Part shown: in pieces, positions 1 to 64,000 of the stretch
Layout of the letters: every line of letters starts with the position of its first letter
Numbering within the stretch: position 1 is the first letter of the stretch
Assembly: GCA_036339735.1 (NCBI GenBank)
Contig: JAYZAL010000100.1
Location: 1 to 64,000 of the forward strand
Source: Candidatus Poribacteria bacterium
GTDB lineage: Bacteria; Poribacteria; WGA-4E; UBA9662
DNA length: 64,000 bases
Reading direction: 5' to 3'
Made by a program: the position numbers and the translations under genes
Notes under the pieces: generated by a model
Seen by the model: the letters and a program-made list of their open reading frames with translations, nothing else
The model's database searches: none
What the model was told of the DNA's origin: nothing

Positions 1-282
1 TTTATCTAGTTTTTTAAGTTCTCCGAAAATTTCTTGGACTGGTGCAACACCTCCGCCCGGAGAATCAATGCGTAAAACTAGAGCCTTAACACTTGAATTA
101 TCTCGATGCTGATGAATCTGTGAAATGATTTTCTCAGATTCGGTAATAGTTCCTTTAACCGTTACGATTGCTACTTTATCTCCTATCCTATCTCCACCCT
201 TGACAAAAAAACGACCGAATATGACTAAAAAGGCAACGACTAAGACAATGATAATTAGAGTAAGCTTGACGGGGCGATTCAT
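1..282 (-). CDS. sppA: Signal peptide peptidase SppA (S49), N-terminal part; runs off the window start
   Basis: Not in the ORF track. Manual translation from ATG at 282: MNRPVKLTLIIIVLVVAFLVIFGRFF...KVAIVTVKGTI...VKALVLRIDSPGGGVAPVQEI, an N-terminal TM helix plus the S49 LRIDSPGG motif. Confidence 0.88.
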   Translation of the reverse strand, partial: MNRPVKLTLIIIVLVVAFLVIFGRFFVKGGDRIGDKVAIVTVKGTITESEKIISQIHQHRDNSSVKALVLRIDSPGGGVAPVQEIFGELKKLDK

Positions 283-302
283 TGAGTAATTCCTGTTATT
301 AT

Positions 303-1181
303 TTAGAGTTGAGACTTCGCATATTTCCTAAACTCATCACCAAACTCGGCATCTGTCAACGAAAAACGAAAAAAAGCTTCAAAGTAACTTTTATAGTTAC
401 CGATATCGTATCGTTTTTCGTCTGAGCTCAGGCGAACACCAAAGCCACGCTTTCCTTGATGCAACATTAACCTAATTGAGTCAGTGATTTGGATTTCATT
501 ATTACGGCCAGGCTTGGTTTTTTTTATAAATTCAAAAATCTCTGGAGAGAAGACGTAACGAGCTGCGATTGCTAAATTACTGGGAGCTTCTTCGATACTT
601 GGTTTCTCTATTAAATCGGCAATTTCAAAAATTGTACTAATTTGATTTTTGGGTTTAGCAATACCGTATTTGACCACAGACTCAGGGTCTACTTCCTCGA
701 ATAGAATGCTAATATCAGCTTTTTCAGCTTGGTAGGTGTCAATTAATTTTTTCAGCATCTCACCTGTTGGATTAGACTCAATAATTGAATCACCCAAACA
801 GACTACAAATGGTTCTTCATTGACAAATGCTTCGGCTTTTCCAATGGCATCAGCTAAACCTTTTGGATCACCTTGTCGAACATAAAAAAATTCGATGTCT
901 TTTCCTATATCTTCAACCTCTTGTGTCGACTTTCCCGTCTGAGACAGTGAGTCCAGTAGATGTGGGTCATAATCGAAATGGTCTTCAATTGCTCGCTTTT
1001 GCTGATTGGTAATAATCAAGATTTGATTAATACCTGCAGCTCGTACTTCTTCTACCACGTACTGAATGACAGGACAACGCCCAACAGGTAACATCTCTTT
1101 AGGTTGTGACTTAGTTGCTGGCAGAAGGCGTGTTCCGATTCCGGCGGCCGGAATAACTGCTTTTCTTGGTAGAGCTTGCAT
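303..1181 (-). CDS. galU: UTP-glucose-1-phosphate uridylyltransferase
   Basis: KAVIPAAGIGTRLLPATKSQPKEMLP, VRQGDPKGLADA, LIEKP, EIQITD motifs. Confidence 0.92.
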   Translation of the reverse strand: MQALPRKAVIPAAGIGTRLLPATKSQPKEMLPVGRCPVIQYVVEEVRAAGINQILIITNQQKRAIEDHFDYDPHLLDSLSQTGKSTQEVEDIGKDIEFFYVRQGDPKGLADAIGKAEAFVNEEPFVVCLGDSIIESNPTGEMLKKLIDTYQAEKADISILFEEVDPESVVKYGIAKPKNQISTIFEIADLIEKPSIEEAPSNLAIAARYVFSPEIFEFIKKTKPGRNNEIQITDSIRLMLHQGKRGFGVRLSSDEKRYDIGNYKSYFEAFFRFSLTDAEFGDEFRKYAKSQL

Positions 1182-1197
1182 AATATATGTAACCTTT

Positions 1198-1821
1198 TTA
1201 ATATTTTAATCGGATTAAAAGACCAAAAACTGTTTTAAATAGCCACCAAATGTCGGTAATAATAGTTCTTTCCTGAATGTATTTTAGGTCGATAGCAATT
1301 TTTTGTGGCATGATCTGATCTAAGTAGAATGCTTCGGGGTTTGTCTGGTCTCTGAGCATTTGTTCTTCGTCACGATGAGCAAACTGTGCGGGACCGGTGA
1401 TTCCCGGCCGAACTGATAATACTTTTTTTTGACAGTCCGTATAATGACAGACATAGTCCGGTGCTTCTGGTCGAGGACCAATTATACTCATTTCTCCCCT
1501 CAAAACATTAATCAGTTGTGGCAGCTCGTCTAGTTTCCAGCGTCTGAGTAGGCGACCGATAGGCGTAATACGTGGGTCCTGATGAGCAGTAAGTGCAATA
1601 CCAATGGAATCGGCATTGACAACCATTGTCCGAAATTTATACATATTAAAAATAGTTGCGTCTTGACCAACACGTCTAGCTTTATAAAATATGGGACCAG
1701 TCGATAATAACTTGGTAACAGTCACACAGAAAAAAAATAGTGGGGCTAGAAAGATTAAGCCACAGATAGCGACTGTCAGATCAAAAATTCGTCTCAGTAC
1801 CGGATCGAGTATGCGTGACAT
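1198..1821 (-). CDS. Bacterial sugar transferase (priming phosphoglycosyltransferase)
   Basis: RRIFD, FNMYKFRTM, DPRITPIGRLLRRWKLDELPQLINVLRGEMSIIGPRPE, RPGITG. Start ATG 1821 preferred (ORF track 1860). Confidence 0.9.
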   Translation of the reverse strand: MSRILDPVLRRIFDLTVAICGLIFLAPLFFFCVTVTKLLSTGPIFYKARRVGQDATIFNMYKFRTMVVNADSIGIALTAHQDPRITPIGRLLRRWKLDELPQLINVLRGEMSIIGPRPEAPDYVCHYTDCQKKVLSVRPGITGPAQFAHRDEEQMLRDQTNPEAFYLDQIMPQKIAIDLKYIQERTIITDIWWLFKTVFGLLIRLKY

Positions 1822-3796
1822 CCAAACTTTCGCTGGTGTGGTGAGTAAGATGAATAACATCAGTATCTGCCGTAATTACTTCACTAGATTCATGCGAAGT
1901 CGTAGTTTTGATAAAACCACGGTTAGGTTGGTAAGTTGGAACTATCTCTTGCAGTTTCTGAATGATTGTTTCGTTATCTAGATGGACTGCTAGTTGGCGT
2001 AATTCTGTCACTTGTGCTAATAATCCATGTAGGTCAATAGTTTCGGGCTGTGCTACGAAGATTCTCTGGTGTTTCGTAGCTGTAACGCCCTCTTCGGCGG
2101 TTAGAAGTTCCTCGTATAGTTTTTCGCCTGGAGCTAAACCTGTGAACTCAATTTTAATGTCACGATCGACTTCTAAGCCTGAGAGATGAATCAAATCACA
2201 AACTAAATCCAGAATCTTGATGGGTTCCCCCATATCTAGGATAAAAACCTCACCCCCATTTCCCATCGCACCAGCTTGAATCAACAACTATACAGATTCG
2301 GGAATCGTCATAAAATAACGGGTTACTTCGCGGTGTGTAACTGTTACGGGACCACCTTTAGCTATTTGCTGACGGAAACGCGGCAAAGCACTACCTCTAC
2401 TATCAAATACATTGCCAAAACGAACAGCAACAAATTTAGTATAACTTCCTTGTGCTTTAGCCTGAATCAGTTTTTCTGTTACTCGTTTAGATGCTCCCAT
2501 CACACTAGTCGGGTTAACAGCTTTATCTGAGGAGACTAAGATAAAGGATTCAACCTGGTGGTGAATAGCGGCATCCACTAAGTTTTTGGTACCCAAAATA
2601 TTATTTTTGACCGCTTCATCTGGGTGCAGTTCCATAAAGGTGACATGCTTGTGAGCTGCTGCATGGAATATGATTTGTGGCCGATACTTTTCAATAATAC
2701 GAAACACTTTGGAATGATCTCGAATATCGCCAATTACTGTTTCACAACTTATACTACTATCATTTCCGTAGAAACTGGTTAACTCATTCTGGATGTGGTA
2801 GAGGCTATTTTCACCGCGACCGAAGAGCAACAGTTGTCCGGGCTGAAATTGGGCGATTTGTCTGCACAATTCCGACCCAATAGATCCCCCGGCTCCAGTA
2901 ACCATTACTCGTTTACCCGATAGATATTGTGAGACCTCGGAAAGAAGGTCAATTTCAACAGTGGGCCGATTTAATAGATCTTCAACTTGTACTTCGCGAA
3001 TTTGGTTAATACTGATGTGATCAGCCAAAATGGCATCGATACTTGGAACGACCTTGAAACTACAATTTTTGTTCTGACAGAGGCGTATGATTTCTCTGAC
3101 TCGACTTTGTTGATCAGATGACATGGCGATCACAACCTCATCTACCCGAAATTTGCGCATCACATAGGTCAGTTCCTCTGTGGTACCCAGTATTTCGAGA
3201 CCATGTATTCGTTGCCCTACTTTTTGAGCGTCATCAGCGATAAATCCAACCGTCAGGTAACCGTTATCTGATTCTTTTTTAAGTTGACGAAGTACACCAA
3301 CCCCAAGTTCACCAGTACCAATTATTAGTAATCTGGTTTGTGAACGGAGTCTCTTTTGTTGCCCCCACCATCCATTTTTTGCAGATGTAGTATATCTGGC
3401 ACTAACCAGTAGGATAAAACACAATACACCACTTATAGTAGCAATCATAAAAGCATTAGAAGGTGGACTAAGCATTCGCCATGTCAGAAGACCAACACCA
3501 ATTGAACCCACAATACAACTATATGCTAGCCACATAACCTCTCGGATACCAGCATAAGGCCATATTGTGTTATATAGCTTAAATGTCATTAAGGCAACAA
3601 CATAAGTCCCACCCATTAAAACTGAGATGAACAGGATATCTAACAAGGGACTAAAAAGGTTAAGACTAAGACTGAAACTATTATTCAGTTCCTGTGAGAT
3701 ACTTATGGACAGGCTAATCGAAATAGCTATCCCGACGGAAATGGTGGCAATAAGAAGATCGAGTAGAACAGAAAAAAGATGTTTCTTTTGTGCCAT
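1781..3796 (-). pseudogene. CapD/PglF/WbpM-type nucleoside-diphosphate sugar 4,6-dehydratase interrupted by a single in-frame TAG at 2288-2290
   Basis: ORFs 2288..3796 and 1781..2287 share a frame and join as RYFMTIPESV*LLIQAGAMG...GEVFILDMGEP...GEKLYEEL. N-terminal TM helices, TGAGGSIGSEL, HAAAHKHV, SSDKAVNPTSVMGASKR, VRFGNV all present. Confidence 0.85.
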
Positions 3797-3807
3797 TTAG
3801 TGTTTTT

Positions 3808-5004
3808 TTACCCTATATAGGCCGAATGAGTTTGTTGGTAAACATTTTCTAATTGTTGGCCAAGAACATGCCAGTTGTATTTATGACGGACAAGATTTTG
3901 ACCTGACTTACCGATTCTCCTTCTCATATGCGAATTTTGGATTAACTGGATGGTACGATTGGCAAAATCTTTAGGAGTTTCAGCAACGCAAAGGTGTTCT
4001 CCCCAAGTTCCTTCTAGTCCACTAGCACCCAGAGGCGTTGTTACAATTGGTAACCCAGTTGCCATTGCTTCCAAGTGTTTGACTTGCAACCCCGAACCAG
4101 AACGCATAGGAGAAACGAAGACTGAAGATTGGTTAAAATAAGGGCGAGTATCAGGAACGGTTCCAGTAACCGTCACGCTAGGGCTGGCTAATTTTTGAAC
4201 AATCTTTTTCGGATTACTTCCTACGATTGAAAAGTGAACCGAAGGTATCTTTTCCTGAATCAAGGGCAAAATTTGATGGCAAAAATAGCAAGCAGCATCG
4301 ATATTTGGAAAGTAACTCATTGTTCCAGTAAACAGTAAGTGAGGGACCGATTCGTCTTCCACTGGTTCGGATTGAATAAAGTAATCGAGGTCAATACCAA
4401 CAGGTATAACGGCTAATTTTAAATTTGAGTCCTCTGATATAAGATAATTACGGTCAGATTGAGCAACAACCATACCATAGTCAAATGAGCGCATCATTTC
4501 AACCTCGTACTTCTTAACACGATCGGCTTCCCACTTTAGCATTGGCACGTGGGGGCCTCGGTCCATCTGGTATCTGCGACTTAGATTCAAAGCCAAAGAG
4601 TCACAAAGATCTAGCACCTTAGATTTTCCGTTATACTTACTAACATATTGTCCCATTCGAAATAGGTGGGCGTGGATGAGATCAAATTGGTTTCTATCTA
4701 AAAGCTCATCGACTTTTTTCTGCATTTTCAAAGACCTCCAGTAATGTACCTGGAATGGTTCTGTCGAAAAAAAACCCGAGGCCGAATTAACAAGTGCCCT
4801 CGTCCGGTTGAATAAAACGAATTCGACTTGATGGCATAACTGATTTAAAGGCTTGGCCATTTCAATTTCGTCAATCGACTCAACGAATGAAACTAATGTA
4901 ACTCGATGTTTTTTTGCTAAATGCTTAATAAAGTAATAATTTCGAATTCTGTCTCCTCGATTGGGTGGGTATGGACACCGCAAACTCAGAAACAATATAT
5001 TCAT
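3808..5004 (-). CDS. Family 4 glycosyltransferase (TIGR03087/Stp1-like)
   Basis: N-terminal PYPPNRGDRIR, LLFTGTMSYFPNIDA, GSGLQVKHLEAMATGLPIV. Confidence 0.85.
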   Translation of the reverse strand: MNILFLSLRCPYPPNRGDRIRNYYFIKHLAKKHRVTLVSFVESIDEIEMAKPLNQLCHQVEFVLFNRTRALVNSASGFFSTEPFQVHYWRSLKMQKKVDELLDRNQFDLIHAHLFRMGQYVSKYNGKSKVLDLCDSLALNLSRRYQMDRGPHVPMLKWEADRVKKYEVEMMRSFDYGMVVAQSDRNYLISEDSNLKLAVIPVGIDLDYFIQSEPVEDESVPHLLFTGTMSYFPNIDAACYFCHQILPLIQEKIPSVHFSIVGSNPKKIVQKLASPSVTVTGTVPDTRPYFNQSSVFVSPMRSGSGLQVKHLEAMATGLPIVTTPLGASGLEGTWGEHLCVAETPKDFANRTIQLIQNSHMRRRIGKSGQNLVRHKYNWHVLGQQLENVYQQTHSAYIG

Positions 5005-5057
5005 AGTAATTTCGAATCACCAACGACTTCTATTAATCGTGCACTCACCAGATATTT

Positions 5058-5357
5058 TCAAATCGCCTCAGGTTGACTAAACTGAAAGTCAATGGGAACG
5101 GGAATGCCCTGCTCAGGAATCATGTGGGGAATATTATTTCGAACCTGATAAATTATTTTTTCATCAATTGTGATCAACCCTTCTTCCAATTTCTGGTTAA
5201 TTACCTTTCCACCAACACTCTTAAATTCAATTGGTATACAAGAGGAAGCAGTAATGTGAGAGTTAACCTGTTCTAATTCGTTTACAGTCATTACTCGAAC
5301 CGTTTTTTTTGATACCGGACAACACAAAATTTTCATCAATTCGTCTTTGATTGGCAT
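5058..5357 (-). CDS. Trm112/YcaR-like small protein
   Basis: ELMKILCCPVSK...YQVRNNIPHMIPE pattern. Start ATG 5357 just after the secA stop is preferred (ORF track 5375). Confidence 0.75.
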   Translation of the reverse strand: MPIKDELMKILCCPVSKKTVRVMTVNELEQVNSHITASSCIPIEFKSVGGKVINQKLEEGLITIDEKIIYQVRNNIPHMIPEQGIPVPIDFQFSQPEAI

Positions 5358-5362
5358 ATAGC

Positions 5363-8017
5363 CTAACCGCAACACCTTTTATATTTTTTCCCACTACCAC
5401 ATGGACAAGGATCATTACGACCCACTTTGGGGAGTCGTTGTTGTTCCGAACCAGCACCAACTTGTGGTAAACGACCGACGCCAGCTACACCCGACCGCTT
5501 TGGCTTTTGCTGTGGTCTCGGCTGTTCACTAATACGTGCTTTGAATACATATTCACAAACATCATCTTTAATTCGCTCTTGCATGATATCGAAGACATCG
5601 AAGGCTTCATTCTTGAAAACTACTATTGGGTCCTTCCCACCATATCCTCGGAGATATATGCCTTCCTTGAGGTAGTCTATATTATAGAGGTGATCTTTCC
5701 AATAACTGTCGATTCGATCCAAGGTAATCAGTCGTTCTAACTCTCGAGCAACCTCGGTTGTCATCTCTGATTCTTTAGTTTGATAGACCTCGTCCAATAT
5801 GGAAACAATCTTTGGCTGAAGATCGTCAATCTGTTCTACATCAATTTGTTCTAGATGCTGTTCCGACAAAGCAAAAGTTCGCTGCAACCAATTCATGAAG
5901 CCATCCGGACTCGGCTCTTTAGCTTCTGGACCTTTTGATGGTATTAGATAATCATCAATCTGTGCGGATAATAAATTATCTAGCCAAACCCAAATCTGTT
6001 CTTTCAGGTTTTCACCAGACAAAATTTGATTTCTCAAGCCGTATATGGTCTCACGTTGAGTATCCATAACATCGTCGAATTTCAGTACATTTTTTCGGAA
6101 CTCGAAATTCCGATCTTCAACCCGCTTCTGTGCCTTACCAATAGCTTTGGTAATCCATGGATGCTCAATTGGCACTATTTCGTCTTGGTTGAGTTTTTCC
6201 ATCATTCCCTGCATTCGATCGTGTCCAAACTTACGCATGAGATCATCTTCAAGGGACAGATAAAATCTGGATGAACCGGGATCGCCTTGTCGACCTGAAC
6301 GGCCTCGCAACTGGTTATCGATCCGTCTAGACTCGTGTCTTTCAGTACCGATGATATGAAGACCACCGGAAGCCAAAACTTTTTGTTTGTTAGCTTCACA
6401 TTGCTGAATAGCCTCTTGATCTGCTAATTTCCACTCATCCGAATCATCTGAAACGTCAGTTTTATTGTTTCGGCGAAGAATGTCTTGGCGAAAGAGATCG
6501 GGATTACCTCCAAGCAAAATATCGACTCCACGGCCAGCCATATTGGTAGCAATAGTAACTGCTCCTGGAATTCCGGCTTGTGCAATGATTTCGGCTTCAC
6601 GGGCGTGTTCTTTAGCATTAAGAACTTGGTGAGGTATTTTCACCTTTCGGCTTTTCAGCATAGCACTCAGTTTTTCTGAGTTTTCTACCGTGACAGTACC
6701 CACCAATACCGGACGCCCTTTATCTCTCTTGGCGATAATATCACTAATAACTGCTTGGTACTTATGATCTTCAGAAAGATAAATCTGGTCAGCTAGATCC
6801 TGACGAATTATGGGTTTATTGGTTGGTACTACAATCACATCCAGATTATATATTTGGGCAAATTCATTTGCTTCAGTGGCCGCTGTACCGGTCATTCCAG
6901 CCAGTTTCTTATATTTCCGGAAATAATACTGATAAGAAATAGTGGCACCGGTCTGAGTCTCTTCGACAATTTTGACTCTTTCTTTAGCTTCGAGAGCCTG
7001 ATGCAATCCTTCACTATAGCGTTGACCGGGCTTTAGTCGACCGGTGAAAGAATCAATAATAACAACTTCACCATCCTTGATTACGTAATCTACGTCCCTC
7101 TTGTAGAGGGCTTCAGCAACCAAAGCTTGATTGACGTGATGTACCAAGTCCATGTTGTCCGGATTATACATATTGTCCAGACCGAATTGTTGTTGTACTG
7201 CATCAATCCCTGGGTCGGTCAGAGCCACGTGGCCTCTTTGTGTACCCTTCTCATCGACTTCGTAATCCAAGCCTGGCTTAAGCCGTTGAATGACCTGTCT
7301 TACTTTCCTGTAGAGTTGAACAGGCTCTCCTGAAGGCTCAGCAATAATTAACGGTGTTCGGGCCTCATCTACCAGGATACTATCAACTTCATCCAAGATG
7401 GCAAAGTTATGCGATCTTTGCACCTTTTCTTCTTCATGTTGGGCTTTATTATCCCAGAGGTAATCGAAACCAAATTCACTGTGTACACCGTAGGTTATAT
7501 CTGATTGGTATCCAGGCTTTTTGCTTGATCTGGGTAAATCGTGTAAAGTAAGCCCAACAGTTAAACCGTGAAAACGATAGATTTGTCCCATCCATTCAGC
7601 ATCCCTTCGTGCCAAGTAGTCATTGACAGTGGCAACATGTACCCCATCACCAGATAAAGCATTGAGATAGATAGGAAGTGTGGAGGTAAGAGTTTTTCCT
7701 TCACCCGTTTTCATTTCAGCAATTGTTCCACGGTGCAGAGCTACCCCACCAACCAATTGTACGTCGTAGTGCCTTTGCCCCAAAGTTCGCTGGGCGGTTT
7801 CTCTAACTACAGCGAAGGCTTCCGGTAGTATGTCGTCCAGTGTAGCTCCGTTGGCCAGTTGCTCACGAAACTCGGGTGTTTTGGCTTTTAATTGCTCATC
7901 GGTCAATTGATTAATCTTTGTTTCCAATCGGTTGATTTCATCCACCTGCGGTACAAATTGTTTGGCATCCCGATCTTCTTTTTTACCAAATACTTTGGTC
8001 AGAAAATTCTGTAGCAT
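5363..8017 (-). CDS. secA: Preprotein translocase subunit SecA
   Basis: EMKTGEGKT, DEVDSILVDEARTPLII, ATNMAGRG, GTERHESRRIDNQLRGRSGRQGDPG and C-terminal SEC-C GRNDPCPCGSGKKYKRCCG. Confidence 0.98.
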   Translation of the reverse strand: MLQNFLTKVFGKKEDRDAKQFVPQVDEINRLETKINQLTDEQLKAKTPEFREQLANGATLDDILPEAFAVVRETAQRTLGQRHYDVQLVGGVALHRGTIAEMKTGEGKTLTSTLPIYLNALSGDGVHVATVNDYLARRDAEWMGQIYRFHGLTVGLTLHDLPRSSKKPGYQSDITYGVHSEFGFDYLWDNKAQHEEEKVQRSHNFAILDEVDSILVDEARTPLIIAEPSGEPVQLYRKVRQVIQRLKPGLDYEVDEKGTQRGHVALTDPGIDAVQQQFGLDNMYNPDNMDLVHHVNQALVAEALYKRDVDYVIKDGEVVIIDSFTGRLKPGQRYSEGLHQALEAKERVKIVEETQTGATISYQYYFRKYKKLAGMTGTAATEANEFAQIYNLDVIVVPTNKPIIRQDLADQIYLSEDHKYQAVISDIIAKRDKGRPVLVGTVTVENSEKLSAMLKSRKVKIPHQVLNAKEHAREAEIIAQAGIPGAVTIATNMAGRGVDILLGGNPDLFRQDILRRNNKTDVSDDSDEWKLADQEAIQQCEANKQKVLASGGLHIIGTERHESRRIDNQLRGRSGRQGDPGSSRFYLSLEDDLMRKFGHDRMQGMMEKLNQDEIVPIEHPWITKAIGKAQKRVEDRNFEFRKNVLKFDDVMDTQRETIYGLRNQILSGENLKEQIWVWLDNLLSAQIDDYLIPSKGPEAKEPSPDGFMNWLQRTFALSEQHLEQIDVEQIDDLQPKIVSILDEVYQTKESEMTTEVARELERLITLDRIDSYWKDHLYNIDYLKEGIYLRGYGGKDPIVVFKNEAFDVFDIMQERIKDDVCEYVFKARISEQPRPQQKPKRSGVAGVGRLPQVGAGSEQQRLPKVGRNDPCPCGSGKKYKRCCG

Positions 8018-8025
8018 TTCTCAGT

Positions 8026-9255
8026 TTACTCTTCTTCACTTTTGGTTGGTATTGAGCTAGTAATTGGTTGGTGGTGATCCTCAACGCCCTTATCGTTAGC
8101 TTCTTCCTGTTCTGATAGTCTATCACTAGCAGGCATCGCTTCGTCTGATAAATCATGATCTTGTGTCTCTACTGGTTGTTGCTCTTCTGTTTCTAGCATA
8201 TTTTCATCATGGATTTGGTATCGCAAGACTGTATAAATGATTGTGTTTCCTACTGAAGCTATCGAGAACAAGTAAGAGATAACCAACCCCAAAATGAACA
8301 TCGCAGTTAAACCCATCAAGGTGCCGGCAACTCGCAGCGGAAGCGATTCGATATCACTGGTTTCGAAGACATACTCCCAATTGGCATTTAGACCAAGATT
8401 AGCAATGATAGAAACTAGCCCCCCACTTATTACATCCGCTTGCCCCATAACCTGGGCCATATCTACAGGAAGTAAAAGGCGAATAGGTAGCAAAATGATA
8501 GTTGACCCAACTAGACAAAACCCCGCCCAGATTGGAACACTAATGACTTTAACCAACAACAATAAATCGCTATACAAGATCAAATGCCATGGACGATTCC
8601 AAATCATCGAATACAGTTGATAGATCGTTTCAAAACTATCGGAATCGGCAACAGCTACTACAGAAGGGGCAAATAAAAGGCTAGCAAATAAAGCTAAAAT
8701 TTGATAAATGGCTAGCAGTCCGACGACAAAGGCGATTGGTAATAGGAATGAAGAAAACATGGTTGTATATTGGCCGATGAAGGGGACTCGGCCTAGTAAA
8801 CCAATGAGTACTGGAGGAGCCAGCATCACTAGAAAAATTACCAAAATGCCAATCATGGTACCGAAGACAGACAGCCAGCGTTTTTCAACAAAGGACTTAG
8901 CCTCACCGATACTATAAAACGGGTTATTCTTCAGCTGCTCCAAAGTGATTTTGGATACCATTGTACTGGTTACAAAGAAACAGATGAACAGAACTAGCAC
9001 ACTCAGGCTAATCGCAAACTGAGTTATGCTCGGCAAGTCTCCCATTTCTGATGGAAATACAGGCCTTAACCCGTAACTGGACCAAAAGCCACTAACCAGA
9101 TCCACGTCGACTACTAACAAGCTAAGATAAACCAAGATTTCGTGTGCCAAATAAGCGATCAATAGACCAATAAAATGGTTGGATATTTTCTTAAGGCTAA
9201 AAGCATATCGTGCCGACCGAAAAACATCGAAGAACCTAAACCTCAAAGCTTCCAT
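8026..9255 (-). CDS. Multi-pass integral membrane protein of unknown function with an acidic C-terminal tail
   Basis: Several long hydrophobic segments; ends 8 nt before the secA start. Confidence 0.75.
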   Translation of the reverse strand: MEALRFRFFDVFRSARYAFSLKKISNHFIGLLIAYLAHEILVYLSLLVVDVDLVSGFWSSYGLRPVFPSEMGDLPSITQFAISLSVLVLFICFFVTSTMVSKITLEQLKNNPFYSIGEAKSFVEKRWLSVFGTMIGILVIFLVMLAPPVLIGLLGRVPFIGQYTTMFSSFLLPIAFVVGLLAIYQILALFASLLFAPSVVAVADSDSFETIYQLYSMIWNRPWHLILYSDLLLLVKVISVPIWAGFCLVGSTIILLPIRLLLPVDMAQVMGQADVISGGLVSIIANLGLNANWEYVFETSDIESLPLRVAGTLMGLTAMFILGLVISYLFSIASVGNTIIYTVLRYQIHDENMLETEEQQPVETQDHDLSDEAMPASDRLSEQEEANDKGVEDHHQPITSSIPTKSEEE

Positions 9256-9370
9256 TTTTGTACCCCAATTTCAAATCTTATGTGATTGAACAAAACCGGC
9301 CACAAAGCGAAGATATGATACATTAATCCAGTGGTACAGTGCAACAAGCACTTTGTCCGGTGTACTGTGA

Positions 9371-9400
9371 TTGACACCTTTTTGACCAGTATGCTATCCT
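9371..9400 (+). promoter_or_regulatory. Putative sigma70 promoter for the nfo operon
   Basis: TTGACA (9371-9376), 18 nt, TATCCT (9395-9400) preceded by TGn (extended -10). Confidence 0.45.
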
Positions 9401-9434
9401 TGCTCTACCTGAGATCGAGTAGGGGAATAAGAGA

Positions 9435-10286
9435 TTGTTAGGAGCACATGTTTCAGTTGCTGGCGGTTTGCATAAGGCTTTTTCTAACGGTCACAAACTT
9501 GGCTGCGACGCGATCCAGATTTTCGTTACAAACCCAAACCGATGGTCAGGCTCCGCACTTAGCTCAGAGCAGGTTGAATCATTTCGTAAAATTCACAAGC
9601 AAACTAATATCCAACAAGTAATTGTTCACGACATTCATTTGACCAACTTAGCTTCACCGAAAGCTGAAACACGAGACAAATCGATCCAAGCCTTTGCCTG
9701 GCAACTAGGTTTGGTTGAGCAATTAGGATTGGAGTACTTTGTTACCCACCTAGGTTCCCATTTAGGTGCAGGTGAACCAGAGGGGCTAGGAGTTTTGAGC
9801 CAAAGTTTGAACCAAATATTAGATGAGAGCCGATCGGCAACAGTGCTACTGGAGACTACAGCCGGCCAAGGCCGTAATCTGGGTTATCGGTTTGAACACT
9901 TGCAACAAATCATCAGTCAGTCGAGTCAACCTGATCGTCTGGGCGTATGTTTCGACACCTGTCACGTCTTTGCTGCAGGTTATGATCTTCGAACCGAAGA
10001 AGATTATTATCGGACATTTAATCAGTTCGACCAAATCGTCGGGCTCAGCCAAATCAAAGCCTTCCATTTGAACGATGCTAAATCCGGATTTGGCAGCCGT
10101 GTTGACCGGCATGATCATATTGGTCAGGGTAATATTGGACTAACAGCCTTTGAACTGCTGGTCAATGATCCGAGATTTCAAGGGCGGCCGATGATAATTG
10201 AAACTCCAGAGATGAACAAAATGCACGATCGGAACCTCAAAACGCTACGCCAACTACGATCACCAATGGCACTGGATGAGTCTTAG
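9435..10286 (+). CDS. nfo: Endonuclease IV (AP endonuclease)
   Basis: LGAHVSVAGG, LLETTAGQG, CFDTCHVFAAGY, HLND, DRHDHIGQG, IIETP; TTG start after AGGGGAA. Confidence 0.95.
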   Translation: MLGAHVSVAGGLHKAFSNGHKLGCDAIQIFVTNPNRWSGSALSSEQVESFRKIHKQTNIQQVIVHDIHLTNLASPKAETRDKSIQAFAWQLGLVEQLGLEYFVTHLGSHLGAGEPEGLGVLSQSLNQILDESRSATVLLETTAGQGRNLGYRFEHLQQIISQSSQPDRLGVCFDTCHVFAAGYDLRTEEDYYRTFNQFDQIVGLSQIKAFHLNDAKSGFGSRVDRHDHIGQGNIGLTAFELLVNDPRFQGRPMIIETPEMNKMHDRNLKTLRQLRSPMALDES

Positions 10287-10312
10287 ACTGACTAAGAGAG
10301 AAGGTTATTTAC

Positions 10313-10495
10313 ATGCTTGGGCTAGGCGAAATCTTTGTAATCTTTCTGCTTTTCTTTGCTGTCATTCTGGTGGCCAGATACCAAGCCAAACGGATTTGTC
10401 CTGATTGTGGTTTGGTCGTACGTGGATCAGTTTCCTCTTGCCCCGACTGCCAGCGGGCTTTTCATAGCCGAAGTAGTTCAAACCAAAAGGGTTAG
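10313..10495 (+). CDS. Small single-TM protein with a CPDC-x10-CPDC zinc ribbon
   Basis: Fills the gap between nfo and the MBL gene; AAGGT RBS-like site; hydrophobic N-terminus; two CPDC motifs. Confidence 0.7.
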   Translation: MLGLGEIFVIFLLFFAVILVARYQAKRICPDCGLVVRGSVSSCPDCQRAFHSRSSSNQKG

Positions 10496-10498
10496 CCA

Positions 10499-11269
10499 TT
10501 GTCCATGAAAATTACGTTTTTGGGTACTGGAACTTCGACTGGGGTTCCCATGATTGGCTGCGACTGCGAGGTTTGCCTTTCGGAAGACCCGAAGAATAAA
10601 CGGATGCGACCATCTATACTAATTACAGTCAACCACCATAACATCTTAGTAGACACCACGCCTGAGTTTCGTTTGCAAGCGATTGCCAACGGGATACGTC
10701 GTGTGGATGCAGTTTTGTTTACTCACTCGCATGCTGACCACATGCATGGAATTGATGATTTACGGATCTTTTCCAAAACACAGGAAGATCCGATCCTATG
10801 TTACGGAAATCCCCCTACGCTTGCTCGCTTGCAGCATGCGTTTGATTATATTTTTAGCCCTGGTCATTACAAAGGGCTATTACCCAACATAAAACTTGAA
10901 TCCGTCGGAGGCCCATTCTCGTTATTTGGTCAGATGATCGAACCAATCCAGGTTATGCACGGAAAAACAGAGGTCCTCGGTTTTCGGTTGGGTGATTTCG
11001 CTTACGTAACGGATTGTGGGCAAATTCCCGATGAGTCGATGGATTTGCTGTTCGGTGTCGAAACCTTGGTTTTGGACGCTCTGCGATGGGAGCCGAAGCA
11101 TCCAGCCCATTTGACTATCCCAGAAGCGATCGACGTTTCGCAACGGCTGCGGGCTAAGCAAACTTATTTCACACATATGATGCATTTGGTTGAGCATCAT
11201 GAAACCAATGCCAGATTGCCGGACGGGATTGAATTGGCCTATGATGGGTTGGTCCTAGAGGTGAATTGA
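10499..11269 (+). CDS. MBL-fold metallo-hydrolase (PhnP/YycJ-like phosphodiesterase)
   Basis: FLGTGTSTGVPMIGCDCEVC, THSHADHMHGIDD, AYVTD, THMMH, LAYDGL. Confidence 0.9.
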   Translation: MSMKITFLGTGTSTGVPMIGCDCEVCLSEDPKNKRMRPSILITVNHHNILVDTTPEFRLQAIANGIRRVDAVLFTHSHADHMHGIDDLRIFSKTQEDPILCYGNPPTLARLQHAFDYIFSPGHYKGLLPNIKLESVGGPFSLFGQMIEPIQVMHGKTEVLGFRLGDFAYVTDCGQIPDESMDLLFGVETLVLDALRWEPKHPAHLTIPEAIDVSQRLRAKQTYFTHMMHLVEHHETNARLPDGIELAYDGLVLEVN

Positions 11270-11315
11270 TTTAATTTCTCCCGATGACTATAACTAAAAG
11301 GTAAAGTGAGGAGCA

Positions 11316-11540
11316 ATGTTTGGTAATCAGAAAATCACCCTTCAAATCGAAGGCATGTCTTGTCAGCATTGCGTGCAAGCTGTTACAGAGGCTCTGACGT
11401 CTTTGGCTGGGGTTAGAAGTGTGAAAGTTGACCTGAGCCAGGACCGGGCTGTAGTGAAATTTGCCGCCAAGCAAGTGGAAGTTTCACAGATGAAAGATGT
11501 AGTTAATCAAGCTGGTTTTCAGTTCGTAGGCAGTAAATAA
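11316..11540 (+). CDS. copZ: Copper chaperone / HMA-domain protein
   Basis: IEGMSCQHCV metal-binding motif in a 74-aa HMA fold; GAGGAG RBS. Confidence 0.88.
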   Translation: MFGNQKITLQIEGMSCQHCVQAVTEALTSLAGVRSVKVDLSQDRAVVKFAAKQVEVSQMKDVVNQAGFQFVGSK

Positions 11541-11568
11541 AAGTTGTAAAAAAAGTTAAGTTGGAGGG

Positions 11569-11597
11569 TTGACAACACCTCTAGCTTGTTGTATTAT
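11569..11597 (+). promoter_or_regulatory. Near-consensus sigma70 promoter of the 4158-aa protein gene, overlapped by an ACAACA-N9-TGTTGT inverted repeat
   Basis: TTGACA 11569-11574, 17-nt spacer, TATTAT 11592-11597; ACAACA 11572-11577 and TGTTGT 11587-11592. Confidence 0.7.
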
Positions 11598-11884
11598 ACG
11601 ATGTCTTTAGTTTGGGCATGGTCTGACCAAATCACGCTCGGCCATGTCGGTATTTGTTTGTGACTCTTGACTGGAAATGTCAGAAAATTGGATTAATCAG
11701 TAAATGTTAAAAAAGCAAAGGACTTATATAAATGAATAGTACCTCTCTCGACTGTGACCCTATAAGTAGAAACGACTCTGCAAGTAACATTTCTATTCAA
11801 GAATCAGAATTGTCAGGATTTAAGTTAGACTCAAGTTTATCGCATCAAAAGCAATCGACACCTTTAAATGGAGGATTCCGACCC

Positions 11885-14800
11885 ATGAGAAGCGCGGCTT
11901 CATTGTTTTCAAAATTCAACCTATTTAGAACCCTTTGCCTACTATTGGCCATTTCGGTGACTGGGCTGGCTTCAGCTGCCCCGATTGCCCGGATCGCCAG
12001 TAACGATTACACAGCGGGTTCGACTGGCCAGTATGTCGTCATTCAAATAGATGATGTTGAAGCTGGACAGCAAATCTATGTTGCCCAGCCTGTCCGGACT
12101 CCGGCAGATAATTACACCCAGATTGTCGCAGGTATTTCAGCTGTGGTAGGTGGTGGCACTTTAGTGAATGACACCTATGACTTCGATGGAAACCCTGGTA
12201 CAGCTCTGGAGCAATGTGTTTCCTTCATCGTAGATGCCAACACAACGTCGGTTAAGTTCACTTATGGACCCGCCAGTATCGGGATTGACAACTCAGATCC
12301 GCGCCCTGAGTTTCGAATCGCGATTAAAAAAGGTGGTGCCGTTGTGGCGATGGATGCCAGTGACCGGCCAGACCTTTACATATTAGCCGCTGGTTCAGGG
12401 ACCGCATCCATAGTTGATGATGCAGCTAACGACGCAGCTCCTGACAGAAAGGTTGCTGCTGGTGCTTCTGGTGTCAATTTAACATTGACCTATACCAAAG
12501 TGGTTTCCACTTTGAATGGCGGACAATTACAAGTCATCGTTCCGGATGGGTGGACGGCTCCAACGGCCGACAATTTTAAGGTTGAAGATATCGCTGATGC
12601 GAATGCCAATGGTACTGATGACACCAAAGCTAATACAGGTGCGCTGAGCTTTAGTGGGCAGGCGGTAACTATCCCAGTATCAGGTGACACTTTTAATAAT
12701 AATTTTGTTTTCAAGTATTCCGGAGCCATCGCTCCGATGACTGTTGGTAACAATGAGTTTGCGGTTAAGGTTAAAGGTCCCAAATTCATGGAAGAACTGA
12801 CCCGTATTGCTGACATGACCAACGTTACAATTGCTACAACAGGAGTTGGTAATGGAGATGCGGCGGGTTCATTTGCCTTAACAGTTAATGATTCCTCGCC
12901 AGGTCAGGTGACAGCTATTAGTCAAGGTAATTCTTTCGTTATTACTTTCACTGCTGCTGGGACGCTAGACGGTGGGCGGATGGAGATCGGGTTGCCTAGT
13001 ACACATTTCTCAGCTTTTGATAACAAGGCTGGAGAGCCAGGTTACACGACCGTTTCTAGTACAGGTACTGTCACGGCTGTTTTTGGAGCAAAAGCAGATT
13101 CCGGGTTCTCTGGTAATGGTTTGGGAATTGAGATATCCAAGCTGCGTAAGGATGAGACTGTAACCGTCAATTATGGTTACACCTCTGGTCCGTCTGGTGT
13201 AACTGTAGATGCAAAGACTACCGGTTTCCGGTCCTTCCCTGTCAGTATCAATTCATCTGGTAAGGTTACTGGCGCTGCCAATGAAAAGGTTTCAGAGAAT
13301 AAGGAGCCAACGTTTGAAGTTTTGGCTGCTAGTGGTAGTGGGACTTTGACAGTACAAAAGCAAGTCGGTGATGCCGCTCGAGGTAATGATGTGGCGGCAA
13401 CAGTGGTGAATGCTGGTGATGCAATTACTCTTTACTTTAACTATGAAGCGGCAGGTAAGATCAAGAATGGTTCATTGCTGATTAATTTGGATCCTAATTG
13501 GCAGACAGCCGATTCAGATAGCAAAGATGCTGACGGCAACTTTACTGGCAACGTTTCTGTGGTTAACAAGTCTGGTGGAGCTGAGCTAGGTGCAATTTCC
13601 GGGGTCGGTCATCAGATTACGGTTCCGTTAACTTTTATGAAAGCGGGACAGGCTTTCGATGTGAAGTATGTAATTACTGCCCCGATCGAGAAGATTGATG
13701 AGACTACTTTCACTTTTTCCATGGCTTCGGTTGATTATGAAGCTTTGACCGAAATTAAATCACCTCGTGGTACTGGAAGTCCTCACAAAATTAAAGTTAC
13801 TCAAGCTAAGGATGGGTCTGGTGTCTTGTCAACGCCGGCGGCGGATGATAGCGACAAGTACACGGTTACAGCTGGTAGTACTGGGAATAACTATGACGTA
13901 GTGTATACGGCTGCTGGTCGGATGGATAAAGGTCGCTTGATTTTCCAAGTTCCAACCAACTTCCCGACACCAGTCAAGGATAAGGACGGAAATATTTCGG
14001 TCAGTGTTGTCAGTTCGTCCGGTGGTGTGTCCATAGCCGGCCAGCCAACTTTTGATGATGCCGATAAGGTTGGTGATAACTGGTATAAGGGGTATTTCGC
14101 CATTACAACTATGGCGGGTACATCCACGGTCACCTTCCGTTACACCGGTGGGGCCCGAGATGTTATCAACACTATCGATACTACTCAGGCAGCTGCGGCT
14201 GATAAGCTGGTCGTTTACTCTAAAGGTAGCGACTTGAATGCAGATAACACTGGTGCCGGCGATGTGCAGGTGGTTGGTGGAAAGGTTACTGTTGAGACAA
14301 CTTTTGCGGCCGATGGTACAGGTGTCGCCAAGTTCGTTGATGGCAACAGTGGTACGGCTGACGAAAAAGATACTTTGACTTCAAAAGTTAAAACTCTGCT
14401 GACTCCAGCTGGAAACAGTTTGATTATTCGTTACTCTCCAGTGGGTCAAACCGGTTTTGACGATACAGATAATGATGGAGTAAAAGATGCTGGTGAGGAA
14501 GGCAAAGGTGAGCTTCAGTTCGTATTGCCACCAAACTGGACTGCTCCACAGACTGCTAACGCTGGTACTGCTGGTTACATTCAAGTCAAAAAGTACAATA
14601 CGGTATCGACTAATTACGACATAGGCCTGACAGACATTAAAATTGCCACTAACACGGTGACTGTATCGAAGGTTTACCTGGCTTCTAGTGCTGAAAAAGT
14701 TGAGTTTCAATACTTCAAGCCTACGACTTCCGGTCGGGCAGTCGATACCAATTTTGATATCAAGCATGCTAGTAATGGTGGGACGTTGGTAGCAGTTAAC

Positions 14801-17800
14801 ACCCTAGTCTATAATTTGGGTGGTGCTGAAGACGGTATCGGTTCTGCTATGGTTGAGATCATGGGTAAAACTGATGATACTGGAACGGCGAATATAGACG
14901 AACGTCGTACTATTGCGGCTGGAACTAGTAGCGCAGACATTCAAGTTACTATTACGGCTGAAGCTGATATCATTAACAAAGAGATTGAGATTATTGTTCC
15001 AGCTAGGGACTCAGATGCTAATAAGACAGCTGAATTTAGTATGGGGCAACCACAAACAACCAACACTAACGGAAACGCGTATGTAATGCCGTTGGTAGCG
15101 GGTGCCACTTTGTTAAATGGTGCTGATGCAACCTTTGCCTCATCTATTGATGCAGCTACTGGTGAGCTAAGGCCGGGTGTCTTTGGTCAAAAGATACAGT
15201 TAAAAGTCAATCGATTGGCTTACAGTGCTGATGCGGCTACGCGACCCAAAATATTGGTTCAGATCAAAAATGTCAAAATCCCAACAGCCAATGCTAACGA
15301 GACTTACACCTTCACTGTTGGTTCAAGAGAAGCTGCTGCAGATCTGAATGTCAATACCGCTGATAAAAAGTTCGGCCAAGGGGTTGACTACGATGCAGTT
15401 GATGCCGTTAACAAGTTGACGGTGTTAGAAGTGGTTGAAGCCGGTGATGTTACTGTCAACGCAGGAAATAGAGGTGATGCGGGTCGTAATAACGATTTAA
15501 CTTTCCTTGAAGACAAGCAATCTCATTATCACTCTGCTTTTGACTATGGTGATCTAACAATCGTGGTTCAGCCAGTAGCTGGAGAGGGTGTAGCTAAGGT
15601 CGGTTCCATGCAATCTGGGAATTACAATCCTAAGTACATTACCAACACAGCTGCTACATATAACCTGACTTTGACTTATGAAGCCACAACTGAGATTAGC
15701 GACGTTTGGTTCGACGTTCCAGCCCAATGGACTATGCCTGACTTCACTGGTAATAAAGTTGGAGATGTAGAAACAACTCCAACCGAAGGTATAGTGAGTG
15801 TCAGTCTGTCGAATGGTACTACAGCCAACGTGTCGATTTCTGGTCGAGGTAACTTGACCCAAGAAACGGCGGCTAATGCGGCTAATCTAGCTAAGATGAA
15901 TCAAAACAAGGTGGGGAATGTTGGTAGTATCGGTACCAATGCTGCCAACACGACTTTACTTAATTCTGTAATTACAGTTCCAAATGCTAGTAAAAATGCT
16001 AGCCCCGATACTACTTTGGGCGCTCAGATTAGGGTGTCGGCAAATGGGACGTCTTTGAGCGGTGATGGCACACTTCTGGCTCCAGGAGAGGTTCTGTACG
16101 TCAATATTGCCAACACTAAATTCACAGGTTCGGCAGCTACAGATTCGATTTTCAAGACTTACAGTAATGGTACAGCCTTGAAAAGTGGATTGCATCCAGT
16201 AGTCTCCTTAATCACATCCAAAGATGGTATTGGTCGAGTCGACGACGAGTTAACTACACGTGTCACTCACATGACCGAGATTAAGGATGAATTCCAATTT
16301 GTGTCAGGAACAGAGAAAGCAGACTTAATAACTCCTCGATTCCAAGACAACGAAGCTGCTGACCAGATAGCAGACAGGGTAGAATACGCGGTTGGTGAAT
16401 CCAAAACTATGTATTTCTACTATGGTATTGAGAAGGGTACCTTCATCAAAGATGGTGAATTGCAAATGCTGGTACCGTCTGGTTTCTCAGCCCCAACAGT
16501 GGCTGAAGCAGACGCTGCACTAGATGCAGGCAACCTTTCTGCATTTGGCGGTTTGCAAAGCAATCAGGCTAATGTGCCTGGCTTTAACAATAAGAAACAG
16601 CTAGATGTCCGTTTGCTCTATCTGTCCCAAGATGGTAATGACAATGTTACAGTAGTCGATGCAGCCGTCCATGATACTGAAGCTGAATTGACCGCGATAG
16701 GGTTGTCTGATAAAACAGATATCCCTATATCGGCCGATGATATTACTATTAGTGGTAATCTGGTCAAGATCAAATTACGACACATGATCGGGAATCAGCA
16801 CTTCTTACAAGTTAAGTATCACGGTAAAGCACCTAACCTGATTGGGTATTACGACAGAGGTACTAACTACGAAGGTAAGAAAACGGCAGAGGTAAACGTT
16901 AATTTGGCCACCTTTAATGTTACGACCATTAATGGTGCCAATACTATAACTAATACGCCTGACGTAGAATTAACAGCAGATGCTGGTGGCAACTTCATTG
17001 ATGATGAACTAGAAGATGACGTCATGACTGGAGAGATTTATGCCTTCCAGTTCTGGTCCCAGTCTGGTCCATCCTCGCTTGGACACACTGCATTAACCGT
17101 AGAGAAAAACCGTGTTTACAACGAAACAACTAACCAGTATGTAACGGCCGGTCAAGTTCGAGTCAATGTTTCTGGTGGTAGCGTTTTGAACGCGGACATC
17201 GCCTTAGCTGGTGTTTTGGATGGAGCTGGAACTGATACTGATGCAGTTGACTTCCGAAAAGCACTAGCTTGTGAGCCAAACATGATTTTCCACTTTACCT
17301 ACACACCAAAGGTGGAAATTTCGGCTAAGTACAACAATGTAAATACTAACTTGGTCTTGCGCCTGCCTGTCAACAAGTGGTCACGAGTTCCAAATGACGC
17401 TGCTAACTTTAGTGTTAGTGGTAGCAAGCGGATTGATGCAGTAAAAGCCAGTATAGCTGCAGTTGGTTTAGGCGGTAATGGCCTTAGCAGCTATCAGGAC
17501 ATTATCATTCCGATTACTACTGCAGACATCAAAACTGTTAAGCCAGGTGAGACAATTGATATTTATTATGGCTACGGTGATAATAAAATCACAGCACCTA
17601 TGACTTATGGAGATGTTAACGGTGATGGTAGTGGTGCGGCCATAACTGTCAGAGACTTTGTGGTCGGTCAAGGAAATGCCGCCGGAACGGCTCTGGATGG
17701 AGGGGATAAACTGAAAACTTTCTCCATCGAGCTGGGTGATCAATCCTCAGGTGCTGGCGCAGCTGAGATGTATGTTGATGCCAACAGCAATATGCCAGTG

Positions 17801-20800
17801 ATAGATAAAACTCACAATGGTGTTTCCAAAGCTGAATACAACGCTGATGGAAAGATTGTAGCAGCTGTAGCCGGTGACAAGGACTATAAAGGGTTAGGAA
17901 ACGCTACAGTCATTACAATTGATGGCGATCGTCAGCAGATTCATGCCGGTAGCAAGTTCGATGCTATGTTGAAGTACACATCTTGCGGCACTATAACTGA
18001 TGGCGAAATCCGTTTCACCATACCAAATGGCTTCACCGCACCTCAGGTGGGTGATAGCTCAGCTGCAGGATATGTCGACCTGTTCTATCTGGATCGGGAC
18101 GGTGATATTGATAATGACGGCACCTGGGATGGCACGGAAATTAAAGCTGCAGTTAATGGCAACACGGCAGGCTACGAAGGCGTGCTGCCTGTGGCGGCTA
18201 ATGGGCCAACTTTGTACAACTGGAATCACTTATTCCCAGTTTTAGACACCAATGGTCGACCGTTTGCAGATCATAGGGAAGGTGTTGGTGCTATCAACTA
18301 TGAAGACGATGGAATCAAAGGAGCCGCTGGTAATGGCCGAGTGGCTGGTTTGGATATTCCGCGAGCCGTCTACGATGTTGAGTATGGCGCACGTAAGAAC
18401 GATAGTGATAAAGACTTGCCAGCCAGTATTGGTTTACCAATCGTTTCTGGTCAAACAGTTTCGTTCAAGGTGAATCGTCTGGTAGCTGGTGGGGTCCTAG
18501 CACTACGTTATAAAGCTGCTGTAGCTCCAGTAACACGAGCTATGGGTGCTAATGCTGCGGTATTTGGGATCGAAACTCGCTCCGCCTACGGGCAGGGTGA
18601 TTTCGTAGCTGTGAGCTCGTTGCAAGCACAGAGCATGAAACTTGATATCCTGAATGGTGTTGGCTTGGAAGATGGAGCCGGGAAATCATCTGGTAACATC
18701 ACCGTATCGCCGACATCAGTTCCTGCGGGATCAACTAATACTTATACAGTAACTTACTCACCATATGCTTCCCTGAGTAAAACAGTGGGTAGCTTAGCGG
18801 GTGGTAATAATGATGGTCAGCTTACAGTAGTTGAAGTTTCAGTGCCGCAGAAAACTGTTGGTGGAAATGCGACTGGTTGGACCTTCCCTGAAGCTAACAA
18901 CAAAATTGATGAAAGCAAAGTTAAGGTTACCTTAACCGGTGGCGCTGCCATGAAGGATGATAATAAGGATGGCATTGCCGTTACACCAGTAAGAAGTGGA
19001 GCATTAAATGACTATGTTCAAATTGAAATGGTTACCCTAGAACCGGGCCAATCGATCACAGTCGAATTCCAAGATGTTGTTGCTCCACCACAAAGTACTA
19101 GTGTACAGCATAATTCAAACCCACAAGGTTTCAGAGTCTGGGTATATCCAAAAGAAGGTGCAATCGAAGCTGGTGCAACCAAGTGGAGAGGTCCATTAGC
19201 TCCTCTAACTGCCGATTCAGATAAAGTAACGGTAGCCCCAGCTACAGATGGATCAGGTGTTGCTTCGTTAGGAGCAAGTAGCCATACCAGTTACTTGATC
19301 AACGCAGGTGGCGCACCAGGCAATCTGAAGTTTGTTTATACTGCTCAAGCTGAAATGGCTGAAGGTGCACAAATAGCACTTAATGTTGATTCAGCATGGC
19401 CTAACCCACATACAGATGCTGATGAAGATGTTGACAACGATGGTACCAAGGCGGCTGATGAAGCTGGTTATGTAGCTGTCGGTGGAACAGGTGCTGGGGA
19501 CGTGGATGTAACAGCTAAAACTAGTTTGGATGGAAACCAAATTTTGGTTACAGTAAAAACTGGACAATCACTGACTCAAGGCGAAACCATCATCTTTGAA
19601 TATGGTAATGCTCAATTGAAAGCTCCGGCAGCTCCAGGTACCAGCTACAAATTTGACATTCTTTCAAAGAAGAAAGATGGTACTTTGACTTCGGTCAAAG
19701 ATTCACCTCTGAATGTCTATGTTAGTGGTGATGGTACCGGTACCGGTTATATTACCTTGTCCCAGACTACGGTACGTGCAACTGGTACTTTGACAACTGA
19801 CGTTACCTTTGAGTTAGCTGAAACTATGGCTGCAGGACAATTGAAAGTTACTATTCCTGCTGGATGGGATGTGCCAAAGGCTGTATCAGGTGATCCTGCT
19901 ACGACAACTTGGCGTGTTTCTTCTAAAGTTGTAGGTACGGTTACAACAGCAACTGCTGGTAAGGCTACCTTTGACCCAGTCAATGGGGCGAACGAAACCG
20001 AAGTGGTAGGAACTTTCGTCGATAATGGTAGTGATATTGTTTTCGACGTTCCCGCCGGTGCAGTACGTGGTGATAAACTAATCTTCACTTATAGCGGGAA
20101 AGTACAGGCGACTGCCGGGTCGGTAAGTATTCCTGCAGTGTCTAAGTCCAACGTAGACAAAGTTTTTGGCTCTGTACTACCTGGACTGACAGCGACTGTA
20201 CAGAACATCGTTTCAGGAGAAGGAACAGCTGAAAGAGTCGGAACTAATCCATTACCGTCCAGAAGTAAGTCCAATGTGCTGCAATTCAAATTTACAGCTA
20301 AGGGTACTATGGATGGTGGTGCAGTCAGGCTCCAAATCCCGAACGATTTCACCTTGCCACAAACCACAGATCCAAATGTAGCCGGTTACACGACTGCTTA
20401 TTCAACCGGATCAATTGGTAACTTAGAGATTACCGATAGCGCTGGAAAGAAGGCTGGCGAAGAAGGTGTTGGTACACTTAACTACGTTAAAGTTCCATTA
20501 ACCACCTTAGCTCCAGCAGCATCTGTAACTGTAGTTTATGGTTCAGGTGGCGCCGATGCTGGTGTACAAGCTCAGGCCGCACCAGGGTTTGCTTCATTCT
20601 ACTTTGAATCTAGCGGTGGTGTAGAAGGTGATGTCTTTAGTAGAGCTTCGATCAGTAATATGCCAGTGCAAGTTACTGACGCACCGCACGGTTCTGGTGG
20701 ATTGACAATCCCTTCAGGTGATATTAGTGCTGGTGAGAACCAAGCCGTTCAATTGCTGTATACGGCTGTTGGAACTAGTTATCAGTCTATGTTGCGTGTC

Positions 20801-23800
20801 TTCAAGCCAACTGGCACTGGTTGGGCAGATTTCTCTGCCACTACAATCAGTGTAGTGAAGCCTTCAGGTAGTGCAACGACTCGTTTCTCAACTCCAACTT
20901 ATGCTAGTGATGGTAGTTATCTAGATCTGCCTCTCGTTTATATTAGCGATAGCAAATCGGTACAGATCAATTACACTTCAACAGCACCGAACCAGCTACA
21001 GGTCTCGTCGGTTAGTGCTTCTTTTGCGAATACTAACGTAGCCGATGATCTGTTACCACTAAGCGTACAACCAACTATTACGGTTAAGGGCGCAGCCGAT
21101 GGCTCAGGTAGTGTTAGCATCGCTTCCGGTACGCTTACCGCAGGTAGCCCTGCTGGACCAATTGTGCTGACTTATACAACTGTCGGCCCGATGGATAAGG
21201 GTGGTATTACTATTGATGTACCAGCAGCCTTTACTGCACCCGGTCAAACAACTATCAGTGCAGATAAAGGTACTGTCAGTACAGACGGTGCAGTAATTAC
21301 GGTTAGTGATTTGACTTTAACTGCAGGTGCGAGTGTAAAAGTAACCTACGATGGTAGTACTGCTCAGAAAACCGCTGGTGAAGCCGGATTCGTAGTCAAA
21401 TCCAAATCTGGTGCTGACGGTGTTTTAACGGAGTTATCTACCTCACCTGCTAAAGTTACTGTTGGCTATGCTGCTAGTGGTACAGGAATCATCTCCGTGA
21501 GTCCGACCACTGTGATCCAAGGTGCAACCACTGAAATGGCTTTCACTTATACATCAATTGGTGAAATTCAGAATGGTTCATTGCGTATCAGCATACCGGA
21601 AGATTGGGGTGTATCGACTAACTTAAAAACCAAATCACTTGACCAAACAGCGTTTGATCCGAATAATCCGACTCAAGACCGGATTAATTCCGCCGTCCGC
21701 TCAACTGATGGAAGAACAGTGTCAGTGTCCATCCCGCAGATTTCTGCAGACACCTCTTTCACTGTTACTTATGAGTTGACAGCGCCAGCGGCCAAGAAGG
21801 ACAACGAGTTTAAAGCCCTCTTCCAAGGTGGACCAGCAGCTCAGTTCATTGAACTAACTGATCCATCAGATTTGGATAAAGATGGCGAGACAAGTGATAA
21901 CGTACTTATTGTTCCGACTACACCTGCTGCTAGCCAAATTGCCTTCAAGAGCAATCCGGTCAGCATGTTACAAGGTGTCAGTTCAACGGAAATCGTAATT
22001 GAAACCAGAAATGATGATGGTGGACCAGCTTCGCCGTCCAATGATCTGGTTGTAACCTTTACCTCAAGTTCAGAAACGGGCGTATTCTCACTGACCAAAG
22101 ATGGTGCTAGTCAGAATGCCGTTACTGTTGCTCAAGGATCTACTACTGGAAGCGTCTATTACAAAGATGCGGCTGGTAGTGGTACAGCTACTTTGACTGC
22201 AACCAGTAGCATTGGAACTGCTACTCAAGCTGCAACCATCACCGACGTAGCTTCCAAGCTGGTCTTAACAGCTAAGGAAAGCAATTATGTCGGAGACGAA
22301 GTTACACTTACAGTCGAAACACAAGATTCAGCTGGTGTCGTAGCTACTACCGTAAGTGGCGTAGCTATTAGCTTGGCTCTAGCTGATGGAGAAACCGGAA
22401 CAATTACTCCAGCCACGATTAACTTGGCCAGTGGAGTTACCGCCGGTTCGGCTGTACTAACAGGTGCAGCAATTGGTAGTGTAACAGTAACAGCTAGTGC
22501 AACTGGTCTTACCTCTGGTACTGGATCATTGACCTTCAACAATACAGTATCTACTGTCAGTGTCAGTGGAAGTCCAGTCAAAGCTGGTAATGCTATCACT
22601 GTAACAGCTACTGGTAAACCAGCGGCTGCTGCTACCTTCAGCATTAGCGGTGATGTAGCTACTGGAGTAACCATGACTGAGTCCACCACCGAAGCAGGTA
22701 CTTACACCGGAGTTACTGAGACTGACTTCAGTGGTATCGCTGATGGAAGTTACGATGTTACGGTTACGATCGGTGCTGGTAGTGAGAGTAAGGCTGGATC
22801 CGTGGTGGTAGACAACACCGCTCCATCCATTGCATCAGCTGTATCAGACAAAACTAGCCTAAGAAACGGCGAATCTTTGACTTTAACCGTCGAAGCTGAA
22901 GCCGGAGCTACGGTAACAGCCGATGTTTCTGCACTGGATACCACTCAAGCCGCTGCAGTAGCAGTTGCTGAAAGTGCCACCGCGGGGACTTATAGCGCCG
23001 ACATTACTATCAGTAGTGATACGACAGCTGAAAGTGGCGACAAGAAGATTGTTGTTACTGCGACTGATCTAGCTGGTAATAGCAGTACGACTGAGGTAGA
23101 GATTGCTCTAACTACCTACTCTGCCTTTGATCTGGTGATTCCTAAGGGTATTGGTCTGATCCACGTACCTTTAAGTGTTACTGAAGTCAATGGCGAGAAG
23201 AAAACAATCGCTACTATTGCTGATCTGTATGATGCTATCGGTGATGACAAGGCCTTCTTGATCACCTACGATACAGAGGCTGGGTCCTGGAGAAGTTACT
23301 TGGGTGCTAATAACAAAGGTTCGGCTAGCGACGTAGCGATTACTGATGATCTGGGTATCATCACGGTTAGAACCGCTGCCACCGATGCTGTAACTGTTAA
23401 CTTGAAGGGTAACGCTTTGGGAACCGCAGGTGCCAGTTCAATGACCTTGAAGAAAGGTAAGAACTTGGTTGGTGTACCGGTTAAGGATAGTCGTATCGCC
23501 ACTGTAGGCGAATTACTCTCCTTAGAAGGTGTATCAGCTACCAGTGCCATTGTTTCACAGGAAGGTACTTTCAAAGTTCTGACATCCTTAGATAAAGGAC
23601 AAGACAGTGATGTGGCCATCACTGGAGGTCAGTCCTTCATCATTGTCGGTAAAGAAGATGCGACAGTTGCTGTTAGTGGTGATGCTTGGGATAATGTCTC
23701 GGCTGTAGCTACTGCCGCTGCCATGTCAGCCGTTGGGTTTGAAGTCTATAGTCAGACTCCAGTCATGGCGATCCAAGGCAGTTTGAATAGCAACGGTCTA

Positions 23801-24361
23801 CCAGTTGAAACTGATCAGTTTAAAATCAGCTTGAAGAACGTCAACACCGGTACTATCCATACTGGGTCAGTAATCGATAATCAGTTTAAACTGACTCTCG
23901 TCGATGCTGTTTCAGCCAAAGTAGCTAGTGTGGGCGATGTTCTGGAGATCAGCGTTGAAACCGGTAATCAGCAGTATGGGGTTGAAACCCAACGCCATAC
24001 CGTCAGTCAAACTGATGTTACGTCGAGTTTGCTGAGTTTACCGGAATTGGTAACTTACGAGATTCCAGCTGAAACCGCACTGTTGGCCAACTATCCTAAC
24101 CCGTTTAACCCGGAGACTTGGGTACCATTCAGGTTAGCCGTTGACAGTGATGTTCAACTGACCATCTATAATTCTTCTGGTAACATGGTGCGTCAGATTG
24201 ACATTGGCTTCAAAACAGCCGCAGTCTACGAGACAAAAGACCGAGCCATTTACTGGGATGGTCGAAATGCATCTGGTGAAATGGTAGCCAGTGGTGTTTA
24301 TTTCTACACACTGGAAGCGGGTGATTATGTCAGTACTCGTAAGATGTTGATTCTGAAATAA
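11885..24361 (+). CDS. Giant secreted repeat protein (about 4158 aa) with a C-terminal T9SS type A-like / FlgD-Ig sorting domain
   Basis: GGAGG RBS at 11870-11874 before ATG 11885, which opens a signal peptide (MRSAASLFSKFNLFRTLCLLLAISVTGLASA-AP); ORF track start 11732. Repetitive G/T/A/V/D-rich beta-type body; C-terminus LLANYPNPFNPETWVPF...YWDGRNASGEMVASGVYFYTL...RKMLILK. Confidence 0.9.
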   Translation: MRSAASLFSKFNLFRTLCLLLAISVTGLASAAPIARIASNDYTAGSTGQYVVIQIDDVEAGQQIYVAQPVRTPADNYTQIVAGISAVVGGGTLVNDTYDFDGNPGTALEQCVSFIVDANTTSVKFTYGPASIGIDNSDPRPEFRIAIKKGGAVVAMDASDRPDLYILAAGSGTASIVDDAANDAAPDRKVAAGASGVNLTLTYTKVVSTLNGGQLQVIVPDGWTAPTADNFKVEDIADANANGTDDTKANTGALSFSGQAVTIPVSGDTFNNNFVFKYSGAIAPMTVGNNEFAVKVKGPKFMEELTRIADMTNVTIATTGVGNGDAAGSFALTVNDSSPGQVTAISQGNSFVITFTAAGTLDGGRMEIGLPSTHFSAFDNKAGEPGYTTVSSTGTVTAVFGAKADSGFSGNGLGIEISKLRKDETVTVNYGYTSGPSGVTVDAKTTGFRSFPVSINSSGKVTGAANEKVSENKEPTFEVLAASGSGTLTVQKQVGDAARGNDVAATVVNAGDAITLYFNYEAAGKIKNGSLLINLDPNWQTADSDSKDADGNFTGNVSVVNKSGGAELGAISGVGHQITVPLTFMKAGQAFDVKYVITAPIEKIDETTFTFSMASVDYEALTEIKSPRGTGSPHKIKVTQAKDGSGVLSTPAADDSDKYTVTAGSTGNNYDVVYTAAGRMDKGRLIFQVPTNFPTPVKDKDGNISVSVVSSSGGVSIAGQPTFDDADKVGDNWYKGYFAITTMAGTSTVTFRYTGGARDVINTIDTTQAAAADKLVVYSKGSDLNADNTGAGDVQVVGGKVTVETTFAADGTGVAKFVDGNSGTADEKDTLTSKVKTLLTPAGNSLIIRYSPVGQTGFDDTDNDGVKDAGEEGKGELQFVLPPNWTAPQTANAGTAGYIQVKKYNTVSTNYDIGLTDIKIATNTVTVSKVYLASSAEKVEFQYFKPTTSGRAVDTNFDIKHASNGGTLVAVNTLVYNLGGAEDGIGSAMVEIMGKTDDTGTANIDERRTIAAGTSSADIQVTITAEADIINKEIEIIVPARDSDANKTAEFSMGQPQTTNTNGNAYVMPLVAGATLLNGADATFASSIDAATGELRPGVFGQKIQLKVNRLAYSADAATRPKILVQIKNVKIPTANANETYTFTVGSREAAADLNVNTADKKFGQGVDYDAVDAVNKLTVLEVVEAGDVTVNAGNRGDAGRNNDLTFLEDKQSHYHSAFDYGDLTIVVQPVAGEGVAKVGSMQSGNYNPKYITNTAATYNLTLTYEATTEISDVWFDVPAQWTMPDFTGNKVGDVETTPTEGIVSVSLSNGTTANVSISGRGNLTQETAANAANLAKMNQNKVGNVGSIGTNAANTTLLNSVITVPNASKNASPDTTLGAQIRVSANGTSLSGDGTLLAPGEVLYVNIANTKFTGSAATDSIFKTYSNGTALKSGLHPVVSLITSKDGIGRVDDELTTRVTHMTEIKDEFQFVSGTEKADLITPRFQDNEAADQIADRVEYAVGESKTMYFYYGIEKGTFIKDGELQMLVPSGFSAPTVAEADAALDAGNLSAFGGLQSNQANVPGFNNKKQLDVRLLYLSQDGNDNVTVVDAAVHDTEAELTAIGLSDKTDIPISADDITISGNLVKIKLRHMIGNQHFLQVKYHGKAPNLIGYYDRGTNYEGKKTAEVNVNLATFNVTTINGANTITNTPDVELTADAGGNFIDDELEDDVMTGEIYAFQFWSQSGPSSLGHTALTVEKNRVYNETTNQYVTAGQVRVNVSGGSVLNADIALAGVLDGAGTDTDAVDFRKALACEPNMIFHFTYTPKVEISAKYNNVNTNLVLRLPVNKWSRVPNDAANFSVSGSKRIDAVKASIAAVGLGGNGLSSYQDIIIPITTADIKTVKPGETIDIYYGYGDNKITAPMTYGDVNGDGSGAAITVRDFVVGQGNAAGTALDGGDKLKTFSIELGDQSSGAGAAEMYVDANSNMPVIDKTHNGVSKAEYNADGKIVAAVAGDKDYKGLGNATVITIDGDRQQIHAGSKFDAMLKYTSCGTITDGEIRFTIPNGFTAPQVGDSSAAGYVDLFYLDRDGDIDNDGTWDGTEIKAAVNGNTAGYEGVLPVAANGPTLYNWNHLFPVLDTNGRPFADHREGVGAINYEDDGIKGAAGNGRVAGLDIPRAVYDVEYGARKNDSDKDLPASIGLPIVSGQTVSFKVNRLVAGGVLALRYKAAVAPVTRAMGANAAVFGIETRSAYGQGDFVAVSSLQAQSMKLDILNGVGLEDGAGKSSGNITVSPTSVPAGSTNTYTVTYSPYASLSKTVGSLAGGNNDGQLTVVEVSVPQKTVGGNATGWTFPEANNKIDESKVKVTLTGGAAMKDDNKDGIAVTPVRSGALNDYVQIEMVTLEPGQSITVEFQDVVAPPQSTSVQHNSNPQGFRVWVYPKEGAIEAGATKWRGPLAPLTADSDKVTVAPATDGSGVASLGASSHTSYLINAGGAPGNLKFVYTAQAEMAEGAQIALNVDSAWPNPHTDADEDVDNDGTKAADEAGYVAVGGTGAGDVDVTAKTSLDGNQILVTVKTGQSLTQGETIIFEYGNAQLKAPAAPGTSYKFDILSKKKDGTLTSVKDSPLNVYVSGDGTGTGYITLSQTTVRATGTLTTDVTFELAETMAAGQLKVTIPAGWDVPKAVSGDPATTTWRVSSKVVGTVTTATAGKATFDPVNGANETEVVGTFVDNGSDIVFDVPAGAVRGDKLIFTYSGKVQATAGSVSIPAVSKSNVDKVFGSVLPGLTATVQNIVSGEGTAERVGTNPLPSRSKSNVLQFKFTAKGTMDGGAVRLQIPNDFTLPQTTDPNVAGYTTAYSTGSIGNLEITDSAGKKAGEEGVGTLNYVKVPLTTLAPAASVTVVYGSGGADAGVQAQAAPGFASFYFESSGGVEGDVFSRASISNMPVQVTDAPHGSGGLTIPSGDISAGENQAVQLLYTAVGTSYQSMLRVFKPTGTGWADFSATTISVVKPSGSATTRFSTPTYASDGSYLDLPLVYISDSKSVQINYTSTAPNQLQVSSVSASFANTNVADDLLPLSVQPTITVKGAADGSGSVSIASGTLTAGSPAGPIVLTYTTVGPMDKGGITIDVPAAFTAPGQTTISADKGTVSTDGAVITVSDLTLTAGASVKVTYDGSTAQKTAGEAGFVVKSKSGADGVLTELSTSPAKVTVGYAASGTGIISVSPTTVIQGATTEMAFTYTSIGEIQNGSLRISIPEDWGVSTNLKTKSLDQTAFDPNNPTQDRINSAVRSTDGRTVSVSIPQISADTSFTVTYELTAPAAKKDNEFKALFQGGPAAQFIELTDPSDLDKDGETSDNVLIVPTTPAASQIAFKSNPVSMLQGVSSTEIVIETRNDDGGPASPSNDLVVTFTSSSETGVFSLTKDGASQNAVTVAQGSTTGSVYYKDAAGSGTATLTATSSIGTATQAATITDVASKLVLTAKESNYVGDEVTLTVETQDSAGVVATTVSGVAISLALADGETGTITPATINLASGVTAGSAVLTGAAIGSVTVTASATGLTSGTGSLTFNNTVSTVSVSGSPVKAGNAITVTATGKPAAAATFSISGDVATGVTMTESTTEAGTYTGVTETDFSGIADGSYDVTVTIGAGSESKAGSVVVDNTAPSIASAVSDKTSLRNGESLTLTVEAEAGATVTADVSALDTTQAAAVAVAESATAGTYSADITISSDTTAESGDKKIVVTATDLAGNSSTTEVEIALTTYSAFDLVIPKGIGLIHVPLSVTEVNGEKKTIATIADLYDAIGDDKAFLITYDTEAGSWRSYLGANNKGSASDVAITDDLGIITVRTAATDAVTVNLKGNALGTAGASSMTLKKGKNLVGVPVKDSRIATVGELLSLEGVSATSAIVSQEGTFKVLTSLDKGQDSDVAITGGQSFIIVGKEDATVAVSGDAWDNVSAVATAAAMSAVGFEVYSQTPVMAIQGSLNSNGLPVETDQFKISLKNVNTGTIHTGSVIDNQFKLTLVDAVSAKVASVGDVLEISVETGNQQYGVETQRHTVSQTDVTSSLLSLPELVTYEIPAETALLANYPNPFNPETWVPFRLAVDSDVQLTIYNSSGNMVRQIDIGFKTAAVYETKDRAIYWDGRNASGEMVASGVYFYTLEAGDYVSTRKMLILK

Positions 24362-24386
24362 TCAGTAATTACTAATAGAAATTCAG

Positions 24387-24429
24387 AGCTGTTAAGCACC
24401 TGTATTGGTGCTTAACAGCTTTTTTTTTT
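24387..24429 (+). terminator. Rho-independent terminator
   Basis: Perfect 14-bp stem AGCTGTTAAGCACC / GGTGCTTAACAGCT, 6-nt loop, then 9 T. Confidence 0.92.
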
Positions 24430-24473
24430 GGTTCAGATTGTATCGTCTAAGGTTTATAGATTCGATAAATCGC

Positions 24474-24503
24474 TTGCGCAGTTTTGGTCTCGTGTGCTAC
24501 AAT
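24474..24503 (+). promoter_or_regulatory. Putative sigma70 promoter for the 3416-aa protein / barrel / LysM operon
   Basis: TTGCGC 24474-24479, 18 nt, TACAAT 24498-24503 with extended -10 TG; lies just after the terminator. Confidence 0.55.
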
Positions 24504-24655
24504 GGCCGAGTCTTTTTCGTATTCGTACTTAACTTATCTGCTAAAGTTTACAATTCACAAATTTCACTTAGTCTTGGTGCTCAATGATTGACCACACACA
24601 TCAAAACGATATCAAAGTCAATGACGGTCGTTTTTCCTTTTTGGGAGGGAGATGG

Positions 24656-27600
24656 ATGCGAAAACAAAAATGGTTTTGTTTTCTTTTTATAATTACGTTG
24701 ATTTCTGCGCTGCTTCCACAGGTACTACAGGCGCAAGAAACCGACTCTTTTACACTCAACGGTACAGTTCAGAATGTAGATGGTACTGTTGCTGGAGCTG
24801 GTTATTCAGTGGTGACGGAAAACCAACGTGTCAAGTCTGGTTGGCTGACTGAACCCAAAGCCGATACTCGGGCTGATGGGACTTTTACCGTTAGTTTCTT
24901 AGACATATTTGGTCCCAACAGAACTAAAGTTGGTGATCAACTTGTTATCACCATAACTGAGGTCGCATCAGGCAAGATAAAAGGGAAAAAAACCTATACT
25001 GTAACTGCATCGGATGTTGAAAATTTCGAAACCAGTGTGGTAGTTATGTTGTCGGGTATTACAACCGCTTTTAGTCCAGCTGAAGTTTTAGCAGATGGTC
25101 AAGCAACGAGTTCAATTACAGTCACCATCCAAGACGAAGGTGAGCTGGTTATCGATGATACTGTTAGTCTATCTGTAGCCGAAGGGCAGATTGGTGATGT
25201 GGCCAATAACGGTGATGGTACTTACAGTGCAGTTTACACGGCTCCATTCATAGCCGTTGATGGAACAAAGCCTGTTTCAGTTTCGATTAAATCAACTAAA
25301 TTAGATCAGGAAGTTTCTGAGACTCTGATTCTGAAAGAAGTTCCAACTGTTGTCACTTTAATTCCCAACTCCACTTCTTTTACTGCTAGTGAAGGCCTGA
25401 CTTTGCCTGTCAAAGTGACGGTGGTTAGAGGACAACCACTAAGTGGTGAGACGGTTACCATTGAATCTAGTCGGAATGACAATGGTAATGATATCGGCCA
25501 ATTGACTGGCTCGATAGTTGAAACCGATGTGGCCGGTGAGTACAAAGGCACTTTCACTTTACCACAGTCCGTTGGAAAGATTTCTCTGGTGGCCAAAGCG
25601 GCCGGTGCATCCTCCGAAGCTGTTGAACTAACCATTAATGCTGGTCCCGCAGCTAAAATTGACTTGTCGATTAGTCCTGACACGATTTCTAGCCAAGGTA
25701 CCGGTCAAATCACCGCCGTTGTCACTGATGCGGTTGGTAATGGTGTCGGAGGACTGAATCTGTCGGTGGCTGGTGATGGTGGTGGTCAATTTAGTGATGC
25801 CACTGAAACTGCTATTTTTGGAACCTATAATCTGAACTATACGGCTGCGGTAATAGAGTCAGAAGGAATAGAAACTGCGACCGTCACTGTCGCTGATAGC
25901 GACGTTAGTGGACAACTCAAGATTAACCTGACACCAATCCCTCCCAAACAGGTGTCAATGGTAGTCGTGAGTGGTACCACATATAAAAAAGGTGGAACTT
26001 CACCAATTGGTGGATTAAGTATTAATGTCAAAATAGGAGACAAAGAATTATCCACAACTTCTGAACCGAATGGAACATACAGTGTAACAGATTTTAACCC
26101 TGTTGGAATCGTAGCTCAAACGGGTGACCTAGTATCGGTGTCGGTCGTTGATGAGGTTGGGCAAGTTCGTGGGCAGATTGCAGCTTTTGTTTTGGAAGAA
26201 AAGTACCTAGATGCTAGTGAGGTTACAGCAACTATAACCGGGCAAGACGTTACTACAGACATCGGTGCACGGTCCAATGTGTTGGCCCTAGCAGGTACCG
26301 TATTCTTGGAAGATGGCCTGACTGCTGTCGGCGATGGATTAACTGTTTCGATCAATAATTCTGTTCGTGGTAAGAGTGAGGCTGGTAAAACAGACGAGAA
26401 TGGTGCGTATTCTATAACTTTGCTAGACCCATTGGCGGCCGTTGTCGAAACAGATGATGTACTCTCGATTACAATAACTAATTTAGACGGGCAAACTTTT
26501 GAGACCACTCAGACCTTAGCTACCGTCGATGTTGAAGCCGGAAAAGTTGATCCCCTGAATGTTACTACTGATCTACTGGCAGTTGAGAGCCGAATCTTTG
26601 TTATTGATGGTACAGTCTTCTTAGAAGATGGTGCGACCCCAGCGCGTAGTGGTTTGCAAATTCTGGTCAATATTAATGATCAGCAACAAAAAACGGCTAC
26701 CGAAACGGGAGCTGGCTATCAGGTTACTTTTGTAGACGTTTTAGGACAAGGAATCCTAGCCAAAACTGGGGATGAAGTCAAAGTTGAAGTCACGGCTGTT
26801 GATTTAGCAGAAGCCAAAGTCGTTGGCGTACAAACCTCCAATCTAAAAACAGCAGAAATTAAAGCCAAAAGGGCTACGATTGATGTAACTACCGATCTGA
26901 AGGCCGCGACTAAGGTTTTGGCTATTACTGGTATGGTTACCTTGGAAAATGGTCAGGTAGCTGCTCCGTCAGGCATTAAAGTTTCGATCGAAAATACCGG
27001 GATTGCACAATCAACTAATGTCGATTCAGATGCAAGTGGTGGCTACAGTACGACTTTCTTTGACCCTCTGAAAATTGTGGCTGAATCTGGCGACATTCTA
27101 AATATTACTGCTACGGATGCTATGGAAGAGACCTTCCAACTCGCACATACTTTGACTACTGCTGAAGTGAATTCAGGGCAGGCAACTGTTGATTTGTCAA
27201 CTGATTTGCCAGCCAGGACTAGCAGCTTAGTTGTATCTGGTCAGGTCTACTTAGTTGGTGGGGAAGTTAAAGCCCAATCCGGTTTGTCTGTATCTATTTC
27301 TGTTGATGATACAACAGGCACTGCTACAACTGACAGTACTGGTTCATATAGTGTTAGCTTGGGAGATGGAACTGTTTCTATCGCAAAAACCAAGTCAAAA
27401 GTTACCGTAACCATAAATGATGGTAGTGAAGATCGCGGTTCCGAAAGTGAAAGGTTAACAATAGAGCAAGTAGTAGCAGGTCAGTTGAGTATTGATGTCG
27501 CTACTAATTTGAAACAAACTACCAACGTCTTAGCAGTCAGTGGATCAGTTATCCTAGAGGATGGAGTTACATTAGCTGGAGCTGGCCTTGAAGTTTCTGT

Positions 27601-30600
27601 CAAAAACACCTCGACAGGCATTAGCACTAAAGTGATGACAGAGTCTGGTGGTGGATTTGCTGCTACTTTCTTTGATCCATTAAGTGTTGTGGCTGAAACA
27701 GATAATCAAATCGAAGTCAGTGTCGTCGATGTGGATCAATCTACCTACACACAACCTCATGTAATTACCTCCAAAGAGGCGCTAGACGGTCAGGTATCAA
27801 TCGAATTAAAAACTCCTTTCCCTGGTCGAAATACGACCTCCTTGATTTCTGGGACCGTATATCGTGAAGGCGGAGAGATTCTTGCTCCGTCAGGATTAAT
27901 AGTTGTCGCTTCTATAGGTGAAGTCACAGCTGATGCAATAACCACAAACAATGGAACCTATAGTCTTAGTTTGGAAGCATCCTTGCAGACAGGGAGCCAA
28001 ATTTCGTTCGTCGTATCTGATGAGAGTGGACAACGTGGAAACCAAGAACTTTCGTTGTCGACAGTACAGGTCGTAGGAGGTACCGCCCAGTCTGATATAG
28101 AGACTAACATTGGTGCCACCACAGAACTACTCACAATAACTGGACAAATTACAGCTGAAGATGGAAGTGCAGTTGGTTCAGATGTAACGGTTTCAGCTAC
28201 TTTGAGGGAAACAACTCAAACCGTGAGTACTGAGTCTGATGGAACTTATTCGATTGCGTTTGTGAATCTGGTTGGAATCGTAGCTGAAAATGGAGATATG
28301 ATTCGCCTCGTTCTGTCGCAGGCTTCTACTGGAGAGTCAGCCGATATTGGCATTCGACTGAGTACTAAGCAGGTAGTTGATAAATTAGCGGTTGCTAATG
28401 TTCAGTTCAGTGGATTTAACCTGTCAGGTACGATCGTCGAAGCTGATGGGAAATTATTGCAAACTGATTCTGCTGTAGTTATTAATGTGTTGAATACTGC
28501 TTCTGGCCAGGCCGTTCAGGCCAACAGTCAAGGAGGTGGGTATACGGCCCAGTTTACGACAGCTGAAACCAAGCTGTTTACTGTTGGAGACACGTTTGAA
28601 GTTAACGTAACTAGCGTTGCTGATTCGGCAATTATTCTAGGTGCCACAAGTTATGTTTTAGGTGGTGTCGATCTGGAAAATAAAGCAGGAGATACTGGAC
28701 AGATCTCAGTCAATCGGACTACTAGTTATAACATTCAAGGTACAGTGCTGGATAGAAATGGAGATCCTGCCTCAGGAGCTATAGTTACTGCGACATCCCC
28801 GTTGGCTCAGGTATCTGCTAGTACCAATCAGAATGGTAGGTATGCGATCAAGTTTCTTGATTTTGTTACCAACCCAGCTATTGGTGATCGAATCGTGTTA
28901 GTTACTCAGGTTGAAGGTGAATTGGCTAGGCAGACAGTTGTTACCGCATTTGAAACGCCAACTCGTGTTGTGACTGTGGATTCGATTCCAATGAGGTTGG
29001 GTGGTTTGTCCATTAACTCCGGCCAATACCGAGATTTCATCGATCGTTTGGTGGCTAAAGCTATTGAAAAGACCAGCGTAGGTAAATTGTTGGGAGATGG
29101 CCTTATGCCATTAGTTCGGAATGATCCTGATCTGCGTAAACAGATGTCTGGATTATTAAATAGCTTGCTACCTGGTGGCTTGTTGCCTGAGCAGGTACTT
29201 CTTAATCCCGATTTACCGCTTGTGTTTGCCGATCCAGAAAATAAAGACTTAGAAAACTTTGGTAATGGGATTGTACCGTCTCCGTTGTCGGGTTTAATAG
29301 ACGGACTCGGCAAACCTAATATGGGGTTAGCTCCCTACGTTACAAGCGACAAGCTCGATTTATATTTGTCGATTCCAAGTTCCGAAGTGGCTAAAGTTGA
29401 ATTTGAATTGAATGGACCTCAATCAGGCAAAGCCGAAGCTGAAAAAGTTACGGCTGGAGAGAACTTCTCTCACACCTTCCAATTCGAAGAAGAGTTAGCC
29501 GCTGCTTTCCTACCAGCTTACCCAGCCGAGATTGGTGGGCAACTGTTTAGCAGTGTTACATTACGCTATGCTAGCAAGGATTTGCCTGAGCCGAAACTCG
29601 ACGAAGGGCCAAAGACCCTTGAAGAACAAGTCCAAGAAAAAGTGGATCAAGTCCTGTCAAATGTAACCAATATTAGCGATAGTGCCACTGATGTTTTGGG
29701 GGATCTGGCCGAAGTTGAACTGCCAGCTGATCTTCAAGAACAACTAGGAGATATCAGTAAACAACTGGATTCCTTGACATCCGCTGCTTCTGGTGGTGAT
29801 GTCCAAGATTTATTGGAAGATCCTAAGCAGATCGAAGCCGTAAAAGAAAACGTGCAAGACTTTTTAACAGAAGTCACCAGCGCACCTTCTGTGCCTGATG
29901 ACCTCAAAACACAAGTAACTGATTTGGACAAAAGTTTGGAGTCTCTGGATGATGTGTCTAATTTGGCCAGTTTAGCTGGCGGGATGGACTTAAGTGCGTT
30001 ATTCGGTGCGAGATCTCTTAATCGGTTGGTTGGTCCGGTAGCTTATAACCGTTTCGTTGCTCCACCAACTTCTGCTGATTATTCTGGCAGTGCAGCCATG
30101 CAGCCTCGACAAATCGGAGATCAATTCATCTGGGAAACGGCTATCAATATTGAGCCAGCCAAAATTTACTACTATTACTTCGAAGTTGAGTTTGTGAATC
30201 CCATTTCAGTCCAATTTTCTGGCTCGTCGGTCAATACTATTAGTCAGTGGGTAATGCCTGATCTACGAAATATGCAACTTGACGATCGAGGCTTAGTCGA
30301 TCAGTTGCTCACACCAGAAGTCCAAGATACAATGGGGCCGATTTTGGACCCATTGGTGAGTGGTATTATGGGGGGCGGTGGTGCCTCTTTAGAAATTGCA
30401 CCTGCAGATCAAGATAAGCTGATCGCAATCTTAACCCAAAACGCAACAGCCGTATACGAAGATATCCTAACGACTTTGAGTCCAAAATTAGTTTCTATGT
30501 TTGCAACTCCTAAGGTTGCAGGCGACGAAACCTTGTGGGTGGCCAAGTTTGACTTCGATGCTAATGCTGATGGTGATTATCAGTTAGGAGCTGCCGCTTA

Positions 30601-33600
30601 TGATAGCGTCGGTAATACCGTGGATCAGTTAACGCCGAAATCCTTCGTATTAGATCGAACAGCACCAGCCTCAACACTAGAACCAGCTGTGGTTGAAAAT
30701 GTAGGGCATTATATAGCCAACGACGGTACGCACGTAGTTTCGGCTATTAAGCCTGGTAGTATGGGTGTGCTGAATTTACATGCTAGACCTACTAACTCAC
30801 AAGCAGACTTAACTGGCTATCTGTATTATATGAAGAAAGATGACAACGAGCCTACTAGCACTTGGTTTACGTTGCCCGTGCCTGAAGTCGAAGGTCGAGT
30901 TGGGGCTAGTCAGTTGATAGCAGGAGCATTACCCGGACTCGGTTTGGAAAGTATGCTGGGAGCTTTGGATACAGTGCCAGCATCAGTGAATGCACCACAC
31001 CTAATGGATATGGCTGTAAGCTCAGTCGAGCCCGGTAACTATCTAGTTCGTGCGATCGGTGTTGATAGTATTCTCAATTTTGGTGCTAATGCCGTACCTA
31101 CAAAGATTCAGGTTGTTGCTCCGAAAACGGATGTGGCTGAAATTTTTGAACTGATGATTGGAGGGCGCGAAGGGCAGGATACAATTTTCGAGGATACACT
31201 CGACTTGGATCTCAAACTCAAGGTTATTTCTAAAACTTCTCATCCACTATCGTCTATCATTGTTAATCTAGATGGTAACGAAGTTGCTTCCGTTGACAGT
31301 GATGCCTTATTAACTGCTGAGCAAGACAGCTTAATTGATGTTTCTTACACTATTGATGATTATTCTGACTTACTAGCTGCTAAAGATATGGTTTCGCTTA
31401 CCGTTACCACGACTAATGCGCTTGGCCTGTCAGATATTCAAACTGTAGAATTAAAACTGAGTGAGGGACTCTATCCGTCCTTGCCTGAGGTACTCGCGAT
31501 TAAGGTAAGCTCAGACGAGACTAGTATTGATAGTGGTGCTGCCAAGGGGGTAGTATCCGTTGAAACTGCAACATCTGCTCGAACTGTGCCAGATATTTCG
31601 TCTGTTAAAATTGAGATTCGTCGAACAGATGAAACTGAATGGACAACTTTGGATGAGATAAATGAGCCTGTTCGCGAAGGTACTCAGAATAAGTGGAATA
31701 TTAGTCTGGATACGTTGACACTAGACGACACCATCACTGGAGACAGTCCTGCTGCGCGAGACGTTTCTTTAGATGACAATCCTTACATTGTACGAGCTAC
31801 AATAATTGATGTTGATGGTGAGACTTATACATCAGATAAACAAGCGACCTTATCAGTCGATAACGTTGACGATATTGGACCGGTAAGTACAGCTAAAATC
31901 CTCAGTTTATCCGATGCCTATGGAAACTTGGATGTAATAGACGGCACCTATGTGGCTGGCGGCCTTCTAGCTGAAGGTGTGGAATCACCCATAGCATCTG
32001 TGACAGCGTCTGTTACGGCAGACCCAGCTACTTTCGATTCTGTTGGTTTGTTCATCAATGGCGACTTGGTAGTACCTTTGATCGCCGACGATAATGGCGT
32101 CTATAGCACCAGCCTAGATCTTCAGTTGATCGAAAACGGTTCTCAAACTGTCAGTGTTTTAGCTGTAGATGAGGCTGGTAATAGTGAACTGGCAACCGAT
32201 TTATCATCGGTTGTAGTTAGAGTAGAAAACTTTACTCCTCCATTCGCTTCAGGTGGCCAGCCACCGGTTGAAATTCTTAGCATTGACCAACTAAGTGCTG
32301 CTGATGTGGTTGCCGAGTTTCCTAAAGGGTACCCTGTAACTACCAGCTTTGGATTTACTTTGGCTCTGGATGGTGTCAGTGCAGACGAGATTGATGTTTT
32401 AATAGATGGAAAATCTGCGAGAGAGCTTGGCCTACTGATTATAGATGTTGTACAAGCCAACCGGTCTGCGGATCATGAGACTGATAGAACCTTTGCCGTT
32501 TCTCTAGACACCTCTAATTTCCCGGAAGGTTCTTTTGAAGAATTAGAAGGTGTTATTAGCAAGAAAAACGGACAAATTTCTTTCTCACTACCACCAATTA
32601 ACGTTGACAGAACAGCGCCAGTGGTCACATTACTTTCGCCTTTAGCAGGCCATGAAGTTAGTCCATTACCGACGATTTACGCGGCCTACGATGATGGGAC
32701 TATTGGTACTGGGGTCAATATAGCCGAAATTGAACTGATTCACTTGTTGATAGAAGAGTCGTCCATCGAATTAGATAAAGATTTAGTCAGGGCCAGTGAA
32801 ACTCGCGTTGTCATGACTCAAGAAACACCGTTAGATGGTGGTGCCTACCAAGCTACGGTCTACGCAACTGACAAAGCTGGAAACGTTGGTAAATCAACGG
32901 TTGAATTTGTGGTTGAGGGAAGTAAACAACCTGATACAACACCGCCGATTTTAGCTCAAACCAGTCCACAGGGAGTCGTAACTAGCTCTGATGTTACTAT
33001 CTCAGTTTTGGCCTCAGATGAACAATCAGGTATTGCTGGGGTAAACTTAACCTTGGATGGAGAAGAGTTAGGTGAAGGTGCTTCTCGAAGCATAAGCGAT
33101 TTAGAGGACGGTACGCATCAAGTTGTGGCTTTAGTTACCAATGGAGATGGATTGGAAACAAGCTATGAGTGGACTTTCTCTGTGCAAGCTCAAGATACTA
33201 CAGCTCCAGTAATCACCGCAGTTAGCCCACAAGGAATAGTTAAATCCAGTGATGTTAACCTGACAGTACTAGCAATCGATGACCAATCTGGGATAAAAGA
33301 AGTGCTTTTATCAGTGGATGATGGTAAAGCTAGTAAAGGTTCGACATTAGAGTTGAAAGGATTAACACCTGGTATTCACCAAGCCAAGGCTGAAGTTACG
33401 AATGGTGTTGGATTGAGTCAGGTTTATACTTGGACATTTAGTGTTGATATTGACACCTCCGCTCCTATCATTTCTAATCCTCAACCTTCGCCGCAGTCAA
33501 TCGTAGGTGATGCTGGAGGTCAAGAGGTTATCATCTCAGCTAATATTACTGATGAACAATCGGAAATATCAAAAATCACCCTAAGATTAGATGGTAGTGC

Positions 33601-34906
33601 AAAAAGCCCAACGACCAAGGATGGCTTGTCCGTCTTCGCCGTTTCGGGACTGAGTGCGGGCCAGCACAAAGTTGAGCTCATCGCTACCAGTACAGGAGGA
33701 ACCTCAGTTTTAGAGTGGACGTTTGAGATTGACAATACACCGCCTACTATTTCCAGTGTTGCGCCGCAAGGTGTAGTGAGAAGTGATACTGTTAACGTTA
33801 GTGCTGTTGTAGGTGAAGATTTATCAAAAGTAACGGATGTTACTGTAGCAGTTGATGGAAAATCAACCAAGGCAACGCTTAAAGATGGCTCTATTCAATT
33901 GACTCAATCAGGTCTAGACAGTGGTAGTCATACGGTAACTGTTACAGCTCAAAGTGTTGGTGGTAAAACTGCTCATACTTGGACATTTACTGTTGAGCAG
34001 GATGACACCCCTCCACAGATCACCGTAACAGATCCAAAAGGAACTATTCGTGTCGAAAAACCGATTATATCGGTCTCGGCTGTTGATGACCTATCAGGTA
34101 TTGATTCAATAAAAATTAGCTTGAAGAATAGCAGTGGTAAAAGCGTTTCTGGTAAATCAACTGGGAATGGAAGTTCCATTACCTTTAAGCCTAACAGTGG
34201 ATTGAGTGCCGGGACATATACTGCGAGTGCTGAAGTGTCTGATAAGAGTGGGAATAGCACTCAAGCACAGTGGACATTTACAGTTGAGTTTGATACAGTT
34301 CCACCGGTTATCGATATTGTCTCACCAACAGGTGAATTGCCAGTTCGAGAAACGCGTCGCCCCGTTATTTCGGCTAAGTATCATGATGCTATCTCTGGTA
34401 TAGATGCTAAATCCGTCAAAATATCTCTGGATGGGGCACTAGTAATTCCACAAAAAACTACGAGCGACCAAGTTATCTACACACCGCAAGAGGACCTCAG
34501 TTTTGGTCGACATTCGGTCAAAGTAGAAGTCTCGGATGTTGCTGTACCAACACCGAATAAAGCTACGATTGAATGGACTTTTATTGTTGAAAGTCCTGAT
34601 AACGCGGCGACGGTTGTACTTAACGCTTTGAATTATCCAAACCCATTTAAAAATGATACGACTATTGCTTTCAGTGCTTCCAGGCAAGCTAAAGTAACGA
34701 TCGAAATCTTCGATGCTTCGATGCGGTTGGTTAGAGTTTTGGAAACTGCTAAAGTCGTTGAGACTGGTGAGCATTACAAAAAGTCATGGGATGGTAAGAC
34801 TGAGGATGGTGAATCGCTTGCTCGTGGAGTTTATTTCTGCCAGATTACGATACTGAGTGAGCTTAAACCAGAGTATCGTCTTTTGAAATTAGCACTTACT
34901 CGATAA
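24656..34906 (+). CDS. Giant secreted Ig-like repeat protein (about 3416 aa) with a C-terminal T9SS-like sorting domain
   Basis: GGGAGG RBS before ATG 24656, signal peptide MRKQKWFCFLFIITLISALLPQVLQA-QE (ORF track start 24584). Carboxypeptidase-regulatory-like and invasin/Big-like repeats, D-x-T-x-P Ig repeats, C-terminus NALNYPNPF...WDGKTEDGESLARGVYFCQI. Confidence 0.9.
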   Translation: MRKQKWFCFLFIITLISALLPQVLQAQETDSFTLNGTVQNVDGTVAGAGYSVVTENQRVKSGWLTEPKADTRADGTFTVSFLDIFGPNRTKVGDQLVITITEVASGKIKGKKTYTVTASDVENFETSVVVMLSGITTAFSPAEVLADGQATSSITVTIQDEGELVIDDTVSLSVAEGQIGDVANNGDGTYSAVYTAPFIAVDGTKPVSVSIKSTKLDQEVSETLILKEVPTVVTLIPNSTSFTASEGLTLPVKVTVVRGQPLSGETVTIESSRNDNGNDIGQLTGSIVETDVAGEYKGTFTLPQSVGKISLVAKAAGASSEAVELTINAGPAAKIDLSISPDTISSQGTGQITAVVTDAVGNGVGGLNLSVAGDGGGQFSDATETAIFGTYNLNYTAAVIESEGIETATVTVADSDVSGQLKINLTPIPPKQVSMVVVSGTTYKKGGTSPIGGLSINVKIGDKELSTTSEPNGTYSVTDFNPVGIVAQTGDLVSVSVVDEVGQVRGQIAAFVLEEKYLDASEVTATITGQDVTTDIGARSNVLALAGTVFLEDGLTAVGDGLTVSINNSVRGKSEAGKTDENGAYSITLLDPLAAVVETDDVLSITITNLDGQTFETTQTLATVDVEAGKVDPLNVTTDLLAVESRIFVIDGTVFLEDGATPARSGLQILVNINDQQQKTATETGAGYQVTFVDVLGQGILAKTGDEVKVEVTAVDLAEAKVVGVQTSNLKTAEIKAKRATIDVTTDLKAATKVLAITGMVTLENGQVAAPSGIKVSIENTGIAQSTNVDSDASGGYSTTFFDPLKIVAESGDILNITATDAMEETFQLAHTLTTAEVNSGQATVDLSTDLPARTSSLVVSGQVYLVGGEVKAQSGLSVSISVDDTTGTATTDSTGSYSVSLGDGTVSIAKTKSKVTVTINDGSEDRGSESERLTIEQVVAGQLSIDVATNLKQTTNVLAVSGSVILEDGVTLAGAGLEVSVKNTSTGISTKVMTESGGGFAATFFDPLSVVAETDNQIEVSVVDVDQSTYTQPHVITSKEALDGQVSIELKTPFPGRNTTSLISGTVYREGGEILAPSGLIVVASIGEVTADAITTNNGTYSLSLEASLQTGSQISFVVSDESGQRGNQELSLSTVQVVGGTAQSDIETNIGATTELLTITGQITAEDGSAVGSDVTVSATLRETTQTVSTESDGTYSIAFVNLVGIVAENGDMIRLVLSQASTGESADIGIRLSTKQVVDKLAVANVQFSGFNLSGTIVEADGKLLQTDSAVVINVLNTASGQAVQANSQGGGYTAQFTTAETKLFTVGDTFEVNVTSVADSAIILGATSYVLGGVDLENKAGDTGQISVNRTTSYNIQGTVLDRNGDPASGAIVTATSPLAQVSASTNQNGRYAIKFLDFVTNPAIGDRIVLVTQVEGELARQTVVTAFETPTRVVTVDSIPMRLGGLSINSGQYRDFIDRLVAKAIEKTSVGKLLGDGLMPLVRNDPDLRKQMSGLLNSLLPGGLLPEQVLLNPDLPLVFADPENKDLENFGNGIVPSPLSGLIDGLGKPNMGLAPYVTSDKLDLYLSIPSSEVAKVEFELNGPQSGKAEAEKVTAGENFSHTFQFEEELAAAFLPAYPAEIGGQLFSSVTLRYASKDLPEPKLDEGPKTLEEQVQEKVDQVLSNVTNISDSATDVLGDLAEVELPADLQEQLGDISKQLDSLTSAASGGDVQDLLEDPKQIEAVKENVQDFLTEVTSAPSVPDDLKTQVTDLDKSLESLDDVSNLASLAGGMDLSALFGARSLNRLVGPVAYNRFVAPPTSADYSGSAAMQPRQIGDQFIWETAINIEPAKIYYYYFEVEFVNPISVQFSGSSVNTISQWVMPDLRNMQLDDRGLVDQLLTPEVQDTMGPILDPLVSGIMGGGGASLEIAPADQDKLIAILTQNATAVYEDILTTLSPKLVSMFATPKVAGDETLWVAKFDFDANADGDYQLGAAAYDSVGNTVDQLTPKSFVLDRTAPASTLEPAVVENVGHYIANDGTHVVSAIKPGSMGVLNLHARPTNSQADLTGYLYYMKKDDNEPTSTWFTLPVPEVEGRVGASQLIAGALPGLGLESMLGALDTVPASVNAPHLMDMAVSSVEPGNYLVRAIGVDSILNFGANAVPTKIQVVAPKTDVAEIFELMIGGREGQDTIFEDTLDLDLKLKVISKTSHPLSSIIVNLDGNEVASVDSDALLTAEQDSLIDVSYTIDDYSDLLAAKDMVSLTVTTTNALGLSDIQTVELKLSEGLYPSLPEVLAIKVSSDETSIDSGAAKGVVSVETATSARTVPDISSVKIEIRRTDETEWTTLDEINEPVREGTQNKWNISLDTLTLDDTITGDSPAARDVSLDDNPYIVRATIIDVDGETYTSDKQATLSVDNVDDIGPVSTAKILSLSDAYGNLDVIDGTYVAGGLLAEGVESPIASVTASVTADPATFDSVGLFINGDLVVPLIADDNGVYSTSLDLQLIENGSQTVSVLAVDEAGNSELATDLSSVVVRVENFTPPFASGGQPPVEILSIDQLSAADVVAEFPKGYPVTTSFGFTLALDGVSADEIDVLIDGKSARELGLLIIDVVQANRSADHETDRTFAVSLDTSNFPEGSFEELEGVISKKNGQISFSLPPINVDRTAPVVTLLSPLAGHEVSPLPTIYAAYDDGTIGTGVNIAEIELIHLLIEESSIELDKDLVRASETRVVMTQETPLDGGAYQATVYATDKAGNVGKSTVEFVVEGSKQPDTTPPILAQTSPQGVVTSSDVTISVLASDEQSGIAGVNLTLDGEELGEGASRSISDLEDGTHQVVALVTNGDGLETSYEWTFSVQAQDTTAPVITAVSPQGIVKSSDVNLTVLAIDDQSGIKEVLLSVDDGKASKGSTLELKGLTPGIHQAKAEVTNGVGLSQVYTWTFSVDIDTSAPIISNPQPSPQSIVGDAGGQEVIISANITDEQSEISKITLRLDGSAKSPTTKDGLSVFAVSGLSAGQHKVELIATSTGGTSVLEWTFEIDNTPPTISSVAPQGVVRSDTVNVSAVVGEDLSKVTDVTVAVDGKSTKATLKDGSIQLTQSGLDSGSHTVTVTAQSVGGKTAHTWTFTVEQDDTPPQITVTDPKGTIRVEKPIISVSAVDDLSGIDSIKISLKNSSGKSVSGKSTGNGSSITFKPNSGLSAGTYTASAEVSDKSGNSTQAQWTFTVEFDTVPPVIDIVSPTGELPVRETRRPVISAKYHDAISGIDAKSVKISLDGALVIPQKTTSDQVIYTPQEDLSFGRHSVKVEVSDVAVPTPNKATIEWTFIVESPDNAATVVLNALNYPNPFKNDTTIAFSASRQAKVTIEIFDASMRLVRVLETAKVVETGEHYKKSWDGKTEDGESLARGVYFCQITILSELKPEYRLLKLALTR

Positions 34907-34920
34907 AAAATTAGGTACAT

Positions 34921-34952
34921 GCTAAAAGGGGACGAATTCGTTCCCTTTTAGC
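34921..34952 (+). other. Intergenic stem-loop without a U-tract, between the giant gene and the PorV-like gene
   Basis: GCTAAAAGGGGACGAATTCGTTCCCTTTTAGC is self-complementary with one G-U pair; AGGAGA RBS follows within about 6 nt. Confidence 0.7.
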
Positions 34953-34972
34953 TGTATAGGAGAATCAATCAG

Positions 34973-35890
34973 ATGTTCCACAAAAAAAATCAACAGACAG
35001 TGGTTTGGCTTTTTCTTTTAGTTACGTCTGTGTGCATAGCTGTAGCAGATGTAGATTCCACTCCATACCTCCGATTGGGCACGGGTGCTCGTTCTGTAGG
35101 AATGGCTGGGGCTTTTACCGCCATCGCTGATGGGGCGAGTGCAACAGTTTTAAATCCGGCAGGTTTAACTGGTGTCAGGGATCTTACATTTACCTTAGCA
35201 ACACAGCAACTATCTTTTGATCGCACCCATAGTTTCATTGGGGTTGCCAAAAATATCAATTCCCAGAGTACGGTTGGCTTTTCGCTGACTAGTTTTGGTG
35301 TCGATGGGATTCCACAGATCTCTAGCACTGGAGAAGATTTGGGCAACTCTTTTTCGTACGGTTCGGGAGCGTACACCTTGTCCTATGGTCATGCTCTTGA
35401 GCAGGTTAGTTTAGGTGCCTCTGCTAGAATCGTTTCGGACAAGTTTGGTCTGGATAGTGATAGCCGTAGCACCGGTTTGGGTGGTCTTGATTTAGGTTTA
35501 GTTGGCAAACTATATTCTAATACATTTTCGTATGGTTTGGCTTTTAGAAACTTAGGTGGTGCAACCACACCATCCTTGGACTTGGGGGCAGCCTTCCGAT
35601 ATGGTGGTAAGAATGCTGTTACGATTGCATTAGACCTGAGTAACGAATTTTCCGCGCTAGAAGAACAAGCAACAGCTGTTAAGATTGGGGTTGAGTATGT
35701 TCTAGCTAATATGTTTGCTGTTCGTGCTGGCTCTCAAAGAACCTCAGATCGAACTAGCTTGTATGGTGGATTTGGAGTTAGCGTTTCTGACTTTGGGATT
35801 AATTATGCCATTAAGTTAGTTGACAACACTGACTATGATGTTGTCGGAGATAAAAATACGCACTATATCTCTTTATCTTACGGTAATTAA
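34973..35890 (+). CDS. PorV/PorQ-family outer-membrane beta-barrel
   Basis: Signal peptide, then YLRLGTGARSVGMAGAFTAIADGASATVLNPAGL (PorV/FadL-like N-terminus), amphipathic beta-strands, C-terminal HYISLSYG. Confidence 0.8.
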   Translation: MFHKKNQQTVVWLFLLVTSVCIAVADVDSTPYLRLGTGARSVGMAGAFTAIADGASATVLNPAGLTGVRDLTFTLATQQLSFDRTHSFIGVAKNINSQSTVGFSLTSFGVDGIPQISSTGEDLGNSFSYGSGAYTLSYGHALEQVSLGASARIVSDKFGLDSDSRSTGLGGLDLGLVGKLYSNTFSYGLAFRNLGGATTPSLDLGAAFRYGGKNAVTIALDLSNEFSALEEQATAVKIGVEYVLANMFAVRAGSQRTSDRTSLYGGFGVSVSDFGINYAIKLVDNTDYDVVGDKNTHYISLSYGN

Positions 35891-35921
35891 GTTACGGATC
35901 GGCATCTAAGGAGTAAGCCCA

Positions 35922-36959
35922 ATGAAAATTCAAATTAACTTCGCCATTATTCTTTCCTTATTATTCGTTTATGGCCCGGTCTCAATAGCAAATTCGGCTA
36001 CTATCACACCTAAATCTCTTAATGGTAACACGCTTCTTATTACAATTGAAGAAGGAGATACTTTATGGGAGTTAGCCAATAAGTATTTGGAAGATCCTGG
36101 TTTATGGAGGGAATTTAAAAAATACAATAGCTTTACCGACCCAAACCTGATTTTCCCGGGTGAGAAGCTACGTGTACCTAAGAGCTTTGCAATGCCAGCT
36201 CAATCTGTGATTACTGCTGTTCAAGAAAAGAAACTACTTGCCGAAGAAGAAATAAAAGCAATTAAGCTTCAATTGAATCAGGCAGTGAGCGAGAGAGCAG
36301 ACAATCAAAAACGAATTGATAATTTAAAAACTGATGTGGCTAGCCTGCAAAATGGAAGCAATGAACTTCGACAAGAATTGGATCAGCTACGGCGGTCATT
36401 AGAAGATGTTAATGACTCAAGTGAACAGCGTTTAAGTGGGTTTGGTGAAAGATTGAAGCGAATGTACAAAGGTACAGAGAAAGAATCTGAACAGCTTGAA
36501 TCCACAATTGCTTGGATAAAAGACGAATTAGGTCAAACCGAAAAGGTTGTTAATGACACAGTTGATAAAGTCTTCTCGCCAGATAATGATGACTCCGTGA
36601 TAGGATTAATCGAATCTGTAAAAGAACAGATTGCTGATTTGGATAAAAAAATCCAAGTGGTCGAGGAACAGAATGCTGAGCTAGTTCTTTCAGATACTAA
36701 TGAGACTCAAACAACCCAGAAACTGATTAGTGAGAGAGAAGAAGGATCAATCTCTGATGAGGAGTTTTTAGTCAGTCTTTCTGAAAACGGTTTAGACTCT
36801 GATGAGAAGTTAGAAGAGCTTCATCAGCAAGGTGTTATTTCCACAGAAGAAATGACAGCTAAGAAATCCGAAGTTAAGAAGAAAAGAACTACTATCCTGA
36901 TTACTGCGGTTGCTGGTGGAATAGCTTGGCTGGCCGTTAGTGCATTAGGTGGTAATTAG
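35922..36959 (+). CDS. LysM-domain coiled-coil protein with a C-terminal hydrophobic anchor
   Basis: Signal peptide; LysM TIEEGDTLWELANKYL...DPNLIFPGEKLRVP; long heptad-rich region; C-terminal TTILITAVAGGIAWLAVSALGG. Confidence 0.85.
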   Translation: MKIQINFAIILSLLFVYGPVSIANSATITPKSLNGNTLLITIEEGDTLWELANKYLEDPGLWREFKKYNSFTDPNLIFPGEKLRVPKSFAMPAQSVITAVQEKKLLAEEEIKAIKLQLNQAVSERADNQKRIDNLKTDVASLQNGSNELRQELDQLRRSLEDVNDSSEQRLSGFGERLKRMYKGTEKESEQLESTIAWIKDELGQTEKVVNDTVDKVFSPDNDDSVIGLIESVKEQIADLDKKIQVVEEQNAELVLSDTNETQTTQKLISEREEGSISDEEFLVSLSENGLDSDEKLEELHQQGVISTEEMTAKKSEVKKKRTTILITAVAGGIAWLAVSALGGN

Positions 36960-36976
36960 CTTCATTTTCAGCTTTT

Positions 36977-37018
36977 AAAACAGGATGAGGCTACATAGGG
37001 AACCTCATCCTGTTTTTT
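36977..37018 (+). terminator. Rho-independent terminator
   Basis: AAAACAGGATGAGG / CCTCATCCTGTTTT 14-bp stem, 12-nt loop, T-run. Confidence 0.85.
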
Positions 37019-37058
37019 GCTTCTATATTTTGCGTTAGAGTAACAGTCAGGCTTTCAT

Positions 37059-37601
37059 TTGAGCGGTATGCAGTTCGAAAAAATTGTAGGTGAAGACCAG
37101 CTAATTGAACTATATGGGGATCGTGTTGAATCCAGTGGTAATGATTTTGTTGGTGGATTGGCTTGGATTGGCACAGAAAGGGTGATGTGGGCCGAATGGG
37201 AATCAGATCAAATTAGCATAGGCAGCATCCGCAGGTTAGAACGGTTATTCAAGTTGGCGAGTCATTCAGGACGTCCTTTTTTTTTGACGACCGATTTGGT
37301 TCAACAACTACGTTATCAGGCAGAACAATCATCGTTATCGGTCAAGATTGCAATTCAGTCCTGGATGGAATGTGTCGTCGACTATTCTTCTGCGATAGTT
37401 GTTGTTACAAGAAATAAAAAAGAGCCACTTGCTCGGTACGCCGACATGATTGCAGACTACACAGTTTCGTCCACAGCTGAAAGTCTTGAGATTATAAAAA
37501 AGTTGGATAAGGTAACGAAGGACGTCCTAAAACGAGAACGCAAACAGCGAATTCTTGGCTTTTCCCTTAACCAGAAGAAAGACTATTCATCACAGGAATG
37601 A
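37059..37601 (+). CDS. Hypothetical protein; degenerate AccA (carboxyltransferase alpha)-like
   Basis: LIELYGDR...FVGGLAWIG..RVM and RRLERLFKLASHSGRPFF..TD resemble AccA FxELHGDR...IVGGLA and RKALRLMKLAEKFxxP; the DTPG and GEGGSGG motifs are missing. Confidence 0.55.
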   Translation: MSGMQFEKIVGEDQLIELYGDRVESSGNDFVGGLAWIGTERVMWAEWESDQISIGSIRRLERLFKLASHSGRPFFLTTDLVQQLRYQAEQSSLSVKIAIQSWMECVVDYSSAIVVVTRNKKEPLARYADMIADYTVSSTAESLEIIKKLDKVTKDVLKRERKQRILGFSLNQKKDYSSQE

Positions 37602-38175
37602 TTATTTGTAAAATGTTTGACAGAACTTCTGCCGGGCTGTCCATAGCGTTAACTTCTTCGATAAGATGCGGTGGGTAGTATTCTAAAGTCGGTCGTGTCT
37701 GCTTGCGGTAAACTTCCCACCTACGGCTAATTATATCTTCTCTCGCGTCATCTATGCGGTTTTCCTTTAAGGCACGCTGTCGCATTCTTTGAATCATTGC
37801 GTTTTCGTTCTCACACTTTAAGTGTATTATTTTTTGAACCTCAATGTATTCGTCTAGTTGCTTTGCCTGCTTAGGATTTCGTGGTATACCATCTAAGATC
37901 AAAAGATCTGAAGCCGGTTTGTACAATCCTAAAACTGTATGTGCATGGATATTCTGCTGCCAAAACTGAACCGTAATATCATTAGGTACTAATTCACCTC
38001 TAGATGAGTACTCGTAGAATATATGGCCTAATTCCGAATCAACATCTAACATACGAAACATATCACCACTTGAGAGATGGAAAAGGTTTGGTATAGAACC
38101 GAGAATATTACCCTGTGTGCCTTTTCCAACACCAGGAGCACCAAACAGAAGTACAGTCGAGTAACGATCAGCCAT
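37567..38175 (-). CDS. adk: Adenylate kinase family nucleoside monophosphate kinase (short LID)
   Basis: GAPGVGKGTQ P-loop, HLSSGDMFR, GELVP, ILDGIPRN. Confidence 0.85.
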   Translation of the reverse strand: MADRYSTVLLFGAPGVGKGTQGNILGSIPNLFHLSSGDMFRMLDVDSELGHIFYEYSSRGELVPNDITVQFWQQNIHAHTVLGLYKPASDLLILDGIPRNPKQAKQLDEYIEVQKIIHLKCENENAMIQRMRQRALKENRIDDAREDIISRRWEVYRKQTRPTLEYYPPHLIEEVNAMDSPAEVLSNILQIIIPVMNSLSSG

Positions 38176-38237
38176 TTACATACGCTCACAATTTTGTAGG
38201 CTCCAATTATACCTAAAACACCAGAACTAGACAACCA

Positions 38238-39386
38238 GTGAAAATACTAATTGCACCTGATTCATTTAAAGGTTCAGCAACTGCAGATGAAGTAGGCAAT
38301 GCTTTAGCTAGGGGGTTTCGTCGGATTTTTTCTGACGCTGATATTCGAGTATTACCTATGGCAGATGGTGGAGAAGGAACGGTTGCGGCACTGGTATCAG
38401 CAACAGGTGGTGAAATCCGGTCTTCAATAGTAAAAAATCCAATTGGTTGCGAAATTAGTGCTAATTACGGGATTTTAGGTGACCAAAAGACAGCCGTTAT
38501 TGAGATGTCAGCCGCTTCTGGTTTAACATTGATCAAACCAGAACAGCGAAACCCATTGTTAACAACAACTTATGGTACTGGTCAATTAATACTCTCTGCA
38601 CTCGACGATGGATGTCGACGATTGATAATTGGAATTGGTGGTAGTGCAACTAATGATGGTGGTGCGGGAATGGCACAAGCACTAGGAGCATTACTAAAAA
38701 AGACAGATGGAACGTCAATTTCGGCTGGAGGACAAGGACTCACTGAACTATCCGACATTGATGTTAGTAACTTAGACTGCAGGCTTGGTGAAACTGAGAT
38801 TATTGTTGCTTGCGATGTTGATAATCCGCTTACTGGTCCCAAAGGTGCAAGCTATGTATATGGTCAACAAAAAGGAGCAACATTAGAAATGATGGAGGTC
38901 TTAGATCGAAGTTTGGCTCGCTACGCCGAAATCATCGAGATCTGTTTAGGTAAAGATATTGACAATTTACCAGGTGCTGGTGCTGCTGGCGGTTTAGGAG
39001 CAGGCTTAATGGCCTTTGTTAATGCCCAGCTAGAGTCTGGAATAGACATTGTCATAAATACTGTCAAATTAGTGGAACAACTAAAAGGTATCGATTTGGT
39101 CATTACCGGTGAAGGTTATTTGGATCAACAAACAATTCATGGCAAAACTCCAGTTGGTGTAGCAAGAATTGCACAAAAACAAAACATACCAGTAATCGCT
39201 GTTGCTGGTGGTATTCAGGGTAATCCAGTCGGGCTTTATCAACAAGGCATTACTTCAATGATGGATATTACACCTGCACCGATACCTCTTTGTCAGGCCA
39301 TGAACCAAACCATTTTATTCTTAGAACAATCGAGTGAACGTATCGCTCGACTACTAAAAATCGGTGGTAGCTTATTTGCAAAATAA
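38238..39386 (+). CDS. Glycerate kinase (GlxK/GarK family)
   Basis: KILIAPDSFKGS, PMADGGEGT, GIGGSATNDGG, GAGAAGGLG, ITGEG, GKTP. Confidence 0.95.
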   Translation: MKILIAPDSFKGSATADEVGNALARGFRRIFSDADIRVLPMADGGEGTVAALVSATGGEIRSSIVKNPIGCEISANYGILGDQKTAVIEMSAASGLTLIKPEQRNPLLTTTYGTGQLILSALDDGCRRLIIGIGGSATNDGGAGMAQALGALLKKTDGTSISAGGQGLTELSDIDVSNLDCRLGETEIIVACDVDNPLTGPKGASYVYGQQKGATLEMMEVLDRSLARYAEIIEICLGKDIDNLPGAGAAGGLGAGLMAFVNAQLESGIDIVINTVKLVEQLKGIDLVITGEGYLDQQTIHGKTPVGVARIAQKQNIPVIAVAGGIQGNPVGLYQQGITSMMDITPAPIPLCQAMNQTILFLEQSSERIARLLKIGGSLFAK

Positions 39387-39406
39387 TTAATCGGATCAAA
39401 ATTATT

Positions 39407-40363
39407 ATGTTGAAAAAAAAACATCTGTATTTTCCACTCATAGCGTTCTGGCTCACTCTACTTACCACCATACCTTGTCGCGCTGCGTTTGTGGACTTTG
39501 GTAGTGGCGCTCGTCCCATAGGATTTGGCGGTGCGTTTACAGCAATAGCAAACGACGCAAACGCTCTACACTATAATTCTGCAGGTTTAGTCAAATCGAA
39601 GACTATACAGCTACATGCTACTAGAATTTCACACTTGGGAGCTTTAGTAAATTACGATTTTTTGGCTGTGATCTTACCAATCAGTCGGATTGGTACTGTT
39701 GGTATTAGTACCGATTCACTTGGAGATAATGAGGATATTTACCAAGAACGCCAGATCAGGCTTGCTTATGCCAAATCATTGGGAAAGAAAGTATCATTTG
39801 GTATAAGCCTAAAGAATTTTCGAACTAGTTACGATACTGAAATAGAATCGGTTAAAGATAATCCATATTTTTCTGTCTATCAGACTAACAGTTTTTCTGC
39901 TGACTTGGGATTTTTGGTTTTACCGATTTCAGGCTTACAAATTGGTTTGGCTGTGGATAATTTGATTCCAGCAAATGTTAGTGTAGCAACTGGTGATACA
40001 GACCGAGTGCCTGCCAATATCCGTCTTGGTGTAGCCTATGCACTTAATTCAATAGCAGCTACTATTCAGCAGGAATCCTTACAAAATATTTTTAAATCAG
40101 CTCATGGTAGTGCAGAAGTTGGGTGGCGAAATGGTGCAACAATAATAAAAAGTGGAGTTGAAATTTGGATTAATCCAACTATTGCGTTACGTGGAGGCTA
40201 TTCCTTTTATACTAGCCAAACTGGTGTATTTTCAATTGGTAATAGCTTACGCTTGCCACTTGGACCAACCCAATTACAACTTGACTATGCTTATCAACTC
40301 TTTTTAAACGACTTGGCTGACAACGGGAACTCCCAAATTTTTTCTTTAGGTATTTCCTTTTAA
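39407..40363 (+). CDS. Second PorV/PorP-like outer-membrane beta-barrel
   Basis: Signal peptide; FVDFGSGARPIGFGGAFTAIANDANALHYNSAGL; LDYAY; C-terminal QIFSLGISF beta-signal ending in Phe. Confidence 0.78.
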   Translation: MLKKKHLYFPLIAFWLTLLTTIPCRAAFVDFGSGARPIGFGGAFTAIANDANALHYNSAGLVKSKTIQLHATRISHLGALVNYDFLAVILPISRIGTVGISTDSLGDNEDIYQERQIRLAYAKSLGKKVSFGISLKNFRTSYDTEIESVKDNPYFSVYQTNSFSADLGFLVLPISGLQIGLAVDNLIPANVSVATGDTDRVPANIRLGVAYALNSIAATIQQESLQNIFKSAHGSAEVGWRNGATIIKSGVEIWINPTIALRGGYSFYTSQTGVFSIGNSLRLPLGPTQLQLDYAYQLFLNDLADNGNSQIFSLGISF

Positions 40364-40366
40364 ACC

Positions 40367-41767
40367 ATGGCAGGAAAAATGTTTATCAATTACCGTATTT
40401 TGAAGCTTATATTTTTTGTTATAATTGGCTGTTTATCTGAGTTGGCAATATGGGCAGCGGTCACATCGATGGGTGAAATCAACGCGATTGGGGACGATAG
40501 AGGTATTGTACCAGCTAGTTCAAATGTTGAATTAATCTTCACCCTGAATATTGATCGTTCTCGTGCTGAGCCGGGTGAAGAAATCAAAACGATTGAAATT
40601 ACTATTCCAGCAGGCTTTACTATAGGAGTCAATGATGTCATTTCAGTTATGCGTGAACAAACTGAATTAAATGTGCGCCCAGAGGTTGTTGGTCGTATCT
40701 TACGAATCGTTCTAGTTAAGGAAATTGGTGATTTTTCTTCTTCTTTGTATCAAGTGGTGCTGCGTAGTAAGACTCCAGATGTCATAACTCAAACAGCAAA
40801 ATTTAAGGTTGTTTTGCGTAATCTTCAGGATATTGCCATTGGAGAATATATCAAACCTGGAAATGCGGATGGACGACCAAATAATAACGATTTTTCGTTG
40901 CAAATTATCCCAAATATTCCACCCGACCCAATAATTAATTTTGAAGCTAAAGTCGACGATAATGGAGAAAATGATGTTTATTTGAGCTGGCTACCCTCTG
41001 TGGATCAAGATGTTACTGGCTATTTTATTTATCGTGGAACAGAGGAAGAAATACTGATGACACTCAATGGTCGTGAGACAAAACAGACTACAGATATTAA
41101 CGTACCCGTTGGGAGCTATCGTTATTCTATTCGTGCTTTTAAATCACAACTATTGAAATCAATGGCGAGTCAGAGTCAAGTAATAACTGTCGGTGCTGAT
41201 ACTGCGCCGCCTCTTCCGATCATGAATTTAACTATTCAGACCTTTGGTGAAACCGTCAAATTGATTTGGGTTCAAAGTCCCAGTCAAGATGTAAAAAAAT
41301 ATCAGATTTTGCGCGACGAAATTCTTGTACCAGATGGCGAAATTCTTGCTGATAGTAATAAGAAAGAATATGAATTTGACTATCAATATCGTTTGCCAAA
41401 AGGTGTTACTATTTATTCAGTCTCAGCACTTGATGAAGTTGGTAACAAATCAATATCAATAACACAGACCATTCGAATTTTTGACAAGCCCTATCCAAAC
41501 CCATTTACACCGCTTTCTGATAATCCTGATTTTAATAAAATTTCGTTTCCTAAAAGAGTTTTAAAAGATATAGAAGGTCAGTTTTCAGTATCTATCTTCA
41601 ACCTTAATGGTTCATTAATTAGGACATTGACCGCTGATGCACTTGCAACCAAATTGGAATGGGATGGGAAAAATGAGTCTGGCACAATAGTTGAGAGTGG
41701 AATCTATATCTATCAAGTTACAGTTGGAGATGAATTCAGCACGGGTACAGTAATATTAGCGAAATGA
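40367..41767 (+). CDS. Secreted fibronectin type III protein with a T9SS-like C-terminal domain (type B-like)
   Basis: Signal peptide; two FN3-like units (VYLSW..S.DQDVTGYFIYR; VKLIW..S.SQDVKKYQILR); C-terminus PYPNPFTP...WDGKNESGTIVESGIYIYQV. Confidence 0.8.
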   Translation: MAGKMFINYRILKLIFFVIIGCLSELAIWAAVTSMGEINAIGDDRGIVPASSNVELIFTLNIDRSRAEPGEEIKTIEITIPAGFTIGVNDVISVMREQTELNVRPEVVGRILRIVLVKEIGDFSSSLYQVVLRSKTPDVITQTAKFKVVLRNLQDIAIGEYIKPGNADGRPNNNDFSLQIIPNIPPDPIINFEAKVDDNGENDVYLSWLPSVDQDVTGYFIYRGTEEEILMTLNGRETKQTTDINVPVGSYRYSIRAFKSQLLKSMASQSQVITVGADTAPPLPIMNLTIQTFGETVKLIWVQSPSQDVKKYQILRDEILVPDGEILADSNKKEYEFDYQYRLPKGVTIYSVSALDEVGNKSISITQTIRIFDKPYPNPFTPLSDNPDFNKISFPKRVLKDIEGQFSVSIFNLNGSLIRTLTADALATKLEWDGKNESGTIVESGIYIYQVTVGDEFSTGTVILAK

Positions 41768-41792
41768 CTTAGACAGTATTGGTTACATCGTT

Positions 41793-42482
41793 ATGAAAAC
41801 AATAACAGATATCGAGAACATTATATTTGATTTTGGTGGCACCTTAGATGGAAATGGTATACACTGGCGCGATCGTTTTTTTTATTTAATTAAAAAACAA
41901 ATTCCAGCACTTACTTGGGAACAGTTCGAATATGCTGATCACCGATCTATTGCTGATTTCGTGGCTGATGAACGAACGAAAAGTCGCACTCTGAGACAAT
42001 CAGCAGAAACTATTTTAAGTGGGATTAACCACTATCTTCCGATAGGTATAATAGATTTAGCCTTAACTACCGAGCAATTTTGTCAGCCAGCTGAGGAATT
42101 TCTCAAAAGAAACCGAGATTTTCTTGAAAAACTGGCCAGTAGCTACCGCTTGGGAGTTATTAGTAATAATTTTGGCAACACTCAAGGGTGGTGCGACGAA
42201 TATGAATTGACTCCTCTACTTGACACTGTTATAGACTCGACCGTGGTAGGAATTGAAAAACCAGATCCCCAAATTTTCTATCTTGCACTAGACGAAATGG
42301 GGATAAGCTCAAAGAATTCAGTCTACGTTGGAGACACATTTAGTGACGATGTAGTAGGCTCTAATCAAGCCGGAATGTTTTCGGCTTGGTTGGTTGGAAC
42401 AGAAGACAAAGCCTGTCCGAATCCTTCATTGGTCGATATATTTCTATCTCAATTGGATACTTTGACCGACTTCCTTGCTTAA
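41793..42482 (+). CDS. HAD-superfamily hydrolase
   Basis: IIFDFGGTL, ISN, EKPDPQIF, YVGD...DDVVG. Confidence 0.9.
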   Translation: MKTITDIENIIFDFGGTLDGNGIHWRDRFFYLIKKQIPALTWEQFEYADHRSIADFVADERTKSRTLRQSAETILSGINHYLPIGIIDLALTTEQFCQPAEEFLKRNRDFLEKLASSYRLGVISNNFGNTQGWCDEYELTPLLDTVIDSTVVGIEKPDPQIFYLALDEMGISSKNSVYVGDTFSDDVVGSNQAGMFSAWLVGTEDKACPNPSLVDIFLSQLDTLTDFLA

Positions 42483-42512
42483 TCTTAATGATCAATTACG
42501 TTGTTTTAGAAC

Positions 42513-44114
42513 ATGAGCGAATTTTTTCCTCTTTTTCAAGATCCTAGTCTGAAACAGATTTTAAAACTGCTAAAAAACGGTAATCTAGATACCGCTAGGC
42601 GACAATGCTACTCTATTTTATTACAAGATAATCAAAATACTTCTGTTCTTTTCCTTCTCGGTGTAATTGCTGAAAAAAAAGGTGAGATTGAAAGTGCAGT
42701 AAAGTACCTAAAAAAATCAATTGTCGCCAATTCAAATAACCTGGAAAAACACAACTATCTAGGTCAAACTTTGGAAAAACAGGGGGCAATTTCAGAAGCG
42801 ATCGCTGTCTATCGATACTCTCTCAGCAAAAATCCTAGCCAAGTTCAGATTCTAGCCAAATTGGCTAATTTACTGCAATCAGGTGGATCTTTTGATTTGG
42901 CTATCTACTACTATCAACGTGCCATCGAAATCGATCCAAGTTGTCACACGAATTACAATGGTTTAGGTTTAAGCTTACAAAAAAAAGGCATGCAAAACGA
43001 AGCGATCAAAGTTTTTCAACGATCGATCGCTATCAATCCTCAGATCGCAGACAGCTACTATAATTTGTGTGGAGCTTTGCTTATCCAGGGAAGGGCTACT
43101 GACGCTGTAAAAGTTTATCAAACTGCTGTTTCTATTATTCCGGATAGTGCGCAGCTTCGCTTTTTTTATGGTCAGTCGCTGCTCTTAATTGGTGATTTTG
43201 CAACTGGCTGGGTCCAATATGAAGCTCGTGTAGAATTAGAATCCTTCAAGTTATACAAAGACATACCACTTTTACCGAAAGTAGATGATTCAAGACAAAA
43301 GAAACAATCTATTTGTGTGTATGCTGACCAAGGAATTGGAGATGCTATTCAATTCCTACGTTTTTTACCACAAATTGCTCAACTTGGGGCTAGAATAGGC
43401 CTCGTCTGCCAAAAAGAATTATTGCCCTTGATTGAGCAGAACCAAATTGAACTCAATATTAAGTCAGTGTATGCATTGGATTCTACACTTAACAAAAAAG
43501 AATTCGATTATTGCCTACCCTTGTCTAGCTTGGCTTATTACTTGGGAATCAACGAAGAAAATCATTTTACACCTAGAATTCCTTATATTAGCTCTGCTAG
43601 ATGTCACTCTCACTGTCAATTAGAAATAAGTAAATTTAGAGTTGGCCTAGTTTGGGCAGGTAATCCTAAACACGTTAATGACCAATTTCGGTCAATCTCT
43701 CTGCAACACTTTGCGACTTTTTCTGACTTATCTGAATGTCAGTTTTATAGCCTGCAAGTAGGAGCTAAGGCTAATCAATTGAAAACACTCCAGCCAAATT
43801 TTCCCATTATCGATTTAAGCCAGTATTTACGAAATTTTGCAGATACTGCCAGTGTAATCGATCAGCTTGACCTCTTGATTAGCGTTGATACTTCTGTAGC
43901 TCACTTAGCGGGTGCAATGGGTAAATCTGTGTGGGTACTAATTCCGTCCAAACCCGATTGGAGGTGGCAACTAGACCGTAGTGATAGCCCTTGGTATCCC
44001 AGCTTAAGGCTATTTCGACAAAAAAAAATCGGTCTATGGTCTGATGTTTTGGACGAGATCAAAGCACAACTTTTGATTCTTATGCAGACTCATCAAGCCC
44101 AATTTAGGACTTGA
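42513..44114 (+). CDS. TPR-repeat protein with a C-terminal glycosyltransferase (GT9-like) domain
   Basis: N-terminal TPRs; DQGIGDAIQFLRF, VGLVWAGNP, LDLLISVDTSVAHLAGAMG, DWRW...SPWYP. Confidence 0.85.
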   Translation: MSEFFPLFQDPSLKQILKLLKNGNLDTARRQCYSILLQDNQNTSVLFLLGVIAEKKGEIESAVKYLKKSIVANSNNLEKHNYLGQTLEKQGAISEAIAVYRYSLSKNPSQVQILAKLANLLQSGGSFDLAIYYYQRAIEIDPSCHTNYNGLGLSLQKKGMQNEAIKVFQRSIAINPQIADSYYNLCGALLIQGRATDAVKVYQTAVSIIPDSAQLRFFYGQSLLLIGDFATGWVQYEARVELESFKLYKDIPLLPKVDDSRQKKQSICVYADQGIGDAIQFLRFLPQIAQLGARIGLVCQKELLPLIEQNQIELNIKSVYALDSTLNKKEFDYCLPLSSLAYYLGINEENHFTPRIPYISSARCHSHCQLEISKFRVGLVWAGNPKHVNDQFRSISLQHFATFSDLSECQFYSLQVGAKANQLKTLQPNFPIIDLSQYLRNFADTASVIDQLDLLISVDTSVAHLAGAMGKSVWVLIPSKPDWRWQLDRSDSPWYPSLRLFRQKKIGLWSDVLDEIKAQLLILMQTHQAQFRT

Positions 44115-44148
44115 ATCATTATCCATCATCAGCTCGTTGGAATATTTT

Positions 44149-45243
44149 ATGTTCTATCATCTATTTTTTGAAACATTGAAGGAATACTTTTCGCCCTTCA
44201 ATATTTTTCGCTATATCAGTTTTCGAGCTATTTACGCTACTATTACAGCCTTGCTACTCTCGCTTTTTTTGGGACCAATGATGATTACCTACCTAAAGAA
44301 ACTTAAAATTGGTCAATATATACGAGAGGATGGACCACAAACACATCTTAGTAAAGCCGGAACTCCCACAATGGGTGGAGTCCTAATAATTGCGTCAGTG
44401 TTAATGTCTATAATAATGTGGGCTCGCTGGGATCAACCAATTTTATACATTATGATTTTCAGCCTAATTTGGTTTGCTGGATTGGGTTTTCTAGATGACT
44501 ATCGTAAATTGACCCAAAGACAGTCTCTCGGCTTACGCGCTTGGCAAAAGCTTTGTCTTCAAGGGATTGGTGCAATAATTATTTCAGTCTATCTTTTCAA
44601 GTATGGATATAGCAGTTCTGAAGAAGGTGGAAAACTGATTATTCCATTTTTCAAACAGTACCGGCCTAATTTAGGCTACTTAATGATCCCATTTTCTGTT
44701 TTGGTGATTGTTGGTTCATCCAATGCTGTCAACTTGACAGATGGCTTAGATGGTTTGGCGATTGGTTGTACGTTGTTTGTAGCTGTTGCGTTTGGAGTGA
44801 CAGGTTATTTAACCAGTCATCAAAATTTGTCAAACTATTTGGACATTATTCACTTACCTACTAATGGAGAAGTAGCCACGATCTTTTGCGCAGCTCTAAT
44901 AGGAGCTGGTATTGGATTTTTGTGGTACAACTGTCATCCAGCTGAGGTTATAATGGGAGACACGGGATCACTTGCACTCGGTGCTTCACTTGGTACAGTT
45001 GCTCTTGTTATCAAAGCGGAAATTATGCTCGTTATTGTCGGAGGGATTTTTGTAGTCGAGGTACTGTCTGTAATTTTACAAGTATGGTCATTTCGTACCC
45101 GACAAAAACGGATTTTCAAAATGGCTCCTCTACATCATCATTTCGAACTAATCGGTTGGCACGAGACTAAGGTTGTCACTCGTTTCTGGATTATCGCACT
45201 GATCCTGATGCTGATTGGACTGAGCACCTTAAAAATCCGATAA
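44149..45243 (+). CDS. mraY: Phospho-N-acetylmuramoyl-pentapeptide transferase
   Basis: KAGTPTMGG, GFLDDY, SNAVNLTDGLDGLA, MGDTGSLALG, MAPLHHHFE. ATG 44149 preferred (ORF track 44137). Confidence 0.97.
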   Translation: MFYHLFFETLKEYFSPFNIFRYISFRAIYATITALLLSLFLGPMMITYLKKLKIGQYIREDGPQTHLSKAGTPTMGGVLIIASVLMSIIMWARWDQPILYIMIFSLIWFAGLGFLDDYRKLTQRQSLGLRAWQKLCLQGIGAIIISVYLFKYGYSSSEEGGKLIIPFFKQYRPNLGYLMIPFSVLVIVGSSNAVNLTDGLDGLAIGCTLFVAVAFGVTGYLTSHQNLSNYLDIIHLPTNGEVATIFCAALIGAGIGFLWYNCHPAEVIMGDTGSLALGASLGTVALVIKAEIMLVIVGGIFVVEVLSVILQVWSFRTRQKRIFKMAPLHHHFELIGWHETKVVTRFWIIALILMLIGLSTLKIR

Positions 45244-45268
45244 AAATACGTGATCATGGAGAAGAAAT

Positions 45269-46171
45269 ATGTCACCAACATTACCCGATCCTCGCAATGA
45301 AGATATTCTTATTTATATTGACGGTCAACTATTCCCGAGGGAAGAGGCTAAAATTTCAGTTTTCGATAGCCTCGTACAAGGTGGAGATGGTGTTTGGGAA
45401 GGCTTACGAGTTTATAACGGTCGTATTTTTGCCTTGCAACCCCACCTTGAACGCTTGAGGGATTCAGCTCACGCAATGGCTTTTGTCGATATTCCTAGTG
45501 ACAAACAAATTAAACAAGCTATTTTTCAAACTTTAAAAGCCAATGACATGAGAGATGAAGTTCACATCCGCTTGACACTAAGTCGAGGAAAAAAGGTTAC
45601 GTCTGGTATGAGCCCTCACTTTAATCAGTATGGCTCTACTTTGATTGTCTTAGCTGAATGGAAAAAACCAGTTTATAATCCAGATGGTATACGTTTGATT
45701 ACGTCAGCTATTCGTCGGAACAACCCACAGTGTATTGATTCCAAAATTCACCACAATAATTTGGTTAATAATATTATGGCTAAAATTGAGGCAAATGTTG
45801 CTGGGGTAGATGATGCAATTATGCTAGATTTGAATGGCTTCGTTTCAGAAACTAATGCTACAAATCTCTTTCTGTTTAAGAATAGTTGTCTGATAACACC
45901 ACACGCTGATAGTTGTTTAGCTGGTATTACCAGATCTATGGTTTTGAATATTGCCCGCTCCGCAGATATTGAGACCACTGAGCGTAACATTTCACTTAGT
46001 GAGGTCTATACAGCCGATGAGGTTTTTACTACTGGAACCATGGGTGAACTTTCACCAGTGCTAGTCGTTGATGGGCGAATTATAGGGGACCAAGCAGGGA
46101 CAATGACCCGGAAACTACAACTGTTGTATAATCAAGCTACGACCACTCAAGGAGAAAAACTTCCTTTTTAA
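45269..46171 (+). CDS. Class IV PLP aminotransferase (branched-chain / D-amino-acid aminotransferase family)
   Basis: AKISVFDS..QGGDGVWEGLR, HLERL, SETNATNLF, CLAGITR, ADEVFTTGT. Confidence 0.9.
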   Translation: MSPTLPDPRNEDILIYIDGQLFPREEAKISVFDSLVQGGDGVWEGLRVYNGRIFALQPHLERLRDSAHAMAFVDIPSDKQIKQAIFQTLKANDMRDEVHIRLTLSRGKKVTSGMSPHFNQYGSTLIVLAEWKKPVYNPDGIRLITSAIRRNNPQCIDSKIHHNNLVNNIMAKIEANVAGVDDAIMLDLNGFVSETNATNLFLFKNSCLITPHADSCLAGITRSMVLNIARSADIETTERNISLSEVYTADEVFTTGTMGELSPVLVVDGRIIGDQAGTMTRKLQLLYNQATTTQGEKLPF

Positions 46172-46197
46172 ACCTGAATTTGAATTGACATTGATTA

Positions 46198-46836
46198 ATG
46201 CTAGGTAAAATTAATGAGAAAATTTTAATTGGTCTTGAAATATTGGCTTCTCAGGACTCAAAGATGGCAAAACTAATCCAATTTTATGGGAATCCACAAA
46301 TTGATCCTAAGCCAGAAAGTCATTTTAGCTCATTAGTCAGATCCATAGTTTATCAACAATTAAGTGGGAAGTCAGCTTCCGCAATATACAAAAGATTAAG
46401 ACAGTTATATTTTGAAAAACCCGATTTCGAACCTGAGGAGATTTTTCAAACAGATGATTCAGTTCTGAAGAGTGTCGGTTTATCAGCCCGAAAGGTTGCT
46501 TACATTAAAGAATTAGCTTGGCATTTTCTATCCGGTAAAATTAACATAGGTAATAATTCAAATGAGACCGAAATTAGAAATACATTGATCGCTATTAAGG
46601 GGATTGGTCCATGGACAATCGATATGTTTTTAATTTTCAAAATGTCTAGATTGGACATTTTTCCTGACTCTGACCTCGGCGTCAAAAAGGGATTACAAAT
46701 TTTATTACAGTTGAAATCTAGTCCGACCAAAGAACAAATAGCCAACATTTCAAACCAATGGCGCCCCTACCGCACACTGGCAACTTGGTACTTGTGGAAA
46801 ATAGCCGACTATGGATTACCCAAAGATTTGCATTAA
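46198..46836 (+). CDS. DNA-3-methyladenine glycosylase (AlkA/HhH-GPD family)
   Basis: SIVYQQLS, GLSARKVAYI, HhH IKGIGPWT, FPDSDLGV, WRPYR. Confidence 0.9.
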   Translation: MLGKINEKILIGLEILASQDSKMAKLIQFYGNPQIDPKPESHFSSLVRSIVYQQLSGKSASAIYKRLRQLYFEKPDFEPEEIFQTDDSVLKSVGLSARKVAYIKELAWHFLSGKINIGNNSNETEIRNTLIAIKGIGPWTIDMFLIFKMSRLDIFPDSDLGVKKGLQILLQLKSSPTKEQIANISNQWRPYRTLATWYLWKIADYGLPKDLH

Positions 46837-47046
46837 TTGACAAATCAGATAGCCATAATTTCTCAATTCTCAAAAGTATTTGATCAAAATTAAAGAAGGT
46901 CGATCTCAAGCCAGTTTAGAATTGGCACAACCCTCCAAGTGATCTGCCACCAAGTCGAGGAACCAGTTTGTGCTAGAATAAATTGCAGAGCTATACATAA
47001 ATCATTGAAGAAGGATATACAAGTAAACAGAAATAGACTCAATAAA

Positions 47047-48126
47047 CTAAACTAGCTTGTCTACTACATCTGTATTCAATCGTTGTAAGAGCAAGAGTAA
47101 TAGGGCCTTAGTGGAATTGTAATCATCAATGTTCATAATTGAGATGTGGCTGTGGATGTATCTTGTAGGTACACCGAGTACAATTGTAGGAATACCATAA
47201 CGACTTTTGTGTATAGCTGCGGCGTTCGTTCCACCCGAATTCCGAACTGCAATTTGGTGGGGAATAGCGTGCTGAACAGCGATTTCAATAACCAAATCGG
47301 CTAGAATGGGATTCGCAATGTGAGTGGGATCGAATAGCCGAATTTGGCATCCACCTCCTAATCTTCCTTGTGACGCGTCTTGCTCAAAACCAGGCAGGTC
47401 ATCTGCAGGTGGAGCCTCCAATACAATCGCCACGTCAGGTCGAATCATTTCGGTCATTGTAATTGCCCCCCTCACTCCGACTTCTTCCTGTACGGACCCA
47501 ACACCAATTATAGTATTAGGATGAGCAGAGGCTTTTGCTAGTTCTTTCAAAGTTTCGATTACTAAGGCGACAGCAATTCGGTTATCGAATGCTTTGGCGG
47601 AATACAGTTTGGGGTTCTTTAGGCTCTGAAAACTGGTAGCTGGTACTACCGGGCAACCAGGACGAATTCCATATTCTTCCTCGGCCTGTCTTTGATTTTC
47701 GGCACCGACATCAATATAAAGATCATTGATATCTAATACCTTGTTTTTAGCACTATCACCCAATAGATGAGGTGGGGTAGAGCCGATAATGCCAATAACT
47801 TTTTGTTGATTTATCTTCGATAAAATTCGTACCTTTTGGGCGAGTAGTGTGTGTGTCCACCAGCCACCCAAATTGATAAATTTCACAAAACCACTCGATG
47901 TTACCCTTTGAACCATGAATCCAACTTCATCGACATGAGAATCAATTAACACACGTGGGCCAGCCGAACGACCTGGCACCATACAGGATATACCACCCAT
48001 TTTGTCTTGCTTTAGTTCACCTATACCTGTTAAGTGATCACGAAAGATATTTGTGACTTCTCGCTCGTAGCCGGGAACCGCATCGGCATTAGTTAAAGTT
48101 TTCAGTAAATCGACTGATTGAGCCAT
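47047..48126 (-). CDS. M42 family aminopeptidase
   Basis: SHVDEVG, KAFDNR, QEEVGVRGA, GGTNA, RYIHS. Confidence 0.92.
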   Translation of the reverse strand: MAQSVDLLKTLTNADAVPGYEREVTNIFRDHLTGIGELKQDKMGGISCMVPGRSAGPRVLIDSHVDEVGFMVQRVTSSGFVKFINLGGWWTHTLLAQKVRILSKINQQKVIGIIGSTPPHLLGDSAKNKVLDINDLYIDVGAENQRQAEEEYGIRPGCPVVPATSFQSLKNPKLYSAKAFDNRIAVALVIETLKELAKASAHPNTIIGVGSVQEEVGVRGAITMTEMIRPDVAIVLEAPPADDLPGFEQDASQGRLGGGCQIRLFDPTHIANPILADLVIEIAVQHAIPHQIAVRNSGGTNAAAIHKSRYGIPTIVLGVPTRYIHSHISIMNIDDYNSTKALLLLLLQRLNTDVVDKLV

Positions 48127-48149
48127 TTTTCAACTACCCTGTCATTAGA

Positions 48150-48959
48150 TTAATGTTGACTTTGATTGTCTACAGCTTGAGAAACTTTGTATTGCAAAAA
48201 ACGCGGACAAACAGCGTTGAGCAGAGGAATCCATTTTAACTTGCTCGGTAGATACATTTTTTGTTTTCCTGTTTTGATCGCAGTCAAAATTGACTGAGCA
48301 CATTCATCGACTTCAATTGATTCCTTATTGTGTGATCGTTTTTGCGTTCCCATCGGCAATCCTTCTAAGTTAAAGGCATTTTGCCTCAGGTTGGTACCAC
48401 GAATCCAGCCCAAGTAAATGTGTAAAAAGCGAACCATTCCTTTCATCTCAATTTCTAAGGATGCCAAGAACCCTTGAAGAGCATGTTTTGAGGCAGCGTA
48501 GCCAGTATGTTCAGGAAATCCCATTAAAGCTTGGGCTGTGGACATTTGAGCGATTAAGCCCTGATTCTTTTTGAGATGGGGCAACGCAGACTTCACGCAG
48601 TGAACTGCCCCCATATAATTTATATCAATCAAGGATTGAAAGAATTGTACATCTTTGATACTTTCGAAATCTGACCACATGCTGATTCCAGCATTCAAAA
48701 CTAAAACATCAAGTTTCTCAAACGTGTCAATTGTTTCTTTAACTAAATTTTCGCACTGCTCAGAATCGGTAATATCAGTAGGAATAGCCAAAGCTGTACC
48801 ACCACTGCTATTGATATCGGAGGCCAATTCCAACAGCTTGGATTCCGTTCTCGCGGCTAATACAACTGATGCTCCATTGAGGCTTGCTCTTTTCGCTAAA
48901 GTAGCTCCAATACCTGAAGATGCACCCGTGATAACAATTGTTTTCTTATTTAGTTGCAT
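48150..48959 (-). CDS. SDR oxidoreductase, DHRS7B/PexRAP-like; candidate acyl/alkyl-DHAP reductase
   Basis: ITGASSGIG, AARTE, LNAG, YAASKHAL. The substrate is inferred from operon context. Confidence 0.8.
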   Translation of the reverse strand: MQLNKKTIVITGASSGIGATLAKRASLNGASVVLAARTESKLLELASDINSSGGTALAIPTDITDSEQCENLVKETIDTFEKLDVLVLNAGISMWSDFESIKDVQFFQSLIDINYMGAVHCVKSALPHLKKNQGLIAQMSTAQALMGFPEHTGYAASKHALQGFLASLEIEMKGMVRFLHIYLGWIRGTNLRQNAFNLEGLPMGTQKRSHNKESIEVDECAQSILTAIKTGKQKMYLPSKLKWIPLLNAVCPRFLQYKVSQAVDNQSQH

Positions 48960-48980
48960 GTGATATTTGCTTGATTCTAT

Positions 48981-50735
48981 TCAATCTGCTAATACATTAT
49001 TGCGAATACCAAATACGTTATTAGGGTCGTGGGAAACTTTCAATTGTCTTATTAGTTCAATACTTGCAGGAGACATAGTGTCAGGTAAAAAATCTTTTCT
49101 GAGTTTACCAACACCGTGGTGATGAGAAATTGAGCCACCGTTCTTCATGATTTCTTCGCGCATAGCATGCTCTATAGAACCAAAAACTACTTCCGGGTCC
49201 TTGATTCCTTTCATATACATCCCAAACATGAAGTAAATACAAACACCAGTATGATAGATCTGCGGAATCCGATATGAGAGATACGGTTGTCCAGGAATAT
49301 TGTGTTCTTCGTGTAGCTCGAATAATTTATCTTTGGTTTTTTGGCAGACTTGGCGAATTTTACTCCAAGGCACTGATGTCTCCATAGTTTCCCCAATGAT
49401 ATGGTAGTTGGAGAGAAAGTCTCTAATATAAGCAATCGCGAAAGTGAGCATATACCCTCTTTTACCATTTTCTGGCCCAGCTGGTAATCCCTGATGCTGC
49501 TTAGATAATTCGAGAATGTTCTGTTTTTGGTAAGCAACTTCCTTGGATGCACCTTCCATAACAAAAGTAACTGCACACATCTGGTAAGGATCAAATCCTT
49601 TTACCTGAGTGACAAAAAGCTTTTGCAGGCGTAACATCAATTTTTTAAATCCTTCTGGATGTGGTTTCAGGGCTTGGCCGAAACGGAACTGGATATTATC
49701 CACCAATCGAACACTGGCCGGAATGTAGTTGGTACGAGAAAGTGCCTGAAGGAAATCGACTCCTTTCTGCCAACTAGGAAAGACTGCAGAGGCGTACTCT
49801 TGTACTTCAGGTAGTTTGTGTATCTTGATTACAGCTCTAGTGATAAGTCCTAAATTGCCTTCACTTCCAAATAATAAGTTTTGTGGACGCATCCCCATCG
49901 AAACACGCGTGGTCGCTTGGTTTTGTTCCAATATACCTCTGGGCGTAATTACGGTAATATTTTCAACAATATCTTCAATGTTACCGTATCGGTTTTTTTT
50001 CATCCCACTAGCTTGAGTGGCAATCCAACCACCCAGGGTGGAAAATTCTATGCTATCTGGTTCATGTCCAACCATGTATCCTTGATTACGTAGTTCTTCC
50101 TCTAGCTTGGATCCAGTTATGCCAGCTTGTACGCACGCACGACCATCTTCGGTATTCACCCACTCAATTTTGTCCATACGACGTGTGTCAATAGCTACGA
50201 TCATCCTATTTTCAGATTTTGGTAGTTTGAGGGCACTACTGACACTAGTTCCGCCTCCAAAAGGAACTAGACAAATATCGTGATCTTCAGCAAGCCGAAT
50301 GAGTTCTACTACTTCTTCGTCTGACTCGGCATAAAAGACCATGTCGATTGCTTTATCGATCTGACCATATAGGATTTTATAAACTTCTTCTGAAGTAGTT
50401 TGTCCATGACTATGGAGCAAACGATCGACAGAATCCACTGAATAACGATCAGGAGGGAACGTTGATTCTACGGCGGACAAGAAATCTGGATTAATTTGAG
50501 GCAGCGGGACGGGCTTATGCTCAACTTCAGGTAAAACATCGTCAGGATCGACCTTGATTTGCAGAGATTCCTCGACATAAGGAATAAAGTCAGGCATTAC
50601 CATCCCACACAGATCATATCGGTCTCCTGACAATGTAATAGTTCTATCCTTATGCAAAATAAATTCGGAATCACGAAAGCCCCACTTGTGTCCCCAAGTT
50701 TCACCATTAGTGGCGACAAATTTTTGATCGGCCAT
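48981..50735 (-). CDS. Alkyl-dihydroxyacetone-phosphate synthase (FAD-linked, AGPS family)
   Basis: RLLHSHGQT, VPFGGGTSVS, GHEPDSIEFSTLGGW, ASGMKKNRYGNIEDIV, GSEGNLG, GYMLTFAIAYIRD, ETSVPW, GGSISHHHGVGKLRK: the motif set of AGPS. Confidence 0.9.
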   Translation of the reverse strand: MADQKFVATNGETWGHKWGFRDSEFILHKDRTITLSGDRYDLCGMVMPDFIPYVEESLQIKVDPDDVLPEVEHKPVPLPQINPDFLSAVESTFPPDRYSVDSVDRLLHSHGQTTSEEVYKILYGQIDKAIDMVFYAESDEEVVELIRLAEDHDICLVPFGGGTSVSSALKLPKSENRMIVAIDTRRMDKIEWVNTEDGRACVQAGITGSKLEEELRNQGYMVGHEPDSIEFSTLGGWIATQASGMKKNRYGNIEDIVENITVITPRGILEQNQATTRVSMGMRPQNLLFGSEGNLGLITRAVIKIHKLPEVQEYASAVFPSWQKGVDFLQALSRTNYIPASVRLVDNIQFRFGQALKPHPEGFKKLMLRLQKLFVTQVKGFDPYQMCAVTFVMEGASKEVAYQKQNILELSKQHQGLPAGPENGKRGYMLTFAIAYIRDFLSNYHIIGETMETSVPWSKIRQVCQKTKDKLFELHEEHNIPGQPYLSYRIPQIYHTGVCIYFMFGMYMKGIKDPEVVFGSIEHAMREEIMKNGGSISHHHGVGKLRKDFLPDTMSPASIELIRQLKVSHDPNNVFGIRNNVLAD

Positions 50736-50751
50736 AATAATACTTTACCTC

Positions 50752-53700
50752 TTATTGGTTATTACTTAAGTCCATTTTGGCTTGGGACTGCAAGTTTATA
50801 ATTGCATCTCTAACATGGTTCGCAATTTGCCTGTATTTTTGGTGAGTATTGCCCGCTTTTAAAATATAGTCTGCTGTTGGTCTGATTGGTGAGCCAAAAC
50901 TAACACTGATATTATTAGGCTGCGGGAAATTTTGCCCCTTTGGTAAGGCTTGATAACTGCCCTTAATGTAGGCTGGAATAATCGGTACTTTTGCTTCATA
51001 AGATAAGAGACCCAAACCTGACCGGAACTCTTGCACTTCACCTGTGATGGATCGTGTGCCTTCTGGATAAATTAGCAATGCGTAACCATTACTTAACGCT
51101 TCTTGAGCAATTCGTACGCCTTGCAGAAAATTGTCTGTTCGATCCAAAGGTAACACGTTCATTAGTTGACCAAAGAACCATGATTTGAATGAGGTGTTAA
51201 AAAAGTAGTCTCGGGCACCAAGAACCTTCAGACGTTCAGACTCATTGCCCAAAGCTGTTATAATAGCGCCTGTATCCAAGTGGCTAGAGTGATTAGGTGC
51301 GATTATGTATGGCTCATTTTGAGGGATATAATTGAGACCTTCTGCCCGGAAGGAAAAGACTTGCTTATAGATAATACCCATCCCCAAACGAAAAATTTTG
51401 GCCTGAGTGTTATTCTGGAGATCGGCTTGATGAGAATTCACCTTAGTTAGTGATGGTAAAGGCTCTTTTGAAGATTGTAATGTATTTATAACAGCAACAA
51501 CATCACCTACAGTTTTTATATTTGTGACCAGATTATCAGGTAATATTCGACCCAGTTCGCCTTCTAGTATCAGCAAAAGTTCTACTTGCATTAAAGAATC
51601 TAGGCCAAGATCTCCTTCTAAGTCGGTGCCTTCATTAATCTGATGGCTTGGGACACGGGCAATTCGGGATAACTCGGCAACAATTCGACTGAGTGGTGTA
51701 TCGGTGGGTTTTATCCCCGTTTGATTGTCCTTTGTTTTCTGGCTATAATAATCCTCTATTAATTCTTTTATAATTTGGCGATCGACTTGACCTGATTGGT
51801 TTTTTGGCAAATTCCGTGCACGGTCAGTTACCCCGGTCCCTACAGGATTAATCGGCCAGAAGTGAGTTTTATGCACACGTTGATAGCTTGGTAATTCGCT
51901 CGCACAAGACCGCACATGTTCAAGAATTGTAGGTTCATCAGCGTCTTCGGAAGGAACTATAACAGCATAAACCTCCTCCCCAATTTCATCATTGGCTAAA
52001 CGGCCAACAATGCAAATCTCTTTTATGTAGTCATGCTTTCCGTAAAGTATTTCTAGTTCGCTGGGATAAATGTTTTTACCCGCTCCTGACACAATGACAT
52101 CTTTTGTTCGACCTGTTAGAAATAAATAACCGTCATCATTAAGATAGCCTAGATCTCCGCTGTAGAGTTTGCTAGATTTTAGTACCTTTTCGGTCGCGGT
52201 TGGATTATTGAAATAACCTAACATTAAGCTTGGAGATTCGATGATGATTTCTCCGATACCATTTGAATCAGGCTGATCGATTTTAAGTTGCACACCATCT
52301 AGCAAAACTCCAACGGAAGAACGTAAGCTTTTTTGGTAAGGATTTACGCTAACAACAGGTGCAGTTTCTGTCAAACCATAACCTTGATATAGAACAACAC
52401 CTAGCTCTAGATAGTTGTCGTAGACACTGTCTGGGAGTGTCGACCCTCCACTAACCAAGACTCTGAGGCTCTGTCCTACAGATAGGTGAATTTGTTTAAT
52501 TTGTTCTTGTGTTAACCGTGGATTCCCTTCATCTGCACGAATTTTTAAGACATATCTTTGTAAACTATCATAAATCATCTTAAATAAACGCGGAACACCA
52601 ATCATAACTGTTGTCTTGGTCTCTTTCATCGTTTCTAAAATGATATTGGGGCGTAAAGAATTTAGATATGTTATTGTTGAACCGCTATAAATTGACATTA
52701 AAAAGCCACAGGTAAACTCCAAGGCATGATAAAGTGGCAAAACTGACAGAAAACGATCTTCGGATTGAGGAGGCAACTGTTGTGCTACCGCTAAAACATT
52801 GGTAATAAAGCTCCGATGTGATAGTATCACGCCTTTCGGATCATAGGCAGTACCAGAAGTGAATATGATCGAAGTAATGTCATCAGGTTTAATTTCAACC
52901 ACTGGCAACTCAATAGAGGACCCTATCACATCTTCCATTCTTTCACATTCAGCTTGGATATCGCGAATCTCAATTATCTGATTGATCCCACTAGTTAACT
53001 CATCTTTGGCCTGTTCAAGTCGTTCGATCAAATCTGAAGTTGTGAAGATAGCTCTTGCTGAAGTGAAACGCAATAGTGCGTAAACTTCATTGACCGGCGT
53101 TTGGCGATCAATGGGTACAATTACCATCCCTAATTTAGCGCAAGCTAAATATATAATCCCCCATTCAGGCTGATTATCAGCGAATAGTAAAATTCGATCG
53201 GATGGGCGGTATCCATTTTGCCATAGGCTCCCTGTGATTCTATTCGATAACTCCTCGAATTGACGATAAGTGTAGGTGACCCATTGTTCATTGCGCTTGA
53301 TTTGTAGCGCGACTTTATCAGGTACTTTTTCAGCTTGATAACTGAGCAGTTCCGGAATGGTTTCGAATTGTTGATGTTCACTTACTCTGTTTTTGATTTT
53401 TGATTTTTCACTGACACTATCTTTATCTTGGATATCTTTCGATTCGGAATCATTGTCATTTGCTCCAGTTGATTCCATATTCAATACGAAACGTTTAATT
53501 CCTGGAATATGGACTCGCTGTAGGTAATCATCCCAATTGAAACTAGAAGCATCAAAGTTGAAGAGGCCTTGTTCTTCAACGGATAATGATCGATGCAAAG
53601 CTAATGTCCTGCTAGCTTCGAATTGATAGTCAAGCCGTACATATGCCCCGTAGATTTTGACGTAATAGAGTAAGCGTTCCAGAGATTTTTGGATTATTGA

Positions 53701-54975
53701 AAGCTGTCTGCTTTTGCGCTTTGACCAGCTAAAAGGTAATTTCTGCAACCACTTTTTGCTATTATCAATTTGTGTATACTTGCCCTCAAAATATCGATTA
53801 AAAGAAGTTAAGTCCCTAAATTTCCATTCTTTTGGTACAATGGATTTGCCATTTCGATCTACCATTGGGTTATTATGAAAATAGGTTTTAGTAGCTCTGT
53901 AGAAGGATTGAAACTGGATAGGATTAATCGTTCCACTTGCAACTTGGTACACAGCTATCTCTGATACATCGAAAGCTTTTGCCGAGGCCGCTAAGATTGC
54001 GTTTACGACTAGGTCGACCGGAATCACATCTATCACAATGTCTGGCTTCGCTGGAAAATCAGGCAATCTGCCCTTACCAAAACCTATGATAAGTGGGTCA
54101 GCCATTCGTAAGCCATCGAGCCAGCCAGGAACAGGCTCTTGCCAACTACTTTCAATTATGGAGGGACGCACAATTGCGACGGAGAGATTTTCACATGTTT
54201 TCGCAACTATTTGTTCACCTAAGTATTTAGTGTAGGTATAAATATCGTTCCACCCGCGAGCCTTGGCATGTTCCAGCCCCGCTTCAATTAGTTCATTCTT
54301 CAAATCATTAGCAGGCAATTTCGAATCACGGCGAATGTTGGCTCCAATAGCCAACATGTGTTCAAGTTCTTCTTGAATGGTTAGTGGAATATCAACCCCG
54401 TTTGACTGTAGTCGGTTGGCAATTTCTTCGTAGGTTGGATGAAGTTCTTCTGCTACTTCGCCAGGCTTGCTACCACAAGAGTAGGCTGTCGAAATATGGA
54501 CAAACACGGCGTTGGGGCAGACACTTGCCAACTCAACCGATCGTTGAGCAGAAATGACGTTCATTAGGACAGCGTCATCAATTGGTGAGTCGAACTCAAC
54601 AATCGCAGCACTATTAATGAAAATTTGCACTTCAGCTGCGAGCTGCTGATAGTCAGAATCAGACAAACCTAGTTTTTCTCTGCTTAGATCCCCCTCGACA
54701 GCAAAGACTTTTTCTCGTATCCATGCATGAAAATTAGATCCATGAATACTTTTCAGTTGATCAAATACGTGTGACTCGAAGAACTTTGAGAGCCTTTCTT
54801 CGGCCGAGACCGTCACACCATTTACATTAGTTCGACTACGAATTAATAAGTAGACTTTTTTAACTTGGGGTATGGTCGTTAAAATTTTCGCGACTAGTGG
54901 TTGACCGACAAATCCGGTTGCTCCTGTGATTAGAACGATTTTATCCTGAAATGTCTGACTGATGCTCGTTTTCAT
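50752..54975 (-). CDS. ElbD-like multidomain lipid enzyme: fatty acyl-CoA reductase + AMP-binding domain + ACP + PlsC-type acyltransferase
   Basis: FAR: LITGATGFVG, HISTAY, YTYTK, IVRPSII, PGW, DVIPVD plus C-terminal Sterile region. AMP-binding: IIFTSGT..DPKGV, YGLTE, SGDLG, GKNIYP. ACP: DLGLDSL (Ser codon 51595-51597). Acyltransferase: APNHSSHLD, IYPEGTRS. Confidence 0.9.
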   Translation of the reverse strand: MKTSISQTFQDKIVLITGATGFVGQPLVAKILTTIPQVKKVYLLIRSRTNVNGVTVSAEERLSKFFESHVFDQLKSIHGSNFHAWIREKVFAVEGDLSREKLGLSDSDYQQLAAEVQIFINSAAIVEFDSPIDDAVLMNVISAQRSVELASVCPNAVFVHISTAYSCGSKPGEVAEELHPTYEEIANRLQSNGVDIPLTIQEELEHMLAIGANIRRDSKLPANDLKNELIEAGLEHAKARGWNDIYTYTKYLGEQIVAKTCENLSVAIVRPSIIESSWQEPVPGWLDGLRMADPLIIGFGKGRLPDFPAKPDIVIDVIPVDLVVNAILAASAKAFDVSEIAVYQVASGTINPIQFQSFYRATKTYFHNNPMVDRNGKSIVPKEWKFRDLTSFNRYFEGKYTQIDNSKKWLQKLPFSWSKRKSRQLSIIQKSLERLLYYVKIYGAYVRLDYQFEASRTLALHRSLSVEEQGLFNFDASSFNWDDYLQRVHIPGIKRFVLNMESTGANDNDSESKDIQDKDSVSEKSKIKNRVSEHQQFETIPELLSYQAEKVPDKVALQIKRNEQWVTYTYRQFEELSNRITGSLWQNGYRPSDRILLFADNQPEWGIIYLACAKLGMVIVPIDRQTPVNEVYALLRFTSARAIFTTSDLIERLEQAKDELTSGINQIIEIRDIQAECERMEDVIGSSIELPVVEIKPDDITSIIFTSGTAYDPKGVILSHRSFITNVLAVAQQLPPQSEDRFLSVLPLYHALEFTCGFLMSIYSGSTITYLNSLRPNIILETMKETKTTVMIGVPRLFKMIYDSLQRYVLKIRADEGNPRLTQEQIKQIHLSVGQSLRVLVSGGSTLPDSVYDNYLELGVVLYQGYGLTETAPVVSVNPYQKSLRSSVGVLLDGVQLKIDQPDSNGIGEIIIESPSLMLGYFNNPTATEKVLKSSKLYSGDLGYLNDDGYLFLTGRTKDVIVSGAGKNIYPSELEILYGKHDYIKEICIVGRLANDEIGEEVYAVIVPSEDADEPTILEHVRSCASELPSYQRVHKTHFWPINPVGTGVTDRARNLPKNQSGQVDRQIIKELIEDYYSQKTKDNQTGIKPTDTPLSRIVAELSRIARVPSHQINEGTDLEGDLGLDSLMQVELLLILEGELGRILPDNLVTNIKTVGDVVAVINTLQSSKEPLPSLTKVNSHQADLQNNTQAKIFRLGMGIIYKQVFSFRAEGLNYIPQNEPYIIAPNHSSHLDTGAIITALGNESERLKVLGARDYFFNTSFKSWFFGQLMNVLPLDRTDNFLQGVRIAQEALSNGYALLIYPEGTRSITGEVQEFRSGLGLLSYEAKVPIIPAYIKGSYQALPKGQNFPQPNNISVSFGSPIRPTADYILKAGNTHQKYRQIANHVRDAIINLQSQAKMDLSNNQ

Positions 54976-55090
54976 GAGAGAAGAAAATCACCTTCTGCTT
55001 TTTGTGTCGTATCAAGTCGACTTAAACTAATACTAAAATGGGCTATGGTATTCTTTGAATGGGCTTGCGCTTGCGGATACGTCCGAAGGG

Positions 55091-55132
55091 TTGCAGACTG
55101 CAAGTATAAGAAAATACTGATCGAGATGTCAA
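55091..55132 (-). promoter_or_regulatory. Putative sigma70 promoter of the lipid operon with an adjacent dyad
   Basis: On the minus strand: TTGACA (55132-55127), 18 nt, TATACT (55108-55103), followed immediately by the palindrome TTGCAG-n-CTGCAA (55091-55103). Confidence 0.6.
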
Positions 55133-55191
55133 TGACAAAACATTTTATCATATTTTATCTAGTTTCATGCGAAAAGAATAAACACTAAGAC

Positions 55192-56508
55192 TTATGGAAA
55201 AATATCTGTTAAAGCTAAAAAAAGCGAATTTATCAATTGATCTATCTCGTCAGTTGTTATAGATAGAGGAGGCATCAGTACAATAGTATTAACCAATGGT
55301 CGTAAAATCAGTCCATGTTTTAAGGCTGCTTGGCATACCCTTATACCTGCCTTTTCTTCAAATTCGAACTCTATCTTGTTTTTTTTGTCTTTTAGAAGTT
55401 CAAAAGCGCCAATTAGCCCAATCGAACGGAGATTACCTACATTTTTATGAGCTGCAAAAATGTTAAGGCGCTCTTTAAAATAGGTAATTTTTTCATCTAA
55501 TATCAGAAAGAAATTTGGATCTTTAAGTAGTCTCAAATTTGCTAATGCAACAGATGCTCCTAGCTGGTTGCCGGTGTAAGTATGACCATGGAAAAAAGTT
55601 TTGAGTTGCGTATAATCCCCCAAAAAAGCCTCGTAAATTCTTTCTGTTGTTAGGGTTGCAGCTAAAGGCAGATAACCACCTGTCAAACCTTTTGCAGTAC
55701 ACAAGATGTCAGGAGATACCTCCTCATGCTGACAGGCCCACATACGGCCGGTTCGTCCTAATCCCGTCATCACCTCGTCAACAATAAACAGGATGTCATA
55801 CTTTAATGCTAACTGCTCTATCCCTTTTAAAAAACCTCTAGGATGCATAATCATGCCACCTGCACCTTGGACCAAAGGCTCAACAATGATACCTGCTAAC
55901 AACCCTCGATGTTCATCGAATATTTGCTCCATTGAATCTAAGCAGACCTCAAGATTACCTTCTTGGCTATGATAGGGAACGGGCGCAGAAATCGAAGGAA
56001 AAGTCAAAGGCAAAAAAGTTTGGTGAAAGAGTGAAATCCCCCCGACACTTACGGCACCTAGTGTGTCTCCATGATAAGCTTGATCTAAGTGTACAAATTG
56101 AGTACGTTTTGGTTGACCCACATGTTGCCAATACTGACAGGCGATTTTCAATGCAACTTCTACAGAAGTAGAGCCATTATCTGAAAAAAAAGTGCGGGTT
56201 AAGTTTGGTGGAGCTAACGCAACTAACTCCTTAGCTAACTTAATCGCTGGTACATTAGAAAATCCTAGGAGCGTCGAGTGGGCTATTTTTTCAATTTGTT
56301 CTATTAGAACCTGATTCAATTTTGGGTGATTATGTCCGTGGATATTCGTCCACATAGACGAAATCCCATCAATATAACGATTACCCTCGACGTCAAATAA
56401 AAATATTCCTTCTCCTCTTTCGATTATGCAAACTGACTCTTTTTCCAAGTCAGCCATCTGGGTGAAAGGGTGCCATAAAAATAACTTGTCCCACTGTTCG
56501 AGTGTCAT
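55192..56508 (-). CDS. bioA: Adenosylmethionine-8-amino-7-oxononanoate aminotransferase
   Basis: LWHPFTQM, SSMWTNIHGH, DNGSTSVEVALK, AYHGDT, DEVMTGLGRTG, AKGLTGGYLPL, FFHGHTYTGN. Confidence 0.95.
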   Translation of the reverse strand: MTLEQWDKLFLWHPFTQMADLEKESVCIIERGEGIFLFDVEGNRYIDGISSMWTNIHGHNHPKLNQVLIEQIEKIAHSTLLGFSNVPAIKLAKELVALAPPNLTRTFFSDNGSTSVEVALKIACQYWQHVGQPKRTQFVHLDQAYHGDTLGAVSVGGISLFHQTFLPLTFPSISAPVPYHSQEGNLEVCLDSMEQIFDEHRGLLAGIIVEPLVQGAGGMIMHPRGFLKGIEQLALKYDILFIVDEVMTGLGRTGRMWACQHEEVSPDILCTAKGLTGGYLPLAATLTTERIYEAFLGDYTQLKTFFHGHTYTGNQLGASVALANLRLLKDPNFFLILDEKITYFKERLNIFAAHKNVGNLRSIGLIGAFELLKDKKNKIEFEFEEKAGIRVCQAALKHGLILRPLVNTIVLMPPLSITTDEIDQLINSLFLALTDIFP

Positions 56509-56626
56509 TGGTTCCTTATCCTTAAATTGACTGGTAAACTTTCGCTGTGTTTTTCATGTTTACAGTAGGTAGAATATAATCTATCTAAACACGTAATTAT
56601 ATCATTTCTATGTGGACTCAAGGTAC

Positions 56627-58861
56627 ATGCGAAAAATGAAATGCACTCGTTTAGTCCTGTTACTTGTTTCTTTTATCCTTCTGTGTTCGACAGATTTGGT
56701 TCTTGGTCAAAGAATTTCAAAAAAAATCCTCACTGAAGGTGAAGGTAATTTCACTGCACCTATTACTGTCGGAAAAGGCATGCCTTTTTCTATCACTTTT
56801 AACGAAATTGAAATCATTACAGAAGTGAATATTTCTAGTACGGACTTTAGTAGTACGGTCAAATCGAGTAGCGGGACAATCGACGGGGAACCCCTCACCA
56901 TTACTTTAGCTCCGGGAACCTACACAATTAAAGAAACATACTACGGCTCTGTGGGAGCAGCAAAAACGTTGATTCCTATTCCAACTCTTGAGATACCTGA
57001 GATTGTTATCGAGCGGAAACTTTCAGTGGGAGCCTTAAGCGAATATACCATTGAGCTCGCGACTACTATTTACAATTTGAGAGTGAAATTGGATGGTGAT
57101 TTTGAAGGTAGCATGCGTATTCGAGAAACAGTTGGAAACCAAGTAGTAGTTCCATTCAAAAGTGTTAAGAAATTGAATAAAGGAACGGAAATTACCTATC
57201 AGGCCGAGTTCTCCGCCTTTGCCGCATCAGAAACCAAGATTAGTAGCCGAGAAATTGTGACACCGGAAGTCTCTCTTAGCTTAAATTCAGATAATCAGAT
57301 AAAAATCAATTGGTATCAAATACCAGGTGCGGAAAGCTACCAAGTCTACCGTTCTCTTACACCAACACCTGATTTGGGTAGTATCGATCCAATAGCGAGA
57401 GGAGTTACAGAAACCACGTTTGTTGATGCAAGCGCCGACCTGAATACAGTTTATTACTACAGTGTTTCGGCTATTGGCTTGAATGGTGGTATTCCACAAA
57501 TAGCAGCAGATGTACCCAATGCTACGTTGTGGATTAATGAGAATGGTAGTACATGTGAATACATCGACGGTACAAAAATTGTTTTTCCAGCGAACTTAGC
57601 TGGTACTTCCGAGAATCTTTATTTGGCTTCAGTATCCACGATATCCAACGACTCGGTCATAAAGCTTGAATCTGCTATCGATGAAAAATCTTATGTCGTG
57701 TCGATTTTTGGGCAAAACCCAGTTTTTAACTTTGATTCGTCAGCTCGTTTAACACTGAAATACTCTGATGGAATAGATAATGAGGTTACAACCCCCCAAA
57801 TTTTTGCCTTGCGAGGTAATAAATGGATACGATTAGTCAACCAAACAACTGACTTAGATAATAACACTGTAACTGCTGACATCAAATCACCAGGTATATA
57901 TAGTTTAGCCTCATTTGAGATTAACAAAACTACAGAAAACCCTTGGGACATCAATAGAGACAGCAACGTTAACATATTTGACTTAGTACTAGTTGCAGGT
58001 CAGTTTGGTGAGAATGGAAAAAACTTGAAAGGTGATATTAACGGAGACAATAGTGTTAACATATTCGATTTAGTCTTGGTTGCGAGTCATTTTGGCGAAA
58101 CTTACGATTCTGCTGCTCCTACTGTTTTTACTTCCAATTTAGCACCTAGTTTTGAGGTTAGTTTGAGGAGTATTTCAGCTGACAAACGTGATACAACGAC
58201 TTTTCAGATTCTAATTGATGGACTTGACTCTTTAGAACAATTAGCCGGATATCAAGTAACTATCTGCGGATTGGAAAACGATTTAAGGGTTATTGATGCA
58301 GGGTCAGTCTTTTTACCCAGATCGACGTATTCAGTTCCGAACCAACGCAGAGGAGACCAAGTAACAATTAGTGCAGTTGCTTATGGTAAAAAAAATAATA
58401 AATCTAAAATTTATACGAAAGAGCAAGCTGTTTTGACTACATTTCAGTTGAGTAGCGAAGAGAAGGGTATTAGGCTACAGAATGTTCTTCTTTCCAATGT
58501 AGATGGTAATTCCATTCCATTGGTTATCAATACAGATATTCAGACAACATTGAATGAACATTTGCCAATCAAAACGGAGGTCAAACAGAATTACCCTAAT
58601 CCGTTCAATCCTGAAACCTGGATTCCTTTTTCTGTCGATTCAGATACTGTTGTTCGATTAATCGTTTACAACTACGGTGGAGCAGTAATAAGAGAAATCG
58701 ATTTAGGTGTGGTCAGTCAAGGCCGTTATATAAATAAAGACGAAGCAATACATTGGGATGGCCGAAATCAGTATGGTGAAGAGGTTGCTAGTGGGGTTTA
58801 TTTCTACCGTTTGCATACCACAAATACTACTTCAGCTAAAAAAATGACCATAATGAAATAA
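56627..58861 (+). CDS. Secreted protein with FN3, dockerin-like and cohesin-like modules and a T9SS type A-like CTD
   Basis: Signal peptide (start at 56627 or 56636; ORF track GTG 56612); FN3 (INWYQIPGAESYQVYRS...YYYSVSA); duplicated DINxDxxVNIFDLVLVA..FGE; C-terminus QNYPNPFNPETWIPF...WDGRNQYGEEVASGVYFY. Confidence 0.85.
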   Translation: MRKMKCTRLVLLLVSFILLCSTDLVLGQRISKKILTEGEGNFTAPITVGKGMPFSITFNEIEIITEVNISSTDFSSTVKSSSGTIDGEPLTITLAPGTYTIKETYYGSVGAAKTLIPIPTLEIPEIVIERKLSVGALSEYTIELATTIYNLRVKLDGDFEGSMRIRETVGNQVVVPFKSVKKLNKGTEITYQAEFSAFAASETKISSREIVTPEVSLSLNSDNQIKINWYQIPGAESYQVYRSLTPTPDLGSIDPIARGVTETTFVDASADLNTVYYYSVSAIGLNGGIPQIAADVPNATLWINENGSTCEYIDGTKIVFPANLAGTSENLYLASVSTISNDSVIKLESAIDEKSYVVSIFGQNPVFNFDSSARLTLKYSDGIDNEVTTPQIFALRGNKWIRLVNQTTDLDNNTVTADIKSPGIYSLASFEINKTTENPWDINRDSNVNIFDLVLVAGQFGENGKNLKGDINGDNSVNIFDLVLVASHFGETYDSAAPTVFTSNLAPSFEVSLRSISADKRDTTTFQILIDGLDSLEQLAGYQVTICGLENDLRVIDAGSVFLPRSTYSVPNQRRGDQVTISAVAYGKKNNKSKIYTKEQAVLTTFQLSSEEKGIRLQNVLLSNVDGNSIPLVINTDIQTTLNEHLPIKTEVKQNYPNPFNPETWIPFSVDSDTVVRLIVYNYGGAVIREIDLGVVSQGRYINKDEAIHWDGRNQYGEEVASGVYFYRLHTTNTTSAKKMTIMK
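57944..58099 (+). repeat. Tandem duplicated EF-hand-like (dockerin type I-like) repeat
   Basis: DINRDSNVNIFDLVLVAGQFGE and DINGDNSVNIFDLVLVASHFGE; also visible in the DNA as a repeated GTTAACATATT(T/C)GA(C/T)TTAGT. Confidence 0.85.
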
Positions 58862-58892
58862 TGAGACCAAATAGGGGTAAAAGAAAATCCTT

Positions 58893-59522
58893 ATGGACAA
58901 AAGACAATTACTCGCTTGGCGTAGAGACCAAAATGATGATTTAACCCAGACTTCGAAATCTGCCGAATTACCTCTCAGAAGAAGGCGTGCCGCAATTCAG
59001 CATCGGGCAGCAGGTGGACTTAAACAGATGCGTGCCGAAGGATTCGGTCCGGCCTATGTCAAAAAACAAATTCAGCTCAAGACTCCAATGATATTCGGTT
59101 TGTATGGGTTAGAAGATTATCCTGTACGAATTGTGGAAGGTCGTATTCTTCGCGGTTACACATATATTCTAGATCTTCTGTTGGCTGGCGAGCGGTTTCG
59201 GGTGGAAAAGATCAATTTAATGTATATTTATAAAGTTGCTGACCAAGTTGAAATTGCACCCAATATTTCCTGTGACAAATCGATTCAGAGATTATCACTA
59301 GGTCCAGCTCGGCAAAAAGAAGAACGATACGAAATTGATGAAGAAATGTTGATCCGGTGTTTTAAGGAGAAAAGGATGATGACATTAGTTATTCGCACCG
59401 GAGAGAGTTTCACTGGCTACATTGACTGGTTCAGTAACTACGAAATTAAAATTCGTTTAGACGTTGTAAGAAAAGCTGTAGTTATTTTTCGACATGCTCT
59501 TTATCGTGCATCTGTGACCTAA
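58893..59522 (+). CDS. Hypothetical protein with a C-terminal Hfq/Sm-like domain
   Basis: LIRCFKEKRMMTLVIRTGESFTGYIDWFSNYEIKIRL...VVIFRHAL aligns by eye with the Hfq pattern FLNxLRxxRxPVxIYLxNGxKLxGxIxxFDxFVILL...MVYKHAI. Confidence 0.6.
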   Translation: MDKRQLLAWRRDQNDDLTQTSKSAELPLRRRRAAIQHRAAGGLKQMRAEGFGPAYVKKQIQLKTPMIFGLYGLEDYPVRIVEGRILRGYTYILDLLLAGERFRVEKINLMYIYKVADQVEIAPNISCDKSIQRLSLGPARQKEERYEIDEEMLIRCFKEKRMMTLVIRTGESFTGYIDWFSNYEIKIRLDVVRKAVVIFRHALYRASVT

Positions 59523-59618
59523 CTACAATTGCTCCAATGAATCGTGTCATGAAGCCAACTCGATCAATGAGCCTGATTAGGGCTTTTATCTCTGTATAAT
59601 TTTGTTTTCCCAAGAGAT

Positions 59619-60872
59619 ATGAAGCGAGTCGTTTCTCTCATATTCTTTTCTTTTTTCTTTTCTATGCTCTGGGCGGATGAGTTGAATCTTAAAAATTCGC
59701 CAAAAACGTCTGAATTATTTTTGCAAGCAGAAACAGCTTTTCAGTCGAATCAATGGGAAACTTCGTTATCTCTTTTTAATCAAGTTATAGAAATAAACCC
59801 CGAATCGGTTGCAGCTTGGGTTGGAATAGGTTTGTCTCTGAACCATTTAGGCCTATATTGGAGAGCAATTGAGCCAATTCAGCAAGCTGTTCGATTAGAA
59901 CCAAACGACGCAACCATTCATGCTATCCTTGCCCAGACCTATCTTAAAAACCGGCAGTATGTACAGGCAGATACGTGGTACCAAAAAGCTATCAAGATGC
60001 ATTTAGAAAACGCACCAGTGAAGTGGTACTTAGATCTTGGTTTTATCGAAACTCAACTTGGCAACTTAGAAAAAGCTCGTCGGTATTATCTTGTTGCTGC
60101 GCAATTATATCCAAGGTCAGTAGCTGCTTACCAGAATCTTGGTATCTTGCTATTGAATCAAAACCGGTTAGATGAAGCTGATGCTTGCTTCTATACAGTT
60201 TTGTCAATACAAAAAGATATTGGGGCTGCACTTTTTGGAAAAGGCGAAGTTGCCTTCAAGCGAACTGATTATACTCAAGCGATCGTTTTTTATCAACAAG
60301 CTATTGAAAGAGAACCAACGGTACCACAGTACCATCGAGCAATGGGCCAAACATTGTTAAGATTAGGTAAAGCCTCAGAAGCCTATCAGTACTTGGCCAA
60401 GTCAAAACGTTTGCGCGCCGAGCAATTTCGGCACGAGGCACACCGAGCTGCTCGTCAAAAGGATTGGCCTCAAGTTATTTCGAAGCTAAAACGCGCAATG
60501 GAGCGCGATCCTACATATTTATCCGTTGTAGAAGATTTAGCTTATGTCTATGTACAGCAGGAAAAATTATCATTGGCTGAATCAGTTTTGAGCACTGGAT
60601 TAATGCAAGTTAAAGACTGGGCTCCCGGATACTGGCAACGCGGCGAAGTTAGGTTTCAGCTGCGAAATTATGACTTAGCAGAAATTGATCTTAGAAAAGC
60701 TATTGAACTTGCACCTTCAGCAGCCCCTCCCAAGTTTGCCTTAGCTCAATTGTTATTCGAACAAAAAAAGTCATTGGCAGAGGCTTTAGAATTAGCTGAA
60801 ACGGTTAATCGATTGACACCCAAAGCCAAATATCATCAGCTGTGGCTGGATGTAAAAAATTATATCGACTAA
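59619..60872 (+). CDS. Exported TPR-repeat protein
   Basis: Signal peptide followed by many 34-aa TPR-like units. Confidence 0.85.
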   Translation: MKRVVSLIFFSFFFSMLWADELNLKNSPKTSELFLQAETAFQSNQWETSLSLFNQVIEINPESVAAWVGIGLSLNHLGLYWRAIEPIQQAVRLEPNDATIHAILAQTYLKNRQYVQADTWYQKAIKMHLENAPVKWYLDLGFIETQLGNLEKARRYYLVAAQLYPRSVAAYQNLGILLLNQNRLDEADACFYTVLSIQKDIGAALFGKGEVAFKRTDYTQAIVFYQQAIEREPTVPQYHRAMGQTLLRLGKASEAYQYLAKSKRLRAEQFRHEAHRAARQKDWPQVISKLKRAMERDPTYLSVVEDLAYVYVQQEKLSLAESVLSTGLMQVKDWAPGYWQRGEVRFQLRNYDLAEIDLRKAIELAPSAAPPKFALAQLLFEQKKSLAEALELAETVNRLTPKAKYHQLWLDVKNYID

Positions 60873-61091
60873 GCTAATATTCTCTTCCTTACAAAAAAGA
60901 TTTACTCCCCCTGAGTTTGTTGCAAGCTGTTGAGAAAGCAACTAAATTCGTCTTCTCTATTGAACAGTATGTGTATCCGTGTCAGACAATTTAATAACAT
61001 TTGTACAACAAACTAACATGGCTATTTTATTTGTCGTAAACGACCTGATATAATTCCCATTGAACAAAACATGACTTTGTATTGATGTTAT

Positions 61092-62288
61092 TTGAATAGG
61101 AGTAAAAACATCCTAAAAAAACTTTCAAATGGTCCTAAAAACCATTTCTTTGGCTATTACGGAATTAATCCTTGGGATTTTTCTCAAACATATCATTTGG
61201 CGTTAGAAACTGACTTTCACGATTACGTACCCAAGCCGAATGATGTAGCCAAGATTGGTCTAATTGATCGCCGAACTGGTGATTTTACTACCATTTCGAC
61301 TACTTCAGCTTTCAATTTACAGCAAGGCAGTATGACTCATTGGATCAATAGCGATTGGGGGGAAGAGTTAACTCATAACGATTGGGAGGGTGATCAACTT
61401 GTTTCCCGAGCTATTAGCTTGGAAACGAAAAAGTGCCGTACTATCCAAGCTGCAATCGCAGCGGTTTCACCTTGTATGTCTTACGCTATTGGCCTTAACT
61501 TTGCTCGTATGTCAGTTTGTCGACCAGTAATCGGCTATGCTAATTTGATCGCACCCGAAAGCTGGGAAAAAATACCAGATAATGATGGCCTTTTGTTTAT
61601 TAACTTGAAAGATGGCTCGGCAAACCTAATAATTTCAATCAAGGAAGTCGTTAATCAATCAAATTTAGCTATTTCTCAATGTGGATTGACATGGATTAAC
61701 CATGTCATGGTTAATCCATCAGGTACTCGTATTTTTTTCTTTTGTCGTTCTCGTCTGGTCAAACAAACCAAAGGATCAGGCTTCGTGACTTCGCTCTGGA
61801 CTATTAACCCCGACGGTTCTGATTTACAGTGTCAAATCCCTTTTGGGAATAAGGTTTCTCATTTTGCTTGGCGTGATGAAAAAAGAATGTTGATGTCAAC
61901 GGATGTGCTTGGTCAAATGCAATTCGTGGAGTTTACCGATAATCAGGGAGATTTCACTCCTGTTGGGTTTGACAAGCTACCTTCGGACGGGCATGCTTGT
62001 TATTCGCCAGATGGCAAATGGTTGATAACAGATACATACCCTGACCAACGCACCAGACTTTCAAAGCTTTTACTTTATCATTTAGAAAGTGGGCAGCTGA
62101 TTCAATTGGGTGATTTGTATGCCGCACCACAGTTTACAGGGACCATTCGTTGTGACCTACACCCTCGTTGGTCCTTGGATAGTCAGTTCGTAACTATCGA
62201 CTCGGTCCATCAAGGAGATCGCCAAGTTTATATTGCTGAATTATGTGAATACGATCAATTTGTCGCGCTAAGCTCGTCGAACCAATGA
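61092..62288 (+). CDS. Beta-propeller protein (TolB / oligogalacturonate lyase-like)
   Basis: HFFGYY..NPW, NLQQGS, WINH..VNPSG, SHFAW, DGHACYSPDGKWLITDTYP, RCDLHPRWS. Confidence 0.7.
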   Translation: MNRSKNILKKLSNGPKNHFFGYYGINPWDFSQTYHLALETDFHDYVPKPNDVAKIGLIDRRTGDFTTISTTSAFNLQQGSMTHWINSDWGEELTHNDWEGDQLVSRAISLETKKCRTIQAAIAAVSPCMSYAIGLNFARMSVCRPVIGYANLIAPESWEKIPDNDGLLFINLKDGSANLIISIKEVVNQSNLAISQCGLTWINHVMVNPSGTRIFFFCRSRLVKQTKGSGFVTSLWTINPDGSDLQCQIPFGNKVSHFAWRDEKRMLMSTDVLGQMQFVEFTDNQGDFTPVGFDKLPSDGHACYSPDGKWLITDTYPDQRTRLSKLLLYHLESGQLIQLGDLYAAPQFTGTIRCDLHPRWSLDSQFVTIDSVHQGDRQVYIAELCEYDQFVALSSSNQ

Positions 62289-62575
62289 TATTACTGATAC
62301 CGGAAAAGCGAATAAGGAACAAATTTTCAGAGAGTCCTATTTTTGTCCACAAAACTGAGACATAAACAAAGCACTAAAAAACTGACCCCCTAGAACTTAT
62401 TTTTGCCGAAATACTGAAAAGACGAGAATTTGTGTTAACCTTTCAACGTTGTCCGTTATCATTGGAAGTGATTGCAAATTCGAGCAAGCCCTCCAGTGTC
62501 TTTTTTCGGACTAGCTTTATCCCATAAATCAACACAGGTATTGTATATTTTCGGTTAATTTTTCATGAGATTTGT

Positions 62576-63286
62576 CTAGGCCCTACCATAGACAGGAACA
62601 GTTGCCCCATTAATTATACTTGCCTGCTCAGAAATCAAGAAACCAACTACCTGGGCAATCTGGTGAGGTTTAACCCAAAGACTGTGGTCCTCATTGGGCA
62701 TTGCTTGTCGGTTTGTTGGGGTATCAATAATCGATGGCATAATAGCATTAACGTTGATTTTCTTATCTTTCACCTCTTCAGCAATAGATTCAGTCAATAT
62801 GCGAACTCCAGCTTTAGCTGTCGAATAAGCACTCATTCCAGCTGTTCCCTTCAAACCAGCCCTTGCTGAAACATTGATGATTTTCCCATACTGGCGTTCC
62901 ATCATATGAAATAATACAGACCGACAGCAGAGAAATACCGACTTGAGGTTCAAATTCATCATAAATTCCCATTCATCCAACGTCATTTCTGCTGTTAGGT
63001 TTCCGCCGACAAATCCTCCAGCTATATTGGCTAACAAATCTATTTTTCCGAATTTTTCCAAAGCCGTTTCTGTCAGTTTATCAACTTCATCAGCTTTGGT
63101 AAGGTCGGTTGAGACTAATGATACGTCCATCATTTTGTTGCCAATCTTACGCTCAAATAGTTCAATTTCATCCTCAATAAAGGAGGGAACTATTAGACGG
63201 TATTGATTTGACAACAGGTATTGGCAAATGGCGGTTCCCAATGCCCCTGTTCCTCCAGTTACAATTGCTGACTTGTAGTTAGCCAT
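62576..63286 (-). CDS. SDR family oxidoreductase
   Basis: VTGGTGALG, NIAGG, NVSARAG, YSTAK, NAIMPSIIDTP. Confidence 0.9.
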   Translation of the reverse strand: MANYKSAIVTGGTGALGTAICQYLLSNQYRLIVPSFIEDEIELFERKIGNKMMDVSLVSTDLTKADEVDKLTETALEKFGKIDLLANIAGGFVGGNLTAEMTLDEWEFMMNLNLKSVFLCCRSVLFHMMERQYGKIINVSARAGLKGTAGMSAYSTAKAGVRILTESIAEEVKDKKINVNAIMPSIIDTPTNRQAMPNEDHSLWVKPHQIAQVVGFLISEQASIINGATVPVYGRA

Positions 63287-64000
63287 GAAATTCCTCTTTT
63301 GACTTCGTCAAGTTTGTCTCATTAGATATTGTTTGATCCACTGTCACGCGGTAAATTCGTCTATTATCTGCTTCTAAAACTGAAAGTTTCAATCTATCAA
63401 TTTGGAAGGTTTCTCCTTTTTCCGGTACTCGTCCAAAATGATCAATCATTACACCACCAATTGTATCGACACTAACTACTTCTAAATTACTGTTAAAAAA
63501 ATCGTTAAAATCATCAATGTTCATTCGAGCATCAACGGAATAAATATCTGACGATATTTGAATGCACTCAACTTGTTCTTCTGTGTCGTATTCATCCTGA
63601 ATCTCGCCAACTATTTCTTCAATAATATCCTCTATTGTTACTAAACCTGCAGTGCCACCATACTCATCAACAATAATTGCTAAGTGTAATCGACTACTCT
63701 GCAAGTCTTGAAATAGGTCCCATATTTTACGGCTTTCTGGCGTAAAATATGGAGGACGACTTGACACAAGCTGTTCTAAATCGACCGTTTCCCCTTTAGA
63801 CCAACAATCTAACAATTCTTTGACATGCAAAATACCAATTATATTGTGGCTATGGTCTACTCGATCACGGTACACTGGAATACGAGAGTGCCTAGATTGA
63901 ATAGCTGCGCGTAAGATTTCGTCGATACCTGATTTAGCTTCTAGATGAACTATGTCGGTTCGAGGTATCATGATTTCGCGGACTACTTTATCTGGCAGGC
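63279..64000 (-). CDS. HlyC/CorC-family CBS-domain protein, C-terminal part; starts beyond the window end
   Basis: Frame stays open past ORF-track start 63971 (LPDKVVREIMIPR); HSRIPVY, AIIVDEYGGTAGLVTIEDIIEEIVGEIQDEYD, DTIGG. Confidence 0.9.
   Translation of the reverse strand, partial: LPDKVVREIMIPRTDIVHLEAKSGIDEILRAAIQSRHSRIPVYRDRVDHSHNIIGILHVKELLDCWSKGETVDLEQLVSSRPPYFTPESRKIWDLFQDLQSSRLHLAIIVDEYGGTAGLVTIEDIIEEIVGEIQDEYDTEEQVECIQISSDIYSVDARMNIDDFNDFFNSNLEVVSVDTIGGVMIDHFGRVPEKGETFQIDRLKLSVLEADNRRIYRVTVDQTISNETNLTKSKEEFHG

Follow-up and report, generated by a model that had tools for sequence, protein, structure and literature searches.

Two bacterial routes to alkyl ether lipids, through ElbD and through alkylglycerone-phosphate synthase (AGPS), have been surveyed as alternatives (PMC11868695; bioRxiv 10.64898/2026.06.23.733905). 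The four-domain architecture of ElbD is described in passages of PMC9131029 and PMC11948995. According to PMC9131029, loss of the AGPS gene in Myxococcus xanthus lowers ether lipids only slightly and loss of elbD abolishes most of them; the same paper calls the route by which a fatty acid becomes an alkyl ether lipid in this species unknown. M. xanthus also encodes a FAR-GNPAT fusion ('FARAT', MXAN_1675), a protein type reported from protists as well in the part of PMC13012113 that deals with it. PMC9131029 and PMC13012113 describe a Myxococcus operon with AGPS, fatty acyl reductase and HX4D acyltransferase modules, and a nucleotide-dependent reductase-type protein, so that bacteria are already known to have a compact operon of this kind that parallels the animal pathway. 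The original prediction for the locus studied here treated ElbD and AGPS as separate routes in Myxococcus and missed this operon.

The locus lies in a contig of an uncultured marine Candidatus Poribacteria bacterium; the window is the whole stretch of 64,000 nt that was analysed. Its three genes, for an ElbD-type fusion (P0001), an AGPS (P0002) and an SDR (P0003), are predicted by computation, with a probability of roughly 0.65, to form one operon for the de novo synthesis of 1-O-alkyl-sn-glycerol-3-phosphate via the DHAP route. Like the MXAN_1676-type operon, with which it was compared by description, it combines AGPS, FAR and acyltransferase functions and mirrors the animal FAR/GNPAT/AGPS steps; unlike that operon, it has a four-domain ElbD-type supplier in which ligase and ACP separate the FAR from the acyltransferase, the order supplier-AGPS-reductase, and a classical SDR (adh_short) of 269 aa in place of an extended epimerase-type protein. 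P0001 shares its four domains and their order with the ElbD of myxobacterial elbABCDE and of the elbD-elbB pairs of sponge-associated Poribacteria, whereas AGPS and SDR genes occupy the place of an adjoining elbB-type HAD or elbE epimerase-type gene. An elbB-like HAD gene (PF12710) follows elbD in two other Poribacteria (L092, L093); all that the window's genome offers is a HAD with 35% identity, encoded on a different contig and no closer than a second paralogue would be.

The peroxisomal pathway that animals and protists use (FAR1, GNPAT or FARAT, AGPS, DHRS7B/DHRS7) has four chemical steps, all of which are predicted for this operon as well, and the FAR domain bears the eukaryote-type Sterile C-terminal domain. 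DHRS7B and DHRS7 are SDRs (PMC7517302 and PMC13200781), as is the reductase of the window. Unlike the peroxisomal pathway, the one predicted here probably draws its acyl groups from an in-cis acyl-ACP instead of acyl-CoA, and it involves no organelle. No report of a direct ElbD-AGPS-SDR linkage was found in the literature; the joining in one operon of the ElbD and AGPS routes, so far treated separately, looks new.

Layout of the locus

The ORF list contains a minus-strand trio of co-oriented ORFs (1407, 584 and 269 aa; Table 1), with gaps of 16 nt (50736-50751) between the ElbD-like and AGPS genes and 21 nt (48960-48980) between the AGPS and SDR genes, and these coordinates bear out the arrangement originally described. 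Terminator-like sites were absent at both internal junctions. Ribosome-binding sites were found 5' of the P0001 ATG (GAAGGTGA) and at P0002 (AAGAGGTAA).

Table 1. Positions of the genes, protein domains and promoter candidate in the window
Feature	Coordinates	Strand	Basis
ElbD-type four-domain protein P0001, 1407 aa	50752..54975	-	Pfam and motifs
P0001 FAR domain	53479-54936	-	Pfam
P0001 acyl-AMP/CoA ligase domain	51856-53340	-	Pfam
P0001 ACP domain	51487-51687	-	Pfam
P0001 PlsC-type acyltransferase domain	50962-51348	-	Pfam
AGPS orthologue P0002 (predicted), 584 aa	48981..50735	-	PDB match, Pfam, alignment A1
Classical SDR P0003, candidate acyl/alkyl-DHAP reductase, 269 aa	48150..48959	-	Pfam, NCBIfam, gene context
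M42-family aminopeptidase P0004	47047..48126	-	Pfam Peptidase_M42, E 5.4e-88
Sigma-70-like promoter candidate TTGACA-18-TATACT	55103..55132	-	11/12 match, 128 nt 5' of the ElbD-like start codon

The trio is flanked by bioA upstream and by the M42 peptidase gene downstream. The latter, which the first description of the locus omitted, is co-oriented and begins 23 nt 3' of the SDR gene with no terminator-like site between them; it is probably co-transcribed with the three genes, and its product probably stands outside the ether-lipid pathway. An M42 gene also follows the SDR gene in two relatives (L004 and L005), and a sigma-54 activator takes that place in a third (G147/L087).

The promoter originally assigned to the operon is plausible as a candidate only. 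The site is the sole 11/12 sigma-70-like match within 46500-56800 and sits in the 216-nt gap 5' of the ElbD-like gene; however, the number of promoter-like sites in the scanned region (22) is not above that in shuffles (26.1, sd 5.0), and an RNA-library contig (X15 record 8, 54870-55186) runs over the site, so that read-through from bioA or carried-over DNA is possible there. Contigs with stretches of all three genes at 95% identity or higher were present in four metatranscriptome libraries from four studies, with parts of the three-gene stretch uncovered in some runs. One of them (X18 record 27, 48830-49022) bridges the AGPS/SDR junction, where carried-over DNA is possible, and another (X15 record 6) was not counted as bridging the ElbD/AGPS junction because only 26 letters of it extend into AGPS.

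The three proteins

The Pfam models NAD_binding_4 (residues 16-327, E 1.6e-67), Sterile (426-499), AMP-binding (546-922, E 8.3e-75), PP-binding (1097-1163) and Acyltransferase (1210-1338, E 1.4e-20) matched P0001, which gives the domain order of ElbD: FAR, acyl-CoA/AMP ligase, ACP and PlsC-type acyltransferase in one polypeptide. The motifs of the FAR (GATGFVG and YTYTK), ligase (TSGTAYDPKG), ACP (GLDSL) and acyltransferase (HSSHLD and EGTR) parts are intact, and the ElbD-like fusion called in the original prediction was thus recovered. The FAR part matched PDB 7eoz ('fatty acyl-CoA reductase', E 2.7e-79). For the acyltransferase domain, the sole match in the PDB search was PlsC 5kym (E 1.6e-14), no GNPAT is among the solved structures for comparison, and the protein atlas returned only generic acyltransferase clusters that carry no substrate information. 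In the tree, this domain grouped with ElbD-like proteins, Poribacteria-named ones among them, and not with stand-alone acyltransferases, nested within a 15-row clade of ElbD-fused acyltransferases (SH-aLRT 99). The nearest P0001 homologues outside the window's family bear Candidatus Poribacteria names, homologues so named are 46-49% identical over 99% of the length, and the closest named record to the locus is a 'Candidatus Poribacteria' MAG.

In Escherichia coli Aas, an acyl-ACP synthetase charges ACP with a fatty acid, which the PlsC-type acyltransferase of the same polypeptide then uses; Aas thus resembles P0001 in joining a fatty-acid-to-ACP ligase with an acyltransferase. P0001 differs in its own ACP, its FAR domain and its domain order, and it scored 203 (E 5.3e-60) against a cut-off of 1221 for NCBIfam NF006386, 'acyl-[ACP]--phospholipid O-acyltransferase'.

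P0002 contains the Pfam domains FAD_binding_4 and FAD-oxidase_C and matched guinea-pig AGPS 4bby with 514.9 bits (E 2.6e-153; query residues 16-579 to chain residues 94-656) and 2uuu with 312.3 bits (E 5.9e-92). The best D-lactate dehydrogenase, 8jdc, reached 95.1 bits (E 3.6e-26) in an alignment that begins at residue 130, and the AGPS match includes an N-terminal part lacking in D-lactate dehydrogenase and in other PCMH-type FAD oxidases. Together with the glcD model TIGR00387 (148 bits against a cut-off of 567.9), the weak 8jdc match set P0002 apart from glycolate and D-lactate oxidases; the remaining FAD-oxidase models were far under their cut-offs. R343, Y501 and H538-H540 are invariant in the 14-sequence alignment A1, and in the PDB match to guinea-pig AGPS they fall opposite the motifs PASIRL, CIYFYF and SHHHGVGK; the catalytic residues at these positions of the guinea-pig enzyme are presumably Arg419, Tyr578 and the HHH loop His615-617. 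By sequence, P0002 is clearly a full-length AGPS orthologue (predicted enzyme, EC 2.5.1.26), as its first assignment to the AGPS-family flavoproteins had it.

The third protein was confirmed as an SDR by the Pfam model adh_short (E 4.4e-47; the Epimerase model gave only E 0.0099, under its cut-off), by a score of 249.6 against NCBIfam NF004825 (cut-off 215) and by the intact classical motifs TGASSGIG, NAG and YAASK. Its best PDB matches are generic SDRs (clavulanic acid dehydrogenase, 88.6 bits; 11beta-HSD1, 65 bits), and the protein atlas gave generic SDR clusters that are silent on substrate. Arg37 directly follows the second beta-strand (VVLAARTES) with no acidic residue there, a feature that fits NADP(H)-preferring classical SDRs. 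P0003 is a candidate acyl/alkyl-DHAP reductase, and the term 'PexRAP-like' applies to it by analogy only.

Linkage in other genomes and alternative readings

ElbD-like genes were found in 147 of the 151 sampled genomes of the phylum and AGPS in only 4, all within the window's family; ElbD-type enzymes therefore generally work without AGPS. The order ElbD-like, AGPS, SDR with short gaps is kept in L004, L005 and G147/L087, whose AGPS proteins are 97, 88 and 79% identical to that of the window, so the linkage is conserved in relatives as had been proposed. The AGPS-SDR pair and elbD lie on separate contigs in the sister genus g2 (G053, G064), and the pair stands ∼620 kb from elbD on an acidobacterial chromosome.

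The AGPS neighbourhood was surveyed at 80 loci of other genomes (75 assessable for the SDR and 72 for an upstream acyltransferase). An orthologous SDR gene lies directly 3' of AGPS in 37 of the 75, labelled Poribacteria, Neomarinimicrobiota, Acidobacteriota and Thermoguttaceae, and a partial one was seen at three further, truncated loci. The AGPS and SDR trees are congruent in their major groupings: each unites the same 27 rows at support 100, and a 4-row group and an Acidobacteriota group recur unchanged from one tree to the other. Given this direct adjacency and the agreement of the trees, AGPS and SDR behave as a co-inherited pair, and the proposed partnership of the two extends across phyla. 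The SDR is absent beside AGPS in the other 38 assessable loci, mostly Chloroflexota; in five of these, whose flanking genes were scanned, neither an acyltransferase nor an SDR adjoined AGPS, and two of the five (Chloroflexota) had amine-oxidase-type flavoproteins there, the rest having other or unassigned genes beside AGPS.

An acyltransferase gene stands directly 5' of AGPS in 28 of the 72 loci. In L063, the FAR, acyltransferase, AGPS and SDR are four separate genes; cyanobacterial AGPS loci comprise ACS-ACP-reductase, acyltransferase, AGPS, desaturase and SDR; and in 23 Marinimicrobia-type loci the FAR position is occupied by a gene of the HMGR family, which includes the characterised fatty acyl-CoA reductase FcrA (PMC11948995, in the section on that enzyme). 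Because an acyltransferase gene, alone or next to a FAR or FcrA-like gene, stands at this position in other phyla, the AGPS-SDR pair is usually combined with a dedicated supplier. The Marinimicrobia-type cassette (HMGR-like FcrA-type reductase, acyltransferase, AGPS, SDR) is closest to the window in its AGPS (62-71% identity) and SDR (48-56%), which share one clade with those of the window in both trees. Where the window has the ElbD-type fusion, this cassette would obtain its alcohol from an HMGR-family protein (from a FAR in L063) and encodes its acyltransferase in a separate gene, whose product is 25-35% identical to the domain in the window and on a long separate branch.

These distributions bear on an alternative that we consider unlikely, namely that two independent ether-lipid routes are neighbours by chance, with ElbD acting by the AGPS-independent Elb mechanism and the AGPS-SDR pair, acquired separately, drawing its substrates from elsewhere. 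The contrast of 147 genomes with 4, the unlinked genes in g2 and in the acidobacterium, and M. xanthus genetics, which treats ElbD and AGPS separately in the passages of PMC9131029 and PMC11868695 devoted to it, would all agree with such independence. They are opposed by the 16-nt and 21-nt gaps without a terminator-like site at either junction, by a gene order that three relatives retain, the most distant of them with 79% AGPS identity, by the acyltransferase that occupies the equivalent position in other phyla, either alone or together with a FAR or FcrA-like gene, and by a genome with no other FAR or other candidate DHAP acyltransferase. In that genome, which is 92% complete, there was a single FAR/Sterile match, the only PF01553 acyltransferases were the P0001 domain and a stand-alone protein of 244 aa (28% identical), and an ACPS-type phosphopantetheinyl transferase was present.

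It is quite improbable that the acyltransferase has a different task, acylating sn-2 of 1-alkyl-G3P in an AGPAT-like manner with acyl-DHAP made by another enzyme, or that the pathway ends, instead of in membrane phospholipids, in neutral or signalling ether lipids like the alkyl-diacylglycerols of Myxococcus. Since its only solved relative is PlsC 5kym, an sn-2 acyltransferase, the domain could follow the SDR in the pathway instead of preceding AGPS; the acyltransferase of ElbD is called AGPAT-like in the relevant lines of PMC9131029, and the M. xanthus alkyl-diacylglycerol TG-1 requires elbD (PMC7827237). However, the window's genome (92% complete) already has a separate PlsC-like gene, and a third PF01553 protein that could make acyl-DHAP was not found in it; in the part of PMC13012113 on FARAT, moreover, the acyltransferase of the fusion is read as GNPAT-like, GNPAT being a DHAP acyltransferase, and a GNPAT fused to FAR is shown by experiment in Tetrahymena. 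It is very improbable that the AGPS homologue and the SDR form no ether bonds and, for example, oxidise or degrade a substituted glycerol phosphate, as the AGPS-like genes beside amine-oxidase-type flavoproteins in the two Chloroflexota loci without acyltransferase or SDR might suggest, because the match of P0002 to solved AGPS is full-length, N-terminal part included, the Arg/Tyr/HHH positions are kept in it and its neighbours are lipid enzymes, not kinases or GlpABC.

Predicted pathway and its significance

For the operon reading, the AGPS identity, the linkage and the SDR partnership of the original prediction stood, while its background was incomplete and DHAP as the acceptor is less firmly placed: the acyltransferase domain resembles PlsC/AGPAT by sequence, and we infer that it uses DHAP. 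From domain content and gene context, the ligase domain of P0001 would adenylate a free fatty acid and load the protein's own ACP. The acyl-S-ACP would then have two fates: either the FAR domain would reduce it to a fatty alcohol, or the HX4D acyltransferase would move its acyl group to DHAP to give 1-acyl-DHAP. AGPS would exchange the acyl group for the alcohol, yielding 1-O-alkyl-DHAP and a free fatty acid that could be re-activated by the ligase domain; the SDR would reduce the keto group with NAD(P)H, and the separate PlsC-like acyltransferase of the genome would acylate sn-2. The predicted 1-O-alkyl-sn-glycerol-3-phosphate would be the precursor of plasmanyl (alkyl-acyl) glycerolipids and monoalkyl glycerol ethers. 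Alkyl and not vinyl ether lipids (plasmalogens) would be expected because PEDS1/CarF (PF10520) had no match in the window's genome, in a search that gave none in any control genome either and so is not evidence of absence.

In evolutionary terms, the ElbD-type gene would be the resident of the phylum, and the AGPS-SDR pair would have arrived directly behind it as a unit related to the Marinimicrobia cassette. No step in base composition was detected at the AGPS-SDR genes (GC 0.39-0.44 across 47-55 kb). Conserved flanks were sought around elbD in four other genomes of the phylum, and neither bioA nor M42 was common to them and the window; an insertion scar therefore cannot be argued.

The locus offers a natural construct, since its ElbD-type enzyme shares an operon with AGPS and with a reductase dedicated to the pathway, and it bears on whether ElbD supplies both AGPS substrates, on the acceptor of the acyltransferase and on the SDR as a bacterial counterpart of DHRS7B. 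Fourteen marine metagenome DNA runs from 8 studies contained at least 77% of the sampled words (two runs may be the source); given this recurrence, the pathway may bear on the origin of oceanic alkyl glycerol ethers. A broader reading, doubtful though possible when the docking, the role of ElbD, the marine sources and the role of the SDR are taken jointly, is that AGPS-SDR, as a mobile 'ether-bond cassette' of two genes, has passed from one abundant marine phylum to another and would dock, depending on the phylum, to FcrA and an acyltransferase, FAR and an acyltransferase, ACS-ACP-reductase and an acyltransferase, or ElbD. If so, its docking behind elbD would show the general role of ElbD, which would draw on a single ACP-bound acyl pool for both fatty alcohol and 1-acyl-DHAP, and ElbD-only organisms would use some non-homologous exchange enzyme. 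The SDR would then be the first bacterial acyl/alkyl-DHAP reductase, and the non-isoprenoid alkyl glycerol ethers of sea water would come to a significant extent from Marinimicrobia and from pelagic bacteria like Poribacteria.

Gene organization and protein assignments

The genes of the ElbD-type fusion (P0001), AGPS (P0002) and the SDR (P0003) are located next to each other, and the arrangement originally predicted, namely three co-oriented genes with gaps of 16 nt and 21 nt, was borne out by the ORF coordinates; the observation of this three-gene array is real. No terminator-like site was found between the SDR and M42 genes by the site scan of the region. The M42 and bioA neighbors were both kept in L004 and L005 (loci from other genomes), and the gene after the SDR in L087, the locus of genome G147, was not M42; no functional tie of either neighbor to lipid synthesis was seen. 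As for the predicted own promoter of the operon, the top sigma-70-like match of the region (11/12) was found within the 216-nt gap between bioA and the P0001 gene. Given that sigma-70-like sites overall were no commoner than in shuffles, and that one RNA-library contig spans the site, a separate promoter for the three-gene operon is plausible.

Genes of the ElbD-AGPS-SDR locus and their neighbors
Gene product	Length (aa)	Coordinates	Strand	Basis	Position
P0001, ElbD-type fusion	1407	50752-54975	minus	ORF listing + Pfam	
P0002, AGPS	584	48981-50735	minus	ORF listing + Pfam	
P0003, SDR	269	48150-48959	minus	ORF listing + Pfam	
M42 aminopeptidase		47047-48126	minus	Pfam	23 nt past SDR
bioA-type aminotransferase		55192-56508	minus		216 nt upstream of P0001 gene

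The Pfam domains of P0001 are, in order, NAD_binding_4, Sterile, AMP-binding, PP-binding and PlsC-type Acyltransferase, the first two of which constitute a eukaryote-type alcohol-forming fatty acyl reductase (FAR). The FAR part matched the solved fatty acyl-CoA reductase 7eoz (E 2.7e-79), and the sole solved-structure match of the acyltransferase (AT) part was PlsC (5kym). The same four-domain order is described for ElbD of M. xanthus in the available portions of PMC9131029 and PMC11948995.

Over residues 16-579, P0002 matched guinea-pig AGPS (4bby) with an E value of 2.6e-153, and it matched Dictyostelium AGPS (2uuu) with one of 5.9e-92. The next match, a D-lactate dehydrogenase (E 3.6e-26), aligned from residue 130 on only, and the glcD model scored P0002 far under its cut-off. 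FAD_binding_4 and FAD-oxidase_C domains were found by Pfam. R343, Y501 and H538-540 were invariant in a 14-sequence alignment, and they align with the catalytic residues of guinea-pig AGPS (Arg, Tyr and the HHH loop). A D-lactate or glycolate oxidase was ruled out by the full-length AGPS match and the low glcD score; P0002 did not group with these oxidases, which confirmed the predicted AGPS-family flavoprotein, and on these matches it is assigned as an AGPS orthologue.

P0003 is a classical SDR (adh_short in Pfam) that passes the NCBIfam model NF004825, and no substrate-specific assignment was found for it among PDB matches or protein-atlas clusters. We regard it as a candidate acyl/alkyl-DHAP reductase of bacteria (DHAP, dihydroxyacetone phosphate). 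The expected catalytic motifs of all three proteins were intact in the motif check.

At least 77% of the sampled words were present in 14 DNA runs from 8 marine/sea-water metagenome studies, two of which runs may be the source of the window. Four metatranscriptome libraries, each from a different study, had contigs covering parts of all three genes at 95% identity or higher, one contig bridging the AGPS/SDR junction and one variant-strain contig the SDR/M42 junction, carried-over DNA being possible in each case. No RNA-library contig bridged the ElbD/AGPS junction under the 31-letter rule.

Distribution and inheritance of the linked genes

The phylum was surveyed in a sample of 151 genomes, the window's own included, with thresholds of E 1e-30 or better for an ElbD-like match and E 1e-50 or better for AGPS. 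An ElbD-like match was found in 147 of the 151, and AGPS in four, that is, in 4/4 genomes of the window's family and 0/147 elsewhere. Outside this family, the nearest ElbD-like proteins (46-49% identity over 99% of the length) are from records named as Poribacteria, and the AT domain of P0001 nests in a tree inside the clade of fused ElbD-type AT domains. Based on this occurrence, naming and nesting, the P0001 gene is assigned as the usual elbD of the phylum. At loci L092 and L093, from other genomes of the phylum, the gene after elbD is an elbB-like HAD gene, in agreement with the accessible part of a sponge-symbiont preprint (10.64898/2026.06.23.733905); the window's family lacks this arrangement, and the best HAD it has, at another site, shares 33-36% identity, about as much as a second paralogue does.

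The closest named record, L004, comes from a MAG that bears the title Candidatus Poribacteria bacterium; its identity to the window is 97% for AGPS and 87-95% for the ElbD-like domains, SDR, M42 and BioA. Linkage of ElbD, AGPS and SDR proved to be conserved in relatives (L004, L005 and G147/L087), and among the best 80 of 412 AGPS loci and the phylum sample, the direct co-oriented arrangement was found in these and the window only. The elbD and AGPS-SDR genes were on separate contigs in G053 and G064, and an ElbD-like gene and AGPS-SDR were ~620 kb apart on one acidobacterial chromosome.

The scan of genome contigs with the AGPS alignment detected 412 relatives, of which the best 80 were taken, and an SDR was counted as a P0003 orthologue at 150 bits or more, on the same strand and within 400 nt downstream of AGPS. 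Among these best 80, such an SDR was present in 37 of the 75 loci with enough downstream sequence, and a partial one in three of the five loci ending too early; an AT lay directly upstream of AGPS in 28 of 72 assessable loci, and AT and SDR both flanked it in 27. The 38 of 75 loci without an SDR after AGPS were mostly from Chloroflexota, and none of the five SDR-less loci whose flanking genes were scanned had an AT or SDR beside AGPS: two, from Chloroflexota, had amine-oxidase-type flavoproteins in that place, and the others had different or unassigned neighbors. In these two Chloroflexota loci, the AGPS homologues at L054:7846-9426, L031:8380-9960 and L031:11938-13515, 59% identical to the window's, adjoin amine-oxidase/phytoene-desaturase-type flavoproteins without AT or SDR, and may have a role other than ether-lipid synthesis.

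The major groupings were common to the trees of AGPS (FastTree, 84 rows) and SDR (IQ-TREE in quick mode, 44 rows); as splits of unrooted trees, they hold wherever the root is placed. One clade was made up of the window, L004, L005 and G147 (support 100 for AGPS and 99 for SDR); it sits in a 27-row group with Marinimicrobia-type loci (support 100 in both trees). The comparison provides evidence that AGPS and SDR are a conserved, co-inherited pair, and the finding of AGPS in so few genomes of the phylum suggests that the pair was transferred into it. In the sister-genus loci L085 and L086 (G064:C66 and G053:C117), identity to the window's proteins is 51% for AGPS and 44-45% for SDR; in both trees this pair grouped with two other Marinimicrobia loci, L051 and L063, suggesting that AGPS-SDR was acquired a second time, independently, within the window's family.

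AGPS loci of other phyla

Loci labeled Neomarinimicrobiota/Marinimicrobia contain an HMGR-family gene, a stand-alone AT, AGPS and SDR. In 23 Marinimicrobia-type loci (L006-L017, L019-L023, L026, L030, L036, L041, L051, L080), the HMG-CoA-reductase-family gene (PF00368) lies directly upstream of the AT of AT-AGPS-SDR (e.g., L007:8131-9288); in the Marinimicrobia-type locus L063, its exact position is occupied by a FAR that has a Sterile domain. In five genomes with the PF00368 cassette, IspH was over the cut-off in 5/5 and HMG-CoA synthase in 0/5, which, together with the FAR of L063, fits an FcrA-like reductase. FcrA is presented in the available portion of PMC11948995 as a recently characterized HMGR-derived fatty acyl-CoA reductase with a suggested ether-lipid role; a tight HMGR-like-AT-AGPS-SDR operon is not described in that portion, and no description of the cassette was found in titles and abstract starts of the Marinimicrobia ether-lipid literature.

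Acidobacteriota loci have AGPS and SDR alone. Cyanobacterial loci (L040:3877-11521; likewise L042, L044 and L045) comprise an ACS-ACP-reductase protein of 1104 aa, a stand-alone AT sharing 41-43% identity with the AT domain of the ElbD type, AGPS, a desaturase for fatty acids, and an SDR that is more distant; AGPS would here have yet another kind of supplier. At a Thermoguttaceae locus (L077:12601-20098), AGPS-SDR faces convergent DUF3943, ElbD-like (1453 aa, ~3 kb off) and diacylglycerol-kinase-family genes, which is a second, looser ElbD-AGPS association, in another phylum.

Proposed pathway and comparison with known systems

Comparative genomics lends good support to a proposed pathway that would lead to 1-O-alkyl-G3P by the DHAP route, its steps being deduced from the domains, the gene context and the precedent of FARAT, a FAR-GNPAT fusion (PMC13012113, in the part available). 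The ligase domain of P0001 would load the in-cis ACP, and the acyl-ACP would be split between the FAR domain, yielding fatty alcohol, and the AT domain, yielding acyl-DHAP. P0002 would form the ether bond, the fatty acid set free in this step could go back to the ligase, and P0003 would reduce the ketone to 1-O-alkyl-G3P. The DHAP specificity of the AT domain would be the weakest step. The window's genome (92% complete) supports this reading with one FAR/Sterile match, just two PF01553 acyltransferases (besides the AT domain of P0001, a stand-alone PlsC-like one of 28% identity) and an ACPS-type phosphopantetheinyl transferase. PEDS1/CarF had no match in this genome, which carries little weight for alkyl rather than vinyl ether products because the control genomes likewise all gave no match.

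The adjacency of ElbD and AGPS might instead join two independent ether-lipid routes, given that most ElbD-bearing genomes lack AGPS and that ElbD works largely without AGPS in M. xanthus genetics (PMC9131029, available part); however, the genes are tightly spaced, their order holds in relatives whose AGPS is as little as 79% identical, and in other phyla AGPS-SDR is coupled, in the same place, to a supplier dedicated to it, which makes this improbable.

The original prediction correctly placed ElbD and AGPS of M. xanthus at separate loci, but omitted that AGPS there already shares an operon with an epimerase-type protein and a fusion of FAR and acyltransferase (available parts of PMC9131029 and PMC13012113). 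As a concept, the compact bacterial operon that parallels the animal pathway was therefore already known. Unlike in that operon, the supplier of the window is ElbD-type with four domains and the reductase is a classical SDR; these features, and the evidence for a conserved, co-inherited AGPS-SDR pair, are what differ here. No report of ElbD next to AGPS was found in the accessible elbD and agps literature, the available parts of which describe co-occurrence in the same MAG or separate routes (PMC13012113; 10.64898/2026.06.23.733905; PMC9131029; PMC11868695; PMC7827237; PMC11948995); the linkage is provisionally considered unreported. A bacterial acyl/alkyl-DHAP reductase was likewise not described in the titles and abstract starts covered. 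The locus gives a candidate for this enzyme, and a way to probe the function of ElbD directly by experiment.
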